Virus record (IMG/VR): IMGVR_UViG_3300030329_006012
Location: 126,226-190,225 of that record
From: a virus
Reading direction: 5' to 3' (one strand)
DNA: 64,000 nt
Under the pieces are notes generated by a model, which was given only the letters and a program-made list of their open reading frames with translations, was not told the DNA's origin and ran no database searches. Made by a program: the position numbers and the translations under genes. Position 1 is the first letter of the stretch, and each line of letters starts with the position of its first letter. This document shows positions 1-64,000 of this stretch, piece after piece.

Positions 1-207
1 CACCTTTACCCGATTAAAGGCAAACCCTCAGTGGTTATCAGCAACAAGACGGGCATCGTAACTACGCATGCCCAAGGTGCAAAAGTTTATAAAATTCTAC
101 CATTTGGACAATCACAAATGTTTGAATGTCAAGAAAGATACCTGAAAGGCTTCAGGGATCCACAACGCTCCTCACCGGGAGCAAAGGAGGAAGACAATGA
201 ACAGTGA
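1..207 (+). CDS. Hypothetical protein, 5'-truncated
   Basis: Open frame 1 from the window edge (HLYPIKGKPSVV...EEDNEQ) to TGA at 205-207. Confidence 0.6.
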   Translation, partial: HLYPIKGKPSVVISNKTGIVTTHAQGAKVYKILPFGQSQMFECQERYLKGFRDPQRSSPGAKEEDNEQ

Positions 208-322
208 AATGATGAAAGCTCTTAGAGAGTCTGCTATCACTACTTTGGCAAAAGGCGCCGATATCGCTTTTAAGACTGCAGTTGTAGTTTTGACGTTAAA
301 GTTTTTAGGCATTCTTCAATAA
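197..322 (+). CDS. Small hypothetical membrane protein (41 aa)
   Basis: AGGAGG SD upstream; MNSEMMKAL...FLGILQ; hydrophobic C-terminus; below ORF-track cutoff. Confidence 0.6.
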   Translation: MNSEMMKALRESAITTLAKGADIAFKTAVVVLTLKFLGILQ

Positions 323-323
323 G

Positions 324-572
324 ATGAAGACAGTAATTCATGTCAACCAGAATAAGATTCGCCAGAACACTAAGGCTGATCTGTGCGATCTTGTTCCGGT
401 TTTAACAGTAAAAACATATAAATCTAACGAATACGGTTACGAGGCCATAATTAAAGATGATGAGGGCAACCATGTTGCTAAGGTTATTTATTCCCCACAT
501 AAGCCACTCTCTTGTGGCGCACGAGTGTGGATTGAAACAAAAAATGAAGTGGAGGTGATTAAAGATGTCTGA
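324..572 (+). CDS. Phage hypothetical protein
   Basis: Tightly packed ORF; IHVNQ...PVLTVKTYKSN...KPLSCGARVWIET resembles a recurring phage family (recalled). Confidence 0.75.
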   Translation: MKTVIHVNQNKIRQNTKADLCDLVPVLTVKTYKSNEYGYEAIIKDDEGNHVAKVIYSPHKPLSCGARVWIETKNEVEVIKDV

Positions 573-771
573 GGAAAACAAAAAACTCTTTACGATAACA
601 GCGGCTCGAAAATCAGAAGAGGGTGTAGAGCTTGATTTTGATTTGTCAGAGGAGTTTGTAGAGCGTTTCAAGAAAGAACAGAATTTAAAGAAATGGTCCA
701 AGAAGAGGTTTGATGAATGGGTGACTCAAAATATTGATGTCCTCCTTAAGCTCTTAGAAGAGAACAAGTAG
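565..771 (+). CDS. Hypothetical protein
   Basis: GGAGG SD; overlaps upstream gene. Confidence 0.7.
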   Translation: MSEENKKLFTITAARKSEEGVELDFDLSEEFVERFKKEQNLKKWSKKRFDEWVTQNIDVLLKLLEENK

Positions 772-774
772 AAG

Positions 775-1008
775 ATGACAAGACACCGCTTTAAAGTCGG
801 CGATTTGATTCGGATGTGCACCACCACTGAGGAGACGAGTATTCAGCCAGAGGACATTGAGTGGTGCTATGGTATTTATGTCGCCTCCGTCGAAGAGGAG
901 CGTCCCTATGATGGTTTCTGTGGACACACAGAGAGGTACGACAGAATTTTACACAACGGCCGCTTTATGAATTTTGATCACTACTGGCACATAGAAAGGA
1001 TATCCTAA
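775..1008 (+). CDS. Small SH3/KOW-like 'GDLV' protein
   Basis: N-terminal FKVGDLIRM, then GIYV strand pattern. Confidence 0.65.
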   Translation: MTRHRFKVGDLIRMCTTTEETSIQPEDIEWCYGIYVASVEEERPYDGFCGHTERYDRILHNGRFMNFDHYWHIERIS

Positions 1009-1178
1009 TGTCTGACGCCGAACGAAAAGCCTTCGATACCATGATTGGCCACCACATTAAATCTTTTACTCAAGACGACGAGCACAAGCGGGAATTCCAC
1101 CGCGAAATGTACGAAGTAACCAAGCATGTCTTATGGGACTTGCAGGAAGAAAAGAAGACAAATGATAAAAACCCTTGA
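1008..1178 (+). CDS. Hypothetical protein (56 aa)
   Basis: TAATG stop/start coupling; MSDAERKAFD...; not in ORF track. Confidence 0.55.
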   Translation: MSDAERKAFDTMIGHHIKSFTQDDEHKREFHREMYEVTKHVLWDLQEEKKTNDKNP

Positions 1179-1611
1179 ATATGGTGCTTTCACCATCATG
1201 CTTGCTTTCACCAGTGTGCAGGAGAAGATGATTGAGGAGGTGACACCTATCATCGTGGAAGAGTCCCTCGCCAATGGCTTAGAGCCCGAACTCGTCGCTG
1301 CAGTTATTCAGGTGGAGAGCTCATGGTATCCGAAGGCCGAAAGCAAAGCTGGTGCATGCGGCTTGATGCAGGTGATCCCCAAGTGGAATCCTAAGCCAGA
1401 TGGCTCGCTCTACACTTGCGACGAATTAAAAGATCCGGCAACCAATATTAAGGCCGGAACAGCAGCACTGGCTCGGTGGATGCGAAGAGCGTCTGGAGAC
1501 AAATACCTGGCCCTGTGTGCCTATAACGCAGGAAACACCTGCTTCAAGAAGTTGCGAATGAACTACGTCCGACGAGTGATGAATGTATATCACTCAATTG
1601 TGAGAAAATAA
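1162..1611 (+). CDS. Lytic transglycosylase (SLT domain)
   Basis: VIQVESS catalytic Glu, AGACGLMQV, ALCAYNAG motifs; start 1162 chosen over 1126. Confidence 0.9.
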   Translation: MIKTLEYGAFTIMLAFTSVQEKMIEEVTPIIVEESLANGLEPELVAAVIQVESSWYPKAESKAGACGLMQVIPKWNPKPDGSLYTCDELKDPATNIKAGTAALARWMRRASGDKYLALCAYNAGNTCFKKLRMNYVRRVMNVYHSIVRK

Positions 1612-1648
1612 AACTCTATACGATTGTCCATAACTACTTATTATTGTT

Positions 1649-2374
1649 ATGGAAAGTAGGTGGAGAACACTGGTAAAATCTATTAGCTGGAAAGCGTCCG
1701 CGTTTTTCAACCTTACGGCATTGACTTTTTACCAGACAGGATCTATAAAGAAGGCTTTAGGTACTTCGGCTGTTTATCAACTATTTAGTTTTGTATTATA
1801 CAATTTACACGAGAGGGCTTGGACGATGATTTCATGGGGAAAGAAAAAAGGATTATTTATTCAGATGACAGGACTATCAGGGTCTGGAAAATCAACCATT
1901 GCACAAGAGGTAGCTAACATACTGCGTAAGAAAAATTACAATGTTGAAGTGATAGATGGCGATTATTATCGGCAAAACTTGTGCAAAGATCTGGGCTTTT
2001 CTAAGGAAGATAGGAACGAGAATATCCGAAGGCTCGGATTTGTAGGGAATGTCCTTTCGAAGAATGGCGTAATCTGCCTAATGTCGGCCATCAATCCCTA
2101 TGAGGACATCCGCAAGGAGCTCCGCCAAATGGGGGGCAACGTAAAAACTGTTTATGTCAAGGCCCCACTGGATGTTTTAAAGGAAAGAGATCCCAAGGGA
2201 CTCTACCACAAGGCCCTTTTGCCAGATGATCACCCTGAGAAGATCAAAAACTTTACAGGTATTTCAGACCCCTTTGATTCACCGCTCGTTTGTGACTTGA
2301 CTATTGACACAGAACATGATACAATTGAACAGTCGGCAAAGAAATTATATAAGTTTATAATGAAAAACACCTGA
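1649..2374 (+). CDS. cysC: Adenylyl-sulfate (APS) kinase with N-terminal DUF2061-like membrane domain
   Basis: TGLSGSGKST P-loop, DGD..R..L..DLGFS..DR.EN.RR, RDPKGLY, FTGISDPF; N-terminal TLVKSISW...LHERAW hydrophobic segment. Confidence 0.92.
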   Translation: MESRWRTLVKSISWKASAFFNLTALTFYQTGSIKKALGTSAVYQLFSFVLYNLHERAWTMISWGKKKGLFIQMTGLSGSGKSTIAQEVANILRKKNYNVEVIDGDYYRQNLCKDLGFSKEDRNENIRRLGFVGNVLSKNGVICLMSAINPYEDIRKELRQMGGNVKTVYVKAPLDVLKERDPKGLYHKALLPDDHPEKIKNFTGISDPFDSPLVCDLTIDTEHDTIEQSAKKLYKFIMKNT

Positions 2375-2398
2375 TCGCACACCGAGAGAGGAGAAACA

Positions 2399-2494
2399 AT
2401 GAAACATACCGTGCTAGACATTATAGTGTGGACAGTTTCTGCACTGTTCGTGACGGGAATGTTTTTGCTTAGTATATTATCATACGTTGAATAG
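2399..2494 (+). CDS. Micro membrane protein (31 aa)
   Basis: AGGAG SD; MKHTVLDIIVWTVSALFVTGMFLLSILSYVE. Confidence 0.55.
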   Translation: MKHTVLDIIVWTVSALFVTGMFLLSILSYVE

Positions 2495-2591
2495 CTCTTG
2501 ACGCTTGCAAATGGGTGTGTATATTATTGTTATGTCGCCAATTGTGGGGCATATTAACCAAGTCATAACTTGCTTATAAAGGAGAATAAAT

Positions 2592-3020
2592 ATGACTAAT
2601 TCTATGATTAAACGAAACCACTACTTCCCGTCAATTATGGGGCGGAGCGTCCTTGATCAGTTTTTTGATCAGGTATTTGATGACTCTTTGTTCCGGCGCT
2701 CGACTGAGGGTTATCCATTGACTGATATTTACAAAACTGATGAAGGAGATCAGGTGATTGAGATGGCTCTTGCTGGGTTTTCGAAAGAAGATTTAAATAT
2801 CGAAGTCAAAGATAACTCTATAACAATTACGTGCGAGAAAACGACAGAGGGAGAAGTTTCCACGCGAAAGATTGCCAGACGTTCTTTTGCGAAGTCTTTT
2901 GTTGATTACAACAGCGAACTGAACATGAAGAACGCATTGGCGTCTTTTGATAACGGCTTGTTAAAGATCAGCATTCCTCAAGTAGAGGAGGCCAAGCCTA
3001 CTGTTATTGATATTAAGTAG
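2592..3020 (+). CDS. hsp20: Small heat-shock protein (Hsp20/alpha-crystallin)
   Basis: YPLTDI, IEMALAGFSKEDL, IARRSF, ASFDNGLLKISIP; AAGGAG SD. Confidence 0.93.
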   Translation: MTNSMIKRNHYFPSIMGRSVLDQFFDQVFDDSLFRRSTEGYPLTDIYKTDEGDQVIEMALAGFSKEDLNIEVKDNSITITCEKTTEGEVSTRKIARRSFAKSFVDYNSELNMKNALASFDNGLLKISIPQVEEAKPTVIDIK

Positions 3021-3028
3021 GAGAGGCT

Positions 3029-3205
3029 TTGATTGTTTGTATCTGCAACAGATTAAACGATAAAGATATTGAGCGCCTCTGCGACTCTTGCGAAAATAAG
3101 CACGAGTTCGCAGAGTGCGTTAGAGAGAAGATGAGCAAGAGAAGCTGTCTCTCCTGCTATGCAGAGCTTATCCAAAGTTTTGAGAAAAACGCTAATGAAG
3201 AATAA
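3029..3205 (+). CDS. bfd: Bfd-like [2Fe-2S]-binding protein (58 aa)
   Basis: TTG start after AGGAGAGG; MIVCICNRLNDKDI...SCLSC gives CxC...CxxC pattern; not in ORF track. Confidence 0.7.
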   Translation: MIVCICNRLNDKDIERLCDSCENKHEFAECVREKMSKRSCLSCYAELIQSFEKNANEE

Positions 3206-3209
3206 TTAC

Positions 3210-3238
3210 TTTACAGGAAGCCACTTTTGTGGTACAAT
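3210..3238 (+). promoter_or_regulatory. Sigma70-type promoter; probable leaderless transcript
   Basis: TTTACA-17-TACAAT with TG extension; ATG at 3245 falls at the predicted +1. Confidence 0.65.
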
Positions 3239-3244
3239 GACATT

Positions 3245-3481
3245 ATGGAAGAAGATAATAAGATACAGAGCCTCGAAGCAGAGGTTCGGGAATTGAGAGA
3301 ACAGATAGAAGTGCTGAGTGCTAAACTGGCACACAAAAAAGAATTACTGGACGAATGTTACGCCATTATTCACTACAAGGGTGCTTGGCTTAGTCTTTCT
3401 GATGAGAACATCAAGGGGCTCCGCAAACACAGGGAAAGTCAAAAAAAGAAAGTAGAGACAGATTGTCTTTGGGGAGTTTAA
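3245..3481 (+). CDS. Hypothetical coiled-coil protein
   Basis: Heptad pattern LEAEVRELREQIEVL. Confidence 0.65.
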   Translation: MEEDNKIQSLEAEVRELREQIEVLSAKLAHKKELLDECYAIIHYKGAWLSLSDENIKGLRKHRESQKKKVETDCLWGV

Positions 3482-3482
3482 T

Positions 3483-3611
3483 ATGAGTTTTGAATTTTTA
3501 TCAGACTTGATGATTGTAAGTGTAATAAATTTTGTTATAGTTTTTGGGGGAACCATTGGAGTTCTCGTGTTGAGAGACAAGTTCTTTCCACCAAAAGAAG
3601 AGGAAGAGTAA
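3483..3611 (+). CDS. Micro membrane protein (42 aa)
   Basis: GGGAG SD; one hydrophobic helix, acidic tail; fills the gap exactly. Confidence 0.55.
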   Translation: MSFEFLSDLMIVSVINFVIVFGGTIGVLVLRDKFFPPKEEEE

Positions 3612-3612
3612 G

Positions 3613-4125
3613 ATGAATAAGTTACTGGGATTAATGTTTGCAGCACTGTTACTACCCGCCACAGCCGACGCAACAAAGAACTCACTAGGCTTCGCAGCCG
3701 GATCTACATACGGCGTGGGACTATCTTACGCCTTGGATCTCGACAGCGGCCACGGCTTCCAATTAACGGGCCTTCCCTATTGGAGCGAGGACGGAGGATT
3801 GATTGCTGCTGGTGCAAATTATCGATATACCTTTCACCAGAACGGCAGAGTGGGCATTTATGGCAGCTTTGGCATCGCCGGAATGATGTCTAAGGACACC
3901 TACCAGAACTGCGACTGGAATGAGGATACACAAGTTGACAATTGCACCGACGTGGTTGAGGAGAGTTTTAATCTTGCTTCTGGCCCCGGTGTTGGACTTC
4001 AAATGTTCTTTTGGGAGAATATGGTTGTTCGTTTTGAGCTTCCGCTGACCATGCGCTATGGTACGGATGGTTTCGGTATCACCCCCATCCCCAATGTAGC
4101 CCTTATGTATCGTTGGGGTGACTAA
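3613..4125 (+). CDS. Secreted/outer-membrane beta-barrel-like protein
   Basis: Signal peptide MNKLLGLMFAALLLPATADA; alternating beta-strand pattern; aromatic residues near C-terminus. Confidence 0.65.
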   Translation: MNKLLGLMFAALLLPATADATKNSLGFAAGSTYGVGLSYALDLDSGHGFQLTGLPYWSEDGGLIAAGANYRYTFHQNGRVGIYGSFGIAGMMSKDTYQNCDWNEDTQVDNCTDVVEESFNLASGPGVGLQMFFWENMVVRFELPLTMRYGTDGFGITPIPNVALMYRWGD

Positions 4126-4436
4126 TGGCGACCTACAACAAGCTTGTAAGAGATCGTATCCCCGAAATCCTAGAGGCCAAGGGAAAGAAATATACTGTGC
4201 GCCAAATAAAAGAAGGCTTTGAAAAGGGAAGCTACCTCAGAAAGAAGCTCGTCGAGGAGACGGATGAATTTCTCCAGCACCCATGCATCGAGGAGTTGGC
4301 TGATGTGCAAGAGGTTATCTTTGCACTGGCCGAGAACATGGGCTACCAACCAGAGCACCTGGAGGTTTTCCGAAAAGAGAAGGCCGAACAACGTGGTGTG
4401 TTTAACGACAACTGGATTTTAGAGGAGGTGCTTTAA
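4125..4436 (+). CDS. MazG-like / phosphoribosyl-ATP pyrophosphohydrolase family protein
   Basis: YNKLVRDRIPEI, KKLVEETDEF, EELADVQEVI. Confidence 0.85.
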   Translation: MATYNKLVRDRIPEILEAKGKKYTVRQIKEGFEKGSYLRKKLVEETDEFLQHPCIEELADVQEVIFALAENMGYQPEHLEVFRKEKAEQRGVFNDNWILEEVL

Positions 4437-4693
4437 TGAGATGGTTAGTTTTATTTATGCTGGTTGCGTCCTCGTGTGGCTCGCCTCTTTCGGTTGCTGC
4501 AGATGACGACCCTCGCTTCTGCTCCGAGAACTACCCCCACGACCAGTCGCCTGAGCTGTGTGAGTCTAGTTCGTATGGTGACTGCTGTGCTTGGGAAATC
4601 GAAGAAGGTGGCGAAACATGCCGTTATGACTATTGCTCTTTCTACTCTTCCACCCCATGTCAGTGGGAGCTACAGTACACGGAGTGTCACTAA
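4436..4693 (+). CDS. Cys-rich lipoprotein
   Basis: Lipobox-like LVASSC; several further Cys in the mature part. Confidence 0.65.
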   Translation: MRWLVLFMLVASSCGSPLSVAADDDPRFCSENYPHDQSPELCESSSYGDCCAWEIEEGGETCRYDYCSFYSSTPCQWELQYTECH

Positions 4694-5067
4694 TGGCCAC
4701 ACACAAAGAGAGTAAAAGCTTCAGGGCCATCTGCGAAGAGTTTAATTTAAGGTACAAGCTGAACGACGCAGGTGAACCAGTGTCTCCCACTCGCAAGAGG
4801 GTTTCACCTGAAGACCATCTCTACGACCTCCGCGATGGAGCCGTCGGAGTTCACATATCGAGGGAGACAAAGAAGAAATATACTTTCTCAAAAAACAAGC
4901 TTGTGAGAATGGGGTGTAGTGTTATACAAGATGGCGACATGGAGGGGAACTTTTCAGTAAGCAAAGAGTGCCTGCTGGAAGTTGCCAAGGAGCTTTCCTG
5001 CGTAAAGAAAAACAGAACCTTCACAGATGAGGAAAAGCAGGCGATCAGAGAGAGGCTTAAAAAATGA
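4693..5067 (+). CDS. Hypothetical protein
   Basis: TAATG coupling; start MATHKES. Confidence 0.7.
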   Translation: MATHKESKSFRAICEEFNLRYKLNDAGEPVSPTRKRVSPEDHLYDLRDGAVGVHISRETKKKYTFSKNKLVRMGCSVIQDGDMEGNFSVSKECLLEVAKELSCVKKNRTFTDEEKQAIRERLKK

Positions 5068-5270
5068 AAACAAAAAACAGAGATTCTTTTAATGATGACT
5101 TCGCAACCATTGATGGGTTTATGTCTTTCTTCAAGTATAAGACAGTCAGCGAGCTGGCCACAGAGTCGGGATTAAATACCAAGATTGTCTCTAAAGTCAT
5201 CAAGCAGATGTTGAAAAACGGCGATGCCATTAAGCGAGGCCGAGCTTACAAGTACCCCAACGGACGGTAA
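5064..5270 (+). CDS. Small winged-HTH-like protein
   Basis: TVSELATESGLNTKIVSKVIKQMLKNGDAIK. Confidence 0.6.
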   Translation: MKTKNRDSFNDDFATIDGFMSFFKYKTVSELATESGLNTKIVSKVIKQMLKNGDAIKRGRAYKYPNGR

Positions 5271-5271
5271 G

Positions 5272-5481
5272 ATGAGGAAAGTTGCCGCAGGAACAAAAAT
5301 AAAAGCACCTACCGAGCTTGGCATTGATTATGGGATCGTTATCGAACATCAGCCTTCTCCGTACTCTAGGGACGTTTATTTAGTACAGTGGGGAGACAGC
5401 ACTCAAACCCTCTTTGAATTAAGAAAGGAAAACTTAATTTCAGAGGAGCGAAAATGTTCAAACAAGCGAAAAAGAAACTAA
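5272..5481 (+). CDS. Small SH3-like hypothetical protein
   Basis: YGIVIE...YLVQW pattern. Confidence 0.5.
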   Translation: MRKVAAGTKIKAPTELGIDYGIVIEHQPSPYSRDVYLVQWGDSTQTLFELRKENLISEERKCSNKRKRN

Positions 5482-5600
5482 TTAGAGGGGCAATGGATGG
5501 TGTGCTGGTTTTATACCTGCGTAGCCTCCTAACTACCGAGAAGATGGTGCAAGTCCTTAAAAAGAAAGCAGAAAGGTTTTTGCAGGATAAAGGAACTTGA
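5454..5600 (+). CDS. Hypothetical protein (48 aa)
   Basis: GAGGAG SD; not in ORF track. Confidence 0.5.
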   Translation: MFKQAKKKLIRGAMDGVLVLYLRSLLTTEKMVQVLKKKAERFLQDKGT

Positions 5601-5625
5601 CAGGATCTCGCAAAGGTGGTATAAT
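5597..5625 (+). promoter_or_regulatory. Consensus sigma70 promoter
   Basis: TTGACA-17 bp-TATAAT with TG extension, upstream of the MoxR ATPase. Confidence 0.85.
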
Positions 5626-5695
5626 GGGGATACGTTTTGGCATATCAGCCTGTTTTTAAAGGTCTTTTAGAGATCACTTTTACCTTGGAGAACCG

Positions 5696-6781
5696 ATGAC
5701 TATCGATTTTAAGACATTCAACAAAACCGCCCCCCTTATTCTTGATTCTCGCTATCCTGTCCTCCTTCGAGGTCGCCACGGTATTGGAAAATCTCAAGTG
5801 GTTTATCAGGTCGCCAAAAAGATGCGACTCCCTGTCGTAGAGCGCCGAGCCTCGCAAATGACCGAGGGAGATCTCTTGGGTATCCCCTCTCCAGATGGCA
5901 TAAGCATTAATGGAGAACAGGCGTCTAAGTTCCGCCCTTTTGACTGGCTAGTGCAAGCATGTACGGAGCCAGTCATTTTGTTTTTTGATGAGATTGATCG
6001 TGCAACGATTGAGGTTCGTCAAGGCATTTTTGAACTTACTGATTCTCGTAAACTGGCCGGCTGGCACCTTCACGATGATACTGTGATTTGCGCCGCGATT
6101 AATGGTGGCGAGCATGGCTCCCAATATCAGGTAGGGGAGATGGATCCAGCCGAACTAGATCGTTGGGCTACTTTTGATGTTGAGCCAACGGTGGAGGATT
6201 GGTTGAGTTGGGCCAAGGGCACTGTAAATGAAATTATCTGGGACTTTATTAATCAGAACCGAAAGCACCTAGAGCATCTTGATGATTTTGAGCCCAACAA
6301 GGTGTATCCTTCGCGTAGATCGTGGGATCGCCTTAATCAAACACTGGCTCTTGCCGATGCCTACTCTAACCCTAGATCTCCCGTGGTCTTTAATTTAGCC
6401 TCTGTGTTTGTTGGCTTTGAAGCTGCAATCGCCTTGACGGACTTTATCAAAAACTACCAAAAAATTGTTACAGTCAAAGATATTCTCAAGGATGGCAAGA
6501 TTGAACTTACTGAGGGCTTTGGGATTAACCAGCACTCCGCACTGGTAGAGAAAATGGAAGCAGAAGGGTCGTTCAATTCACTCCTAAAGAAAAAGGAGTT
6601 AAAAAATCTTGCGGCCTACTTTAAGACCCTTCCGTCAGAGGTGGCTATGAAGCTGTGGTATTCTCTCACCAGTTCCGGTGGTGATATTCAAAACACGATC
6701 AATCTACACCCTCTCATAAAGGAAGACTTGGTTGCAATGCTCACCAGCGCAGAAGATGATTCTGCAGAACAAGATTCATAG
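5696..6781 (+). CDS. MoxR-like AAA+ ATPase
   Basis: Walker A GRHGIGKS, Walker B FFDEIDR, MDPAELDRW, PSRRSW. Confidence 0.9.
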   Translation: MTIDFKTFNKTAPLILDSRYPVLLRGRHGIGKSQVVYQVAKKMRLPVVERRASQMTEGDLLGIPSPDGISINGEQASKFRPFDWLVQACTEPVILFFDEIDRATIEVRQGIFELTDSRKLAGWHLHDDTVICAAINGGEHGSQYQVGEMDPAELDRWATFDVEPTVEDWLSWAKGTVNEIIWDFINQNRKHLEHLDDFEPNKVYPSRRSWDRLNQTLALADAYSNPRSPVVFNLASVFVGFEAAIALTDFIKNYQKIVTVKDILKDGKIELTEGFGINQHSALVEKMEAEGSFNSLLKKKELKNLAAYFKTLPSEVAMKLWYSLTSSGGDIQNTINLHPLIKEDLVAMLTSAEDDSAEQDS

Positions 6782-6793
6782 AAAGGCTTTTCA

Positions 6794-8002
6794 GTGATAA
6801 AAGATAAGTTTGATCTCAATAAGCACACCGCTCGCCTTCTTATGGATGAGCCATTCTTCGCAGCCCTCAGCCGCCGCATCGACAAACGCGAAACTCACGC
6901 TCTGCCAACTGCTGGTATGAGGTTGGATGAAGATGGGTTTTTTACCCTTCTTTATAATCCTGATTATTTCAGAGGTCTCACTGATGAGGAGATGTCAGAC
7001 GTTCTTAAGCACGAATTTTATCACGTTATCTTTGAGCATGTAACTGGTCGTCTTCCTGGAGATGGCAAGACGGTAACTAAGCTGTGGAATTTTGCCACAG
7101 ACTTAGCCATTAACAGTCATTTGCGCCACCTACCCGAAGGGGCTCTCGTGCCATCGGAGGGTGAGTTTGAGGAGATGCCACGTGGCTTGTCTGCAGAGCA
7201 GTATCATGAGCTCTTAAAAAAGCGGCAACAACAAGAAGAGAGTAAAGGATCGGCAGGAGAAGAGTCCTCCCCATCCAAGCCTAGCTTGTCGGATATTGAT
7301 GACTTCGATGACCATACTGGCTGGGGAGAAGATCAGGCCAACGCCGGAGACCACCAGAAGGCACAGGAGAGGTTGAAGCAGATGATGAAGGACGCAGCTA
7401 AAGAGGCCAGCTCTAGTGGCGGCTGGGGGTCTGTTCCACAGTCTATACAAAGGGATATTCTGCAGCGCATAGATGGCTCACTGGACTGGAAAAAGGTTTT
7501 GAGATTTTTCATTAAGACCTCCCAAAAGGCCGATAAGTCGTCCACGGTGAAAAGGATTAACAAGCGTTACCCCTATCTTCATCCTGGCCGCAAAACCAAC
7601 CGTCAAGCTCGCGTGGCAGTGAGCATTGATCAGAGCGGCAGCGTGGATGATGCCATGTTGTCTGCCTTCTTCGGGGAATTAAATAAACTTGGAGAACTGG
7701 CGACCTTTACGGTTGTGCCATTCGATACAGCTGTAAGCGAAGAGGGAGTATTTGTATGGCGCAAGGGCGACAAACTAAAGGCCAAGAGGGTCTTGAGTGG
7801 TGGCACTTGCTTTGACGCCCCAACTTGCTGGGTAAACGAGAGGGAGTTTGACGGTCACATTATCCTCACGGATCTGTGCGCTCCAAAGCCTCGACCAAGC
7901 AGATGTCAGCGCATGTGGCTTACAACTCCTTACAACGCGAAGAACCCGTACTTTGAGACAAAAGAGAGAGTGGTGGCAATTAATTATGATTCAGAATATT
8001 AA
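6794..8002 (+). CDS. DUF2201-type metallopeptidase-like + VWA protein
   Basis: HEFYH zincin motif, WNFATDLAIN, MIDAS DQSGS, GGTCFD; adjacent to MoxR. Confidence 0.88.
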   Translation: MIKDKFDLNKHTARLLMDEPFFAALSRRIDKRETHALPTAGMRLDEDGFFTLLYNPDYFRGLTDEEMSDVLKHEFYHVIFEHVTGRLPGDGKTVTKLWNFATDLAINSHLRHLPEGALVPSEGEFEEMPRGLSAEQYHELLKKRQQQEESKGSAGEESSPSKPSLSDIDDFDDHTGWGEDQANAGDHQKAQERLKQMMKDAAKEASSSGGWGSVPQSIQRDILQRIDGSLDWKKVLRFFIKTSQKADKSSTVKRINKRYPYLHPGRKTNRQARVAVSIDQSGSVDDAMLSAFFGELNKLGELATFTVVPFDTAVSEEGVFVWRKGDKLKAKRVLSGGTCFDAPTCWVNEREFDGHIILTDLCAPKPRPSRCQRMWLTTPYNAKNPYFETKERVVAINYDSEY

Positions 8003-8285
8003 GAGTTTTATATTGGGATTTCTGGTTGCAGGAGTCCTTTTTTGTTTTCTTCCAGCGGTTGCCTCTGTTGCAGAGGTGGAGAAGCAGATCAGCAAATTTG
8101 TTGGCTCCTTCAAATGCCGACTGGTGGAAGTGCAGGATATCGATTTGTGGGGTGGCAGAGTGCTGGTCAAGTCTAACGACATGGGCCTTAGTTTTGTGAT
8201 GATTGCCAAGGATAGCGCCACCTACGACATCTGCCCTGTGGGTGTGGGTGTCACTAGCCTTAAAGCGATCCCTCCCAAAAAGTGA
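7986..8285 (+). CDS. Secreted/membrane hypothetical protein
   Basis: Start MIQNIKSFILGFLVAGVLFCFLPAVA (signal-like). Confidence 0.6.
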   Translation: MIQNIKSFILGFLVAGVLFCFLPAVASVAEVEKQISKFVGSFKCRLVEVQDIDLWGGRVLVKSNDMGLSFVMIAKDSATYDICPVGVGVTSLKAIPPKK

Positions 8286-8295
8286 TCTCCAATTC

Positions 8296-8339
8296 CCCTT
8301 TAAAAACAGCTACTTACCTAAGTACTTGATTTTAAAGGG
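8296..8339. repeat. 44-bp imperfect palindrome containing an IHF-consensus site
   Basis: 21-bp arms with 18/21 identity around CC; reverse strand 8319-8331 reads AATCAAGTACTTA (WATCAANNNNTTR). Confidence 0.75.
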
Positions 8340-8484
8340 TTTTTATTTAGAGGTGCGTGATGCCGATGGATCTACTAGATCCCCGTAAGTGCCAGCAATT
8401 GGCCCCAACTCCAGCAAAGGAGCCTAACTCCAGCAATGTCGTTTTACCCCTAAGTGGCGGGAAACAAAGGGAAAAAACAGTGAA

Positions 8485-8530
8485 AAAACCCTTGCTATTT
8501 CCGCACAGTTTAGTATAATGGGTACATCTT
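8485..8530 (+). promoter_or_regulatory. Early promoter, copy A
   Basis: A-tracts, TTGCTA-16-TATAAT; 12-nt and 25-nt blocks identical to copy B at 18536-18581. Confidence 0.8.
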
Positions 8531-8553
8531 AAACAGACAAAGGAAACAAAATT

Positions 8554-11500
8554 ATGGCCCATCCCTCAGTACCATTTATCTATACCCGCAAAGACTACAT
8601 CCAAAACAACGCTTGCACCCACCAACAGTATTATCGCCAGCTTGTCAAGCCAGCACTGTTGGATATGGTCAAGAATTATTTTGGCATGGAGGCTCTCATG
8701 AGCCCGAAGAATGACGGACACTTCAACCACCTCGCACTCAAGAAGTGGGATCGTTTGGCGTACAACGTCCATATGCCCACGGATGCAGATTGGAAAATGG
8801 TTGGTGACTTCCGCACCCAAGCAGGTTGCGTATGTGTATTGAAACAAGCAGCCGCGATGGTTGTCGAACAAGAAAAGGCAGGTGAATAATGAAAGAATTT
8901 GCCATTTGGGGCATTCCCCCTAACAAAACTGAAGAAGATTTGCTTTTCACAAAGGCAACCTCTATGGAAGATGCCGAAGAATATGTTAAAATCTTTACTG
9001 AACAATTCGGCGCAACCAAGGTAAGAATTCAGGTCATTGACATGAACGAATGCCCCTCTAAACTCTTTAAATCAAAGGATATTGTAAATGTATAACGAAC
9101 ACGACACTTTAGCAGAAAACTTTGCCACCCGTTTAGTTGATGATATGGATATGGGCACCCTTGTCCAAATAGCAATAGAAAACTTAACTGATTATTATCG
9201 TGATGAGTACACACTTGAGCAATTGAAGACTGAAATCGAAGACAATGGTTGTTACGACGATTTACTGGAGAATTTATAATGAAATTTAAACCGAATGCAA
9301 ATGCAACCAAGCGAACCAAAAACCGCTTCAGCGAACACACGATTATTCCTGTGAAGGATGACGAAAGCCCCATGTCGAGCCAATTCAGTGAGTTTGCCGA
9401 CAATGTTCATGGCTTCGTTGGGCGAACCTGTCAATCGTTCTGTAGTGTTGAGCGTAACAGCAAAGACCCAAAATGGCCGCGATGGTTTGGCTGGATTCCG
9501 GTTGACGAAATTGAAGAAGTAGAAGGAGAATAACATGAACCCAAAGACAGAGAACACAAAAACAGGCACCTTTTCAACGTGGACTACCACCGATCTGGAT
9601 GGCACCTACAAAGAGGTGGGCCTGTACCGTACCAACAGCGGCAAAGTGGAGCGTAAAATGTTTGACACCGTTCGAGCAGCACTAGACTATGGCTTTGCCA
9701 ATGGTTATCACCACCGAAGCCACATTAGCTACAGCGATTTCTTAGCGGGAAAAGGAGAATAAAATGACATATCAAGTGGTGATAAAAAGAGATGGTGACG
9801 CAACGGAGAACGAAGGTGCGGTTATCGCATCCTTTGTTACGAGAGAGTGTGCCAATGCCTTTGTTGATGGTGTTGAGTATGTAAACGACTCAAGCTTGCT
9901 TGTTGCAGTGGTAGAAATCGAGCGACCGGATGAAGCACAAGAGCGATACGATTGGGGAGAAGAATAAAATGACTGAGCAGCAAGAATTACAAGCCGTGTT
10001 AGAATACCTTAATGTAACTGAGGAACAGTTCTTCGAAATTATGGAAGTAGCCTACAAAAAGGTTATCAAAAAGCGTGTAGAGAAAGACAACCCACCACCC
10101 TTACGGAATTTATAATATGGATATTCAGAAGTACCACCAGGTGATTAGAGATTTAGCCCGTTACGAATTTGGGTGCGGCATATACACGCGCCCCTCTAAC
10201 CCCTCACAAGAGGTTCAGGTTGAGAACCTGCAACTCAAAATAGCAGAACACTACCCCGATTTGAAATCCGCCAAGCAAGCCCTTAAACAAGTTGAAAAAG
10301 GAAAACATAATGATTATATGTCCATCCATTAAATCCCCCCGCATTAACAACCATCTTAAAAACACCTTTGGTGTTGATCGCGAAGAAGCAATCCTTGATG
10401 AAGTGTGCGTACCCGCGCCTATCGGTTGCGGCAAGCCTGTTATCAAGTTTCGCACCGAGGCAGACGCGAAAGAATTTGAAATCTCAGGACTTTGCCAGTC
10501 CTGCCAAGACAACCTTTTTGACGGAGAATAACATGGAAGATAGATTAAACACAATTTTAAACATTTTTGAACGAGCGTTGGTAGAGAACTTCAAAGGAGA
10601 GAAGTCAGACTACTCTCTAAAGAATGACTACATTGACATGAAGTACGACTTCTTGAAGCTGTTGCTTGAGGCAACCCACAAACAACCAACCAACTTTAAC
10701 TTTGACTTGTTTCAGGAAAAAGTTAAATCAACCAGTCCCCTTATGCAAGACAGTTTCAAGAGATTTGAAAACACCGAAGCATTTTCCCTTACCAGAACCA
10801 TCAACGATTAGGAGTTATCATGATTGAAATTCAAAACCTCACCACTAAAGTATTAATGGCATCACGCCCACATTGCCCTGACGTAAGCCTGTTGGCCTTC
10901 TTGTCTGAGCTTGGCAGATTGGACGACAATGGACGTGAGCAAGTCTTAGAGACAGCGCGTGTTGCTTATGATGATTATAACCAGCGAACTCAGATGCTTT
11001 ACCAAGGCCCATTTGATCAAGCTTGTTACAACGATTAGCTCAGGAGCATAAGATGAAGTTAGAAAACTTTAATTCAATTGTTGGTAAAATGATAGCCTAC
11101 GAAGGTGGGGAAATGAACGAAGAAGAGGTGGTGGAGTTCTTTCAGGAACTACTTGACCGCAGACTTATCAACAGTTTGCAGGGAAGCTACCAACGAACTG
11201 CAGCACTTTTGCTGGAGCTTGGACATATCGATTTGCGGGAGGCAAAATGAGAGCATCAGACTTCTTAAACCAAGATATGGTTACTGACATCATGTCAAAT
11301 ATGCACCCTGACAGCAGCTCGATTGAGTGTGTTATGTTGCAGCAGGTGAATGGTGTCAACTCGTTCAAGTCGGGCACCAAAGAAATTAATCCCTTTATTC
11401 TTGCTGAGGTTACCAATGGTAACAGCTTTTCTCAGTACCTCAAAGGCTCTATCGTGCTTGTTCCAAGGAACAACTGTCACTTCTTGCCTAGCAAAGTTGG

Positions 11501-11809
11501 GCAGACAGGCCAATGGTTCCGCTTCTTCATTGCGGAAAAGCACGTCAAGGGCATTGCCCACAACAATGGCAAGTGGAACATCTCAGAAGCCAACAGGTGG
11601 GGCTCTTAATGACGTTCTTGGAGTGGGAGATATACTACCATTGGGAGTTAGAGGACGCTGTGGAGACAACCAAGGGGCTCATAGAGGCTGCCAATGGCAT
11701 CCTGCCACAGAAGCAGATAGAGGCCCTGAGAACGCTTGTGAGCCTTGCAGAACACGTAGCCGATAGAGGCACACTAGATGAGGAGACTAACAAATGGAAA
11801 ATAAAGTAA
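8554..11809 (+). other. Early-type array of ~14 small hypothetical genes
   Basis: Coupled ORFs with GGAG SDs: 8554-8889, 8889-9095, 9088-9279, 9279-9533, 9535-9762, 9764-9967, 9969-10115, 10117-10332, 10310-10531, 10533-10811, 10820-11038, 11053-11250, 11247-11609, 11609-11809. Confidence 0.75.
10310..10531 (+). CDS. Small Zn-finger-like phage protein
   Basis: CV...CG...FRTE...EFEISGLCQSCQD. Confidence 0.6.
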   Translation: MIICPSIKSPRINNHLKNTFGVDREEAILDEVCVPAPIGCGKPVIKFRTEADAKEFEISGLCQSCQDNLFDGE

Positions 11810-12027
11810 CAAACAGCAGGGGAGACAGCCACCTTCAAGCTGGAGATTTAGTTAGAGAGGTTTCTATAAGGGCACTCAAGAAGGGTTCGCCCTATCAGTT
11901 GGGTATTGTCTTATCCATTATTAATTTTGATAGGGATGTTCACAAGAATTCTGCCAAAATCAAGTGGCCTGATTGCGCGGATCCTTTGTGGCACCCAACG
12001 CGAAGGCTGGAGAAGATGAGTGATTAA
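11794..12027 (+). CDS. Small SH3/KOW-like 'GDLV' protein
   Basis: LQAGDLVREV...LGIVL...IKW. Confidence 0.65.
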   Translation: MENKVTNSRGDSHLQAGDLVREVSIRALKKGSPYQLGIVLSIINFDRDVHKNSAKIKWPDCADPLWHPTRRLEKMSD

Positions 12028-12229
12028 GCCTGGAGATTTGGTTAAGCATGAAGATGCTGAATTTAGCCCTGTGCCAGCCTACAGAGATCAGGTTGGTCTT
12101 GTCCGCGCATACGACAAGGGAAGTGACGGCACCACACTTTTATCTTTCGTGGAAGTGGTGTGGCTACCTTACACTGGTGGGTGTCGAACGTTCCACCACA
12201 CAGACGCACTAAAGAAGGTAGAGCAATGA
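12020..12229 (+). CDS. Small SH3/KOW-like 'GDLV' protein
   Basis: MIKPGDLVKH...VGLV...VEVVW. Confidence 0.7.
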   Translation: MIKPGDLVKHEDAEFSPVPAYRDQVGLVRAYDKGSDGTTLLSFVEVVWLPYTGGCRTFHHTDALKKVEQ

Positions 12230-12456
12230 AGGTTGGAGATTTAGTCAGGGCAAAGTACGTGGGTTATGAGGGGGAAAGACAAGTCTTTCTTATTACCACG
12301 GTAAGGCGACTAGAGGATCATCCCTTCTTCAAGCAAGGCGGCATGCTCTGCCCTGCTGACCACAACCGCGTCGATGCCGTATCGCGCTGCATCAAGACAG
12401 GCTGGCTACACTACATTGTTGCAAGCCGCAACGAAGATTATGAGGTAATATCATGA
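12226..12456 (+). CDS. Small SH3/KOW-like 'GDLV' protein
   Basis: MKVGDLVRAK. Confidence 0.7.
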   Translation: MKVGDLVRAKYVGYEGERQVFLITTVRRLEDHPFFKQGGMLCPADHNRVDAVSRCIKTGWLHYIVASRNEDYEVIS

Positions 12457-12725
12457 TGAGCATAGGAGATTTGGTAAGGTATGACCCCAAGATGTTCAGG
12501 GAGCCCACATTGTCTGAGAAGCAGTCTCGCCCCTTTGGTTGGCTAAAGGATGACTACGAAGGCACAGAACAGGGATGGGTAGGGCTGGTCCTAAAAGTAG
12601 ATGAGAACATGTGGGGGAACCGATGGCACCACAAGCAAGACAATGGGCTTGGCTATGAGATTCAATGGAGCCACGGACTTAGAGAAAAAGTATATGCTTT
12701 TGAGATAGAAGAGGTTGAGGAATGA
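12453..12725 (+). CDS. Small SH3/KOW-like 'GDLV' protein
   Basis: MSIGDLVRY...VGLVL...YEIQW. Confidence 0.7.
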   Translation: MMSIGDLVRYDPKMFREPTLSEKQSRPFGWLKDDYEGTEQGWVGLVLKVDENMWGNRWHHKQDNGLGYEIQWSHGLREKVYAFEIEEVEE

Positions 12726-13498
12726 AAAAGAAAGAATTTAAAAACGGAGTTGTTTATCTCGGAGATTGCCAGGAAGTAATGGCATCACTAGACAGGAATT
12801 CAATTGAGGTGTGTGTTACATCACCACCTTACAATCTTAACAAGAGATATTCAAACTACGACCACTCAAAGACTAGCAAGTCAATGACGGAGAAGTATGA
12901 CAAGTGGTATGAAGATGATATGCCAGAATGGGAATACCAAGGCTGGCAACAGTCAGTCATTCACTCTCTGATGAGAGTCTGTGCCAGTAGCATCTTCTAT
13001 AACCACAAGGTTCGCTTCGCTTGGCACAACCGCAACATCTTTCGTTCTGAGAGCAACCTGCACCATCCGATGCAATGGTTGGCCAAGTTCCCCATCTGGT
13101 GTGAGATCATATGGGACAGGTGCGGCATAGGCAACCCATCAAGACGCTACCACATTCAGGAGGAGCGAGTCTACCAGATTCAGAAGCCCCGCAAGTGGAG
13201 CAATGACATGGGCCTAACCAACGTGTGGAAGATTCCGCCATCAAGAAATGATGGGCACGTCTGCACCTTCCCAGAGAAATTGGTTGAGAACTGTATCTTG
13301 CCTACCACAGAAGAAGGTGACACGATCATTGATCCCTTCTTGGGCTCTGGCACCACTGCAGTCGTGGCTATCAAGCACAACCGTCGCTTCATCGGCATCG
13401 AAAAGGACGAAGAATACTTCAAGCTGGCCTGTGAGAACATTGCAAAGGCAGAAGAAAACAGCACAAAGAAAGTACTTGACACATCCCCAAGGGTGTGA
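12722..13498 (+). CDS. Site-specific DNA methyltransferase (N4/N6, beta-type motif order)
   Basis: Motif IV TSPPY is N-terminal; motif I DPFLGSGTT is C-terminal; HVCTFPEKL. Confidence 0.92.
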   Translation: MKKKEFKNGVVYLGDCQEVMASLDRNSIEVCVTSPPYNLNKRYSNYDHSKTSKSMTEKYDKWYEDDMPEWEYQGWQQSVIHSLMRVCASSIFYNHKVRFAWHNRNIFRSESNLHHPMQWLAKFPIWCEIIWDRCGIGNPSRRYHIQEERVYQIQKPRKWSNDMGLTNVWKIPPSRNDGHVCTFPEKLVENCILPTTEEGDTIIDPFLGSGTTAVVAIKHNRRFIGIEKDEEYFKLACENIAKAEENSTKKVLDTSPRV

Positions 13499-13504
13499 TA
13501 AAAT
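13476..13504 (+). promoter_or_regulatory. Sigma70 promoter inside the 3' end of the MTase gene
   Basis: TTGACA-17-TAAAAT with TG extension. Confidence 0.8.
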
Positions 13505-13510
13505 GTAATC

Positions 13511-13616
13511 AAGAGAGGGATCATCTTCCCCTGCCTCAACCGGGTGTATGTACGTAATCCTCATACACTTGACGGGCAGCAAGTCGGCAGGGGCAACTGC
13601 TCATCTCTCTCGTTTT
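13511..13616 (+). ncRNA. Candidate ~100-nt structured RNA / 5' leader
   Basis: Nested stems GAGAGGGAT/ATCTCTCTC, CCCCTGCC/GGCAGGGG, GTGTATG/CATACAC; starts at predicted +1; followed by TTTT. Confidence 0.6.
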
Positions 13617-13630
13617 AACAAGGAGATACT

Positions 13631-13822
13631 ATGGAGTGGATGACACACCGAGCGGAACTGGAACAGAGAGTAACTACGTTAGAGATGGTGCTGGTGGCAA
13701 CACACAAGGCACTTGGAAACATTAAAGAGGATGTTCACTTCTATGGTGCGGCCAACGCAGCAGATAGTCTGGACGAACTTCAGGACAAACTAGAAGAGGT
13801 GATACAGTGTTTGAATTCTTAG
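13631..13822 (+). CDS. Hypothetical coiled-coil protein
   Basis: AAGGAG SD. Confidence 0.75.
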   Translation: MEWMTHRAELEQRVTTLEMVLVATHKALGNIKEDVHFYGAANAADSLDELQDKLEEVIQCLNS

Positions 13823-13828
13823 TGTTAT

Positions 13829-14209
13829 TTGGTATCTTTTATATTTGTTTATGTCAAACCAAGGAGTACAACCGTGACTAAAATTAACCCTTTTGATTTG
13901 CCAACTGAAGAAGAGCGTAGAGTACGAATTGTCCTTAAAAACATTGAGTGGGACACCAACACTTCTACGGGCTACCATGATTATATTAACCAGAAGCTCC
14001 CATCTACGATGAGCATCCCTGTTGACAGCAACCTTCCGGAAGAAGAGATGGTGGCTGCAGCCATCGATTCAGCTTCGGACGTGTGGGGATTCTGCATCAC
14101 TGATTGCGATGTTGAACCCGTTGACTATGGCTCACCTAAAGCAGACGATTCGTATGCCAGTGGAGACTCACTATCTGACACCCTTGATTATGAGGGGGAG
14201 ATATTCTAA
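13829..14209 (+). CDS. Hypothetical protein
   Basis: Open frame; true start is probably the GTG after AAGGAG near 13876. Confidence 0.65.
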   Translation: MVSFIFVYVKPRSTTVTKINPFDLPTEEERRVRIVLKNIEWDTNTSTGYHDYINQKLPSTMSIPVDSNLPEEEMVAAAIDSASDVWGFCITDCDVEPVDYGSPKADDSYASGDSLSDTLDYEGEIF

Positions 14210-14538
14210 TGGCTCTTACTATGGACGAGTTTTATAACATTGAGAGGGAGATGAGAAGCCATCGTGCCAATATGAGATATTACGAGGAATACTCACAGCG
14301 ATGGACAGACGCAAGGTTGGAATTAGAAAGACTTCAGGGGGTAAAAAAAGAAAACCACATGGTTCCAAAAGTCGGTGATTTAATCACAGATGAGCAATAC
14401 CCAAATGAAGGCGCCGCAGTCGTGCTAGAGGTCGGGGACAGAAGAAGAGAGTCGGATGTTTACCGAGTGTTGGCTCCGAAGGGAGTTATGTGGCTTAACA
14501 AGGGATATGTAGAATATCAGTGTCGCTTGTTATCTTAG
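14209..14538 (+). CDS. Coiled coil + SH3/KOW-like protein
   Basis: C-terminal PKVGDLITD...AVVLEV...YRVL. Confidence 0.65.
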   Translation: MALTMDEFYNIEREMRSHRANMRYYEEYSQRWTDARLELERLQGVKKENHMVPKVGDLITDEQYPNEGAAVVLEVGDRRRESDVYRVLAPKGVMWLNKGYVEYQCRLLS

Positions 14539-14553
14539 GAGCTAGTTATATGT

Positions 14554-14646
14554 ATGGAAGGATACGCTGGAGTTTTCTTATATATAACGCTGCTAATAGC
14601 AGGTTTCAACCTCCTAGTTTTTTTATTAACACACACACCCCTTTAA
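14554..14646 (+). CDS. Micro membrane protein (30 aa)
   Basis: MEGYAGVFLYITLLIAGFNLLVFLLTHTPL; preceded by GCTAGTTAT. Confidence 0.45.
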   Translation: MEGYAGVFLYITLLIAGFNLLVFLLTHTPL

Positions 14647-14791
14647 GATTGGAGCAATATGTGTTATGTTAAGTTATGGTTTTTGCAAAAATATGTGATG
14701 AAGCTCTCAAAGGCAATTGGTATTTGCTCTATTTGGCAGACATAATTGTCTGGTTTGCCGTAGGCTACATTTGTGGCGGAGGAATGATAAG

Positions 14792-15097
14792 ATGAAAAAG
14801 ACTATACCAGATGTTAGTGAAATTTTAAATGCTTGTGATAAAAAAACTAGGTTTTCGATAAGAAGGCCAGAAGATGCGAAGGAGAAGGCAGTGGAAGATA
14901 TGTTAGAGAACGAAGCGCCAGGAATGATGGATTTTACGACTATGACGTTGGGAGATCTCATTGGTGCGGCCCACTCTTTTAACCGAGAGATGTTGAGTTC
15001 GGCTGCAGATACGGATCAGAGAGTAGCCTATTTTACTCTTTTTGCTTTTGAGGAGCGAGCAAAACGACTTCAGGAGCATTTTGAGCATGTTCAATAA
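14792..15097 (+). CDS. Hypothetical protein
   Basis: Start MKKTIPD after GGAGG. Confidence 0.65.
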   Translation: MKKTIPDVSEILNACDKKTRFSIRRPEDAKEKAVEDMLENEAPGMMDFTTMTLGDLIGAAHSFNREMLSSAADTDQRVAYFTLFAFEERAKRLQEHFEHVQ

Positions 15098-15299
15098 ATT
15101 TAAAAAAGACGATTTAGTGGCCTATTCTGCTTATCCCAATTCTATTCCACTGGGCATTGTCAAGGAAATTAAAGAAAAGAAGGGCAAAGCAGTTGTGATG
15201 GTTTATGTTCTTGACACCTGCATCGAAGATGAGGTTGGGGTAGTTAAGTGTGTGCCCTATCATAAACTTGAGAAAGTGGCAGAGGGTGTTTTAACATGA
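15087..15299 (+). CDS. Small SH3/KOW-like protein
   Basis: FKKDDLVAY...LGIVKEI. Confidence 0.65.
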   Translation: MFNKFKKDDLVAYSAYPNSIPLGIVKEIKEKKGKAVVMVYVLDTCIEDEVGVVKCVPYHKLEKVAEGVLT

Positions 15300-15481
15300 G
15301 TCTGTCTTTAAACTCAGAACAGCTTACTTACCTCTATGAGACACTACATGATCGTAAGACCATGAAGAAGGTGTTTAGGGATTCTAAAAAACAGAAGCGA
15401 CTTTGTGACAAAATAATGTCTCTTATTGAAGGAGAGATTCTACAACATTCGTCGGAGGAAGAGGTACATGACAAAGGATGA
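15296..15481 (+). CDS. Hypothetical protein
   Basis: ATGA coupling. Confidence 0.6.
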   Translation: MSLSLNSEQLTYLYETLHDRKTMKKVFRDSKKQKRLCDKIMSLIEGEILQHSSEEEVHDKG

Positions 15482-15494
15482 TGGCTGTGTGTTT

Positions 15495-15755
15495 ATGTAT
15501 GAAGTGGGAGACTTGGTTGAGTTGGCTCGGTTTGGATACGCCCCAATTGATGATAAAGACAGGGTGTTCGGGACAATCATCGGGAAGATAGAGCCGATTG
15601 ACTATTATGTGCCACGATACAAGGTTCGGATTCAATACAAATCCCACGATAGGGAAAACGCGCTAGATGAGTACGTTCTTGCAGGTAAAGAGCGCATCAT
15701 CACGGTGATGGAGTACGACATCGCGGGAAAGACAACAGGGGACTCTCAGGAGTAG
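15495..15755 (+). CDS. Small SH3/KOW-like 'GDLV' protein
   Basis: YEVGDLVEL...FGTII...YKVR; start may be 15468. Confidence 0.65.
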   Translation: MYEVGDLVELARFGYAPIDDKDRVFGTIIGKIEPIDYYVPRYKVRIQYKSHDRENALDEYVLAGKERIITVMEYDIAGKTTGDSQE

Positions 15756-15772
15756 GCGCTTGCGCCGCAAAC

Positions 15773-16126
15773 TTGACGGAAATTTTTTTTATGACAGGGG
15801 GCAAAGAGCGGCTAAAAAAAGGTGATTTGGTGCTAGTGCAGCCCATGCGATACTGCTATACCTTCACTTCGGGCAGCATAGAAAGCCTCAACACAGAAGG
15901 CCACACTAAAGATTCCCCCAACCACACAGCACACCATTGGACAGAGGATGGTTTCAAGGCCCGTGTCATTAGCGTTGAAACACTACTTACCCCCCACAAT
16001 GAAGAGGAATATGTAGAAGTAAAGCTCTTTGGGAGAGGTAGAAAGCACTTTGTGAAACGGAATGAAGAGAAAACCAAGGTGGTTTGGGTTCAAAGGCGCC
16101 TAGTTAGTAAGTGTAAGGAAGAATAA
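15773..16126 (+). CDS. SH3/KOW-like 'GDLV' protein
   Basis: LKKGDLVLV. Confidence 0.6.
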   Translation: MTEIFFMTGGKERLKKGDLVLVQPMRYCYTFTSGSIESLNTEGHTKDSPNHTAHHWTEDGFKARVISVETLLTPHNEEEYVEVKLFGRGRKHFVKRNEEKTKVVWVQRRLVSKCKEE

Positions 16127-16149
16127 AAAAAGGAGACTAACCAACCAAA

Positions 16150-16440
16150 GTGACCGTCATTAGAGACTACATCGATTACCCACCTGCAAAACCAGGAGAC
16201 TTAGTGAGGTTATACAATTGCTACACTTCCCATGTGGAAAACCCAGCAACAATTGTTGGCCTTTTGTTGGGAACGAGTTGGGAGGCACAGTTTGAGTTTT
16301 ATGAAGTGGCAGTCTTGCAGGACGAACAGGGGTATGGCGGATATGTTCAGCGATACTTAACTAGCGATTTCTTTGTGGGTGTGCTTCCGCCACCTGCAGA
16401 AAGTGAGGAGGAAAAAGATGAGCAGAAAGAAAAAGAATAA
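16150..16440 (+). CDS. SH3/KOW-like 'GDLV' protein
   Basis: AKPGDLVRL...VGLLL...YEV. Confidence 0.65.
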   Translation: MTVIRDYIDYPPAKPGDLVRLYNCYTSHVENPATIVGLLLGTSWEAQFEFYEVAVLQDEQGYGGYVQRYLTSDFFVGVLPPPAESEEEKDEQKEKE

Positions 16441-17832
16441 ATACAGCACAAAGCAGGACAATGTTCCGCATGATGATGAAGAGAGAAAGAGAATGATTGA
16501 AGAGTTTATCTCCCAGAACGCAGAAGATGGAGAGTGCTTTCAGTGCTATGAGGCAATTCCCTATGAAGGGGCTCAGATGGTTCGTTCCACTGTGCGCGGC
16601 AAGGGCAAGAGATCAGAATAAATAAAAAAGAAGAAGGAGCCCAAGATGATGAGAAAGTTTTTATATGAAGACATGGCAGATGCCATAAAGAAGTTGAAGG
16701 CACTAGGAAGAGCCGTGAGTCCCGATACAATAACCAGAAAAGATTTGGTTGACTTAACCAGAGCAAAGGCCAATTGGAACATGGAGCCAGAAGAGATGGA
16801 AGTGGTAAACCAAAACACTAAGCTCGCTACAGACACTCCAACAAGGCCAGACCGTGGCGGCAATAAGATGCCAGATCTTGCGGGTGACACGGACTTCACC
16901 GATACTGCAGCAACACCAGTTAATGATACAGAGGTTGATGGTGGAAGCACAACTGCAATGGTGAGCGCCCTTCAAGACAAGAAGGATGAACTCGCAGACT
17001 CTATTGCATTGGCATTGGAGCCAGAACTTGCCAACGCAGAACCAGATCTTAAACAGAAGATTGCCAAAGCTATCGAGGCAACACTTCTTGGCCATTAAGC
17101 TACGGGGTTACAGCCATGAAAAAGTCTTGGGAAGACATCACCAAAGAAGTTGAAGAAGAAATGTTAAAGAGATTTAACAGCGTCCCACTAGAGCAGAGAG
17201 CCAAGCTCGGCATCGAACCCGGAAGCGATCCTAAGTGTTATGAGAATCGACAATGGGTGCAGTGCTATGTTCAAATGCTCGCGTGGAAAGACAAGTGCCG
17301 CCAACTGCATGAGCAATTAAATCCTGTAAAGCTCGTGAAGGAAAAACCTGCGGGAACTAAAAAAATAAAAAAGAAAAAGAGCAAATAATGAGCAACAGAA
17401 AAGAGATGCTAGAGATAAGAGACTTTAAGAGAGAACTATACGCTGCAGTGTTTGCTAATGACTCAGCGCAATTGTTGGAAGCATGGTATGGGCCAGAAGG
17501 TGGCCGAGAAGTTTATCTTTTAACTGCAGCACTTAAAATACCAAAGATAAAAGCAGCTATCCACAAGGCCGTTGAATGGACTCAGGAAGAGAATGCCTCT
17601 AACCAAGAGTAAGATAACAGAACTCAATGCAGAGATAGCTTATCATGAAGTGTTATTCAGGAGGGGTAAGATATCCTATGAACAGTTTGAGGCTGAGAGA
17701 CACAAGCTTATAGGGGAGTATTATATGAAGTACTATGATGATGAAATGAATTGCTTGCTAGACTATGAGAAAGACTCAGAGCCCAAAGGGTTGTTGGGTG
17801 TTGCAGTTAAGCTGCTAAGAAAGTTGTTCTAG
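16418..17832 (+). other. Five hypothetical genes
   Basis: ORFs 16418-16621, 16646-17098, 17116-17388, 17388-17612, 17593-17832, closely packed. Confidence 0.65.
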
Positions 17833-18131
17833 TGAAGATTGGCCAACCAACCTATAGTGTGGGAGACCTAGTGAAGATAAGGGCCTCTAACTATTATTAT
17901 TGGGATGGCCCAAGGGAAAGCGTGGTCAGCGGATCTTACGGTTTAGTGGTTGGTAAGACTAACAGTTGGTATGAAGCGTATGAAGAAGCTCGCACTGATG
18001 ATAGGGGAGGCACACGCTATTGGGATAATGTTAATTATTCTCCTTACAGGGTTTGGATATGTGGAACTAATGACTTTGAATGGATTAGTCCTGAGTATAT
18101 GGAGCCAGCTTATAAGGATAAAAAAGGTTGA
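17832..18131 (+). CDS. SH3/KOW-like 'GDLV' protein
   Basis: YSVGDLVKI...YGLVV...YRVW. Confidence 0.7.
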   Translation: MKIGQPTYSVGDLVKIRASNYYYWDGPRESVVSGSYGLVVGKTNSWYEAYEEARTDDRGGTRYWDNVNYSPYRVWICGTNDFEWISPEYMEPAYKDKKG

Positions 18132-18535
18132 TTTTATTAGTTCCTGCGAATTGCCATTAATGGGGATGGTATATTAAGCAGGTTGGCTTGTGGGGTAACG
18201 TGAGGCCAGTTGAGGATCTAAGGGGGGTTTGGTGGTAAATGGTGGATCGTAGTGCATAACCCTAGCGCATACGCTAACTAGATCCCATCGCTAAAAAGTG
18301 ATCTCTGTTTCCCTTTATTAAACGCCTACTTGCAACCCTGCGCCATGCCGCTACACCTGCCTATCTGCCCGTAATTGCTACTCTTTCTACCCCTTGCAGT
18401 GCGCCAATCCGATGCATTATGCAGATCCGGCCCTAAGCCATTCTACGCCACCTCTGCAAGTCAAGCAAATTCGCCTAACCCCCCGAAATCATTGAATTGT
18501 CGCTTTTTGCGTAAGTGCGCGGAACTAAAGGAATA

Positions 18536-18581
18536 AAAACCCTTGCTTTCCTTGCTCAGTTTAGTATAATGGGTACATCTT
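18536..18581 (+). promoter_or_regulatory. Early promoter, copy B
   Basis: TTGCTT-16-TATAAT; CAGTTTAGTATAATGGGTACATCTT identical to copy A. Confidence 0.8.
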
Positions 18582-18700
18582 GAAAGGGAGGCAGCAAAAA
18601 TGAACAAGTAGGGCGCAGGAGAGAAATCCAATTGAGCAAGACGTCGTGGGCTCCGGAAACAACACCTTAAACAAAAGCGAAACCGAAAAGGAAATAAGCA

Positions 18701-21163
18701 ATGCAAACCACCTATCTAACAGTCCCCAATACAAAAGAAAACCTTGCCAAAGTCAAGCAAACCGTTGCCGAGCATATGGTTGAGAAATGCTTGACCGAAG
18801 AGCAGATCAGAGCCTATGCAGTTCAAGCCCTCGTTGATTCTTATGACGCTGGCCTGTATACCATTGGCTCATTGGCTCGCCTTGTTAAAGATACCCCTGC
18901 CGATGCAGGTTGCCGCATCCCGCAACCACAGGAAGCACTGTATTATGGCAGCATGCCAGGCTATCAAGGCAACGGCCCAGAATACTATTTCTACACTAAA
19001 TCCCACGAACCAGAATATAACTCACTTGAGGTAAAAGAAGAGGTGCGATAATGCAACTGAGCAAAGACGAAGTAACGAACGAAGTACAATCCACAATCCT
19101 TGGCGTGTTCTGTGAATTCTTTAAAGATGAGCTTGGCCAAGATAGCGGCAACCATATTCACGCAACCAAAGCAGACAACATTGTATGCGAAAACGTTGTA
19201 AACGCTGACGAAGATCCAGGTGAATGGAGCCGCGAAGCAATGACGATTATTTATCACGATGATCTGATGCCGTCTTACGGTGGTATTTTCCACATCGATT
19301 TGTGGGCAAAAGTCTCGGACGTCCTTGGTGATTATTATGTCGAACCAATTAACGGTGAAGTGTCTGCCGTCTATTCTTTATAGGAGCCTCGAATGAAATT
19401 AGAACCATTAGGTAAGAACCAAACTCGCGTTATTGTGCAAATCCCTGATGAGGAATTAGACCTCACTTGGGACAAGGATATTTATTTCTCTTATGGACAG
19501 CCCGTGTTGGTTGTGAACTATCGCAACGCAACCATCCACGAAAGCTGTGAGAGGTATTCCAAAACCACCAGCAAGCACCTCAATGCATTCAAGCGCATGT
19601 GCAATCGTTATGATGATCGCGGTGGTCCTATCGACCCTGCCGAATTGCATGGACGCGAATGGACAATTATTCAAGCGAATGAACACCGTATGCACACCGT
19701 TGCGGGAGAACGATAAAATGACTGAACACAAATACCCACCACTCTTTGCGCGTTATGAGTTGCGCGTTCTTATTCCCGATGCTGGCCCAACGGTCTGTGG
19801 CATCTACGAAACACTGGATGAAGCAATCGAGGCAAAGCAACTGAAGATGCGCTCTCAAAGCTATCCCGTGATCATCTATGACGCAGAAGAGGAGACACCC
19901 GTCTTGCCGGGAGTTAAAAAATAATGATTGAAGACTATATCAACCTAATAGCAGCATGGGCAAAGACTCGCGGCTATAGCGTGTTCGGCAAATGGGATGA
20001 GGATGCATTTTATGACAAAGACAAAGAAATCGTTTATAGTCTCAGGACTAAAGAGAAGAAGCATCAAATGTATTCCCTGCTCCACGAGTGTGGGCATGCG
20101 CTTGCGTTCGACAGCAAGAGTTACAAAGACAATTTCCCTAACCTTGCCGCCATCCGCTTTAAGACGAGTCGAGTTAGCAAGAGGCGAAATGTGGTTAAGT
20201 GCGAAACCATTGCAGAAGAATGGGACGCATGGAAGCGAGGCTTCAAGCTTGCAAGACGACTTGGCATTGAAGTAAACAAAGAAGACTATTTTGACTATGC
20301 ATCACGCAACGTGATGACTTATGTAAGGAGAATAAAATGACAGACTGGAATCGTAAATTAGTAATGGCTCACCTTTTTGATTTAACCTGCTGGTTCATCC
20401 TTGGGATCACCATCGGCCATTATTGTTTATAGGAGAACACTATGCGTAAATTCACTCAATCAATTCTAGGCAAAGGCGTCACGTTCACCAAGCTATGCAA
20501 GGTGCGTGACAAGCGAGGCCGTGTTGACTATGCTCGCAAAGACGTAGATGGCATCGTGGTAGAGAACGATGGCTACGTTGCAACCGTTCGCGGTTGGGAT
20601 GGCGTGTTGCACACCAACGTGGAAACGGCAGAACTCACAACATGGGCAGAGGCAGACCAGCCAACCCAAGACATGCCATGCTTAGACTAATCCTCATGGG
20701 CCTGTTCATCATTCTGGTGGCTGCCCACAATCGGCTTGAGTATAAGCACGAACTCTTAATGGAGTGCTACATACAATCAAGCTATTCACTTGCCGAGTGT
20801 ATTGCATTCGTTGCAACACTTTACTAACCAACCGCATCTCGCGGGAAAGAAAAAATAAAAATGAAAAACACAATTAGATATAACACAAAGACATTAGTAG
20901 ATAACAATAACATCATGTGGACCTTCGACTATGACAGAATAGATAACACTGTTACATTAGTAAGCGACTACTCAACCACTGGAACCTCAGCAGTCATTAG
21001 CCAGTATAGCATGGACAATGCAACAGGGCAAGACATCCCAGAGCAAATCCTTACCAGTGCCCAAGACATGATAGAGCAGGACGACACCAAATCAATGCTG
21101 GATAGTATCATTGAACGACATACTGATAGGCGGACTATACAGTACAAGCAAAATCGAGCGTAG
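18701..21163 (+). other. Second early-type array of small hypothetical genes
   Basis: ORFs 18701-19051, 19051-19383, 19393-19716, 19718-19924, 19924-20340, 20442-20690, 20678-20827, 20861-21163. Confidence 0.75.
19924..20340 (+). CDS. Zincin-like (HExxH) metallopeptidase-domain protein
   Basis: SLLHECGHALA and downstream EEWDAW. Confidence 0.6.
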   Translation: MIEDYINLIAAWAKTRGYSVFGKWDEDAFYDKDKEIVYSLRTKEKKHQMYSLLHECGHALAFDSKSYKDNFPNLAAIRFKTSRVSKRRNVVKCETIAEEWDAWKRGFKLARRLGIEVNKEDYFDYASRNVMTYVRRIK

Positions 21164-21182
21164 GGAAAGCAAAGGGGTTGCA

Positions 21183-21240
21183 GGGGGGTGCCCCCTACCC
21201 CCTACCCCCCCTACTCGGAAAGTAGGTGCTACGTAGGGTG
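21183..21240. repeat. G/C-run element (C5TA-C5TA-C7TA)
   Basis: Read directly; minus strand G7-TA-G5-TA-G5; CCTACT/AGTAGG hairpin. Confidence 0.8.
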
Positions 21241-21311
21241 GTGGTTTTCAAACTAAGTACATTCACGCTCTGCACCCCCAAAAAAATTCACAGAGAAAAA
21301 AAGGCTAGATT

Positions 21312-21530
21312 ATGGAAAACTCATTATACCACAAAGTGAAACAAGGTGACTTGGTAAAGTTCGAGAGTAACAACGAGCCCGATGGAATAGTGGGCATTAT
21401 GATGGATTGGTTCAACGGGTTTAGGGACTGGCCATATCCACCATACGGTGATGAGACAGTTATCGTATGTTGGGCAAACGGTGTGTCGGACTACACAAGA
21501 CGAAGAAAGCTAAAGAAGGTGACAGCATGA
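21312..21530 (+). CDS. Small SH3/KOW-like 'GDLV' protein
   Basis: VKQGDLVKF...VGIMM...VCW. Confidence 0.7.
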   Translation: MENSLYHKVKQGDLVKFESNNEPDGIVGIMMDWFNGFRDWPYPPYGDETVIVCWANGVSDYTRRRKLKKVTA

Positions 21531-22254
21531 AACTACAATTAATGGGTGATATATTCGCAGGACTCATCGCAGCATCGGTGTTCTTGTTTTCAGTATTGAT
21601 GCTTAAACCAGCCAAGAAGGAAGAAAAGGATGATGACGCCTAATTACATATATGAAGTGGAAGAGTCCTATAACTTGGATAACAATAATCGGAGCAGCAC
21701 TAGCACTAAAGATAGCTGCCGACTCGTTCGCTTTGTTCATGGAATGCATAACTTGCTCATCGCACACACTAATAGAGTGCATGATAATCGGAATACTTTA
21801 TTAAAATGAACTATGACTTAGAATTGTGGGCCGACATCTTTTCTGCATGTTGTGCAGGGGCTTCGTTTGTAATAATCGCATTGGTTCACAACCACATATA
21901 TAGGAACAAGAGATGAGAACATTACAATTTGCAGGAGTTGCTCTAGTTTTTGGAGTCTTAACAATTAAGACAATCCATGCTATAGTGAAAGACATGAGAA
22001 ACAAGTCAGAGAATGGTTATGATACTAGAAGAAATACTAATTTATAGCATTATCATGTCAACAAGTGCTATGGCTATTTATGTGATTGCAAAAAATGGCC
22101 GGAAAAAATAATGAGATTTGATGAGCTTCAAGATCTGTTGCTACTTATTGGCATGGCAGTTATCTTGAGCATAACGCTTATTCACTACCGACCTTGGAAG
22201 CGCGAACATGAGCTCAAAAAAGAAAAGGCTAGAGGCTCTAAAGGAAAGACGTGA
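21527..22254 (+). other. Run of micro membrane-protein ORFs
   Basis: 21527-21643 (38 aa), 21652-21804 (50 aa), 21806-21916 (36 aa), 21913-22047 (44 aa), 22111-22254 (47 aa), each with a hydrophobic segment. Confidence 0.55.
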
Positions 22255-22349
22255 GGAGTTGGTAAAGGAATATCAAAGGCTTGTGCTTGTGTTAAGTGGC
22301 ATGCAGGACCAAATCGCAGATATCGATGGCGATATAAGGATGCTAGAGA

Positions 22350-22577
22350 ATGAGCAAAAAAAGAAATCTACTTGAAGGGTACAAGCTAGTACCGTATTAT
22401 ACCTTCAAGAAGGGCGACCTAGTTAGGGTGAAAGATTTTGCAAGAGACATGGCAGGAATGCTTGGTGTCATTATTAGCAGAGAGGACTACAACACAGCAT
22501 GCAAGGTACTACTTAGTGATGGAAAGAAAAGAACAATAATGAAATTTTGTTTGGAGAGAGTTGATGCAGAGGAGTAA
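22350..22577 (+). CDS. Small SH3/KOW-like 'GDLV' protein
   Basis: FKKGDLVRVK...LGVII...CKVL. Confidence 0.7.
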   Translation: MSKKRNLLEGYKLVPYYTFKKGDLVRVKDFARDMAGMLGVIISREDYNTACKVLLSDGKKRTIMKFCLERVDAEE

Positions 22578-22580
22578 TAA

Positions 22581-22811
22581 ATGGCAGCAGAAAAAAATGC
22601 CGATTTTAAAATTGGAGATTTAATTAAAATCAAGGAGAATGCACACTTCGTTGAAGAGGAGTTCGTGGGCGCAGCAGGATTGATTGTGGCGTTTAACAAA
22701 ACGGGCTACCCCAAAGGGTTCAGCGGTCGTGCAAAGGACAGTGTGATGTACGTGGTGGCCGCACAGGGCCAGAATATCAAACTATTTGAAGATGAGATGG
22801 AGAAAATATAG
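22581..22811 (+). CDS. Small SH3/KOW-like protein
   Basis: FKIGDLIKIK...AGLIV...YVV. Confidence 0.7.
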   Translation: MAAEKNADFKIGDLIKIKENAHFVEEEFVGAAGLIVAFNKTGYPKGFSGRAKDSVMYVVAAQGQNIKLFEDEMEKI

Positions 22812-23053
22812 TGAATGAGCAAATTTTAGTGGGCGATTTCGTAGAAGTACACCTCAACACAGAGCTTGATGCTTTCAAGGGCGTCGTTTTGGAACTAAAC
22901 GACACGATGAGTTGGAAAGATGACGTTTGGTACAAGGTTCAACCGCTTTCACTCAAGAAAATGCCGGGAAATTTTTGGTATAGAGAGAACAAAGTGAAGA
23001 AATTGGCAGATAAAGCAGAATTTCTAGTGATCGACGGAGGAAACAGTGGCTAA
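22811..23053 (+). CDS. Small SH3/KOW-like protein
   Basis: LVGDFVEV...KGVVL...YKVQ. Confidence 0.65.
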   Translation: MNEQILVGDFVEVHLNTELDAFKGVVLELNDTMSWKDDVWYKVQPLSLKKMPGNFWYRENKVKKLADKAEFLVIDGGNSG

Positions 23054-23273
23054 ATATCCAGCAAAATATGATCTTGCGATAAAACCCAGAACATATAAGG
23101 ACGCAACATCCTATGGGCCACATGGATATACTGTTTTTCGGGTATTGACAGACTCTGCAAGCGATGTTTACAATTCACCAATAGCAGATTTTAAGAATCG
23201 CACCCATGCAGAGATATTTTTGAAGGCATTGAGGGCAGAAATCGAAAAAAAAGAGGCAGAAGACGGTGAGTGA
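23046..23273 (+). CDS. Hypothetical protein
   Basis: GGAGG SD, coupled ORF. Confidence 0.65.
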   Translation: MAKYPAKYDLAIKPRTYKDATSYGPHGYTVFRVLTDSASDVYNSPIADFKNRTHAEIFLKALRAEIEKKEAEDGE

Positions 23274-23601
23274 CTTCCCATTAACAGTTACAGACGCAGC
23301 TTTTGACGCTGCAAAGCTCGCACTAGATGAAAATGGCGGTGAAAACTCGTTCATTAGGGCAGCAATTCAGGGTGGCGGATGTTCAGGCTTGCAATATAAG
23401 CTTGACTTAGACACAGAACAGCGTGACGACGACTATGTTTGGGAAAAAGACGGCCTAAAAATGGTTGTTGATGGGTTTAGTGCGGTATATTTGCATGGAA
23501 CCGTCCTCGATTTCGTGACATCTTTCGCAGGACAAGGCTTTCAGTTCATAAATCCGAATGCAAAACGGAAATGTGGATGCGGAAGTTCATTTGGAGTATA
23601 G
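23266..23601 (+). CDS. iscA: A-type Fe-S carrier (HesB/IscA/ErpA family)
   Basis: GGGCSGLQY and NPNAKRKCGCGSSF. Confidence 0.93.
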   Translation: MSDFPLTVTDAAFDAAKLALDENGGENSFIRAAIQGGGCSGLQYKLDLDTEQRDDDYVWEKDGLKMVVDGFSAVYLHGTVLDFVTSFAGQGFQFINPNAKRKCGCGSSFGV

Positions 23602-23603
23602 GT

Positions 23604-24584
23604 ATGGCAAAGAAAAAGCAAGAAAAAGACAGATTGCCAAGGAATCCGCTGGTTCCAAAGCTAAATGATCACAAGAATCAAGTTTTTAAAGATAAAAAGA
23701 AAGAAAAAAGCAAGAATATTTGCAGAGAGAAGGTAAAGAACAATGAAGATGTATAGTGATTTTGAAGAATCAGTTATTTATTATGAAAAAGATGCTTTTG
23801 TTTACCAGTTAGTGAAGTGTAAGCAGGAGAGTGGCGAAGAGTTCTATGTTGTAAGAGACAAAGAAGACAATCCCATGTTAGCAAGCGTGGAAAAAGAACC
23901 AGCAATGACTTTCTTTTTTCATAAATGTAAAATTGCGGAAGGGAAAGAACCAGAACCAGAAAGTCATTAATTAGGGTGGGCCTTTGGCAGAAGATAATAC
24001 ATTTGAAGTAGAGATGGGAGATCTCGTTGACGTTATCAGCAACTACAAGGACATTATAGTTGCAACTGGTATATATCTTGGCCTAGATGCAAACGAACTT
24101 AAAATGAGGATTTTAGTTGATGATGGAAAAGTTAAGGAGTTTAGTACAACCTTCTACTACTTAGAGAGACTTTAAGATTTCGGGCGTAATATCAACAATG
24201 ATCCACTACCTAGACACTAACGTATATAAGCATCAAGACGAATGGTTTGAACAAGCTGCCAAGATATACATGATGTTACCAAAGAACACGGAATGGTTTG
24301 GTGACTGGGAGATTACTCAAACTAATGAAAGTCTCAGGTTCAGTGGTAAGTATTTTATATCCGAACACACTGAGAACCCCCAAGACGTAATTGACTTTAC
24401 GGTTATATTTTTTAAAGATGCCGAAAAACTTTTTAAGCTGCAGTTCAATGGAGTGAGATCACAACGCTTGGCAAAAAAGTATTATATTCGAGGGTATCTT
24501 GAAAACGAAGTGGTTGAAAGCATATATGGTCTCGGCGGAAATCCCGATTTTATTTATTCTCTTTCCCTTTGTGATATGTGGTAA
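23604..24584 (+). other. Four hypothetical genes (one GDLV-type)
   Basis: 23604-23756, 23749-23970, 23984-24175 (VEMGDLVDV), 24198-24584. Confidence 0.6.
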
Positions 24585-24605
24585 GAGGAAGAAAGGCATT
24601 TACTC

Positions 24606-24818
24606 ATGGTAAAATTTAAAAAAGGCGAATTGATTTCGTATAAGAGCACTTCTTCTAAGAAGCGTCTTGGTATTGTCATATCTGATCCATATCTGTCTAA
24701 GGCAGGGTGGAAAGTAAAAACATATTGTGATGGCACCATTTACAATAACAGCGTTGATAGCGTTGGGAGAGTCTGCGATGAAGTGGAACTTGTTAAGCCA
24801 TATCATACCGGGTATTAA
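24606..24818 (+). CDS. Small SH3/KOW-like protein
   Basis: FKKGELISY...LGIVI. Confidence 0.6.
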   Translation: MVKFKKGELISYKSTSSKKRLGIVISDPYLSKAGWKVKTYCDGTIYNNSVDSVGRVCDEVELVKPYHTGY

Positions 24819-25392
24819 AAAGTTTTTTATAATCCAATCGTATCGGTTTGTTTGTTTTGTTAAGTGGTGGTACACACTCACCATGAAACTTACAAAAATT
24901 CATTCTACGCAGGTGAGATACTACCAAACTTTTGAACAAATACCAAATGATTATGGATGGGGTAGGCGATATCGAAAAGACCCGTTAAATGGCAAGCTAG
25001 ACTATTTGACCCATCCGAGCAAATTGGCGCACAATGCAGCTAACGAATTGGAGTTTGGTGATTGCGATGACCATGCAATCTTTTGGTGCACTGCACTTTT
25101 AAAGAATGGCTTGGCCAAGAGAGCTTGGTTTTGTTTTTATAGCATGGAGGGCATAGATGATGGACGTATGTCTGCTCATGCCGTTTGCGTTTTTGAGCAT
25201 GCCGATAAGGATATGTTCTTTTGGTGCGATTACCAATTGCCAAGCTGCCTTGATGAGTTTCGAGACAAGTGGATGCAAAGGTCTGCCGACACTTTGAATG
25301 CTCGGCCTATAGTTGGTGCTATGATTGAAGTGAAGCATGTTACCGGTGATGACACTCCTGTTTTTGGAAAAATAACCATTTTAAAGAATTAG
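24727..25392 (+). CDS. Transglutaminase-like Cys protease-domain protein (start uncertain)
   Basis: GDCDDHAI, HAVCVF and a downstream WCD Asp give a Cys-His-Asp triad; start could be as late as 24883. Confidence 0.7.
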   Translation: MMAPFTITALIALGESAMKWNLLSHIIPGIKKFFIIQSYRFVCFVKWWYTLTMKLTKIHSTQVRYYQTFEQIPNDYGWGRRYRKDPLNGKLDYLTHPSKLAHNAANELEFGDCDDHAIFWCTALLKNGLAKRAWFCFYSMEGIDDGRMSAHAVCVFEHADKDMFFWCDYQLPSCLDEFRDKWMQRSADTLNARPIVGAMIEVKHVTGDDTPVFGKITILKN

Positions 25393-25454
25393 CTAATAAA
25401 AAAATTACGGCCAAGCGGTTTTAGGTTTTTATAAAAAAAATTTCCGTTCCGCTG

Positions 25455-25694
25455 TTGGGTGTATTAATTATAGTCATGCACCAAAGCTTTGATGAGTATG
25501 ACAAAATTTTCGCGCTGGGCGATATGGTTGAGCTTGATAATGGGATGCCTGAATTTGAAAGCATCGTGGGAGTGGGCATTGTCATCAAAGTTGAAGATGA
25601 TGATGTCATTGTCTTTTGGCAAAGCGATGTCTGGGCGTCTGGCCGGCGACAGAAAATGAAGACATGTGAAATAAGACACGCTCATCTTCTCTAA
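25455..25694 (+). CDS. Small SH3/KOW-like protein
   Basis: FALGDMVEL...VGIVI...VIVFW. Confidence 0.65.
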   Translation: MGVLIIVMHQSFDEYDKIFALGDMVELDNGMPEFESIVGVGIVIKVEDDDVIVFWQSDVWASGRRQKMKTCEIRHAHLL

Positions 25695-25710
25695 ACGACT
25701 ATTTATAGGC

Positions 25711-28700
25711 ATGGCTAAACAAACTAGAATACCTGAACTTGTTGTTGGTAAGATTTCTATTGACGATGGCACTGGCGATAACGTATATACCTTGGATGTT
25801 GATAATGCCGAAGGAACCCTCCGCATTGGCGATAACAAGAATGGTTCCGTTGCCACCATTAACCAAAATACTGGTCGTATCGAAGCCGCATCGTTTGCGG
25901 GAGATGGTTCGGGCCTAGAGAATCTTACCCTAGAAGACCTTGAAGAAATCAAGGGTGCCAAGCTCCTGACCTTAACTGCGAATAGTTTGTTTTTTAAGTT
26001 CGATGCTGGTGGTGATCCGACCCCAATCAGACAGGAAATTAATTTAATACCTCAAGTTCAAAACGTTGATGCACCCGTATATAAGTGGACCAGCGATGAT
26101 CCCACCTTCGTAATACCCCTTGGGCCCGGTGGCTCGATGGCAAAGATACGAGAAAGAGATTTTGGAGACCGCTCATCCCTCACCATTACTGTGGAGGTTG
26201 AAGACTTAGACCTCTGGGACACAGTAACGTTGATGAGAGTTTCAGACGGTGCACAGGGTGAGTCGGCTATACAGGTCGGCCTCACCAACGAGGTTCACAA
26301 CTTCGCAGCCACAAGTAACGGATTGGTTAATCCCGAAGATTATGCAACTGGCGGTACAGACATTATTGCTTATTATGGCACACAAAGATTACGCGCTGGT
26401 AAGCCCTCTTCAAAGAACGACGCATTTTCGCCCTTCTTCATTGTCGCCGCATTTTCCGAAGGTGCTGATGCTACTTACCCTGATGATGGATATGTTGTCT
26501 TTCCTGACAAGGATCACATAACCCCATCAAACGTACCCGGAGACGAAAAGTATATTGTGGCCGGCCCAACAAATCTTCGGGCAGCCGTTGGCACAGTTGT
26601 GTTTAGCATAAAGGCATATGTCGAAGAAGGGGCCGACCCGATCATAGTACAGAAGATCCAGTCCTTATCGAAGACGAGCGCCGGCGCAACAGGTGAAGAT
26701 TCTTTGGTTGTTAAGTTGACAGCAGATGATTATCAGTTTGCCTATGATTCAGAGGGTTCAAACCCCAAAGGAGGTGATGACAGTCGCGATCCTGCCTATA
26801 TTGTTTTTACGGCCACGCCACAAAATCACGGAGGGCTTGAGCAGTATAGGTGGTTTGTAGACGGAGAGCCTTGGGCCCCAGGCGATTCAGATTCTGGGGG
26901 ACGTGCATTGGACGCGGGACAGCAGCACGAATTTACAGACTCAGATAAGATAAGATTATACGCTGAGCCAAGCCACTCTGATTTTGGTGGCTCGAAGATC
27001 GTTAAAGTGGAAACTACAAAGACTGATGGAAGTTGTACGAACGATATATGTGCCACAGACGAACAGCCAGTTATTGCAACGAAGGATGGCTCAAATGCAA
27101 TACAGGTTGTCATGAGCAATGCGGCGCATGTATATAGTGCCGACAGTGACGGCCTTGTTGACGATCCTGCAAGTGGAGAAAATGAAATATGGGTGTACCA
27201 CGGAAACGATTTATTAAAACCAAACAGTGACGTCCAAGAAGAGAGCGATAACTTTGGTGGCACCGTGGGTGGTGATATAGATACCATTGAAGAGGCCATC
27301 GACACGTTGGGCCCCAAAGAATATTTTGTTGTTTGCAACGCTTCAGACTTTATAACATCAGAGGGGAGGTCAAGAAATACAATATCAGTAAACAACCCTA
27401 CCACCAACAACAATAGTATTACTTATGTGCCTGGAGCAATGCATGCAGAGACAAACCAAGCTGCTATCGTTTATACTATTTATTTAAAAGACCACTCTGG
27501 TGCAGCTGCTTCAATAATTCAAACACAAACACTGGCTCGCAGTAAGCAGGGTTCGCCGGGAACTCCAGGAGCTCACGGAACAGATGGCGCCGGCGCCAAG
27601 GTTGTTAAGCTAACATCTAACGATTATCAATTCGCCTATGACGAAAACGGCGGTAATCCGAAAACTGGTTTCGGTGGAAACGGCACGATATCCCTTAAAG
27701 CAAAAACCCAAGGACACCAACAAAACAATCTGTTGTGCAGGTTCATGTATAATGGCGCACCGCTGGCACCATCGCTCGAAAACAGAAGCGACGTCAACTC
27801 CCCTTGGTTTCCAGAAGGCTGGTTTATTGCCAACGCTACAACGGTTGATGACGGTGTTATACATCGGTATCACAGCCTGTCTGTGGATTGGGGCGATGTC
27901 TCCTATGACGAGTTTGGCAAAAAAAGAACGATAGAGGTTCAGACTTTGGAGGTTGGCCTGACAACAGATCGGTTGGCGATTGACGAAACTGATGAAAACG
28001 GAGATGTGCTGACGTGGGATGATGTCAAGGATCGTGCCCACTCTGCGGTTGACAGCATTTCGATCATTGCCACCAAGGAGGGGTCGAATGCACTTGAGGT
28101 CGTGGCAGACAATTTAAGCCATGCGTTTGTTGCCGACAATGATGGCACTGTAACTGACTTCACTGGTGGCGGTATTAAATTCGAGGCATATATAGGAAAT
28201 ACGCCTCTTAAAAAGTGGAATGAGGCTGACGGCCTGACAGCGTTTCTGGAGGCAACTGGCGTAACAGACACTTTCTTTGTGACCAGTGGAGGCACATCGG
28301 ATGGCATTAGTATCGCAAACAGAGTGCCCTGGCAATTTGGGGATACCGTATCTGCCTGGGAGACGCTTCAGTCCTTTAGCAAATACTACAACACAGGATA
28401 TATAGATTGGAAGATACACGCAAGAGACAGCACTGGGGAGTTACGCCCTACCAGAACCCTAACCCAAACATTTACGAAATCAAAAGCCGGGAGCAATGCG
28501 CCCCTTGTGAGGCTTACCTCAACCTCTAATATTTTCTCTTTCGAAGATGCCTATGACTGGACGGCTAGTCCAGAAACCATCACGTTCTATCCCACGGCAC
28601 AGAACCTTGATGGAGAGATTAAAGAAGGAGATATAACGTTCTGGAAAAACGATGTTGACGTTAGTGATAAAATTAAAAACTATGATCAAGACGGTACCGC

Positions 28701-31700
28701 TTACATGGTTAAAACTAGGATGAAGAATTCATTGGCTGCTGATGGAAGCTTTACTTTAAAGCTTGGGGACTTTATGCCTATTGCGACAGATGATTTTGGG
28801 AACCCCATCCCGCCCAATTTGTGGACTAGCCCCGGCGGAGAAGAGAATATCACAGACTCGATTCACCACCTCAAGCGCAACGGCTTTCCCATAATTATTA
28901 AGTTTGAAAAAGGTGGCCTCTCTGATTCTGTTCCACTTGTCGCTCTTGACGGCGGATCCGATACCATAAACGTCATAGCCCCAAACAACATACATATATT
29001 CACAGCAGATGCGGAAGGGTATGTGAGTTCAGAACTGTACGCAGATAGTGAAAACAGCCCAGACTCTCATGACTCCGGAACAGATATCCAGATATATCAG
29101 GGTTCAAGAAAGTTACTACACGAAGATGATCCTTCTGCGCCGGCAGACAAAAAAGGGACTTACAGATTTGGATCTATATCCTACGGGGTGAAAGTGGGAA
29201 GCCCAAGCGAGAATGCTGAAGAGAACCTGTCAAATGGTCAAATGGTAGAGGTTCAATTGCGCTCAGACAATAGTGGAATAAATGTTGTGGGAGTCTCATC
29301 GGGATACACCAATCAGACAATTAAAATACCAGTCACAATAACCGCAAAAACTGGAGAGCAAATAACAGAGGGGCACGATATCCAACTGTTTTATTCCAAA
29401 ACAAAGGCTGGAAAAGATGGCACCGATCTAAAAGATAGAAATTTTGATTTTAGTCAGGGAGACACTGGGTGGAGTCTTGAGGGTGACTTAGGGACTGGCG
29501 CCGATATGATCTCGACGCAGATGTATACTGAGTCTGATCCTGATGCTGTTCACGGTGGAGCAGTTGGAGTGTTTGAACACTTATCTCTAGTAAATTCGGA
29601 CAGGTTTTTTGAATTAAGCGACAGCACTTGTACGCGGCCTATCTTCATATCCAAGGCACTCCCCATCGGAGGAACCGGAGAGACCTATACGGATACTACC
29701 GGAGAGATCGATGTCGAGCGACCAATGGACGAAGGAAAGTGGAAAATAAATTTTCGTGCAAGACCAAAGAATGGTTATACCGGAGGTTCAGTGAATCACG
29801 GGACACTAACGGAAACACGAGCGTGGGTTTTTATAAGGGCATTTAAGGGGACGGAAGAGGACGATTATAAAGATATGGTCTTTTGGTGGGATGAGGATCT
29901 CTACGACTCTCTTTTTGTAATTGGAGACGGATCCGGCGGTACAAAGTTTGGTGGCCAACTGATGGATGGCAAAGCAGAAGTCTGGTCAGTGCCGTTAATG
30001 GGCGGCGCAGGCAAGGGACTATATATGAACTGGGGTGCTGAGTTTACTCCTCACGACGTGCTTCAGTATTTCCCCGGTGCACACTCGTTTAAGATTGGGT
30101 TTGCGTTTTGTAACCATCAAGGAAACATGAAACTAGATGTAGATTTATTCCAAGCAGAGAGAATTCCTTATGCGTCGCTTATACACATAGATAGAGAAGC
30201 TTTTGAGTTAATAAGGGAAAATGAGAGGGCAGCAGTGACGAATGCTATAAACAACAGCGACCTCTCTAGTCGGTTCGGTCACATGGTTGGAGGTTCGGCA
30301 AAAACAATATCACAAGATCTCTTCAATGGGGAGTTAAAAGTTACAGACTCGCATGGACTGCCAGAGGGAATAATAATCACGAGATGGGATGACGACGTTA
30401 CCAGAGATAGCGATAGTGTTCTCTACATGGGAGAAGGAAATCTGGTGTTGCCATCAAAATTACAAACAAAGACACTGTTTTCAGAAGCCACCGATCAAAA
30501 TAAGAGAAACGGAATTGTTTTCAGGGCAATAAAAGTTCCCAGTCAAGATCACAAACTGCACGTATCCATAAAGTATCACACAACAGAGAACTCTAGCAAC
30601 GAGAAGCCGAGCGTGTATCTTTATGCAGCAGACGAAGACTTGTCTTTTGATCAAAAATACATCGGTTCCAAAACCAGCGAGTGGCGGTTCTCAGAAAATT
30701 CTAGCGGAGAATCTGGTAGTGACATTGTATACGAACGTGCTGGTTCGAACATGTATAAGGATCTTTTAAGCTTGGATGACAACACTGGCAACAACGCTGT
30801 CGCGAGTGCCAGCATTAGCTGTGATATTTCTGATGACGAATGGGAGGGCACCAATGATCTGGGAAATCCAAAATATATATCGATAGTCATTTACTCAGGG
30901 AACAGTGACAACAATTCGCAACTGTGGATACACGAGGTTACTGCAGAGTGGGAAGACACGATTGCTTCAGCAGCCAGGGCGAAGGCTGAGGCAGAAGCAG
31001 CAGCAGCCGGCGTTGAGCTCGTCAAGAATACGCAAGCAGACATGACCCTGCAGAGTTCGGCTGTTGTTAATGGAAGATTTGATGTTTTAGATTCTTTTGG
31101 ACAGCCCGCCAATGTTGCTTTTGTGAACTATAAATCCAATGGCACTCACACCTTTGTTGACCGTGATCAAGTAAACATTTGGGGCTTCGAAGAGACTGAA
31201 GATGATGGCAGATATTTCAGACTACAGGGGTATAATGACTCGTACACGAGGCAGAGGGCAATAATTTTTCCCGTCATCGCTGTTCCTGAAGGACATTATA
31301 TAGAGGTGAATTTTAAATTTAAGGGAGGCTTCACCAAGGATGGGTTATCCAATAACAGTTACGGACCTCGCGTTATGGCTTGGGCCACTTCGGAGGCGAT
31401 TGACGAGACGTCAACAACTCACCTTGGGTGGGCAAACATTGGTACTGCAGACGATGCTTTGTGGAAAGCAGACAATACATTTAAAAACAGTATACGAACC
31501 AGCGATGTCAAAACGAATTCCGCATCACCATATAGGTTCGAACCGTCCGAGGACTGGAAAGAAGAGACAGTAAGGATCAGACTTGACGATACTGATGCGA
31601 ATCCAAAGTTTTGTTCTATTTCTATTCATGGCGCTAGTCAATACTCTGCCCATACAACCACCCTGCATGGAGACTTGTATTTAAAATTTGTTAATGTAAC

Positions 31701-33123
31701 ATTCAAGAAGAATGTTTATTTGTCTGGCGATTCATTTCCGACTGATCTGATTAGTCAAACGGGAGATCAGTTCTTTTTTGAAAGCGGCGTCGAAGATTTT
31801 GGATATCTAACAACATATGGGAAAAAGAAGTTGTCTTTTGCAGTTGCTTCAGAAACATCCTATGGTTTTTTTGAGAATTTTGGAAGACAGGCATACGCCT
31901 ATTGGCCAGAACTATTAGATGCTCAGTGGAAAAAGACCACTGGGACTTGGCAAAACGTTATAAAACTTCAATATGATACACTAGCAGGTATCGATACAAG
32001 TTGGAAGAGTTCATACATTTTCGCCAGACACTATGCAAAAGACAACAATACATATTCCCAAAGCGTCTTGACGCATCGACGACCATTTTTCGGAAAGGGC
32101 ATGGTGAGAGTTCCTGATGTGCAGATCTGGGCTGTCTATCCCGGCTATTCAATATCCCAGGTCGAAAGCAGTTACGGGGATATTTACAGTGGTGGCACCG
32201 CAATGACATATTTGGATAACCATCCGGCAGCAAACATAAGGACATACGTATCATGCTTGCCTGATGGTGGGTCGAGGACCACGATAAAATCTTGGGATAG
32301 AGAGAATTACAACAGTGATGATTCAGATGCGTGGCACCCAGTAACTGCCACTGGACAGTGGCAGTTGCAGATTGTGGCTCGGTCTCTTGGGCATGGATTT
32401 AACTCGCCTTATTATGATGAGGATACCGGGAAGGTATCTAATCTTTTGTGCGTCGGCTTGGGTGCCATCGAGGTTATCTCGTTTACACCGACAACCGACG
32501 AGAAAAACGAGGCGAGGCTTTTTGAGTTGGCGGCATTGACAGCTAAGACAATAACTACCTTCACTGGTCAACACAAGTGCGCTTTTATTGGAGAAGAAGA
32601 AGGGCTCAAGACAGGGCTAATTGTATCCAGCGTTGGGAAGTATGACAATCTGAATTATGATCACCAAGGTGCTGATGAAGGAGAAGTTTCGACAAAGAGA
32701 CATTCTGTTAATCCCCAAGAAGCAGTTCCTGTTGTCGCCCTGACTTTTGAGGAAAGAGATAAAAAGGTGCTTGGCGTTGTTTGTGAAAAGTGGAATGGAA
32801 AATCTAAGAATAATTTATTCTTAACTGATGGCGAGAGATCCTCTACGACAGATCGCTACGAAATCAACTCACTCGGCGAAGGTGGCATCTGGGTTTCCAA
32901 CTTCGCGGGAGATCTAGAGAACGGAGATTACATCTGCTCCTCCAACATTCCAGGATACGGAATGAAACAAGATGACGATATTTTAAGAAACTACACAGTG
33001 GCAAAGATTACACAGGATTGTGCGTTCGACCTAGACTCAGAAATTTACGATTGTAAAGAAGTTGAACATGATGGTATAATGTACAAAGTCGCCTTTGTTG
33101 GGTGTACTTATCACTGCGGGTAA
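25711..33123 (+). CDS. Long tail fibre / receptor-binding protein (2470 aa)
   Basis: Four repeated N..H...AD..G.V modules with GxxG linkers; beta-rich central domains; C-terminal GEGGIWV...NGDYI.SS...CTYHCG domain. Confidence 0.75.
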   Translation: MAKQTRIPELVVGKISIDDGTGDNVYTLDVDNAEGTLRIGDNKNGSVATINQNTGRIEAASFAGDGSGLENLTLEDLEEIKGAKLLTLTANSLFFKFDAGGDPTPIRQEINLIPQVQNVDAPVYKWTSDDPTFVIPLGPGGSMAKIRERDFGDRSSLTITVEVEDLDLWDTVTLMRVSDGAQGESAIQVGLTNEVHNFAATSNGLVNPEDYATGGTDIIAYYGTQRLRAGKPSSKNDAFSPFFIVAAFSEGADATYPDDGYVVFPDKDHITPSNVPGDEKYIVAGPTNLRAAVGTVVFSIKAYVEEGADPIIVQKIQSLSKTSAGATGEDSLVVKLTADDYQFAYDSEGSNPKGGDDSRDPAYIVFTATPQNHGGLEQYRWFVDGEPWAPGDSDSGGRALDAGQQHEFTDSDKIRLYAEPSHSDFGGSKIVKVETTKTDGSCTNDICATDEQPVIATKDGSNAIQVVMSNAAHVYSADSDGLVDDPASGENEIWVYHGNDLLKPNSDVQEESDNFGGTVGGDIDTIEEAIDTLGPKEYFVVCNASDFITSEGRSRNTISVNNPTTNNNSITYVPGAMHAETNQAAIVYTIYLKDHSGAAASIIQTQTLARSKQGSPGTPGAHGTDGAGAKVVKLTSNDYQFAYDENGGNPKTGFGGNGTISLKAKTQGHQQNNLLCRFMYNGAPLAPSLENRSDVNSPWFPEGWFIANATTVDDGVIHRYHSLSVDWGDVSYDEFGKKRTIEVQTLEVGLTTDRLAIDETDENGDVLTWDDVKDRAHSAVDSISIIATKEGSNALEVVADNLSHAFVADNDGTVTDFTGGGIKFEAYIGNTPLKKWNEADGLTAFLEATGVTDTFFVTSGGTSDGISIANRVPWQFGDTVSAWETLQSFSKYYNTGYIDWKIHARDSTGELRPTRTLTQTFTKSKAGSNAPLVRLTSTSNIFSFEDAYDWTASPETITFYPTAQNLDGEIKEGDITFWKNDVDVSDKIKNYDQDGTAYMVKTRMKNSLAADGSFTLKLGDFMPIATDDFGNPIPPNLWTSPGGEENITDSIHHLKRNGFPIIIKFEKGGLSDSVPLVALDGGSDTINVIAPNNIHIFTADAEGYVSSELYADSENSPDSHDSGTDIQIYQGSRKLLHEDDPSAPADKKGTYRFGSISYGVKVGSPSENAEENLSNGQMVEVQLRSDNSGINVVGVSSGYTNQTIKIPVTITAKTGEQITEGHDIQLFYSKTKAGKDGTDLKDRNFDFSQGDTGWSLEGDLGTGADMISTQMYTESDPDAVHGGAVGVFEHLSLVNSDRFFELSDSTCTRPIFISKALPIGGTGETYTDTTGEIDVERPMDEGKWKINFRARPKNGYTGGSVNHGTLTETRAWVFIRAFKGTEEDDYKDMVFWWDEDLYDSLFVIGDGSGGTKFGGQLMDGKAEVWSVPLMGGAGKGLYMNWGAEFTPHDVLQYFPGAHSFKIGFAFCNHQGNMKLDVDLFQAERIPYASLIHIDREAFELIRENERAAVTNAINNSDLSSRFGHMVGGSAKTISQDLFNGELKVTDSHGLPEGIIITRWDDDVTRDSDSVLYMGEGNLVLPSKLQTKTLFSEATDQNKRNGIVFRAIKVPSQDHKLHVSIKYHTTENSSNEKPSVYLYAADEDLSFDQKYIGSKTSEWRFSENSSGESGSDIVYERAGSNMYKDLLSLDDNTGNNAVASASISCDISDDEWEGTNDLGNPKYISIVIYSGNSDNNSQLWIHEVTAEWEDTIASAARAKAEAEAAAAGVELVKNTQADMTLQSSAVVNGRFDVLDSFGQPANVAFVNYKSNGTHTFVDRDQVNIWGFEETEDDGRYFRLQGYNDSYTRQRAIIFPVIAVPEGHYIEVNFKFKGGFTKDGLSNNSYGPRVMAWATSEAIDETSTTHLGWANIGTADDALWKADNTFKNSIRTSDVKTNSASPYRFEPSEDWKEETVRIRLDDTDANPKFCSISIHGASQYSAHTTTLHGDLYLKFVNVTFKKNVYLSGDSFPTDLISQTGDQFFFESGVEDFGYLTTYGKKKLSFAVASETSYGFFENFGRQAYAYWPELLDAQWKKTTGTWQNVIKLQYDTLAGIDTSWKSSYIFARHYAKDNNTYSQSVLTHRRPFFGKGMVRVPDVQIWAVYPGYSISQVESSYGDIYSGGTAMTYLDNHPAANIRTYVSCLPDGGSRTTIKSWDRENYNSDDSDAWHPVTATGQWQLQIVARSLGHGFNSPYYDEDTGKVSNLLCVGLGAIEVISFTPTTDEKNEARLFELAALTAKTITTFTGQHKCAFIGEEEGLKTGLIVSSVGKYDNLNYDHQGADEGEVSTKRHSVNPQEAVPVVALTFEERDKKVLGVVCEKWNGKSKNNLFLTDGERSSTTDRYEINSLGEGGIWVSNFAGDLENGDYICSSNIPGYGMKQDDDILRNYTVAKITQDCAFDLDSEIYDCKEVEHDGIMYKVAFVGCTYHCG

Positions 33124-33126
33124 ATT

Positions 33127-33717
33127 ATGGAATCGGTGTTCGACAAGAAAGTTCTATTATTAGACAGTCGATTTAAGCCAATTCGAATTATTACAGTGCG
33201 CGGGGCCATCCATCTTTTATTTAGAGAGGTCGCGGAAGTGATGAATAGAAACTGGCAGAAATTTAATGTCACCGAGTGGATAGACGAAACTCAAAAAAAT
33301 CTTAAGTTAAACCCCAACCTGCGAGTCATTCGTTCCGTTACTTGTGCCTTTGCGGTTCCTGATGTGGTTTATCTAAAGAGCTTCAAGATGAGTTCCTATG
33401 CTTCTCGCTGCGCGTGTAATAAAAAAAATATAGTTCTAAGGGATCATAATACTTGCCAATATTGCGGAACTGTGGTATCATTAGACAAAGCGTCTATAGA
33501 CCATGTTCTCCCAAGTTCAAGGGGTGGGCAATATATCTGGACAAATGTTGCTACATCTTGTGTCACTTGTAATCAATCCAAGGGAGATAAGACACCAGAT
33601 GAGTGGGGCCGGCCACTGAAGAAAAAACCTGTCCCCCTAAAGTGGGATGTTAAATTTATTAGGGAAGTTTATTCTAAAATGAGGAATGGAAATGAAATCT
33701 GGAGGATGTTTTTATAA
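33127..33717 (+). CDS. HNH endonuclease (McrA-like)
   Basis: RDHNTCQYCG...SIDHVLPSSRGG...WTNVATSCVTCNQSKG. Confidence 0.92.
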   Translation: MESVFDKKVLLLDSRFKPIRIITVRGAIHLLFREVAEVMNRNWQKFNVTEWIDETQKNLKLNPNLRVIRSVTCAFAVPDVVYLKSFKMSSYASRCACNKKNIVLRDHNTCQYCGTVVSLDKASIDHVLPSSRGGQYIWTNVATSCVTCNQSKGDKTPDEWGRPLKKKPVPLKWDVKFIREVYSKMRNGNEIWRMFL

Positions 33718-34406
33718 TGGCAACTTTCGTACAAGGTGATTGGGTAGAGGTCGTACCACGGCCAGACTATTCATGGGAGCACTGGTCTGAAGATAATACC
33801 GCTCAGTGCGGCAAGACTGGCAAAATAACAAGAATCATGGAAGGCGACTGGGTAGACGAAATTTATGTTGAAGTTGAGTATCGAGGAGACAGGGCTTGGT
33901 TTAGTGACCACCACCTAATAAAAGTGGAAAAGTATGAAGAAATCTTTAAAGAGGCAATTCACAAAGCCTGTGACCAACTACAGCAGCACGAGAAAATATG
34001 TAAAAAGCTTCGTGATGAAATCTTGCATGAAGTCTTTGGAGATGAAACGATGGAGATGGAAGAGGTTGTCGAGCCACCACCGCCGGAAACAGATGATCAG
34101 TTTTTTAACGACTGGGAAGAGGTGACAACAAAAGAGGTTATCCCCCTCCCTGGAAACGGTGGTACCATGACGACGCCAACTGATCCAAAAGCACAGGCAA
34201 ATAGTCGGCGTAAAAAAGTCAGGAAAATAAAAAGTTTAGGAAACAAAAAGGTAATCAAAAAAGACGCATCCAAAAACCTCACGGACTCGTGGACTCTCTC
34301 GGATGAGGAAATCAGAGATCTCGAAGATTATCTGGATTCTCTTCCGAATTCCGGAATTCCCAACCAATCAGGTGATTATGATTATGAATACGACGAATTC
34401 GATTAA
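33717..34406 (+). CDS. SH3/KOW-like N-terminal domain + acidic/basic tail
   Basis: FVQGDWVEV...GKTGKI. Confidence 0.65.
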   Translation: MATFVQGDWVEVVPRPDYSWEHWSEDNTAQCGKTGKITRIMEGDWVDEIYVEVEYRGDRAWFSDHHLIKVEKYEEIFKEAIHKACDQLQQHEKICKKLRDEILHEVFGDETMEMEEVVEPPPPETDDQFFNDWEEVTTKEVIPLPGNGGTMTTPTDPKAQANSRRKKVRKIKSLGNKKVIKKDASKNLTDSWTLSDEEIRDLEDYLDSLPNSGIPNQSGDYDYEYDEFD

Positions 34407-34629
34407 AATTGGAGACTTAGTAAGAGAAAATGTCTTTAGGGAATACAACGATGCTTACGGCAGAGAATCTGTCTGGCGATACGGCATTGTTGTTGATGAA
34501 CTAACCATAAAGGGAGTTGTCCACGACAAGATGTGCAAAGTCTGCTGGTCTGCATGTCCGCGCTTTCCGGTTTCATCAAAACCATACACTTGCTTTGTTC
34601 AAGAAAAACAATTAGAGGTTGTTTCGTAA
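34384..34629 (+). CDS. Small SH3/KOW-like 'GDLV' protein
   Basis: IKIGDLVRE...YGIVV...KVCW. Confidence 0.7.
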   Translation: MNTTNSIKIGDLVRENVFREYNDAYGRESVWRYGIVVDELTIKGVVHDKMCKVCWSACPRFPVSSKPYTCFVQEKQLEVVS

Positions 34630-34684
34630 CTAAAAGCCTATTTATAGTGTAAAACATCCGTTTTTTATGTTATAATGGGCCAGT

Positions 34685-37600
34685 ATGAAAAACCTCGAAG
34701 ATAGAATCTACAATAAATTAGTTGAAAAACCTAACCCTCTCGAAAATCACCAATATATACAGAGAGTGTTAGGCATTAGTTTGCCATTGAACGAATCAGG
34801 CGCTACTTTCATATCCGAGAACATGAGAGAAGAGATTCTTGAAGAGCATATCCTCTATGAGAATTTTCTCAGAAACTTAGCAAGTCAGATAAGAACAGGT
34901 GCTAAAGAAGTAAAACAATTATTCCAAGCTTTCTATTCTATGATTGCCGACAAAACTGGTGGCAAGATTGAGGTTTTTACAAAATATCTTAGTCGACTCA
35001 TAAAACAACTTCGCAAAAAACTAGAAGGTGTATTGAATAAATTTGCCGGCGACACCCTACTAGAAGAAAAAATAAAAGAAAAAATACAAACACTTGCTGA
35101 CATGTATGACGAGGCAAAAGGCTGGAAAAGAGTTATGCTTGGCAGCACAGTGTATCTTATTGTAACCTATCTTGTTGACAAGGTGGAAGATGCTGTAGAG
35201 AACATTAAGAGCAGCGGAAATTTAAAAGATGAGCTGATAGACAGGATCGTTAATTCTGACTTTGCTCAAAGTATTCTCAAGACATTGGGGAACCCAGAAG
35301 CGTGGCTTGGCTGGATCGGTCCTGTTGTCGGTGGAACCAAGTTTGTCGCCAAAGTTTTAAACCCGATAACGAGTAGGGTGTCTCACGATCCGGAAAGTTT
35401 AGTTAGCGAAGAAACTAAAAAACTTACGAATGAACGCCTCGACGTTGGGGGCCAACTAAGCCGCTTGACTCAGATGATGATGGCCAGTGATGCATGTTGC
35501 GACACTGAGTCTATTTCTGGTTTGTGGTCAGAGAGTGATCCTCAATACGATATGTCTTTTCTCCTTCCCGAACCGGAATGGCGAGATTGGGAAGAAGGCG
35601 ATAGCTATGAGGAAGACAAAGAAGAGTGGATTGAAAAAGAGATGGAGAAACGTAGAGTTGCCGACAAGGGAATCTCTATGGAAGAAATCTACAAGTCCAG
35701 AGAAGAGCTCGGAGAACTATCTCGGCAGGGATTAGTACAAGACGGCATCGCAACGCGAAGTCCTGACGGCTCTGGTGCCGTTGTGAAAGTCTGGCGATGC
35801 GGATCAACCAAGCAAATGGATGACAGCGATCAACCTGTCACTTCTGTAACGTGGAGTGAGAAGTATGCGTATAGGTTCTGCCAAGGCAAGAAGAAATACA
35901 CACACCACAAGCACGACCACACCGAGGTTGATGCTTATTATGTAAATTTAAAAGACGTTCTTGTTTCAATCCCTCACGTTTGGGACAACGCCTATGACGA
36001 GAAGGAATTGCTTGTGCGACCACAGGATTTAATTCCGGTAGAAGGATACGAACGAAAGATGGAAAATAAAATATACGAACGCCTTGTTGGTGAAGAAAAA
36101 GAAATCAATTACAAAGACCACGCCAGTTTGACTTTTGATCAATTAAGCGATGCAGTTAGAACAGCACAAGACGCGAAAGAGAAAGCCGAAGAGAAGAAGA
36201 TGGCAAAGACTGTAATCCCAGGAGAGGACTACAGGAAGCTCGACAGCGTGTCTCCACATTTTGAAGTTGTTGTCCCTATGTCAACAAAGGCTTCTTGCAT
36301 TTATGGTGCTGGAACAAAATGGTGTACAGCGTCCAACGAGAAATACACCAAGAATTATTTTAGTGAGTATTATAATGAGAATGGCTACACTCTTTATTAT
36401 GTTCTCCCGAAAAAAGTTGATCCTGAACTGGCCAGACCTTTTGATTTCTTGGAAAAATCGCCGGAAGAGGTTGAAGACTTTGTTGGACAGTTTGATGATC
36501 TCTTCGAGGGAAAGAAAGAAGACTTAAAGAAGAAGTATCCACAGTTTGATTTGCCAGCCTATGGTGACGACACCGAATTAGCAGGAAAGCTTCGTGGCAT
36601 CGACAGAATGGCGCAAGACGATCCTTCTGGGAAAAACAAATACCTTCCTTGGATGGTAAAGCAGCTTGACAAGAAAACACCACGAGAAGAAGACGGCACA
36701 ATCAGCGATGTTGCAGCCGATGCTTGGCGGAGCAGAATTGTCAGACTCATTCAGCGGTATCACGACCTGTTGCCCTATATTGGCAAAAAGCCGGATCTAG
36801 ATAAGAAGAAAAAAGAAGAGAAACCTCAAGAGCAAAGCAGATACGACAAGATTGCCGTTGTTATGGATCCTGATGATGGAATCAATTCTGTTTATGATGC
36901 CGAAGACAATAGTGTCGAGATAACTTGGCTCACAGATGAGCTCCTTCCCTCGTGGGGATTTGAAAGAGGCGATGAAGCCGATTTAGTTTGGAGCAACCTC
37001 ATCGATGCAATACACGACGACTTAAAAGACAACCCAAACACTTCACACCAAGTTAGTGACTTTTGGGAAGCAGAAGCAGACGATGCCTACTTCAAACACC
37101 TCTCCATCAACAGTGGAACTGAAGCTAGTTATGGAAAATTAGAAGTCAGCTTCACCTGTTATGTTACACTATCTGTGCCAGACATCGATGCTGATTGGGC
37201 AAAGAGATACGACAACGATACATTCAGAGGAGAAGACAGATCCAGACTTATGAAGTATTGGGATTTTGTTCAGCAATGGCTGGACGTCGACGCGCTGTCC
37301 GAGAGAATCAAAGTGTTGGGTATGGCCCCTCTTAGAGAGTTTCCCGGTGCGCGAGCTCACAGCAGTCTCCCGCCAATAAAAGAAGAACTAAGCAAGTCTA
37401 ATGATGGCACACCACATATGGTGTTTAGCCAAAGCTGCACATATCGTTTCAAGCGAAACTGGCAGAATGACTGGCGGGACGATATGGAACCTAGCGCCAA
37501 GATAAGAGTTCAGAAAGCGGCAATCGAAAGTGTGTTCCGCTCCCTCAAGGATTTGGACGCTTCAATTGGCACAGCGTTTAACACCATATCCGCTGCAGCT

Positions 37601-40600
37601 CCCGATCACAACTTTGAAAAACCACTGCGAACAGAATGGCTCAAAGAACTTGAGAAGATAACCGAAGAGTGGATGGAAGCAAACCCACGAGGCAATCCCG
37701 AAGAAGAGGCTGCAGCATCCGATGCGGCCGTAGCCCAAATTATGAAACAACTAAACTTGGAAAACAGGATTTATAACAAGCTCACTCTCAACGAAGTTAC
37801 CTTCGAGGATGCAGAGAAGAACCTCGACGGCAAAAAGATTCGTAAGATGATAAAGGCATATAACTATGAGCTGGATCCAGAAGCTGATCCTGAACGTGGT
37901 ATGGGTGTGGCGCTGCAAAGACTCAAGAACACTATGAGGAAATTTATGCCATCCGATGTTGCAGACGGTGACAGAGGACAATCAATGCTTTGGGTAATTC
38001 GCATGCTCCGAACTCAAGAAGAGTTCCGCAATGCAGTGCTGGATTATTCCATTGGCGACGACACAGATCATCACGGCAACCGAACAACGACAATGGCGTG
38101 GAACATGCTGGTTCAGCGAATATCTCGAAACCTTGAGAAGTTTTTCCAACACAAGCGGCACATGAAAGTGAATGATTTAAACAAAATTGACAGCGAAGAG
38201 ATGTTGAACGATGTTGTTGACAAAGCAGAAGAAGCAATCGAGGCAGAGAACGAAAGAAAACTAGACTCAGATGCTCCACGAGGAACAGAATTTTTTGAAG
38301 GCAACTACCAATATGATGAAGACGGAGAAGTTGCCAGACATCCCGAAACGAGAATACCTTTATTCGATACCGAAACGGGATGGGTTGTTGCTGCAGCGCA
38401 CAATAAAGGCGCAGCTTGTCTGCTCGGCAAGAAGACAGAGTGGTGTACCGCTGCTCCTGGAAGAGATTTCTTTAAGCAATATTACGGCGGCGAAGATGAT
38501 CCTCTTTTTGTTGTTCATACTCCTGAAGATGAGCGATATCAATTGGCGTTTGGCAAAGGCGAGTTTATGGATGTTGATGATGTCAAGATGACCGGCGAAG
38601 CATTCGAGCGCGTTCATGACAGGATAAAGTCAGCCATTGAAGCAAAAGGGCTGGAAGACAGATTTGAAAAAGTTATGAACTATGAGCGCGTTGATATAGC
38701 AGCAAAAATTGCCGAAGCTGTTGAAGAAGTCAAGTCAGAGCAGAGATTCCCACGCGAAGTGGATATCAGTGCCGATGTTGAGGACGATTATGATAGCGTA
38801 GGTATCCACGGCTATTGTACCACCAAGTTCGAGTTCGCTCTGAATGGCGGCCACGGCGATCCTCTCTGGAGTCATCGCGACGAGGACGAAGTTGTTGAAG
38901 AACTTATTGAAGCATTTAACGACGCCAATGGCTCATTCTGTGTTGGCAATGAAGACTGCGAAGATCCAGCGGAGAACATTGAGTGGGGCAAGTCGGGTGA
39001 TAAGGGATACCAGAATTTTGAAATTAGCTATTCATTTTTTAAATCCTGGTACTCCTATGAAGACGACGATGGTACACCTGAATTGGATGACGCCACTTAC
39101 TGGATGGGAGAGGTGAGGCGAACTATCGACGACGATTACGAAGGAATAAAATCCAAGATTCGCGGTGCCCTCTTAAATCTTGGTGTCGTTAAGAAAAACG
39201 AAATTGACGAACTGATTGATGAAAACGATGGCGAAAAGATAAAAGGAATGTTTGACAACTTTGAAGTTTATGTGTTACCTCAATATAGCCAAGCCAACGT
39301 ATATATGCGAGGCGACTTGCCAAAAGAAGGCTGGGATTTGAGTCGCGACGGCATTAACGTACTAGAGCGCCCAACGTTCGGCAGAAAATTATGGTTCTCG
39401 GCAATCAAAGCAGTCGAAGAGGTTGCAAGCCGGCAATTGGGGTTGGATTTTGGGATAGATGAGCCAGACGACGAAATCAACACAGCCCACGGAATGTTTG
39501 ATGTTCCGAATGGGGCCGCATTAAGTATTAACAACGAAATGATCGCCGTAGACACTGGAAAAAGGAACGTAAACAAGGAACCAATTCCAATGGGGATACC
39601 TCGCCCTCGACAATGGGTAATGAAGGTGCCAATCGAATCTGATGGTTCTGATGGGAGCGTGAGAACGACAACTCAGTTTATACAGAATTTAAAAATTGCA
39701 AACAGATATCCTAAATTATTTCGAAGTGCTGTCGAGAAGCTGATTAAAATAGAAATAGACAACCTGCAAAGAGACGAAGACAACCGCAATGCCGATGCAG
39801 AGAAAAAATACTTTATGGAACCAATCGATCCCGAAAGACTAATGCCGGGAGAGTTGGCAGAAGGATTAGAAAGACTTGAAGAAGTCTCTTTCGATGACGC
39901 CCTCAAGTCAGTCGATAAGCAGGGCAAGAAAATGGCAAAGGGTTATAACTATGACACTGGCCGCGAGCCCGATCATAACTTAGATAAAATGATGATAGCC
40001 TTCGCAAGAAAGGTTCGCAGGTTCATTCCTCGCGACATAGATGATGGACAGAAAGCACTTGCCACACTATGGCTTTTGAGGACAATAAAGAAAGAGCCTC
40101 AGATGCGTGAAGACTTTTTCAACGACAATGCATATCTCGGAGGCTATGAATATAATAGTCTAAAGAACGACTTGGAAAAATTCTTCCAATATAATCGTTT
40201 TATGGAGCCTCGTGATTTAAATGCTGTCAAGAACCATCACCACTTGCACAAAGTCACAGGTCAAGCTCAGGCCGCAATCGAAGCAGATGCAGCGAAAAAG
40301 CTGGAAGCTGATGCTGAAGCTGGTACAGATGTTTTGCGCGACGACGCAGAATGGTATATCGCAATCATCAATAACAAGGGAGCAGCGTGTACTCTTGGTA
40401 AAGGAACAGACTGGTGTACGGCAGCTCCTGGATTAAACTACTTCAAGCAATACTACGAGGAAGATGATCCTTTATTCTTCATCGAATCCAAAGATACCGA
40501 AGAGAAGTGGCAATTTCATTATGGCTCACGCCAATTTATGGACGTCAACGATCATCAGGTGGACAGAGAAACGTTCGAGAACCTTCACCATGTTTTAATG

Positions 40601-41920
40601 TCTGCGCTGGAAGAAAAGGGTTACGAAGAGAGATATCCAAAAGTGTTTGAACACGAGCACAAGGATTATCATCAAGAAATGAAAGACCTCATCGAAAGAG
40701 AGGAAGAACTTATAGATCACAAGATGATTGAAATCAACGGAAGTGTCGATGACGACGTAGACGCTCAACACTTTCACGCAGAGTGTCATGTTGACTTTAT
40801 TTTTGATCGCCCCGAAGGTAAGTACGCAAGCGCCGAAGTTGCAATGGGCCCAGAAGAATATGATATGCTGGCGGAGAAATTCACCACCGAAGCTGGTGAA
40901 GTTATTTATGTTGCTTCAAACAATCGGGACACTGGTATGGATGACAGTATGGAAGATTATATACAAATAGTCGAAACTGACAGATCTATTAAAGTGGGCA
41001 TTGCATCTTGGTATAGTGATTATGCTATGGATGGCGACGGTGTTGAAAGCGCCTTTGAAGGCGTAAAAGACTTCTTTGATAATGTTCGTTACGGAATTGA
41101 CAGAAATTATGAAGACATCAAAGAGGGTATCCGTGCATTGCTCATTAGCTGGGAAATGCTCGACGGAACAAAGTATGATAAAATACTTGATGCAGGAGAA
41201 GAAGCCCACGAGGAATTCGAGGAACAATTTAAACCACTCCAAATGACAATGGATGCAGACGACAGGGAAATAAGAATTAATTTTACTTTCCCCAAAGGAC
41301 CAGAAGCACAAGACGTCGTTGGCTATCAACTTGGCGTCGGAATGCAGAGGCTCAGAAGGTTCATATTTAGAATGGGCATCAAAGCGGCAGCAAACAAATT
41401 GGGTGATGAAACCAAGCAACCAACACAACTCGGACTTCCGGGAACTGACACCGAAGAACAAGAAACCGATGCAGAGAAATTAAACCAACTTGCTTGGCTC
41501 TTGAGCGCAAGCAACGCTTATCTGAAGGCGATGGATTCTGCAGCAGAAAACGTTTATGTTCGGATGGATGCCAATGCTGGCCAACTCCTTGCTTGGAATG
41601 ATATGTTCTTCGAAGGAATGAAGGCTGTTTCGCGGAACTACGAACTTGTGCAAAAGGCTCTATCGAAAGCACTGGAATTTGTGGTTATAGAAAATCCAGA
41701 AGACTTTCCAATGCCGGACAAGAAAGAAAAAGAATTAACTGAAATTATAGCTGACGAGGTTGTAAAAGCCATGACAGAGATTGAGCCTTATCAAAAGAAG
41801 GCCAGAAAATGGCAAAAGCGAGCTTTGAAACTAAATATTAAAGGCGGCAATAAATATTTGACCAAGGGAATGAAGATTGCTTCAACCAAATTGGGTAAGT
41901 CTGCCCCACCAGGAGGATGA
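34685..41920 (+). CDS. Giant modular protein (2411 aa), probable internal virion protein with ART-like domain and three WCTA modules
   Basis: GxxTxWCTA three times; VWR/TSVTW..A..F/DEKE ART-like motifs; acidic composition; repeated ExxIYxxL linkers. Confidence 0.7.
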   Translation: MKNLEDRIYNKLVEKPNPLENHQYIQRVLGISLPLNESGATFISENMREEILEEHILYENFLRNLASQIRTGAKEVKQLFQAFYSMIADKTGGKIEVFTKYLSRLIKQLRKKLEGVLNKFAGDTLLEEKIKEKIQTLADMYDEAKGWKRVMLGSTVYLIVTYLVDKVEDAVENIKSSGNLKDELIDRIVNSDFAQSILKTLGNPEAWLGWIGPVVGGTKFVAKVLNPITSRVSHDPESLVSEETKKLTNERLDVGGQLSRLTQMMMASDACCDTESISGLWSESDPQYDMSFLLPEPEWRDWEEGDSYEEDKEEWIEKEMEKRRVADKGISMEEIYKSREELGELSRQGLVQDGIATRSPDGSGAVVKVWRCGSTKQMDDSDQPVTSVTWSEKYAYRFCQGKKKYTHHKHDHTEVDAYYVNLKDVLVSIPHVWDNAYDEKELLVRPQDLIPVEGYERKMENKIYERLVGEEKEINYKDHASLTFDQLSDAVRTAQDAKEKAEEKKMAKTVIPGEDYRKLDSVSPHFEVVVPMSTKASCIYGAGTKWCTASNEKYTKNYFSEYYNENGYTLYYVLPKKVDPELARPFDFLEKSPEEVEDFVGQFDDLFEGKKEDLKKKYPQFDLPAYGDDTELAGKLRGIDRMAQDDPSGKNKYLPWMVKQLDKKTPREEDGTISDVAADAWRSRIVRLIQRYHDLLPYIGKKPDLDKKKKEEKPQEQSRYDKIAVVMDPDDGINSVYDAEDNSVEITWLTDELLPSWGFERGDEADLVWSNLIDAIHDDLKDNPNTSHQVSDFWEAEADDAYFKHLSINSGTEASYGKLEVSFTCYVTLSVPDIDADWAKRYDNDTFRGEDRSRLMKYWDFVQQWLDVDALSERIKVLGMAPLREFPGARAHSSLPPIKEELSKSNDGTPHMVFSQSCTYRFKRNWQNDWRDDMEPSAKIRVQKAAIESVFRSLKDLDASIGTAFNTISAAAPDHNFEKPLRTEWLKELEKITEEWMEANPRGNPEEEAAASDAAVAQIMKQLNLENRIYNKLTLNEVTFEDAEKNLDGKKIRKMIKAYNYELDPEADPERGMGVALQRLKNTMRKFMPSDVADGDRGQSMLWVIRMLRTQEEFRNAVLDYSIGDDTDHHGNRTTTMAWNMLVQRISRNLEKFFQHKRHMKVNDLNKIDSEEMLNDVVDKAEEAIEAENERKLDSDAPRGTEFFEGNYQYDEDGEVARHPETRIPLFDTETGWVVAAAHNKGAACLLGKKTEWCTAAPGRDFFKQYYGGEDDPLFVVHTPEDERYQLAFGKGEFMDVDDVKMTGEAFERVHDRIKSAIEAKGLEDRFEKVMNYERVDIAAKIAEAVEEVKSEQRFPREVDISADVEDDYDSVGIHGYCTTKFEFALNGGHGDPLWSHRDEDEVVEELIEAFNDANGSFCVGNEDCEDPAENIEWGKSGDKGYQNFEISYSFFKSWYSYEDDDGTPELDDATYWMGEVRRTIDDDYEGIKSKIRGALLNLGVVKKNEIDELIDENDGEKIKGMFDNFEVYVLPQYSQANVYMRGDLPKEGWDLSRDGINVLERPTFGRKLWFSAIKAVEEVASRQLGLDFGIDEPDDEINTAHGMFDVPNGAALSINNEMIAVDTGKRNVNKEPIPMGIPRPRQWVMKVPIESDGSDGSVRTTTQFIQNLKIANRYPKLFRSAVEKLIKIEIDNLQRDEDNRNADAEKKYFMEPIDPERLMPGELAEGLERLEEVSFDDALKSVDKQGKKMAKGYNYDTGREPDHNLDKMMIAFARKVRRFIPRDIDDGQKALATLWLLRTIKKEPQMREDFFNDNAYLGGYEYNSLKNDLEKFFQYNRFMEPRDLNAVKNHHHLHKVTGQAQAAIEADAAKKLEADAEAGTDVLRDDAEWYIAIINNKGAACTLGKGTDWCTAAPGLNYFKQYYEEDDPLFFIESKDTEEKWQFHYGSRQFMDVNDHQVDRETFENLHHVLMSALEEKGYEERYPKVFEHEHKDYHQEMKDLIEREEELIDHKMIEINGSVDDDVDAQHFHAECHVDFIFDRPEGKYASAEVAMGPEEYDMLAEKFTTEAGEVIYVASNNRDTGMDDSMEDYIQIVETDRSIKVGIASWYSDYAMDGDGVESAFEGVKDFFDNVRYGIDRNYEDIKEGIRALLISWEMLDGTKYDKILDAGEEAHEEFEEQFKPLQMTMDADDREIRINFTFPKGPEAQDVVGYQLGVGMQRLRRFIFRMGIKAAANKLGDETKQPTQLGLPGTDTEEQETDAEKLNQLAWLLSASNAYLKAMDSAAENVYVRMDANAGQLLAWNDMFFEGMKAVSRNYELVQKALSKALEFVVIENPEDFPMPDKKEKELTEIIADEVVKAMTEIEPYQKKARKWQKRALKLNIKGGNKYLTKGMKIASTKLGKSAPPGG

Positions 41921-41921
41921 G

Positions 41922-42116
41922 ATGAAATTACATAAAGTAAATAACAGGAGAAACGAAAGACTTTTTAAAAGGCTGACTGAAGGATTCGGCCCAGCTGGTA
42001 TTTCAAATCTTGCTGATTATGAACAAAGACAAGATCATGATGAGGATGATTCTATTGACAACACTGAAATGATGGAAAACGAATCCATCGATGAAATGAT
42101 TGAACAGCAGCCCTAA
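41922..42116 (+). CDS. Small acidic protein, probable virion protein
   Basis: GGAGG SD; NNRRNERLFKRLTE N-terminus. Confidence 0.65.
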   Translation: MKLHKVNNRRNERLFKRLTEGFGPAGISNLADYEQRQDHDEDDSIDNTEMMENESIDEMIEQQP

Positions 42117-42133
42117 GCGAAAGTTCTCAACTT

Positions 42134-42475
42134 GTGACCAAAAACATTTTAATTTTCACCCTCCTCATTTGTATAAGCCACGTTATTTTTTGGTTTCAAG
42201 TGAACGGGCAGTTCATGTGGAGCTTTTTTAAAGAAAATCCCCTCATCATTGCCCTAATGGGATTACCATCAGGCTACCTCGTCATCATTGCAGCAAAATA
42301 TGGCTATGAATACTTCGATGGAAACATCTGGCCATTAAGAATTGTGGGTTTTTCGCTCGGAACCATCATTTTTTCGATACTGGCGTATACTTGTATGTCC
42401 GAAGGGCTCACTTTGAAGACAATATTGTGCCTCATACTGTCCCTAGTCATCATTATCATCCAAATAGCCCTTTAA
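42134..42475 (+). CDS. Four-TM membrane protein
   Basis: Four hydrophobic helices. Confidence 0.7.
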   Translation: MTKNILIFTLLICISHVIFWFQVNGQFMWSFFKENPLIIALMGLPSGYLVIIAAKYGYEYFDGNIWPLRIVGFSLGTIIFSILAYTCMSEGLTLKTILCLILSLVIIIIQIAL

Positions 42476-42515
42476 AAGAGCATAATGCATGTTATAATAC
42501 TACTTACTATCTGTT

Positions 42516-43046
42516 ATGCATAACAAAAACACCATTCACGAGCTTATAAGGGAGTTTTACCCCTATGCAAAGGAAAAAATGGGCTTTAACAAGCCATGTA
42601 GAGTCTTTTTGCGCGAAAATAAGGAAAATTACGCTGATCCACTCGGAAAAACGGCATATTATGACCCACAGGGTATGGAAATACACCTTTTTACCACCGG
42701 ACGGCACCCAAAGGACGTCATGAGGAGCTTTTCTCATGAGCTGGTCCACCATACCCAAAACTGCCGAGGATCACTGGATTCTGTCGGGCCAACGGCCGAA
42801 GGATACGCCCAAAACAACAAACACCTTCGAGAAATGGAAAAAGAAGCCTACTTAGAAGGGAATCTCTGTTTTAGAGACTGGACAGATACTCGCGAGAAGA
42901 ATAATCAGGGAATAGCGAAACACCGAGGGGACGGAACAAACGATCAGGGCTCGATACCGCTTAGAAACAACGATAGAGAGGAGTGGCTTGGGCCTGCAGG
43001 AAACCATTCTGCCCACTACTCCAAAGGAAACAGGGATCCATCATGA
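42516..43046 (+). CDS. Zincin-like metallopeptidase-domain protein
   Basis: SFSHELVHHTQN, EMEKEAY. Confidence 0.7.
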   Translation: MHNKNTIHELIREFYPYAKEKMGFNKPCRVFLRENKENYADPLGKTAYYDPQGMEIHLFTTGRHPKDVMRSFSHELVHHTQNCRGSLDSVGPTAEGYAQNNKHLREMEKEAYLEGNLCFRDWTDTREKNNQGIAKHRGDGTNDQGSIPLRNNDREEWLGPAGNHSAHYSKGNRDPS

Positions 43047-43669
43047 AAAAATATCTAAACAACAGAAATAAAAAATTATTCAACAAACTATTTGAAAATC
43101 AGGGCATAAAGGTTAAAGAAATCGGAATTCCAGAGAAGACCGCTTGGTTAGCAAAGGAAGAAAGCCTAGACGAAGAGTCCGAGGTAAATACAGCCGGCAT
43201 AGAAAGGCTCTTGACTCAAATAAGTGATAAGCTCGACACACTCGATGATATCGACATCAGTATTGATTATTTAACTGCTGCACTTACCGGCATCGATCCC
43301 GACGTGGCAAATAAAGGACAGGCCGTTTTTGGCAGAGAAGCAGAGCCAGTCGTTAATGTGAAAGAAGGTGAAGGGCATGTTGTTATATCACCAGATGATG
43401 AAGACGACGAAGAGGATAGTGAAGATTATATTGACGAAGCTCAGGCATTAAGAGGCGACAGCATTGCGAAAATTCAAAAAACCCTCCGGCCGGTAGCAAG
43501 CATTTTAAGGACAGTTGACACTCCTCAAGAAACGGCTCAGGTGGTCAACTTTTTGCTGAAGCACATAGCAGAGATGTCGAAAGGGCAACTTACAAAACAA
43601 GAGATGATGGTCGCCCTAAAGAATCTTGTTCAAGATCTAAATGAAGCGAAAGCTTCAAAAATAAAATAG
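43043..43669 (+). CDS. Acidic hypothetical protein, probable virion protein
   Basis: ATGA coupling; NNRNKKLFNKLFE N-terminus. Confidence 0.7.
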   Translation: MKKYLNNRNKKLFNKLFENQGIKVKEIGIPEKTAWLAKEESLDEESEVNTAGIERLLTQISDKLDTLDDIDISIDYLTAALTGIDPDVANKGQAVFGREAEPVVNVKEGEGHVVISPDDEDDEEDSEDYIDEAQALRGDSIAKIQKTLRPVASILRTVDTPQETAQVVNFLLKHIAEMSKGQLTKQEMMVALKNLVQDLNEAKASKIK

Positions 43670-43686
43670 AAAGGTGGTGATATATT

Positions 43687-44013
43687 ATGGCAAATCCAAG
43701 ACGAAGGCGAGAACGGAAAGCAGCAAGGGAGGCAGCAGCGAAGGCTGCAGCTAAATCTGCTGAAGTTTCCATTGCGGCCGAAACTGAAATCAATTTACCA
43801 GAAGTGGAAAAAATCTCTGAAGAGGTTTTAGAAATTTCTGAGGATTTATTGGAAAATGCTGAAAGTTTGTTAGAGTCTACTGAAGAATCATTAGAGGCTA
43901 GTGAGCCGTTAAGCAAGAAGAAAACATCCTCAAAAAAGAAAACTTCCAAAAAGAAGGTTTCCAAAAAGAAATCTCTAGGAAGAATTAGTCTTTTTGGCAG
44001 CGAGGATGACTAA
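43687..44013 (+). CDS. Protein with Lys/Ser-rich histone-like tail
   Basis: KKKTSSKKKTSKKKVSKKKS; acidic middle. Confidence 0.65.
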   Translation: MANPRRRRERKAAREAAAKAAAKSAEVSIAAETEINLPEVEKISEEVLEISEDLLENAESLLESTEESLEASEPLSKKKTSSKKKTSKKKVSKKKSLGRISLFGSEDD

Positions 44014-44268
44014 ATGATTGATTTTGATGGTATGACGAGGAAATTTCTCCTCGGAGAGAGAAAGCAAGCCGGCGCAAAGGCATATTTGAGAGCAATACAA
44101 GATGGCTTGAGGAAATTGAGACCGGTCTCTCAATCTCAGGCAGTAATGATTGAAAATATGATATCTCAGATAAAAAGTGTAGCCAAGGAAGTTATTTCTC
44201 TTCAGGAGAAGGTCAGCCTATTAGAAGAGCAGATAAGTGTACTTGAAGAAAGTAAAGATAAGGAGTAA
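44014..44268 (+). CDS. Coiled-coil hypothetical protein
   Basis: C-terminal heptads. Confidence 0.65.
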   Translation: MIDFDGMTRKFLLGERKQAGAKAYLRAIQDGLRKLRPVSQSQAVMIENMISQIKSVAKEVISLQEKVSLLEEQISVLEESKDKE

Positions 44269-47073
44269 TTGATGGGTGGCCTAGCAGGACATATGTCTCA
44301 TTTATATGATAACCCTGATCTCACTTTCGGAGAGATAGAGGATATTTTTATTAAGGCGAGCTCTGGTGCCCTCGTTGGCACCGAGAAGACCGATGGTCAA
44401 AATATCTTCCTATCTTATTCTGTTAAAAACAAAAAAGCCGTGGCTGCACGGAATATAACTAATATCAAAAAAGGCGGCATGACCGCATCAGAACTGGCCG
44501 ATAAGTTTGCTGGGCGAGGTAATCTGGAAAAATCTTTCACAGATTCCTTTGCCGCCTTTGAAAAGGCAGTCAACATGTTTCCACTAGAGAAGCAAATAGA
44601 TATTTTTGGCCCTGATGCAAACATATGGTACAATGCCGAAATTCAAGATCCTCGCACATCGAATGTAATTAATTATGATGATAAATCCCTAACTATTCAT
44701 CGAGTGGGCCATAAAGAGTTTGATAAGCAAAGCGGCAAACCACTAGATAAAGATGTTTCCGCCCACGCCGAACAACTGGAAGATGCACTGGGCAATATAC
44801 AATCTAACGCGGGTAGGGAAGAATATAAGGTTCAAGTAAACGCCTTAAAAAATTTGGACTCTCTGGGTAATGATGAGGCGCTAAATGTTGCCCTGTCTCG
44901 TCTCTTTAACCTGATGGAGTCAAATCATCTTACAAAATCAAACACAGTAATGGACTTTTTATCTAAAAGGGTTAAAGAAGTTATAAATAAGGTGATCCCG
45001 GAAGCGGATGATGATCTAAAACACGCGGTACTCGAAAGAATTTTCAAAGTAAAGGGCTCCAACCTAAGAAAGATTATTAAAATGATCGACCCTGAAGACA
45101 CCGCTCAGATCAAGAAAGTTCGAAACCTCATCGATAAGGCTGCCAAGGTAGCTACTGCTTCGATTTTCCCTCTAGAAGATATTGTTCACGACTTTTCCGT
45201 AGAAATGCTGAAGGGTTTAGAGTCCGCGTTTGTATTAGACAACGCTAAGGAAGTTAAAAGATTGAGAAGTGAAGTTGCCGAGGCGATAAAAGCAATCGAG
45301 AAGTCAAACAACGAAGAGGCTCTTGGGATTCTCGCAAAGCAAATGAAGAAGCTGAAAGATGTTGAGAATGTATCTACTGCAGCTGAGGGTTTTGTTTTTG
45401 ACTACGACGGTGTTTCTTATAAGTTTACTGGCAATTTTGCACCAGTTAATCAACTGCTTGGACTGTTTAGGTATGGCCGTGGCAACGTTCCAGCAATGCA
45501 AATTGACCTAGAAGAAGACTTGGGAGAGTCAGGGGTCAAGGCAGATGTAGCCTTTATTCCAGGTTCATTCAAGCCACCACACAAAGGTCACTTAAAGTTG
45601 ATGAAGGATTACCTAAAGTATGCCGACAGGGTTGAGGTGTTGATATCTGAGCCTAATATGGGAGGCGATAATGTCCGATGGATCAATCTGCCCCCAAGGA
45701 AAGAGGGTGATGCACCTTTGGAGCTAATGATTGATGCAGATACTGCGGCGGACTTGTTTGAACATTATATTGAGCTTGAAGGTCTCTCTGATAAAATAAC
45801 CGTTCCAAGAATTTGGAATGGTGGCTCTAACAACCCAATACAATATATATTTGGAAAGATTTCTGACTGGGAAAGTCAAAAAAAGAATATGAATGTTGTC
45901 CTCGGCGTTAGCACAAAAGACGAGGGCGATGAGAATAGATTTAAGGATAATAAATCAAAATCACCATTTAAAGATCAGGAGTATGTTAGAGTAAAGGATA
46001 TTCCGCTGCCGCCTGACCCAACCAAACTTCGGGCGAATGATTTTAGAAAGTCAATTGCAAAGGCTTGGTCTACTGGCGATCTGGGCTCTATATCCAGATT
46101 CCTTCCTGAAAAATGGGTGGCTGCTCATGAAACACCGGCGAAGGCCGCGCTAGACTTTATAGATATGATTGGTGACGCGCCGGTAAAAGAGAAGGAAATA
46201 AATGAAGCTTCATCTTGTGCGGGTGGTGCAATTCAGGGCTCCAGTGGCGGTCAAGAACTTGAAGACACTCTAATTAGAGAAGAGGACGAAGATATGAAAG
46301 AATACATGATTAGCAGAGAAGAATTTATAGAGGAGTTGTTCCTTCGGGAAAAAATAAGGGAAAAACTCACCAAAGCCCTTATCAACGAGAAAATAGAAGA
46401 GTCCAAGGTTCGTGATGCCATTAGGGCTATGATACAGGAAGAAGTCAAAGATGCACCTTACAAAAGCACAGGGATCAATGAGTTGGAAACTTTGTTGAAA
46501 AAGATTATCCCCGTCATAGAACCCGACTATAAGAGCCTGACAACCGCATCAGAACAAAGAGAGTCTTTTCGGGCCCATATTTTAAACGCTGTGCAGAACT
46601 CTCTGTCGCCCACAGGCGCGTCGGGTGCCATGCATCGCGATGACATTGGTGTGTTGGATTTACCAAGCGAAGAGGATTTCGGACTTGAAGAAGATGGGCC
46701 TAAAGAGGAAATAAATATTGCAGTTAGTGATGATAAATTTATTGACATCGACGAGAAGCCGCCAACAGAAGAGGATGAGGAAGAGAAGGAATTTTCACTA
46801 GAAGGTGAAGAAGAGACCGGAAGAAATTTTGCTTCTATGACTTGGGGCCGCATTGAAACAAACATTGTTGACTCTTATCGCAAACTATCGAATAATAAAG
46901 ATCGCGACTTGTTTTATGATTATCTAATCGCCAATTTGAAACTTTATTTTGATAAATTTGAAGATGAGCTTTCCTCCATCGTCGATGAACCAGAGAGTGA
47001 CATCTATGATCAGGAGACTAATAAATCTCCAGAAGAAGACTTTGAACTAGGCGACGAAGAAGCAGCGATTTAA
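44269..47073 (+). CDS. Ligase-like nucleotidyltransferase + HIGH-family (cytidylyltransferase-like) fusion
   Basis: EKTDG (motif I), NAE, EGFV, YKFTG; PGSFKPPHKGH. Confidence 0.65.
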   Translation: MMGGLAGHMSHLYDNPDLTFGEIEDIFIKASSGALVGTEKTDGQNIFLSYSVKNKKAVAARNITNIKKGGMTASELADKFAGRGNLEKSFTDSFAAFEKAVNMFPLEKQIDIFGPDANIWYNAEIQDPRTSNVINYDDKSLTIHRVGHKEFDKQSGKPLDKDVSAHAEQLEDALGNIQSNAGREEYKVQVNALKNLDSLGNDEALNVALSRLFNLMESNHLTKSNTVMDFLSKRVKEVINKVIPEADDDLKHAVLERIFKVKGSNLRKIIKMIDPEDTAQIKKVRNLIDKAAKVATASIFPLEDIVHDFSVEMLKGLESAFVLDNAKEVKRLRSEVAEAIKAIEKSNNEEALGILAKQMKKLKDVENVSTAAEGFVFDYDGVSYKFTGNFAPVNQLLGLFRYGRGNVPAMQIDLEEDLGESGVKADVAFIPGSFKPPHKGHLKLMKDYLKYADRVEVLISEPNMGGDNVRWINLPPRKEGDAPLELMIDADTAADLFEHYIELEGLSDKITVPRIWNGGSNNPIQYIFGKISDWESQKKNMNVVLGVSTKDEGDENRFKDNKSKSPFKDQEYVRVKDIPLPPDPTKLRANDFRKSIAKAWSTGDLGSISRFLPEKWVAAHETPAKAALDFIDMIGDAPVKEKEINEASSCAGGAIQGSSGGQELEDTLIREEDEDMKEYMISREEFIEELFLREKIREKLTKALINEKIEESKVRDAIRAMIQEEVKDAPYKSTGINELETLLKKIIPVIEPDYKSLTTASEQRESFRAHILNAVQNSLSPTGASGAMHRDDIGVLDLPSEEDFGLEEDGPKEEINIAVSDDKFIDIDEKPPTEEDEEEKEFSLEGEEETGRNFASMTWGRIETNIVDSYRKLSNNKDRDLFYDYLIANLKLYFDKFEDELSSIVDEPESDIYDQETNKSPEEDFELGDEEAAI

Positions 47074-47111
47074 TCGATTTAAGTCTTCAACCCAACAAAA
47101 CTCCACAGGAC

Positions 47112-47140
47112 AGCAGGCGATCAGCCTGCTTTTTCTTTTA
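47112..47140 (+). terminator. Intrinsic terminator (+)
   Basis: AGCAGGC-GATCA-GCCTGCT then T-rich tract. Confidence 0.85.
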
Positions 47141-47157
47141 AGTGGCCTTCTAAGAAG

Positions 47158-47183
47158 GAAAAAAAGAGAGCCCCGAAGGGCTC
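47158..47183 (-). terminator. Intrinsic terminator (-)
   Basis: Minus strand GAGCCC-TTCG-GGGCTC then TC and a T run. Confidence 0.85.
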
Positions 47184-47210
47184 CCTTGAGATATGGATAC
47201 TATCGGGGCT

Positions 47211-48428
47211 CTAGTTTATATGACTCACACGAGTGAACATTTGTGCCTTCCCCGTCGACTTCGAAAAATCTTCTTCTTCATCCAATTTTAAAACCTGACT
47301 TTGGTTGACCATGTGATGCATGTTCTCGTCTCTATATTCTCCGATAGTTATCTGAGGATAGAAATCTAGGTCATCAAAAAGGGGTCCGCTATTGGGCCCA
47401 AAGCCATAGGAATTGATTTCCCTAACTTCTCGAACGACCTTCAGGCGATCTCCTTGTACGGCACTGGGGGCTACTGCAGTTAAGTTCCCCACCCCGTAGA
47501 TAAGTAAGATTTTAAGATCTGGATCTTTTCTTTTTGCACCTATCGCGTTAGCAACACAGTCCTTTGTCACTTGTCGGATGCTCGTGGCGAGAAGTATTCT
47601 CCATCTATCGCCATTAAAGACGTGGATCTCGCCCATAGTATCTTTATTGGGCTTTTCACCCCCCGATTTCCAGCCAATCGCATTGTTGCCTGTTTTGGCT
47701 AATGCGAACATAGAATCTTTATCACATGGCTTGCTCAACTTCCCTCCAGATCGAGATTGAAGGCCCTTCTTTAACTCTCTCTCGATACGGTCCCGGCGCC
47801 ACGCGCATTGGGGAAGTTGTGTCTTATACACATTCGCACAACTGGCAGCCCACTTGTTAATAGACTCCTGCGTGGATAAGTCTGGCCGTGGAATTGGCAC
47901 CTGCTCTCCGCCGATAACGCCGGCGGGTAACGAAGAAAAATATTTATCCTCCGAAACTAACAGCTGAATGTTTCTCTTCCTTGTTGAATCATCATGAGCC
48001 AGTCCGTCAATTGGGTGATCGTTGGAAATCTCTTTCTCCATTCGTTCGGCAAACCGTGGAGTATTGGTACTCTTCCATGTTGAAACAAAAATGCGCGTTA
48101 CACCCAGATTTCCAAGGGCCCCCTTTCGATGTCGACCATCATCGTTTCTGTAACCCTCGACAACATTCCCTACTTTTATTTCAGACACACAAATAGGAAC
48201 CTCGTTTATGGGCTCCCCAAGCGAGCTCGTCCTTCCAGAGTCCAATATTAAGACCTCTAAATTATTAACGTGATCTTTATACTGAGACTTTGTTCTTATC
48301 TGAGTCTCTTCGTCATTGTTCATTGTTGTTAGGATTTGGTTAAGTGGTACTTCGAAAAAATAATCACTTAAATTTGCTCCCTTTTTCTTGAGATCGGAGC
48401 AGATCTTTTTATATTCTTTTCTGTTCAT
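47211..48428 (-). CDS. ParB/Srx-like N-terminal domain protein
   Basis: VPICV...YRNDDGRHRKGALGNLG; start MNRKEY chosen because the longer ORF overlaps the promoter. Confidence 0.55.
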   Translation of the reverse strand: MNRKEYKKICSDLKKKGANLSDYFFEVPLNQILTTMNNDEETQIRTKSQYKDHVNNLEVLILDSGRTSSLGEPINEVPICVSEIKVGNVVEGYRNDDGRHRKGALGNLGVTRIFVSTWKSTNTPRFAERMEKEISNDHPIDGLAHDDSTRKRNIQLLVSEDKYFSSLPAGVIGGEQVPIPRPDLSTQESINKWAASCANVYKTQLPQCAWRRDRIERELKKGLQSRSGGKLSKPCDKDSMFALAKTGNNAIGWKSGGEKPNKDTMGEIHVFNGDRWRILLATSIRQVTKDCVANAIGAKRKDPDLKILLIYGVGNLTAVAPSAVQGDRLKVVREVREINSYGFGPNSGPLFDDLDFYPQITIGEYRDENMHHMVNQSQVLKLDEEEDFSKSTGKAQMFTRVSHIN

Positions 48429-48514
48429 CTTGTGAACCTTTCTGGCCAATGGTGGCCTGTTGATTCGGTTAGCTTTCGTACAACGAAAATTCACCTCGCA
48501 AAGCGCGTGATCCC

Positions 48515-48543
48515 ATTGTATCACTATTCCTAAAGGTTGTTAA
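48515..48543 (-). promoter_or_regulatory. Sigma70-type promoter for the ParB-like gene
   Basis: Minus strand TTAACA-17-TACAAT with TG extension. Confidence 0.65.
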
Positions 48544-48693
48544 GTGGAAAAGTAAGCTTTTTTGTAAAAAAATATCAAATAATTTAAAAAGCCTTTAAAA
48601 ACAGCTAGTTAGGTGATATGCCCAATTTGCCTGCAAAAAGTACTTTACAAACCCTGAGAATTGTAGCATAATAATTATACTCACCTAAGCAAT

Positions 48694-48760
48694 TAAGCAG
48701 ATCTGCTTATTGGCTAATATGCTTATTAATAATATTATATAAATATAATATATTATTAAT
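48694..48760. repeat. 16-bp palindrome plus AT-only inverted repeat
   Basis: TAAGCAGATCTGCTTA (48694-48709); ATTAATAATAT/ATATTATTAAT (48725-48735, 48750-48760). Confidence 0.85.
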
Positions 48761-48785
48761 ATCTAATACTAACAGAGAATATATT

Positions 48786-49163
48786 ATGAAAGAAACCTGG
48801 AAGAATAAAAAGTATTTTCAAGGAACTAATAAAAACTACTCAGTATCTAAAGTTCTTAGAGAAAAGAAAAAAGTTACAGATGAGTTTGAAGCTATATTTA
48901 ATTCTTTAAGTTTAGAAGAAGTTATTTCACTAAAGCTTGAATTAGCTGCTAAGTCTGCAGGATCAAAGATGTATGGTATTCCTATTTATAAATACCTTGA
49001 CTTAATTGTGAAAGATGCTATTATTAAATACGCCCTCAGTGCCTGTCATTCAAAAGCTGAAGCTCAGAATTTTCTTGGCCTCTCTAGTAAAGATTGGATG
49101 GAGCTCTTAAAAGGATTCAATCCTGACCCCTACTTTGATGAAGAAAAATTAGATAATTCATAA
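48786..49163 (+). CDS. Fis-family-like HTH protein
   Basis: KDAIIKYALSACHSKAEAQNFLGLS resembles the Fis/HTH_8 pattern I..AL....N...AA..LGIS. Confidence 0.55.
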   Translation: MKETWKNKKYFQGTNKNYSVSKVLREKKKVTDEFEAIFNSLSLEEVISLKLELAAKSAGSKMYGIPIYKYLDLIVKDAIIKYALSACHSKAEAQNFLGLSSKDWMELLKGFNPDPYFDEEKLDNS

Positions 49164-49202
49164 ACTTTAAGCATACTTATATATGATGGATAGGAGAATG
49201 CA

Positions 49203-51557
49203 TTGTTCGGAAGTAAAAGTTCTAAAAAAGCAATAATACCGATTTTAACTTTAAAGAATACTGTATTTTTCCCAAATACCGTAGTTCCGTTATTGGTAGG
49301 TAGAGAAAAGTCTCTAAAGCTGATCGACGACGTTATTAGGACAGGGACTGTGTTAGGGGTCATAGCCCAAAAGAGCGCCGAAACAGAAAACCCAGAAATA
49401 GAAGATCTGTATGGTGTCGGCACTTTAGCCAAGATTGTTAAATTCTCTAAAAATTCTGAAGGATATTATAATATAATCATCGAAGGCTTATCAAGATTCG
49501 AGATAGAGGAGTTTAGAAATACTGAACCATACTTTACAGCAGAAATAAAAGAGCTTCCAGACACAGCTTCTTCAGAGCTCTCGGCCCATGAACTGCCAAT
49601 TCTTTTTGAAACCCTCAGAGAAACGGCCTATGATATCTGCATGTCTTTGCCAGAACTCCCAACCAGTGTACGGGGATTTATAGAGACGGTGAACGAGCCA
49701 GGAATGTTAGCAGATATTGTTGCCAGCAACCTTGGCCAAGATACCAAAGAAAAGCAATCAATATTGGAGACAATAGATGTCGCTGATCGGATGATGAGAG
49801 CGTTGGAGCTATTAGGCCGAAAGCACGAAATGCTCACACTTTCAGATAAAATAAATAACTCGGTCAAAGAAGAAATTTCCAAAAATCAAAAAGAGTATTA
49901 TCTTAGGCAACAGTTAAAAGCCATCAATAGCGAACTTGGCGAAACAGCCGAAGAGAACGAAGATCTTAATAACTTAAAAGAAAAGATGAAAACAATTGAT
50001 CTACCAGAAGATGTTGTAAAGACCGTTACTAAAGAAATTAAGAAGATGCGAAATATGCAGCCAAGTCAGGCAGAATATAATGTGGCTTTAAACTATGTCG
50101 ACGCTCTCCTTGAATTTCCTTGGGATACCAAAACAAGAGACAGTCTAGACATAGAGAATGTTCAGAAACAATTGGACGCAGATCATCATGGCCTTGAAAA
50201 AGTGAAGGAAAGAATTGTAGAATATTTAGCAGTTCGAAAATTAAAAGACAATATGGCCGGCCCAATCCTTTGCTTGCTGGGCCCACCAGGAGTTGGAAAA
50301 ACATCTCTTGGGAAATCAATTGCTCATGCCCTTGGCAGGAAGCTGGAGAGAATCTCATTAGGAGGGGTATCCGACGAGTCAGAGATCCGAGGCCATCGCC
50401 GAACCTACATCGGCGCCATGCCAGGAAAGATTGTCAAATCATTTACGAAATTACAAGTTAATAATCCCCTTATTTTACTCGACGAGATCGATAAAATGAG
50501 TAAAGACCACAAAGGAGATCCAGCTTCGGCAATGCTTGAAGTATTGGACCCAGAACAAAACAATAGTTTTATGGATCACTATTTTGATGTTCCTGTCGAT
50601 TTATCGGACACGCTATTTATTGCCACCGCTAACGACATAAGTACAATTCCTGGCCCACTAAGAGACCGCATGGAAGTCATAGAACTTTCGGGCTATACTT
50701 ATGATGAGAAAGAAAATATTGCTAAAAAACATCTTATTCCAAAGCAGGTAAAGAAAAACGGGATTACAGAAAATAATATCATTTTTAGAGACAAGGCCCT
50801 TACAAAGTTGATTCTTCAATATACTCGTGAAGCCGGCGTTCGGAGCCTAGAGAGGGAAATCGCCAAGGTGTGTCGCCAAGTCGCTGCAGAAGTAGCGAAG
50901 GGAGAGGAAAAGCCTGAAAATATAATTAAGATTATCAACAAAAAGAACTTGGAAGACTTCTCAGGGCCCACAAAGTTCGACATAGAGGCCGACATGCGAG
51001 CCCGTAATCCTGGCGTCGCAACCGGCTTAGCGTGGACAGCCGCCGGAGGAGATGTCCTCTACATAGAGGCAACTAAGATGGCTGGCAAGGGAAATTTATT
51101 GTTGACAGGGAAGATCGGGGATGTCATGTCCGAATCTGCCAAGACAGCCTTGAGTCTGATTAGGAGCAAGGCTAAGAAGCTGGGGATCGTAAAAGACGAG
51201 AAAGATAAGTTTTTAGAGGATGTAGACTTGCACATCCACTTCCCTGCAGGAGCAGTGCCAAAAGACGGCCCATCAGCCGGTATAACTATCAGCACAGCCC
51301 TTGTCTCTCTCTTGACGGACAGGAAAATTAGGATTGACACTGCAATGACAGGAGAAACAAGCCTCAGAGGATTGGTGCTTCCCGTCGGCGGCATTAAGGA
51401 AAAAGTAATAGCAGCCCACAGGCTTGGTATTAAAAGAATTATTCTTCCTCCGAAAAATGAGAAGGATATGAAAGACATCCCAGAGAATATCAAAGAAGAA
51501 GTAGACTTCTTTTTTCCAGAGACTGTGGAAGAGGTTTTTGAATTGGCTCTAGAATAA
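49203..51557 (+). CDS. lon: Lon ATP-dependent protease
   Basis: LON N-domain, GPPGVGKT, LLDEIDK, PKDGPSAG catalytic Ser, PVGGIKEK. Confidence 0.97.
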   Translation: MFGSKSSKKAIIPILTLKNTVFFPNTVVPLLVGREKSLKLIDDVIRTGTVLGVIAQKSAETENPEIEDLYGVGTLAKIVKFSKNSEGYYNIIIEGLSRFEIEEFRNTEPYFTAEIKELPDTASSELSAHELPILFETLRETAYDICMSLPELPTSVRGFIETVNEPGMLADIVASNLGQDTKEKQSILETIDVADRMMRALELLGRKHEMLTLSDKINNSVKEEISKNQKEYYLRQQLKAINSELGETAEENEDLNNLKEKMKTIDLPEDVVKTVTKEIKKMRNMQPSQAEYNVALNYVDALLEFPWDTKTRDSLDIENVQKQLDADHHGLEKVKERIVEYLAVRKLKDNMAGPILCLLGPPGVGKTSLGKSIAHALGRKLERISLGGVSDESEIRGHRRTYIGAMPGKIVKSFTKLQVNNPLILLDEIDKMSKDHKGDPASAMLEVLDPEQNNSFMDHYFDVPVDLSDTLFIATANDISTIPGPLRDRMEVIELSGYTYDEKENIAKKHLIPKQVKKNGITENNIIFRDKALTKLILQYTREAGVRSLEREIAKVCRQVAAEVAKGEEKPENIIKIINKKNLEDFSGPTKFDIEADMRARNPGVATGLAWTAAGGDVLYIEATKMAGKGNLLLTGKIGDVMSESAKTALSLIRSKAKKLGIVKDEKDKFLEDVDLHIHFPAGAVPKDGPSAGITISTALVSLLTDRKIRIDTAMTGETSLRGLVLPVGGIKEKVIAAHRLGIKRIILPPKNEKDMKDIPENIKEEVDFFFPETVEEVFELALE

Positions 51558-51614
51558 ATGAAAGAGATAGTCAATATTAATAAACTTTCGTAAAAAAAGT
51601 AACTACTTAATTAC

Positions 51615-54149
51615 ATGAAAAGAAAGCACTATTTCCACATCTTCGGGCCTGACATCATAGAAAACGAAGACGGTGAACTGGTTCTTATAGAAATGAACCA
51701 CAATTGCTTTTTTCTAACTCCTTATGAATATTTTGAAGGAGTCAGGAATAATGTGAGCAGAGAGGCTCATTCTAGTTATTTTTCCAAAAAGGGCGCCCTC
51801 TCAATAATAAAACATGCACAAGAGAATAATTTAAAAAAAGTGGTAGTGTTTTGCAAAAAAAGACACTTTGCTACTAATGTTTACGATGACCTTTTAGAAA
51901 TCAAAGAAATTCTTGCAAAAGAGGACATATCCTTTAGTGCAATTGGTGTGGATCCGCTAGAAGAAGTTCTTAGTGGGGAGATCGAATTTTCCCAATACAA
52001 AGAGAGCCAAAGGCTCATCAAGAGCATGAACGATGATGATACACTTTATATTTCCAATACCCCAATTGAAGGAGAGTTTGAGGATCTATGGAATACCCCG
52101 TATAACAAAGGTCAATTTGACAAGTTTTTAAGAAAAGAAGGTGCAATCAGAGTACCCTCCGCAACACCGCACTCGTTTGACGAAGCGTCAGAATATCCAA
52201 ACTGCGTAATTAAGCCAGTCAACGAAGGGCAGGGTGACGGAGTAACTTTTTACAAATCCCCAGAGACGCCACTACTTTTGAAAAACGAAACCATGCAAGG
52301 GTACGAAGTGCCAAAAAAAGCAGAGCACCTTTACACCTATGCAAGCGGATCAGTCACCCCGGTCAGCGGCTTTGATACCAATCGAGCCACCGACATTCGC
52401 TCTAAGCTTGCTGTAGCTCCTGATGGAAGATGTTTTCCTCTCTTTACCTATAGGAAGTTTTCGCCCCACACGTTGCCACCAACTCTACCGAACGGCCACG
52501 TCCAACCGGAAGCTTTTTTAACAAACATATCTAAAGGAGGCTTCTATGGTTTTTGTAGTGAAGAGGAGGACAAGAAATTTTCAGAATTTGGCAAAAAGGC
52601 CGCATCCCTGTACTGCCAGTTTTTGAGAGAGTCTGATACTCCAAAACACATCTTGTGGACAGGTGGATATGATTCTACTTTTTATTTATTTTCGCAGGCC
52701 CTTAAAGGAGTGGTAAAGCCGATATATCTGTCCTCCATCGATGCAAGGGAGTCAGAGATCAGGGAGATCATTGCGATGATAAGGCTGAGCCGCCTGTTTA
52801 AAAAAACATTCCCGGATTATGCCGAAAATATGTTAGATTTTGATATTGTAACATCAATAGAGGAGGACGCCGAAGTTGAATTCAAGTGCACCCGCATTGG
52901 CTACGGAACATCGTTTTCCAAAAGAATGGGGGTACAAAATTCGAGAATAGCTCATTTTGCAAAGTCCCACAGTCACCCGCTGTATATGTGTGTGGAGAAC
53001 GAACACACCTCAAGAATGAGGAAACTGATAATTGAGTATGTTTCGCCAACGGAAGAAGGCTTTGTAATAAAGCAGCGGGAAGATTTTGATGAGATGGGGA
53101 AAACTCTTGATATATTTGAGAACATTATTTTCCCAATATTACATTTAACAAAAGAAGACATGCTCCGCATATCTCATAGGCTTGGCTTCCTCGACTTGAT
53201 GAGGGAAACATGGACGTGCTGGTTCCCTCGAAAGGGTAGCCCGTGTGGAGAGTGTGTGATGTGCCACGAAAGAATTTTGAAGCCGAAACAGAAGGTTGAC
53301 AAATCACGACAACCTGTAGTGGTTAGTTATTTCACGAGAAACGGAGACTATCCAGAATTCGCAGAAAACCTCAAGAAACAACTTCGTGCTGCCGGCATTG
53401 ATTACGAGATCCCGCTTCTTGTCCCCGCTCACGACAGAAGAACCACAATAAACCTAAGATGGAAGCTACTCAATGAGGCTATGGAGAAGTACAATAGACC
53501 ACTTGTTTGGCTTGACATCGACAGTGACGTGGCCAAAGGGGACCAATTTATAAGATTCTACGAGAATTGTGCAGATAATTTTGATTTTGTGGCAAGAGAT
53601 AAAATCCATATGCCCCATATGTTTTTCCGAAACGATTCAGAGCTAAGAGAGTTTTCAGGATGGTCTGTTCCGATTGACAACAGGTGGTCAGGAACTCAAC
53701 AATTTTACAATAACACCGCAGCCGGAAAAGAGATTTTGAAAAAGTGTCTTTCAATTCACGAATACGAGAAAAATCAAAATTGTTATGATGAACAGGTAAT
53801 CACCCTAGCTCTCAGAAAGGTGCGCCAAAAATATACCGCACTAGGGTTGCGATGTGCAGTCACAACACTACCGCCAGAATTCATTGTCTGCCGCTCGTGG
53901 ATGAAGAACGAACTGGAACACAAGGAACTTAAAAAACAAAAGATGGATTACGATAATCCTGCTGCAGTGGTAAAGTATATAAAGATAAACACTGCTGATG
54001 AAGATCGTGGATTGGGAATAGAGGAGGAGTACTATCATGCACCTTTTGTATTCGACCCCGAAGATGATTATGAAGCATCCTATATAGAAAAGAAACAGGG
54101 CCTTGCAGAGAACGAGGCAAGGCGCCTAAGTCGGGAGAACAAAAAATGA
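51615..54149 (+). CDS. Three-domain enzyme: circularly permuted ATP-grasp + QueC-like PP-loop + GT-A glycosyltransferase
   Basis: N-terminal GPD...LIEMN, IKPVNEGQGDGV, DIR, NISKGG; WTGGYDS...TWTCW...CGECVMC.ER; VWLDIDS DxD. Confidence 0.7.
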   Translation: MKRKHYFHIFGPDIIENEDGELVLIEMNHNCFFLTPYEYFEGVRNNVSREAHSSYFSKKGALSIIKHAQENNLKKVVVFCKKRHFATNVYDDLLEIKEILAKEDISFSAIGVDPLEEVLSGEIEFSQYKESQRLIKSMNDDDTLYISNTPIEGEFEDLWNTPYNKGQFDKFLRKEGAIRVPSATPHSFDEASEYPNCVIKPVNEGQGDGVTFYKSPETPLLLKNETMQGYEVPKKAEHLYTYASGSVTPVSGFDTNRATDIRSKLAVAPDGRCFPLFTYRKFSPHTLPPTLPNGHVQPEAFLTNISKGGFYGFCSEEEDKKFSEFGKKAASLYCQFLRESDTPKHILWTGGYDSTFYLFSQALKGVVKPIYLSSIDARESEIREIIAMIRLSRLFKKTFPDYAENMLDFDIVTSIEEDAEVEFKCTRIGYGTSFSKRMGVQNSRIAHFAKSHSHPLYMCVENEHTSRMRKLIIEYVSPTEEGFVIKQREDFDEMGKTLDIFENIIFPILHLTKEDMLRISHRLGFLDLMRETWTCWFPRKGSPCGECVMCHERILKPKQKVDKSRQPVVVSYFTRNGDYPEFAENLKKQLRAAGIDYEIPLLVPAHDRRTTINLRWKLLNEAMEKYNRPLVWLDIDSDVAKGDQFIRFYENCADNFDFVARDKIHMPHMFFRNDSELREFSGWSVPIDNRWSGTQQFYNNTAAGKEILKKCLSIHEYEKNQNCYDEQVITLALRKVRQKYTALGLRCAVTTLPPEFIVCRSWMKNELEHKELKKQKMDYDNPAAVVKYIKINTADEDRGLGIEEEYYHAPFVFDPEDDYEASYIEKKQGLAENEARRLSRENKK

Positions 54150-54517
54150 AAGAAGTAAAAACATCCTTTAAAGAAAAGACCATCGCGATTGATTTCGATG
54201 GCGTTATTCACAGATATTCAAAAGGCTTCCAGGGCCTCGACAATGCTTACGATCCACCAATGCCAGGCGCTCTTGAGTCAATAAAGGAACTAAAAAAGCA
54301 TGGGTATAGGTTAATTATCGTATCAAGCCGTCCCGTACCTCCCATTTTGGAGTGGCTGGATAAATATGAAATGAGCGAGTATTTTGACGAGGTTACGAAT
54401 ATAAAGCAGCCAGCCAGATACTATATTGATGATCACGCAATAAGGTTTGAAAAGGATATTTCAACAAACTGGGAAGATACAATGACTTTTATAAAAAAGA
54501 AGGAGAATTTAAAATGA
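54146..54517 (+). CDS. HAD-family phosphatase
   Basis: IAIDFDGVI, IVSSR, YIDD. Confidence 0.85.
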   Translation: MKEVKTSFKEKTIAIDFDGVIHRYSKGFQGLDNAYDPPMPGALESIKELKKHGYRLIIVSSRPVPPILEWLDKYEMSEYFDEVTNIKQPARYYIDDHAIRFEKDISTNWEDTMTFIKKKENLK

Positions 54518-54906
54518 AAAGAGCAATGTTTATTGGCAGGTGGCAGCCGATGCATAACGGCCACAAATGGCTCATTGGCCAGAAATTAAATAAAGGGGTT
54601 CCGACTCTGATCTGCGTAAGGGACATCCCGCCAGATGAAAAGAACCCATTCACCACAGAGCAGACTGTAGAGATGTTGGAGAAAGCATACGAGGACGACG
54701 ATGTTGTGGTTATGGTGATACCTGACATTGAAAGCGTAAATTGGGGTCGTGGTGTAGGATATGAAACTAACGAACATAAGCCGCCTCAAGATATTGGCTT
54801 TATATCTGCAACTGACATTCGGAACAAAATATCCTCCGGAGACGACTCCTGGAAGGACAACGTGGACGAAAAGATTCACGATCTGGTGGAGAAATATTTG
54901 AAATGA
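54514..54906 (+). CDS. HIGH-family nucleotidyltransferase (putative minimal sulfate adenylyltransferase)
   Basis: FIGRWQPMHNGH, ISATDIR. Confidence 0.75.
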   Translation: MKRAMFIGRWQPMHNGHKWLIGQKLNKGVPTLICVRDIPPDEKNPFTTEQTVEMLEKAYEDDDVVVMVIPDIESVNWGRGVGYETNEHKPPQDIGFISATDIRNKISSGDDSWKDNVDEKIHDLVEKYLK

Positions 54907-55505
54907 AAAAGAAGAGACTTTTTAACCCCAAGAGAGGGATTAACGCTAGTGAGGAATATGGATGCGTTTTTATACACGTCCCAAAGGCAGCCGGAAACTC
55001 AGTAAAGTCTATTTTTAAGATTAAGTCACATGCTCACAGGCCAGTATCGGAGCACGAACCTGAACTACTAGAAGAGAATTATGTTTTTTCTTTTGTCAGA
55101 AATCCGTGGGATAGGTTTGTGAGTGCCTACTTCTTTCTACGTGGCGGCGGAATGGGATGGTATGATAAAGAGTCTAAGAAAAAATATATTGACAAGTTCT
55201 CATCATTTGATGATTTTGTTAAAAATTCAAACTATGATGATCTGATGAAGAATCAAATCCATTTTAGGCCACAATGTTATTATCTTGATGGGCCCGTGGA
55301 TTTTCTGGGAAGATATGAAGATCTTCAGTCTGGAATTGACACAATTTGCGATCAACTAGAAATTCCAAGACAGCAGTTGCCCCATAAAAATAAATCTAAC
55401 CACAAGGATTACACCAAATATTATAATGACGAAACAAGGAAAATTGTTGCTGAGAAATACGCTGACGATATCAAAGAGTTTGGATACAAGTTTGGAGGAG
55501 GCTGA
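54903..55505 (+). CDS. Sulfotransferase (family 2-like)
   Basis: FIHVPKAAGNS (5'-PSB), FVRNPWDRFVSAY (3'-PB). Confidence 0.9.
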   Translation: MKKKRLFNPKRGINASEEYGCVFIHVPKAAGNSVKSIFKIKSHAHRPVSEHEPELLEENYVFSFVRNPWDRFVSAYFFLRGGGMGWYDKESKKKYIDKFSSFDDFVKNSNYDDLMKNQIHFRPQCYYLDGPVDFLGRYEDLQSGIDTICDQLEIPRQQLPHKNKSNHKDYTKYYNDETRKIVAEKYADDIKEFGYKFGGG

Positions 55506-55507
55506 TT

Positions 55508-56182
55508 GTGAAAAAAATACTCTATGTTAGGATGCCAAGAACTGGCTCCACTTCCCTAGTGGAATATTGCAAGAGCACCAAGGATGCCAGAGCCCTTGGC
55601 GGCGGCCAGTGCGGGTTTTGGCTCCCCCAAAAATTGGGCCACAGCATCCACAAATCTACGAACGTCCACCCCAACTTAGTCGAGTGTTGTCGATTGAAAT
55701 TGGGAGACGAGAAGTTTTCTGAGTTTATCACGTTTTCTTCTGTGAGGAACCCATTCTCAAGGGCCGTGTCTTCTTGGAAACACTGGTCTTGGCAGAGACA
55801 CGGAAACAAGCTTAGTTTTGAACAGTTCTGTGAAAGGTTAAAAAATAAAGATTATCCATCCAAGGTCGCCGAGTGGCATGCCGTCTCTCCATCAGATCAC
55901 CTCTTCACCTCTAGCGGTGAAATGTTGGTTGACTATATTGTGAGGCTGGAGAATATACAGGAAGATTTTGAAAAGATTTTAGCAGTTGCCGGCCATCCCA
56001 AGAGGGAAGTCCAGCACAGAAATCAGTCGGCCAAGAGCTATTGGAGTACCAAAGAATTACGCAAAAATGAACATTATTCCACATACTATAACGACAACAC
56101 AAGGAAAATCATAGGCGAAGTTTATAAGAGGGATATTGAGAGGTTTGGGTATGAATTTGAAGAAGCACCGGAGGAAGAATAA
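55508..56182 (+). CDS. Sulfotransferase (family 2-like)
   Basis: MPRTGSTS, VRNPFSRAVSSW, IVRLENIQEDF. Confidence 0.88.
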   Translation: MKKILYVRMPRTGSTSLVEYCKSTKDARALGGGQCGFWLPQKLGHSIHKSTNVHPNLVECCRLKLGDEKFSEFITFSSVRNPFSRAVSSWKHWSWQRHGNKLSFEQFCERLKNKDYPSKVAEWHAVSPSDHLFTSSGEMLVDYIVRLENIQEDFEKILAVAGHPKREVQHRNQSAKSYWSTKELRKNEHYSTYYNDNTRKIIGEVYKRDIERFGYEFEEAPEEE

Positions 56183-56928
56183 TGACTATTAGCAAGATTG
56201 TATATATTAACCTAGAGCATCGCACAGACAGAAAGGAGATACAAGAGGAGCAACTGAAAGCCTCTGGTATCCCATATGAAAGGTTTGATGCAATTTGCCC
56301 AACCTACGAGCAACTCGTCCCAGAGGATGGTGAATATCATGAGTTCTTCAAAAGATCAGTCCCCAGAATAAGAGACTATATGCTTCGCGAAAACAAAGCT
56401 CGCGGACGTGGTGTCTTTGGTGTGTATCTATCTCACTATAAAATTTTACAACGTGCCCTTGAAGAAGGTTGGGGTGATTTTTTGATATTGGAGGATGACG
56501 CAGTTTTCGGCGAAGAAACAATATCGGATCTTGTGTCTGCAGCAAACAATGAAGAATATTCAGACTGGGATATAATACGGGATGTCTGGGTTGCCAAAAG
56601 AGATATGGAACTCGAAAAGCTGCAACTCTCTTCACGCAAAGCATCCACCGTATATCTCAATGGAAAAGCAAAGGGTCTCTTTAGACACAGAAACTCAGAT
56701 ATACAATCTAAGTTCTATTCTGGGCCCCCACCTAATATTGTACGATGGGGTGGCGCCCACTTTCAGCTTATCCGAGCAAAGAGTTTGAAGAAGATTTTAG
56801 ATTTTATGGATAAAGACCATGTATATAATATAGATTCGATATATTGCACCAATCAACTTAATGTATATTGGTCGAAATTTGGCCTAAGCGGATTTTTCGA
56901 GCTTGGCACTGATATTCCAAAAGATTGA
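56182..56928 (+). CDS. Glycosyltransferase family 25
   Basis: YINLEHRTDR, FDAI, LSHYKIL, LILEDDA. Confidence 0.85.
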   Translation: MTISKIVYINLEHRTDRKEIQEEQLKASGIPYERFDAICPTYEQLVPEDGEYHEFFKRSVPRIRDYMLRENKARGRGVFGVYLSHYKILQRALEEGWGDFLILEDDAVFGEETISDLVSAANNEEYSDWDIIRDVWVAKRDMELEKLQLSSRKASTVYLNGKAKGLFRHRNSDIQSKFYSGPPPNIVRWGGAHFQLIRAKSLKKILDFMDKDHVYNIDSIYCTNQLNVYWSKFGLSGFFELGTDIPKD

Positions 56929-56947
56929 CGACAGACTACTTAATGCC

Positions 56948-57127
56948 ATGCAAATAGATTTAACAAAGGTTGCCACAGCACTTATCACAACTTTAGTTGT
57001 CGGAGTCATGACATATCAACTAACAACAATCCGCCAACTTGAGATTGATAACGAACTCATTAAGATTCGCTTAGAGTACGTCGAGAAAAAGCTAAAAAAA
57101 GCCAAAAAAGGCCCTAAAAAACCCTAA
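56948..57127 (+). CDS. Small TM + coiled-coil protein
   Basis: One TM helix, then basic coiled coil. Confidence 0.55.
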   Translation: MQIDLTKVATALITTLVVGVMTYQLTTIRQLEIDNELIKIRLEYVEKKLKKAKKGPKKP

Positions 57128-57129
57128 TA

Positions 57130-57142
57130 AAATCAACTACTT
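57130..57142 (+). promoter_or_regulatory. IHF-consensus site
   Basis: AATCAACTACTTA matches WATCAANNNNTTR; ~95 bp upstream of a strong promoter. Confidence 0.55.
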
Positions 57143-57234
57143 ACGTACCATCCTTAACTACCTGTTTTTATTACACTTTTTCTCCTCGTAACACGCCGCG
57201 TCAAACTTAAAGCACTACTTTAGCTTTACATCGC

Positions 57235-57263
57235 TTGACACTTTACTTTAACTATGGTAAAAT
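57235..57263 (+). promoter_or_regulatory. Sigma70 promoter
   Basis: TTGACA-17-TAAAAT with TG extension. Confidence 0.8.
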
Positions 57264-57318
57264 GGATACAACTTGAACCTCGTTTGCAATTCCGCAAACG
57301 AATAAAAGGAGAAAAACT

Positions 57319-57957
57319 ATGAAAAAAGCACTATTAGCGACCGTTATGGCGTTTTTGGTAAGTGGCGTGAGTTATGCAGACGAATTACGTTTGGAAGCTG
57401 GCGCATCCGCGAAGCTTGGCGATAATACGCTCACTGTTGAAGAGCAAACTCGTCATGATCTAAGCATTAGTGAAGACATGGTAACAAAGGCAGCTCCCTA
57501 TGAGCATACCGTGTTCGCAATCGGACGAGCCTTGGGCGACAATAATGCCGTTCAATTCCGTGTTCGAAACACAAACACTAATGGTACATCTGAGAACCGT
57601 TTATCTTTAGATTTAAACACCAGTGTATCTTTGCCTTATGGAATCGGGCTGCAGAATCGTTTACGATTGCAACTTGATGAAACCGGTGACATCACTACGG
57701 TTACTACTGATGACTTGCGTCTTCGTGAGCAAATCTCAGTAACTCGTACTGTTGCATTACCGTTTGTCAGCTTAGACCTCGCCGTGGGTGATGAAATCCA
57801 TGCCGATGCTAGTGGCATTACTGAGAACCGCATTCAAGCTTCTGCAACTACAGAGGTTTGTCCCGGTGTAACAGCGACAGCAGGATACTTCCGTCAGATG
57901 ATGACAGAAGGCGATGACGCAAATGTGGTCACGTTATCTGCTGCATTACGATTCTAA
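57319..57957 (+). CDS. Outer-membrane beta-barrel protein (DUF2490-like)
   Basis: Signal peptide ending SYA; alternating strands; terminal Phe (LSAALRF); AAGGAG SD. Confidence 0.7.
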   Translation: MKKALLATVMAFLVSGVSYADELRLEAGASAKLGDNTLTVEEQTRHDLSISEDMVTKAAPYEHTVFAIGRALGDNNAVQFRVRNTNTNGTSENRLSLDLNTSVSLPYGIGLQNRLRLQLDETGDITTVTTDDLRLREQISVTRTVALPFVSLDLAVGDEIHADASGITENRIQASATTEVCPGVTATAGYFRQMMTEGDDANVVTLSAALRF

Positions 57958-57980
57958 ACCGAATCAACAATGAATTAAGA

Positions 57981-58007
57981 AAGAGCCCCTCGTGGGCTCT
58001 TTTTTTT
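57981..58007 (+). terminator. Intrinsic terminator
   Basis: AAGAGCCC-CTCGT-GGGCTCTT then T run. Confidence 0.9.
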
Positions 58008-58034
58008 GACAAAGCCCTACCTATGTGCTATAAT
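58006..58034 (+). promoter_or_regulatory. Consensus sigma70 promoter
   Basis: TTGACA-17-TATAAT with TG extension, overlapping the terminator T-tract. Confidence 0.85.
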
Positions 58035-58052
58035 GTTGACAGGAGGTGTAGC

Positions 58053-59426
58053 ATGAGCCTAGTTTTATTAAATGATAATCAACACCTGAAGCCTATTGTT
58101 TCTCCCGAAAGTTTGGAGTGGCGAAATCTGCGCCGTGATGCCTTCTGGCAGAACATTCCTGCTTGGCGGGAAGTAGATGAAGAAACTTTTTTAAATTATA
58201 AATGGCAAGAAAAGAATGCCATCACCAATCCGAAGAAGCTCATCGCTGCAGTGCAAGATATTGCATCTCCAGAATTCATTGCCGACGTGGAAGCTGGTTT
58301 TGGCCACGCTCCAATGGCGGTTAGAATATCTCCTTATCTTCTGGGCCTCATAGACTGGGAAAACCCATATACCGACCCCATCCGGCGACAATTCCTTCCT
58401 CTAGGCTCTCAGCTTGAACCAGACCACCCCATGTTGACGCTAGACTCCCTCCACGAGCAAGCAGACGCCCCTGTGGAGGGCTTAACTCATCGATACCCTG
58501 ACAAGGCCCTGTTCCTCGCTCTCGACACCTGTCCGGTGTACTGTCGCTTCTGTACGCGCTCTTATGCGGTTGGCCTAGATACCGATACCGTTGAGAAGGT
58601 GAGCCTCAAAGCAAGTCAGGAGAGATGGGGTGCAGCTTTAAAATATATCTCAGAAAGAAAAGAAATTGAAGACGTTGTGATTAGTGGCGGAGATATGTAT
58701 CGACTGAAGCCATCACAGGTTCTTGAACTAGGAAACGCTCTGCTTGACATTCCTCACATCCGACGATTTCGCTTTGCCACCAAGGGAATAGCAATTCAGC
58801 CGATGAAGATCCTCACGGACACCGATTGGACCGATGCAGTGACGAAGGTTTTTGAGCGAGGCCGAAAGATGCACAAGGATGTTGTCATTCACACGCACTT
58901 TAATACACCAAACGAAGTTACAGGAATTTCTCAGGATGCAATGAATTTATTGTTTGAAAGAGGTATCACTGTCAGAAACCAAGCAGTGCTTCAGGCAGGA
59001 GTGAACGATACCCCAGAACTTATGATGGACTTAATCAGGAAATTAGGATACATCAATGTGCAGCCTTATTATGTTTATGTTCACGACTTGGTTCAGGGAA
59101 CCGAGGACTTGAGAACAACGGTTCAGACTTCTCTTGACTTGGAGAAGGAAGTGCGAGGAATGACTGCTGGATTTAACATCCCTTTGTTTATTGTTGATAC
59201 CCTCGGCGGCGGCGGAAAAAGAGACATCCACAGCTACGAGCATTACAATCGGGAGACTGGAATTTCTGTCTACAAAGCGCCAGCAGTAAAGCGAGATAAG
59301 TTGTTTACTTATTTGGATCCGCTCCGCACATTGTCGCCATCTGTTCGTGCCGATTGGCAAGACCCCAACAAAAGAGAACAAATGCTTGCCGCTGCATTCG
59401 AGGAAGCAAGGAAAAACTCAAAATAG
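58053..59426 (+). CDS. kamA: Lysine 2,3-aminomutase family radical SAM enzyme
   Basis: THRYPDK, CPVYCRFCTR, SGGD, HTHFN, NQAVL, PYY...D; AGGAGG SD gives start 58053. Confidence 0.92.
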   Translation: MSLVLLNDNQHLKPIVSPESLEWRNLRRDAFWQNIPAWREVDEETFLNYKWQEKNAITNPKKLIAAVQDIASPEFIADVEAGFGHAPMAVRISPYLLGLIDWENPYTDPIRRQFLPLGSQLEPDHPMLTLDSLHEQADAPVEGLTHRYPDKALFLALDTCPVYCRFCTRSYAVGLDTDTVEKVSLKASQERWGAALKYISERKEIEDVVISGGDMYRLKPSQVLELGNALLDIPHIRRFRFATKGIAIQPMKILTDTDWTDAVTKVFERGRKMHKDVVIHTHFNTPNEVTGISQDAMNLLFERGITVRNQAVLQAGVNDTPELMMDLIRKLGYINVQPYYVYVHDLVQGTEDLRTTVQTSLDLEKEVRGMTAGFNIPLFIVDTLGGGGKRDIHSYEHYNRETGISVYKAPAVKRDKLFTYLDPLRTLSPSVRADWQDPNKREQMLAAAFEEARKNSK

Positions 59427-59503
59427 TGCTTTTAATTAAATAAAAAATGTGCTAAAATGATCTCTCGCTATTAATTATAACCGCTTAATAAAGGAGATCC
59501 ATT

Positions 59504-59677
59504 ATGCCCAATTCACCCACCACATCGCTAACCAAAGAAGAAGCCCTTTTATATATCTCAAGGCTTCACGAAAACCAGATGGTAAAAATTGTTTTAGTTT
59601 CAAGTGAGAGCAAGAGGGAAAACAAACAGTTGTTGGTGGAGAATCAAAAATGGGATTATGGATGCTATAAGGATTAA
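59504..59677 (+). CDS. Hypothetical protein (57 aa)
   Basis: AAGGAG SD; not in ORF track. Confidence 0.55.
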   Translation: MPNSPTTSLTKEEALLYISRLHENQMVKIVLVSSESKRENKQLLVENQKWDYGCYKD

Positions 59678-59680
59678 AAA

Positions 59681-59947
59681 ATGAAAAAGTTGCTTTTATT
59701 TAGTTTGCCTGCATTATTCGCATGCGGCACAGACGCACCGGTTCAGAATGAATCGTTCGCCGCCCAAGAGGTGTTTATTTCCCGCACAGCTGTATGTGAA
59801 AACTTAGATGCATCAGTAAGAGAGGACATGGATGCAGGAGAGTATGAGAAACTCTGCGGACATCCAAAGGTCTGTGAGGAGTTCGAGGCCGAAATGGTCT
59901 GTGAGGGAGAGTGGTGTGTTATTCATCGCTCGTGTCGGGTGAAGTAG
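59681..59947 (+). CDS. Cys-rich lipoprotein
   Basis: Lipobox LFAC; multiple Cys. Confidence 0.7.
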   Translation: MKKLLLFSLPALFACGTDAPVQNESFAAQEVFISRTAVCENLDASVREDMDAGEYEKLCGHPKVCEEFEAEMVCEGEWCVIHRSCRVK

Positions 59948-60596
59948 CCCTTATCTTGAGACCTAATTGGGATTGGATCTTTTTTTCAATAGAGTTTCGA
60001 CTAACGCCTTCAGAATGATACCATATCCACTCAACAGTACTTTTTATTTCACTAATGTCTTCTTGAAGCATTAGTATTTTGCTAGACAGCCATTCGGTTT
60101 CTTTGGTTGCATCTATTTTTATACTTATGCCAAGCTCATAGGCGATTTCTAGAAGTGCCATACCATCCCCTAGCTCTGCAGCATTGGCAGCTTCTTTATA
60201 TAGTTCTGTGAGCACCTCTATCTCGTCTTCATCTTCATCTTTTAGTTTATCGGGATGGGTCTTAATCGCTATTTTCTTAAATAGGTCTCGAAGGTCTTTA
60301 TCTTCTGGCAAGATTTCTTCGTGCTCCTCTCGGTTTAAGTCCCGCTCTTCCTCTTTTTCTCTCTCTATTTCATCGAAGCCTCTGTGTGATTCCGTAATCT
60401 TGTCGCTATCTGGCTCTACGATTTCTTGACGACCAGTTTCAAACCTCTTGTTGAAGTGGCCCATGCATTCTTCCAATATTATTTCCGATTCCAAAAGTTC
60501 TGCAGATGTGGCTTGAAATTGTAGTCGCATCCTCTTGAGGGTTATCTCGTCCCTCTTTTTGCCTCGTGATTTTTTGTTTTTAATTTTTCGAACCAT
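59919..60596 (-). CDS. J-domain (DnaJ-like) protein
   Basis: LRDLFKKIAIKTHPDKL with HPD motif. Confidence 0.75.
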   Translation of the reverse strand: MVRKIKNKKSRGKKRDEITLKRMRLQFQATSAELLESEIILEECMGHFNKRFETGRQEIVEPDSDKITESHRGFDEIEREKEEERDLNREEHEEILPEDKDLRDLFKKIAIKTHPDKLKDEDEDEIEVLTELYKEAANAAELGDGMALLEIAYELGISIKIDATKETEWLSSKILMLQEDISEIKSTVEWIWYHSEGVSRNSIEKKIQSQLGLKIRATSPDTSDE

Positions 60597-60605
60597 TTTG
60601 GCCCC

Positions 60606-61301
60606 CTAATCTTGAGGGACAGATGCTCTTAAGAAATTCTTTAGTTTTTCAAATGGTACAGAAAGTGTTATGTGATGAAACCGCGAATGAATAGCCCAGA
60701 CCATTCCAACGAGTTTTCCTCTTGAATTAATAATGGGAGATCCAGAACTACCTGGGTTGGCGGGGAGAGAATATATATCTGCATCGGGATTATGAAACCC
60801 ATCTCCCTTTAACACTCCTGAATAAAATCCCTCAAAAAGCATTACCAAATCTTCTCCGAACACTCCTTGGGGCGCAGCCATATTATAAACTTTTTCCCCA
60901 ATATCAGGTTTCGTCAGGGCCATGCCAATAGCTTTGACTGGCAACTTTGGCGCCGATAAAACACATGCATCCATGTGGTTGCTTTTTGCCACCACTTTAG
61001 TTTGTACAGATTGTGACTTTTGTGTGTGTGCGTCAATAACATCAATATATCCCTTGGCTTCTTCGTCACAGAAGTGCCTCGCAGTCAAAATATATGATTT
61101 ACCGTTGTGATGTGCAATAACTGCACCGGAAGCAGTTGCCATTCCAACCATCTGTTTTTCCTGTGTGAAAATCATTTTTGTGAGACCAACAAAGGATTTC
61201 CTTCGCTGCTCTAGTAGGTTTTTGGTAAAAAGATTTGTGAATGCACAGCTGGACAGAAGCAAAACGGCTGATAAAACTGATACATAGATAGTTTTTCTCA
61301 T
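60606..61301 (-). CDS. Trypsin-like serine protease (exported, possible lipoprotein)
   Basis: ILTARHFC, DACVL, PGSSGSPI; LLLSSC lipobox-like N-terminus. Confidence 0.88.
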   Translation of the reverse strand: MRKTIYVSVLSAVLLLSSCAFTNLFTKNLLEQRRKSFVGLTKMIFTQEKQMVGMATASGAVIAHHNGKSYILTARHFCDEEAKGYIDVIDAHTQKSQSVQTKVVAKSNHMDACVLSAPKLPVKAIGMALTKPDIGEKVYNMAAPQGVFGEDLVMLFEGFYSGVLKGDGFHNPDADIYSLPANPGSSGSPIINSRGKLVGMVWAIHSRFHHITLSVPFEKLKNFLRASVPQD

Positions 61302-61408
61302 AAAAGTAAGTATGCAGAGATAACAATAAAAGTAAAACTTATCTTAAAAAGATCGATAAAACTACTTATTTGATAGAAAGTTATGGATAAAATCGAAAGA
61401 AGATTCTT

Positions 61409-62728
61409 ATGAAAAAGAGTATCTACGTTTTAGATACAAGTGTTTTCCTTACAAATGCAAATTCCGTATTCTCTTACGGAACAAACGACATTGTGGTTCC
61501 TATGAAGGTGTTGGAGGAGATCGACAAACATAAAAAGAGGCAAGACTCTGTTGGCTCAAATGCCAGAACTATAATTAGAATCTTTGATGATCTGAGAGAA
61601 AGAGGCTCCTTGTATGATGGAGTACAAATTCAGGAAGGCCACGGAATTCTAACAGTAAGGCCGAGCGCAATTGATATCAACGCCTATTTGCCGGATGATT
61701 TATCCCCTGACGTTCCAGATCACAGAATTATCGCCACTGCAATGCAAGAGAGGGAAAAATGCCCAGACAACGATATAACGCTTGTATCGCGAGACGTAAA
61801 CATGCGTGTCATCTGTGACTCACTGGGACTTCCGACAGAGGATTATAACCCAGATCAGGTTCTTGAGTCTGGAGAAGAGGTCTATACTGGGTTCACAGAG
61901 AAGCTCGTCGACGATGATAAAATAGATTTGTTTTATGCCGGCGATGATCTGAAACTAACGGAAGAGGAGCTGTCCTCCTTTCAGCCAAACCAGTTCATTA
62001 TGTTAAAGTCGAATGTCAACGAGTCCAGAACAGCTTTAACGAGATTTATTTCGGCCAACGAGCCACTTAGGAAGATTGTCACTAAAAAAAATATACACGG
62101 AATCCACCCACGAAACAAAGAGCAGCAATTCGCGATGGATCTACTGTTTGACAAGTCTCTTCCGATAGTGAGCTTAATTGGCTCTGCTGGGACAGGGAAA
62201 ACTTTGTGTGCACTGGCTGCAGGAATGGAGCAGGTGTTAGGAACAGAGGAGTACACACGCCTTATAGTCTCCAGACCAATCCAACCACTTGGGAAAGAAA
62301 TCGGCTTTCTCCCAGGAACAATGGAGGAGAAGATGGCACCGTGGCTCACTCCGATTCAAGACAATTTACAATTCTTGATGGGAAACGACAAGTTAATGCT
62401 TCAAGAATACCTAGATCGGGGAACAATCGAAATGGAGGCGATCACATACATAAGGGGTAGATCGATCTCCAAAGCGTTTATTATTATTGACGAGGCCCAA
62501 AATTTAACAAGACACGAATTAAAGACTATAATAACGAGAGTAGGCGAGGATTCTAAGTTAATATTGACTGGAGACATAGAACAAATAGATAATGTTTATG
62601 TTGATGAGACATCAAACGGGCTAACTTATGCTGTTGAGAAATTCAAGGAATATTCTCTTGGCGGCCACGTCACCTTTAGAAAGGGCGAGAGGAGCGAGAT
62701 TGCTACTTTGGCAGCAAAAATATTATGA
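61409..62728 (+). CDS. phoH: PIN-domain PhoH-family ATPase
   Basis: YVLDTSV PIN motif, GSAGTGKT, YIRGRSI, IIIDEAQN, GDIEQID. Confidence 0.93.
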   Translation: MKKSIYVLDTSVFLTNANSVFSYGTNDIVVPMKVLEEIDKHKKRQDSVGSNARTIIRIFDDLRERGSLYDGVQIQEGHGILTVRPSAIDINAYLPDDLSPDVPDHRIIATAMQEREKCPDNDITLVSRDVNMRVICDSLGLPTEDYNPDQVLESGEEVYTGFTEKLVDDDKIDLFYAGDDLKLTEEELSSFQPNQFIMLKSNVNESRTALTRFISANEPLRKIVTKKNIHGIHPRNKEQQFAMDLLFDKSLPIVSLIGSAGTGKTLCALAAGMEQVLGTEEYTRLIVSRPIQPLGKEIGFLPGTMEEKMAPWLTPIQDNLQFLMGNDKLMLQEYLDRGTIEMEAITYIRGRSISKAFIIIDEAQNLTRHELKTIITRVGEDSKLILTGDIEQIDNVYVDETSNGLTYAVEKFKEYSLGGHVTFRKGERSEIATLAAKIL

Positions 62729-63378
62729 TTCCACTTAGAGACAAAAAAGAACTCCTCATGTATAATAAGATTCCGGTATTCATAGAGGACAAGCCGGTAT
62801 TTGATGCGAAGCGAACGATTAGTGCTGTAGAAAAGAGAGTTCCCGATTTCCTCGTTTCAGAGCTGGATTACATTCTTATAACAGACTCTACATACTTGAA
62901 GGAGAGAGACCTGGACTCAGTTTATCTGGATGGTGTTATATATTTGTCCTCGGAAGTACAGGATGGAGAAGAGGCAGCCCTAACGCTGGCCCACGAGATA
63001 GCACATTCTGTAGAGGAGTTATTTCCTCAGATTTACCAAGATGAGTCAATTGAGGCTGAGTTTCTTGGAAAACGAAGAAAGCTTTATGAAATTTTATCTT
63101 CTATGGGGATTGAAAACACCGGCCAAGACTTCTTAAATGCAGAATATTGTGAAAAGTTTGATGATTTTCTCTATTTAGAAATAGGGTATCCTTTACTGAG
63201 GAGCCTGACATCAGGTTTATTTATGTCCCCGTATGCCGTAACTTCGGTTAGGGAATATTTTGCCGATGCTTTTGAGGAGTATTTTTTTAGAGATCCGGCA
63301 ACAGTCAAATTGATAAGCCCATCGGTTTATTTTAAAATAGAAGATTTGCTTGATAATTTGGGAGAAAAGCACGTATGA
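62725..63378 (+). CDS. Zincin-like metallopeptidase-domain protein
   Basis: LAHEIAHSVE, YAVTSVREYFA. Confidence 0.65.
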   Translation: MIPLRDKKELLMYNKIPVFIEDKPVFDAKRTISAVEKRVPDFLVSELDYILITDSTYLKERDLDSVYLDGVIYLSSEVQDGEEAALTLAHEIAHSVEELFPQIYQDESIEAEFLGKRRKLYEILSSMGIENTGQDFLNAEYCEKFDDFLYLEIGYPLLRSLTSGLFMSPYAVTSVREYFADAFEEYFFRDPATVKLISPSVYFKIEDLLDNLGEKHV

Positions 63379-63710
63379 AGAAAGAGATTATAATTGACGA
63401 AAAAAAATCTGAGGTTACGTTATTATTGTCTTTGTCACCAAGAGTTGTAGCCAGAGACCCTAGAATGACCATAACTACCCGCATGGCAAAGACTATGCTA
63501 GAAAATGAGAATTTTAAGCTTGACAATTGTTTAAAATCTGATATAATAGATAATAATAGTGCTAATTCTAAGCACAGCGGGGTGTGGAAATTTTCTTTGA
63601 TTGCCGAGAAGGTCGTTGTAGAGGAGCCGGCCCCAATCAAAGAGACTGTTGCGGTAAAAAAGAAAAAAACCACAACAAAAAAGAAGTCTTCTTCAAAAAA
63701 GAAGGCATGA
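63375..63710 (+). CDS. Hypothetical protein with Lys-rich tail
   Basis: KKKKTTTKKKSSSKKKA. Confidence 0.65.
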   Translation: MKKEIIIDEKKSEVTLLLSLSPRVVARDPRMTITTRMAKTMLENENFKLDNCLKSDIIDNNSANSKHSGVWKFSLIAEKVVVEEPAPIKETVAVKKKKTTTKKKSSSKKKA

Positions 63711-63726
63711 GGAAAGAGAGGGCAGT

Positions 63727-64000
63727 TTGCCACACGTATCATTCTCCGCCATCAAGGATTGGAAGTTCTGTCCGTTTTATCATAAATTAACGAGAGTAGA
63801 TAAGATAAAAGTTTTCGAAGGGAACGTTTTTACCGCCTTCGGCAAGGCAATCCACGATACTTGCGAAAGTATGCTTTTAAGTCGCGAGCTTGGAAAGTCT
63901 GATTTTGATCCGGAACCGTTCTTTAAGAAATGTTTTGATAATGAAGTGTCTCTCCTCAAAGAAGATGTCCAGCCAACAGATAGTCAAAAGGCCGACTTAA
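63727..64000 (+). CDS. PD-(D/E)XK RecB-like nuclease, 3'-truncated
   Basis: TTG start after GAGAGGG; MPHVSFSAIKDWKFCPFYHKL...FGKAIHDTCE; catalytic motif lies beyond the window edge. Confidence 0.7.
   Translation, partial: MPHVSFSAIKDWKFCPFYHKLTRVDKIKVFEGNVFTAFGKAIHDTCESMLLSRELGKSDFDPEPFFKKCFDNEVSLLKEDVQPTDSQKADL

Follow-up and report, generated by a model that had tools for sequence, protein, structure and literature searches.

This locus raises the question of where a phage that encodes CysC and two PAPS-type sulfotransferases, but no Sat and no CysD/CysH-type gene, would obtain its PAPS. The source is an uncultured marine T4-like phage, and the window, which is the whole stretch of DNA analysed, covers 64 kb of its 190-kb genome. 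A sequence-only reading of the window had proposed an apparently complete pathway of PAPS-dependent glycan sulfation, encoded by one operon and a separate APS kinase gene, in which a 130-residue protein of the HIGH superfamily would serve as a minimal ATP sulfurylase. The open reading frames behind that proposal are all present, and are listed here together with a promoter-like 10-mer.

1631..1640, + strand: TAACTACTTA, promoter-like 10-mer, copy 1, immediately 5' of cysC
1649..2374, + strand: CysC, an N-terminal DUF2061 (predicted membrane segment; 5.4e-8) fused to APS kinase (PF01583, 4.9e-48)
51600..51609, + strand: TAACTACTTA, copy 2, 6 nt 5' of the start codon (ATG) of the first operon gene
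51615..54149, + strand: 844-aa multidomain protein with a PP-loop/QueC-like domain and a C-terminal GT-A-like domain
54146..54517, + strand: mini-HAD, a capless HAD phosphatase of 123 aa (PF00702 and PF13419 matches)
54514..54906, + strand: mini-HIGH, a nucleotidyltransferase of 130 aa (PF01467) and candidate minimal sulfate adenylyltransferase (ATP sulfurylase)
54903..55505, + strand: ST1, Sulfotransfer_2 (PF03567, 1.3e-18; phrog_3347, 6.3e-26)
55508..56182, + strand: ST2, Sulfotransfer_2 with a GTG start (PF03567, 2.1e-16)
56182..56928, + strand: GT25-family glycosyltransferase (PF01755, 1e-14)

Layout of the operon and of cysC

The genes from 51615 to 56928 are translationally coupled, as had been claimed: three junctions are ATGA stop/start overlaps, a fourth overlaps by 1 nt, and the fifth is a gap of 2 nt. 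An SD-like sequence was found 5' of every internal gene, unlike the first gene (51615), before which the SD sequence is absent. The window has just two copies of the 10-mer TAACTACTTA (chance expectation, 0.06), one ahead of cysC and the other ahead of the operon, and this placement suggests that cysC and the operon are co-regulated. No RNA record holding the operon was listed. The gene order of the operon is not an assembly artefact, because a metagenome contig from a run of a different study spans 49000-56034 with 5 differences. A nucleotide search of deposited phages with the operon gave no match. The 52 kb that separate cysC from the mini-HIGH gene in the phage count against a sulfurylase role for the latter.

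Kinase, sulfotransferases and glycosyltransferases

When the open reading frames were searched with HMMs, the assignments made from the letters were upheld by Pfam matches for CysC and, above cut-off, for mini-HIGH, ST1, ST2, GT25 and mini-HAD. The predicted APS kinase scored 163.5 bits against PF01583 and 183.4 bits against TIGR00455 (cut-off 138.7), and its P-loop, DGDxxR, KGLY and FTGI motifs are all present (GLSGSGKST, DGDYYR, RDPKGLY and FTGISDPF). It is the sole APS kinase in the 190-kb genome. The two sulfotransferases matched PF03567 with 68.5 bits (ST1) and 61.3 bits (ST2), the cut-off being 22, and their PAPS motifs are intact as reported from the sequence: the 5'-PSB reads PKAAGNS in ST1 and PRTGSTS in ST2, and the 3'-PB reads RNPWDRFVS and RNPFSRAVS, respectively. 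The GTG start of ST2 is ATG in an independent metagenome. Solved structures yielded no sequence match to ST1.

The GT25 assignment likewise held (PF01755, 55.3 bits versus a cut-off of 24), with an acidic LEDD motif present; the nearest solved relatives of the phage protein are mimivirus R655 and procollagen galactosyltransferase 1. The 844-aa protein has a PP-loop/QueC-like domain with TGGYDS and a Cys-rich zinc motif, and Pfam recovered from it only a QueC C-terminal piece at residues 503-553 (PF06508, 9e-7; phrog_1550, 3.6e-11). The GT-A domain that had been assigned to it (residues ~560-844) contains a DxD motif (DID) and has Atlas neighbours, which are viral clusters, with PF03407, GT34 or GT8. 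These neighbours make the GT-A assignment a lead, and Pfam returned no GT-A match. The N-terminal region of the protein is putatively ATP-grasp-like, as first read from the sequence.

The 130-residue protein is a shortened archaeal-type NMNAT in sequence and fold

Mini-HIGH belongs to the CTP_transf_like/HIGH nucleotidyltransferase superfamily (PF01467, 31 bits versus a cut-off of 21), and its translation contains the motifs FIGRWQPMHNGH and ISATDIR. Across 62 sequences of the family, H14, G16 and H17 are nearly invariant, and the catalytic residues of HxGH, R9 and ISxTxxR vary little or not at all. Its nearest family by sequence is NF002243, the archaeal-type NMNAT (1.5e-14), and archaeal-type NadM (1f9a, 1ej2; NF002243, TIGR01527) was the best match overall (profile E = 5e-16). 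The AF2 model (pLDDT 95.6) has only three strands, and by VIA-align its nearest folds were NMNAT 1f9a (Z 14.2 over 127 residues) and PPAT (Z 14.0). The protein has the NMNAT fold and the NMNAT motifs GRxQPxHxGH and SGTxxR, with GRxQPxHxGH, NP and ISxTxxR in common with NadM.

These likenesses speak for one alternative, that mini-HIGH is a minimal NMN adenylyltransferase rebuilding NAD+ in infection, for example against NAD-depleting defence, with a kinase link that mirrors NadR-type NMNAT-kinase pairs. Large phages also commonly carry NadM-type enzymes. The scores of mini-HIGH, however, were far under the cut-offs for archaeal-type NMNAT (54 bits versus 127 for NF002243; 42.1 versus 181.2 for TIGR01527). 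The profile alignment falls in two pieces that skip 1f9a residues ~80-107, so that the intact NMN-binding stretch, about 28 residues of the NMN side of the pocket, is gone. Mini-HIGH has two extra arginines with no counterpart in NMNAT, R36 (nearly invariant in the family) and R79 (invariant), whose positions relative to HxGH we infer from the alignment. The phage also has no NadV/NAPRTase partner; the genomic partners of mini-HIGH are APS kinase and sulfotransferases, versus NadV or Nudix for NadM. On this evidence, and on that from kinases and bacterial genomes given below, an NMN adenylyltransferase is very improbable.

We also compared mini-HIGH with the homo-oligomeric Sat-type sulfurylases, including the bifunctional Sat-CysC and PAPS synthase (PF01747; 1v47, 2gks, 1x6v), which are members of the same HIGH (HxxH) superfamily. 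The catalytic-domain fold is shared: the Sat catalytic domain 1v47_B aligned with Z 10.6 (124 residues, rmsd 2.7), and other Sat-type chains with Z 8.7 (2gks) and ~7.3 (1j70, 4maf, 1x6v). The Z of 10.6 appeared only in the wider VIA search, as no sulfurylase was among the top 50 Foldseek matches. Mini-HIGH has 130 residues versus ~380-570 in Sat, and is without Sat's PUA-like N-domain. Its match to PF01747 (E = 0.0096, 15.8 bits) fell below the cut-off of 24.3, and a PDB search with the family profile found no sulfurylase chain at E <= 10. The Sat motifs QxRNPxHxxH and GRDHAG are absent, and GRWQPMHNGH and GRGVGY stand instead. The former keeps HxGH with the arginine one position further from the first histidine than in Sat, and the GRGVGY loop did not align to the Sat GRD loop in hhalign. 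Homology to Sat beyond the superfamily level was rejected, as hhalign of mini-HIGH with a Sat-domain alignment gave only a weak match (27% probability) confined to the C-terminal ISxTxxR end. Sequence and fold make mini-HIGH a trimmed NMNAT of the archaeal type and not a Sat-type sulfurylase.

Mini-HIGH is tied to APS kinase in viruses and in fusions

Among 120 longer mini-HIGH homologues, 99 are fusions with APS kinase (92 APS kinase-HIGH and 7 HIGH-APS kinase). The consensus of their kinase halves holds every APS-kinase motif, and these motifs together with the APS-kinase family scores show that the partner is a true APS kinase and not a ribosylnicotinamide kinase, which also counts against an NMN adenylyltransferase. 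For a natural CysC-HIGH fusion, AF2 predicted two confident domains and a floppy linker between them (pTM 0.63). In related viruses, where co-occurrence of the two genes had been suggested as a check, a cysC-like gene was found alongside the HIGH gene in 40 of 45 loci. The closest relatives read ST-CysC-HIGH or CysC-HAD-HIGH, the latter order being that of loci L003, L004 and L008. In a poorly resolved HIGH-domain tree (133 columns, 248 rows), the window's mini-HIGH groups with viral loci L001 and L004. No fewer than 51 changes of architecture are required by this tree, a figure that is not reliable. Some cultured phages, such as Xylella phage Sano (gp35), have a kinase-HIGH fusion with no annotated sulfotransferase near it, which counts against a sulfurylase. 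Stenotrophomonas phage DLP6 (mini-HIGH homologue AAY80_227) has a sulfotransferase besides its kinase-HIGH fusion.

Coupling to APS kinase shows a shared pathway and leaves the step unspecified, and the acceptor pocket of mini-HIGH, as judged from the AF2 model and the alignment to NMNAT, is small. Both points would fit a protein acting otherwise on the APS/PAPS pool, either as a partner of APS kinase with a regulatory or non-catalytic role or by transfer of AMP to another small oxyanion such as selenate, phosphate or phosphonate, giving a donor other than PAPS. The near-invariant HxGH, R9 and ISxTxxR residues argue for catalysis, the neighbouring sulfotransferases carry PAPS-binding motifs, and the bacterial genomes described next require APS specifically; we regard such a role as very unlikely.

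Mini-HIGH and the known sulfurylases occur as alternatives in two bacterial lineages

Bacterial genomes were scanned with a 13-sequence mini-HIGH alignment, since the 62-sequence alignment has no stretch conserved enough. CysC and a CysH-like gene were found in all 24 Dadabacteria-type genomes, of which many are closed chromosomes, and Sat and CysD in none. Sulfite reductase is present in the five closed chromosomes tested, and genomes with CysC, CysH and sulfite reductase need APS specifically. The same five keep canonical NadD and CoaD, so that mini-HIGH is no housekeeping adenylyltransferase of these bacteria, a further point against its being an NMN adenylyltransferase. Among 120 sampled genomes of the phylum, 78 have HIGH and 18 have Sat, with no overlap between them.

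A second such pattern was seen in Bacteroidota. HIGH was present in 1 of 151 genomes of a class-level Bacteroidia sample, and a family-level sample was taken instead. Of 68 genomes in one marine family, 55 have CysC, with CysD adjacent in 40 and mini-HIGH adjacent in 15, and none has both or neither (Fisher p = 8e-14, uncorrected for shared ancestry, as are all of the either/or counts, which take in mostly MAGs). The CysDN sulfurylase (TIGR02039/TIGR02034) thus occupies the same cysC-adjacent position as mini-HIGH and the two are mutually exclusive in this family, yet CysDN is unrelated in fold, being a PP-loop ATP pyrophosphatase with a GTPase. CysDN is a heterodimeric, GTP-driven sulfurylase. 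The exclusivity is not absolute: Sat or CysD accompanies mini-HIGH in two genomes of Nitrospiraceae and in two of Saprospiraceae/Chitinophagales. The alternation with CysD has no NAD-related explanation.

With regard to the proposal that the 130-residue protein is a minimal sulfurylase, the function is favoured by fusion, neighbourhood and two independent either/or replacements, whereas membership of the Sat family fell away, the protein being NMNAT-like. Mini-HIGH probably carries out the first step of sulfate activation, a conclusion drawn from fusion, neighbourhood and replacement patterns.

The mini-HAD belongs to the same module

The HAD phosphatase recognized in the sequence is present, with 30.2 bits against PF00702 (cut-off 26.4) and intact DFDGV, SSR and DD catalytic motifs. 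Among 102 longer homologues, 93 are CysC-HAD, and one each is HAD-CysC, HAD-HIGH and sulfotransferase-HAD; HAD motif I is kept in all 102. As 94 of these are fusions with APS kinase, the mini-HAD belongs to the PAPS module.

The mini-HAD also bears on another alternative, in which mini-HIGH would be a TagD/HldC-type nucleotidyltransferase acting on sugar or polyol phosphates that, with the HAD, makes an activated sugar for GT25 and the GT-A domain, PAPS then coming from host APS via phage CysC alone. The HAD and HIGH genes overlap in the operon, glycosyltransferases lie adjacent, and the one HAD-HIGH fusion exists. The mini-HAD matched HAD-IIIA/GmhB-like and TIGR01689 models under their cut-offs, with weak matches to GmhB and a capsule phosphatase, and TagD is about the size of mini-HIGH. 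The fold of mini-HIGH is, however, far nearer to NMNAT and PPAT than to TagD (Z 7.0) or HldC (Z 6.2), and only about 4 of 46 viral loci and 0 of 80 bacterial ones pair HIGH with a HAD gene, whereas APS kinase is almost always there. The fusions of the mini-HAD itself are with APS kinase, and a sugar nucleotide would leave unexplained both the alternation with CysD and the lack of Sat and CysD in genomes with CysC and CysH. We consider this alternative unlikely.

As a member of the PAPS module, the mini-HAD may act on PAP, as the sequence-only reading had it, or on pyrophosphate, which is an equally good reading and has eukaryotic precedent. In oomycetes, diatoms and Emiliania, APS kinase, ATP sulfurylase and pyrophosphatase are joined in triple fusions (PMC2705460). 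These are mirrored by the phage gene order CysC-HAD-HIGH and by the pairwise fusions, which likewise combine kinase, sulfurylase and phosphohydrolase; in the eukaryotic protein, however, the sulfurylase domain is Sat and the pyrophosphatase is of the classical inorganic type, whereas the phage has minimal, unrelated domains with candidate functions. The mini-HAD is not a member of the known PAP-phosphatase folds (CysQ/inositol-monophosphatase, DHH), as Pfam, NCBIfam and PHROGs gave only HAD-type matches, and if it hydrolyses PAP it is a non-homologous analogue of the known PAP phosphatases.

A candidate route from sulfate to sulfated glycan

Taken together, we judge it quite likely that the phage encodes its own PAPS supply plus PAPS-using enzymes, with mini-HIGH making APS. 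Sulfate, in place of NMN, would attack the ATP alpha-phosphate on mini-HIGH to give APS and pyrophosphate, and the membrane-tagged CysC would convert APS to PAPS. The mini-HAD would hydrolyse pyrophosphate or the by-product PAP, thereby pulling or cleaning the pathway, and ST1 and ST2 would move the PAPS sulfate onto a glycan made or lengthened by GT25 and the 844-aa enzyme. The gene content, motifs, fold and the patterns of fusion, neighbourhood and replacement are observed; what we infer is the chemistry of the sulfurylase, the substrate of the HAD, and both the nature and the site of the sulfated glycan. The pathway that had been called complete depends on a candidate sulfurylase and a putative acceptor, which may be a virion protein, DNA or the host surface.

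Sulfur enters biology through sulfate activation, for which textbooks give two types of ATP sulfurylase. Mini-HIGH is likely an unrecognised third type, with a fusion to APS kinase in either order and a proposed place in the pathway that are like those of Sat. It is reasonably probable, moreover, that this is an independently derived class, an NMNAT trimmed to a sulfate pocket, that is abundant in marine phages and has taken the place of Sat in bacteria of the Dadabacteria type and that of CysDN in several lineages of marine Bacteroidota, and that, combined with APS kinase and the mini-HAD, it makes up the smallest PAPS synthase known, of about 450 residues. In the literature, viral cysC is covered as an auxiliary gene, and we found no description of a cytidylyltransferase-like sulfurylase.

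If this is true, an annotation gap would be closed, and Dadabacteria-type genomes and some streamlined marine Bacteroidota would have sulfate activation after all. Viral cysC "auxiliary metabolic genes" would supply PAPS for sulfation and not cysteine synthesis. Marine T4-like phages would be investing in self-sufficient sulfation, so that virions or the surface of the infected cell would be expected to carry sulfated glycans, and enzymatic PAPS regeneration would gain a very small enzyme.

No Synechococcus phage was among the deposited phage genomes matched by mini-HIGH in tblastn. The adjacency of a sulfotransferase and a GT25 is likewise seen in a glycan cluster of Synechococcus phage ACG-2014f (gp234-gp235), also a T4-like marine phage, which may rely on host APS/PAPS.

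The phage operon and its APS kinase

The IMG/VR virus record is 190,225 bp long and complete by CheckV, and the window is its final 64 kb. Six genes lie head to tail on the + strand downstream of a Lon protease gene, and cysC is found at the other end of the window. Phage-encoded Lon sits directly upstream of the sulfation operon.

Genes of the operon, with the flanking lon and the distant cysC (window positions)
49203-51557 (+), full-length Lon protease with substrate-binding, AAA+, lid and S16 proteolytic domains
51615-54149 (+), 844-aa protein, operon gene 1
54146-54517 (+), HAD phosphatase, 123 aa
54514-54906 (+), mini-HIGH, HxGH nucleotidyltransferase, 130 aa
54903-55505 (+), Sulfotransfer_2 protein ST1
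55508-56182 (+), Sulfotransfer_2 protein ST2, GTG start
56182-56928 (+), GT25 glycosyltransferase
1649-2374 (+), APS kinase CysC, passing the NCBIfam equivalog cut-off

The operon junctions comprise three ATGA overlaps, one 1-nt overlap and one 2-nt gap, and an SD-like sequence precedes each internal gene. The arrangement is real, since a contig assembled from another study's metagenome spans 49000-56034 with five differences. The ST2 start at 55508, GTG here, reads ATG (G>A) in an independent metagenome run, which supports the start-codon call. Both ST1 and ST2 retain the 5'-phosphosulfate and 3'-phosphate binding motifs, and CysC has the complete APS-kinase motif set. The operon, CysC and sulfotransferases described in the sequence-only reading were thus confirmed by ORFs, motifs and the independent contig. 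The GT-A domain claimed for the 844-aa protein, which includes a QueC-like PP-loop domain, is probable at the level of a lead.

The whole genome encodes one CysC, one mini-HIGH and two Sulfotransfer_2 proteins, and a search of it found no Sat, PAPS-reductase/CysD-type gene or NadV. As the phage lacks a reductase, its PAPS is predicted to serve sulfation and not cysteine synthesis. Elsewhere the genome has just one further CTP_transf_like HIGH motif (PF01467, 2.8e-5, genome 171781-171882), which lies in a 934-aa protein at window 44269-47073 (+).

Family and fold of mini-HIGH

By sequence, mini-HIGH is nearest to archaeal-type NMNAT (NF002243, 1.5e-14; PDB 1f9a, 5e-16 with the family profile), with NMNAT matches that fall far under the family cut-offs. 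The AF2 model was confident (pLDDT 95.6), and its best two structural alignments were with NMNAT 1f9a (Z 14.2) and PPAT (Z 14.0); Thermus ATP sulfurylase 1v47 came 12th through its catalytic domain (Z 10.6, 124 residues), and TagD and HldC gave Z scores of 7.0 and 6.2, respectively. Unlike NMNAT, the mini-HIGH family lacks approximately 28 residues at the pocket's NMN side (80-107 in 1f9a) and carries arginines 36 and 79, which are (nearly) invariant across the family and absent from NMNAT. Membership in the Sat family was rejected, as the family model did not match (15.8 bits against a cut-off of 24.3) and profile-profile comparison with Sat domains gave only a common ISxTxxR end at 27% probability. 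These sequence, fold and profile comparisons place mini-HIGH in the HIGH superfamily, as a predicted descendant of an NMNAT-like ancestor, and outside the Sat family. The family numbers 3,187 same-size relatives, or 1,053 representatives at 50% clustering.

Fusion of mini-HIGH with APS kinase

Among 120 longer mini-HIGH homologues, 92 are APS kinase-HIGH fusions and 7 have the order HIGH-APS kinase; the consensus of the kinase halves holds the complete APS-kinase motif set. A cysC-like gene adjoins HIGH in 40 of 45 related viral loci, and the closest relatives have the order sulfotransferase-CysC-HIGH or CysC-HAD-HIGH. A truncated APS-kinase-like P-loop domain is fused to mini-HIGH in two cultured phages, Xylella phage Sano (gp35; NC_042344, L046 5596-6333) and Stenotrophomonas phage DLP6 (L047 4590-5321). 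These fusions of approximately 245 aa, annotated only as "kinase" or hypothetical, have the same motifs as the family (GRxQPxHxGH, VR, YGRDVGY and ISATxIR), and both phages are available test systems for the kinase-HIGH fusion. In Sano, an annotated cysteine dioxygenase lies 3.8 kb upstream of the fusion, and the DLP6 genome has a sulfotransferase at another site.

Probable replacement of known sulfurylases in bacteria

A bacterial search with one peptide pattern picked out 182 species genomes with a member of the mini-HIGH family. Each of 24 Dadabacteria-type genomes, many of which are closed chromosomes, encodes a single APS kinase and a single CysH-type reductase, and neither Sat nor CysD was found in them. 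Five closed chromosomes also have sulfite reductase, and their canonical NadD and CoaD score above cut-off, so mini-HIGH is neither the NaMNAT nor the PPAT of these five. Across a 120-genome sample of this phylum, mini-HIGH was present in 78 genomes, Sat in 18, and both in none. A second sample covered 68 genomes from one family of marine Bacteroidota, of which 55 have CysC; beside cysC, 40 have CysD and 15 have mini-HIGH, with no genome holding both or neither (Fisher p = 8e-14, kinship ignored). The HIGH-bearing genomes are spread over at least four blocks of the family listing. Each of five marine Bacteroidota genomes with a cysC-HIGH pair also has sulfotransferase genes, and in one of the five several lie within ~10 kb of the pair. 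Two Nitrospiraceae genomes (G025:C5:97465-98586 and G026:C18:8526-9650) hold both a Sat-CysC fusion (582-588 aa) and a standalone mini-HIGH, so two sulfurylase types can coexist.

A non-orthologous sulfurylase would be expected to leave just this pattern: APS kinase present with no other APS source, and mini-HIGH in the seat of CysDN. It would not be explained if mini-HIGH acted as an NMNAT or as a sugar-phosphate nucleotidyltransferase. Fusion, neighbourhood and replacement together strongly indicate that mini-HIGH is a sulfurylase. A literature search found no description of a sulfurylase resembling a cytidylyltransferase or NMNAT. Viral cysC itself is well known as an "auxiliary metabolic gene", and deposited phage genomes contain annotated sulfotransferases. 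If the enzyme activity is confirmed, its significance would reach well past the present phage.

The HAD phosphatase

The HAD is a capless mini-HAD in a mostly viral cluster, with weak similarity to GmhB and capsule phosphatase. Its 102 longer homologues, all retaining the catalytic aspartates, include 93 CysC-HAD fusions and one each of HAD-CysC, HAD-HIGH and sulfotransferase-HAD, which argues that the HAD belongs to the PAPS module. It was found at none of 80 bacterial mini-HIGH loci and is therefore accessory, not required. Removal of PAP, as originally proposed, would fit a 3'-phosphatase, with the architectural logic of the kinase-HAD polynucleotide kinase/phosphatases. A pyrophosphatase pulling the unfavourable sulfurylase reaction would also fit, in parallel with the oomycete and diatom proteins in which APS kinase, sulfurylase and pyrophosphatase are fused (PMC2705460). 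Of the pathway first proposed, the sulfurylase and the HAD's place in the module thus gained support, and we consider the PAPS-sulfation mechanism as a whole likely.

The glycan acceptor

Sulfotransfer_2 is a carbohydrate sulfotransferase family. As in the window operon, a sulfotransferase adjoins GT25 in Synechococcus phage ACG-2014f (L157 4968-6436), where it overlaps a GT25-like glucosyltransferase gene. The cluster around them encodes glycosyltransferases, a methyltransferase and an epimerase, and a tail-fibre gene follows approximately 1 kb downstream of the pair. Mimivirus R655 and human procollagen galactosyltransferase are the closest relatives of the GT25 with solved structures, so the enzyme could as well glycosylate a fibre protein as take part in the synthesis of an LPS-type glycan.

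Membrane segment and promoters

A DUF2061 membrane-type segment is predicted at the CysC N-terminus (window 1649-1850, +). Three close viral relatives (L001, L002 and L004) retain it, as their CysC matches begin at residues 1-6, and the segment may tether PAPS synthesis to the membrane.

Although cysC and the operon are 52 kb apart, the 10-mer TAACTACTTA occurs in the window only directly before cysC and operon gene 1 (two copies; 0.06 expected by chance), and neither gene has an SD sequence, which suggests that the two are expressed together from promoters of one class. The CTACTTA-type element AACTACTTA has four sites in the window (0.27 expected), at 1631-1640, 51600-51609, 57135-57143 and 61360-61368.

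After GT25 comes a small ORF (56948-57127, +) that encodes a hydrophobic stretch; CTACTTA precedes its ATG by 12 nt, a spacing shared with the operon start. A near-perfect sigma-70 promoter at 57235 (TTGACA-17-TAAAAT) precedes the gene for a DUF2490 beta-barrel-type protein (57319-57957, +). The gene for a KamA-family radical SAM aminomutase (58023-59426, +; TIGR00238, 239.8 bits, over cut-off) has a perfect one upstream (TTGACA-17-TATAAT with TG, at 58006).
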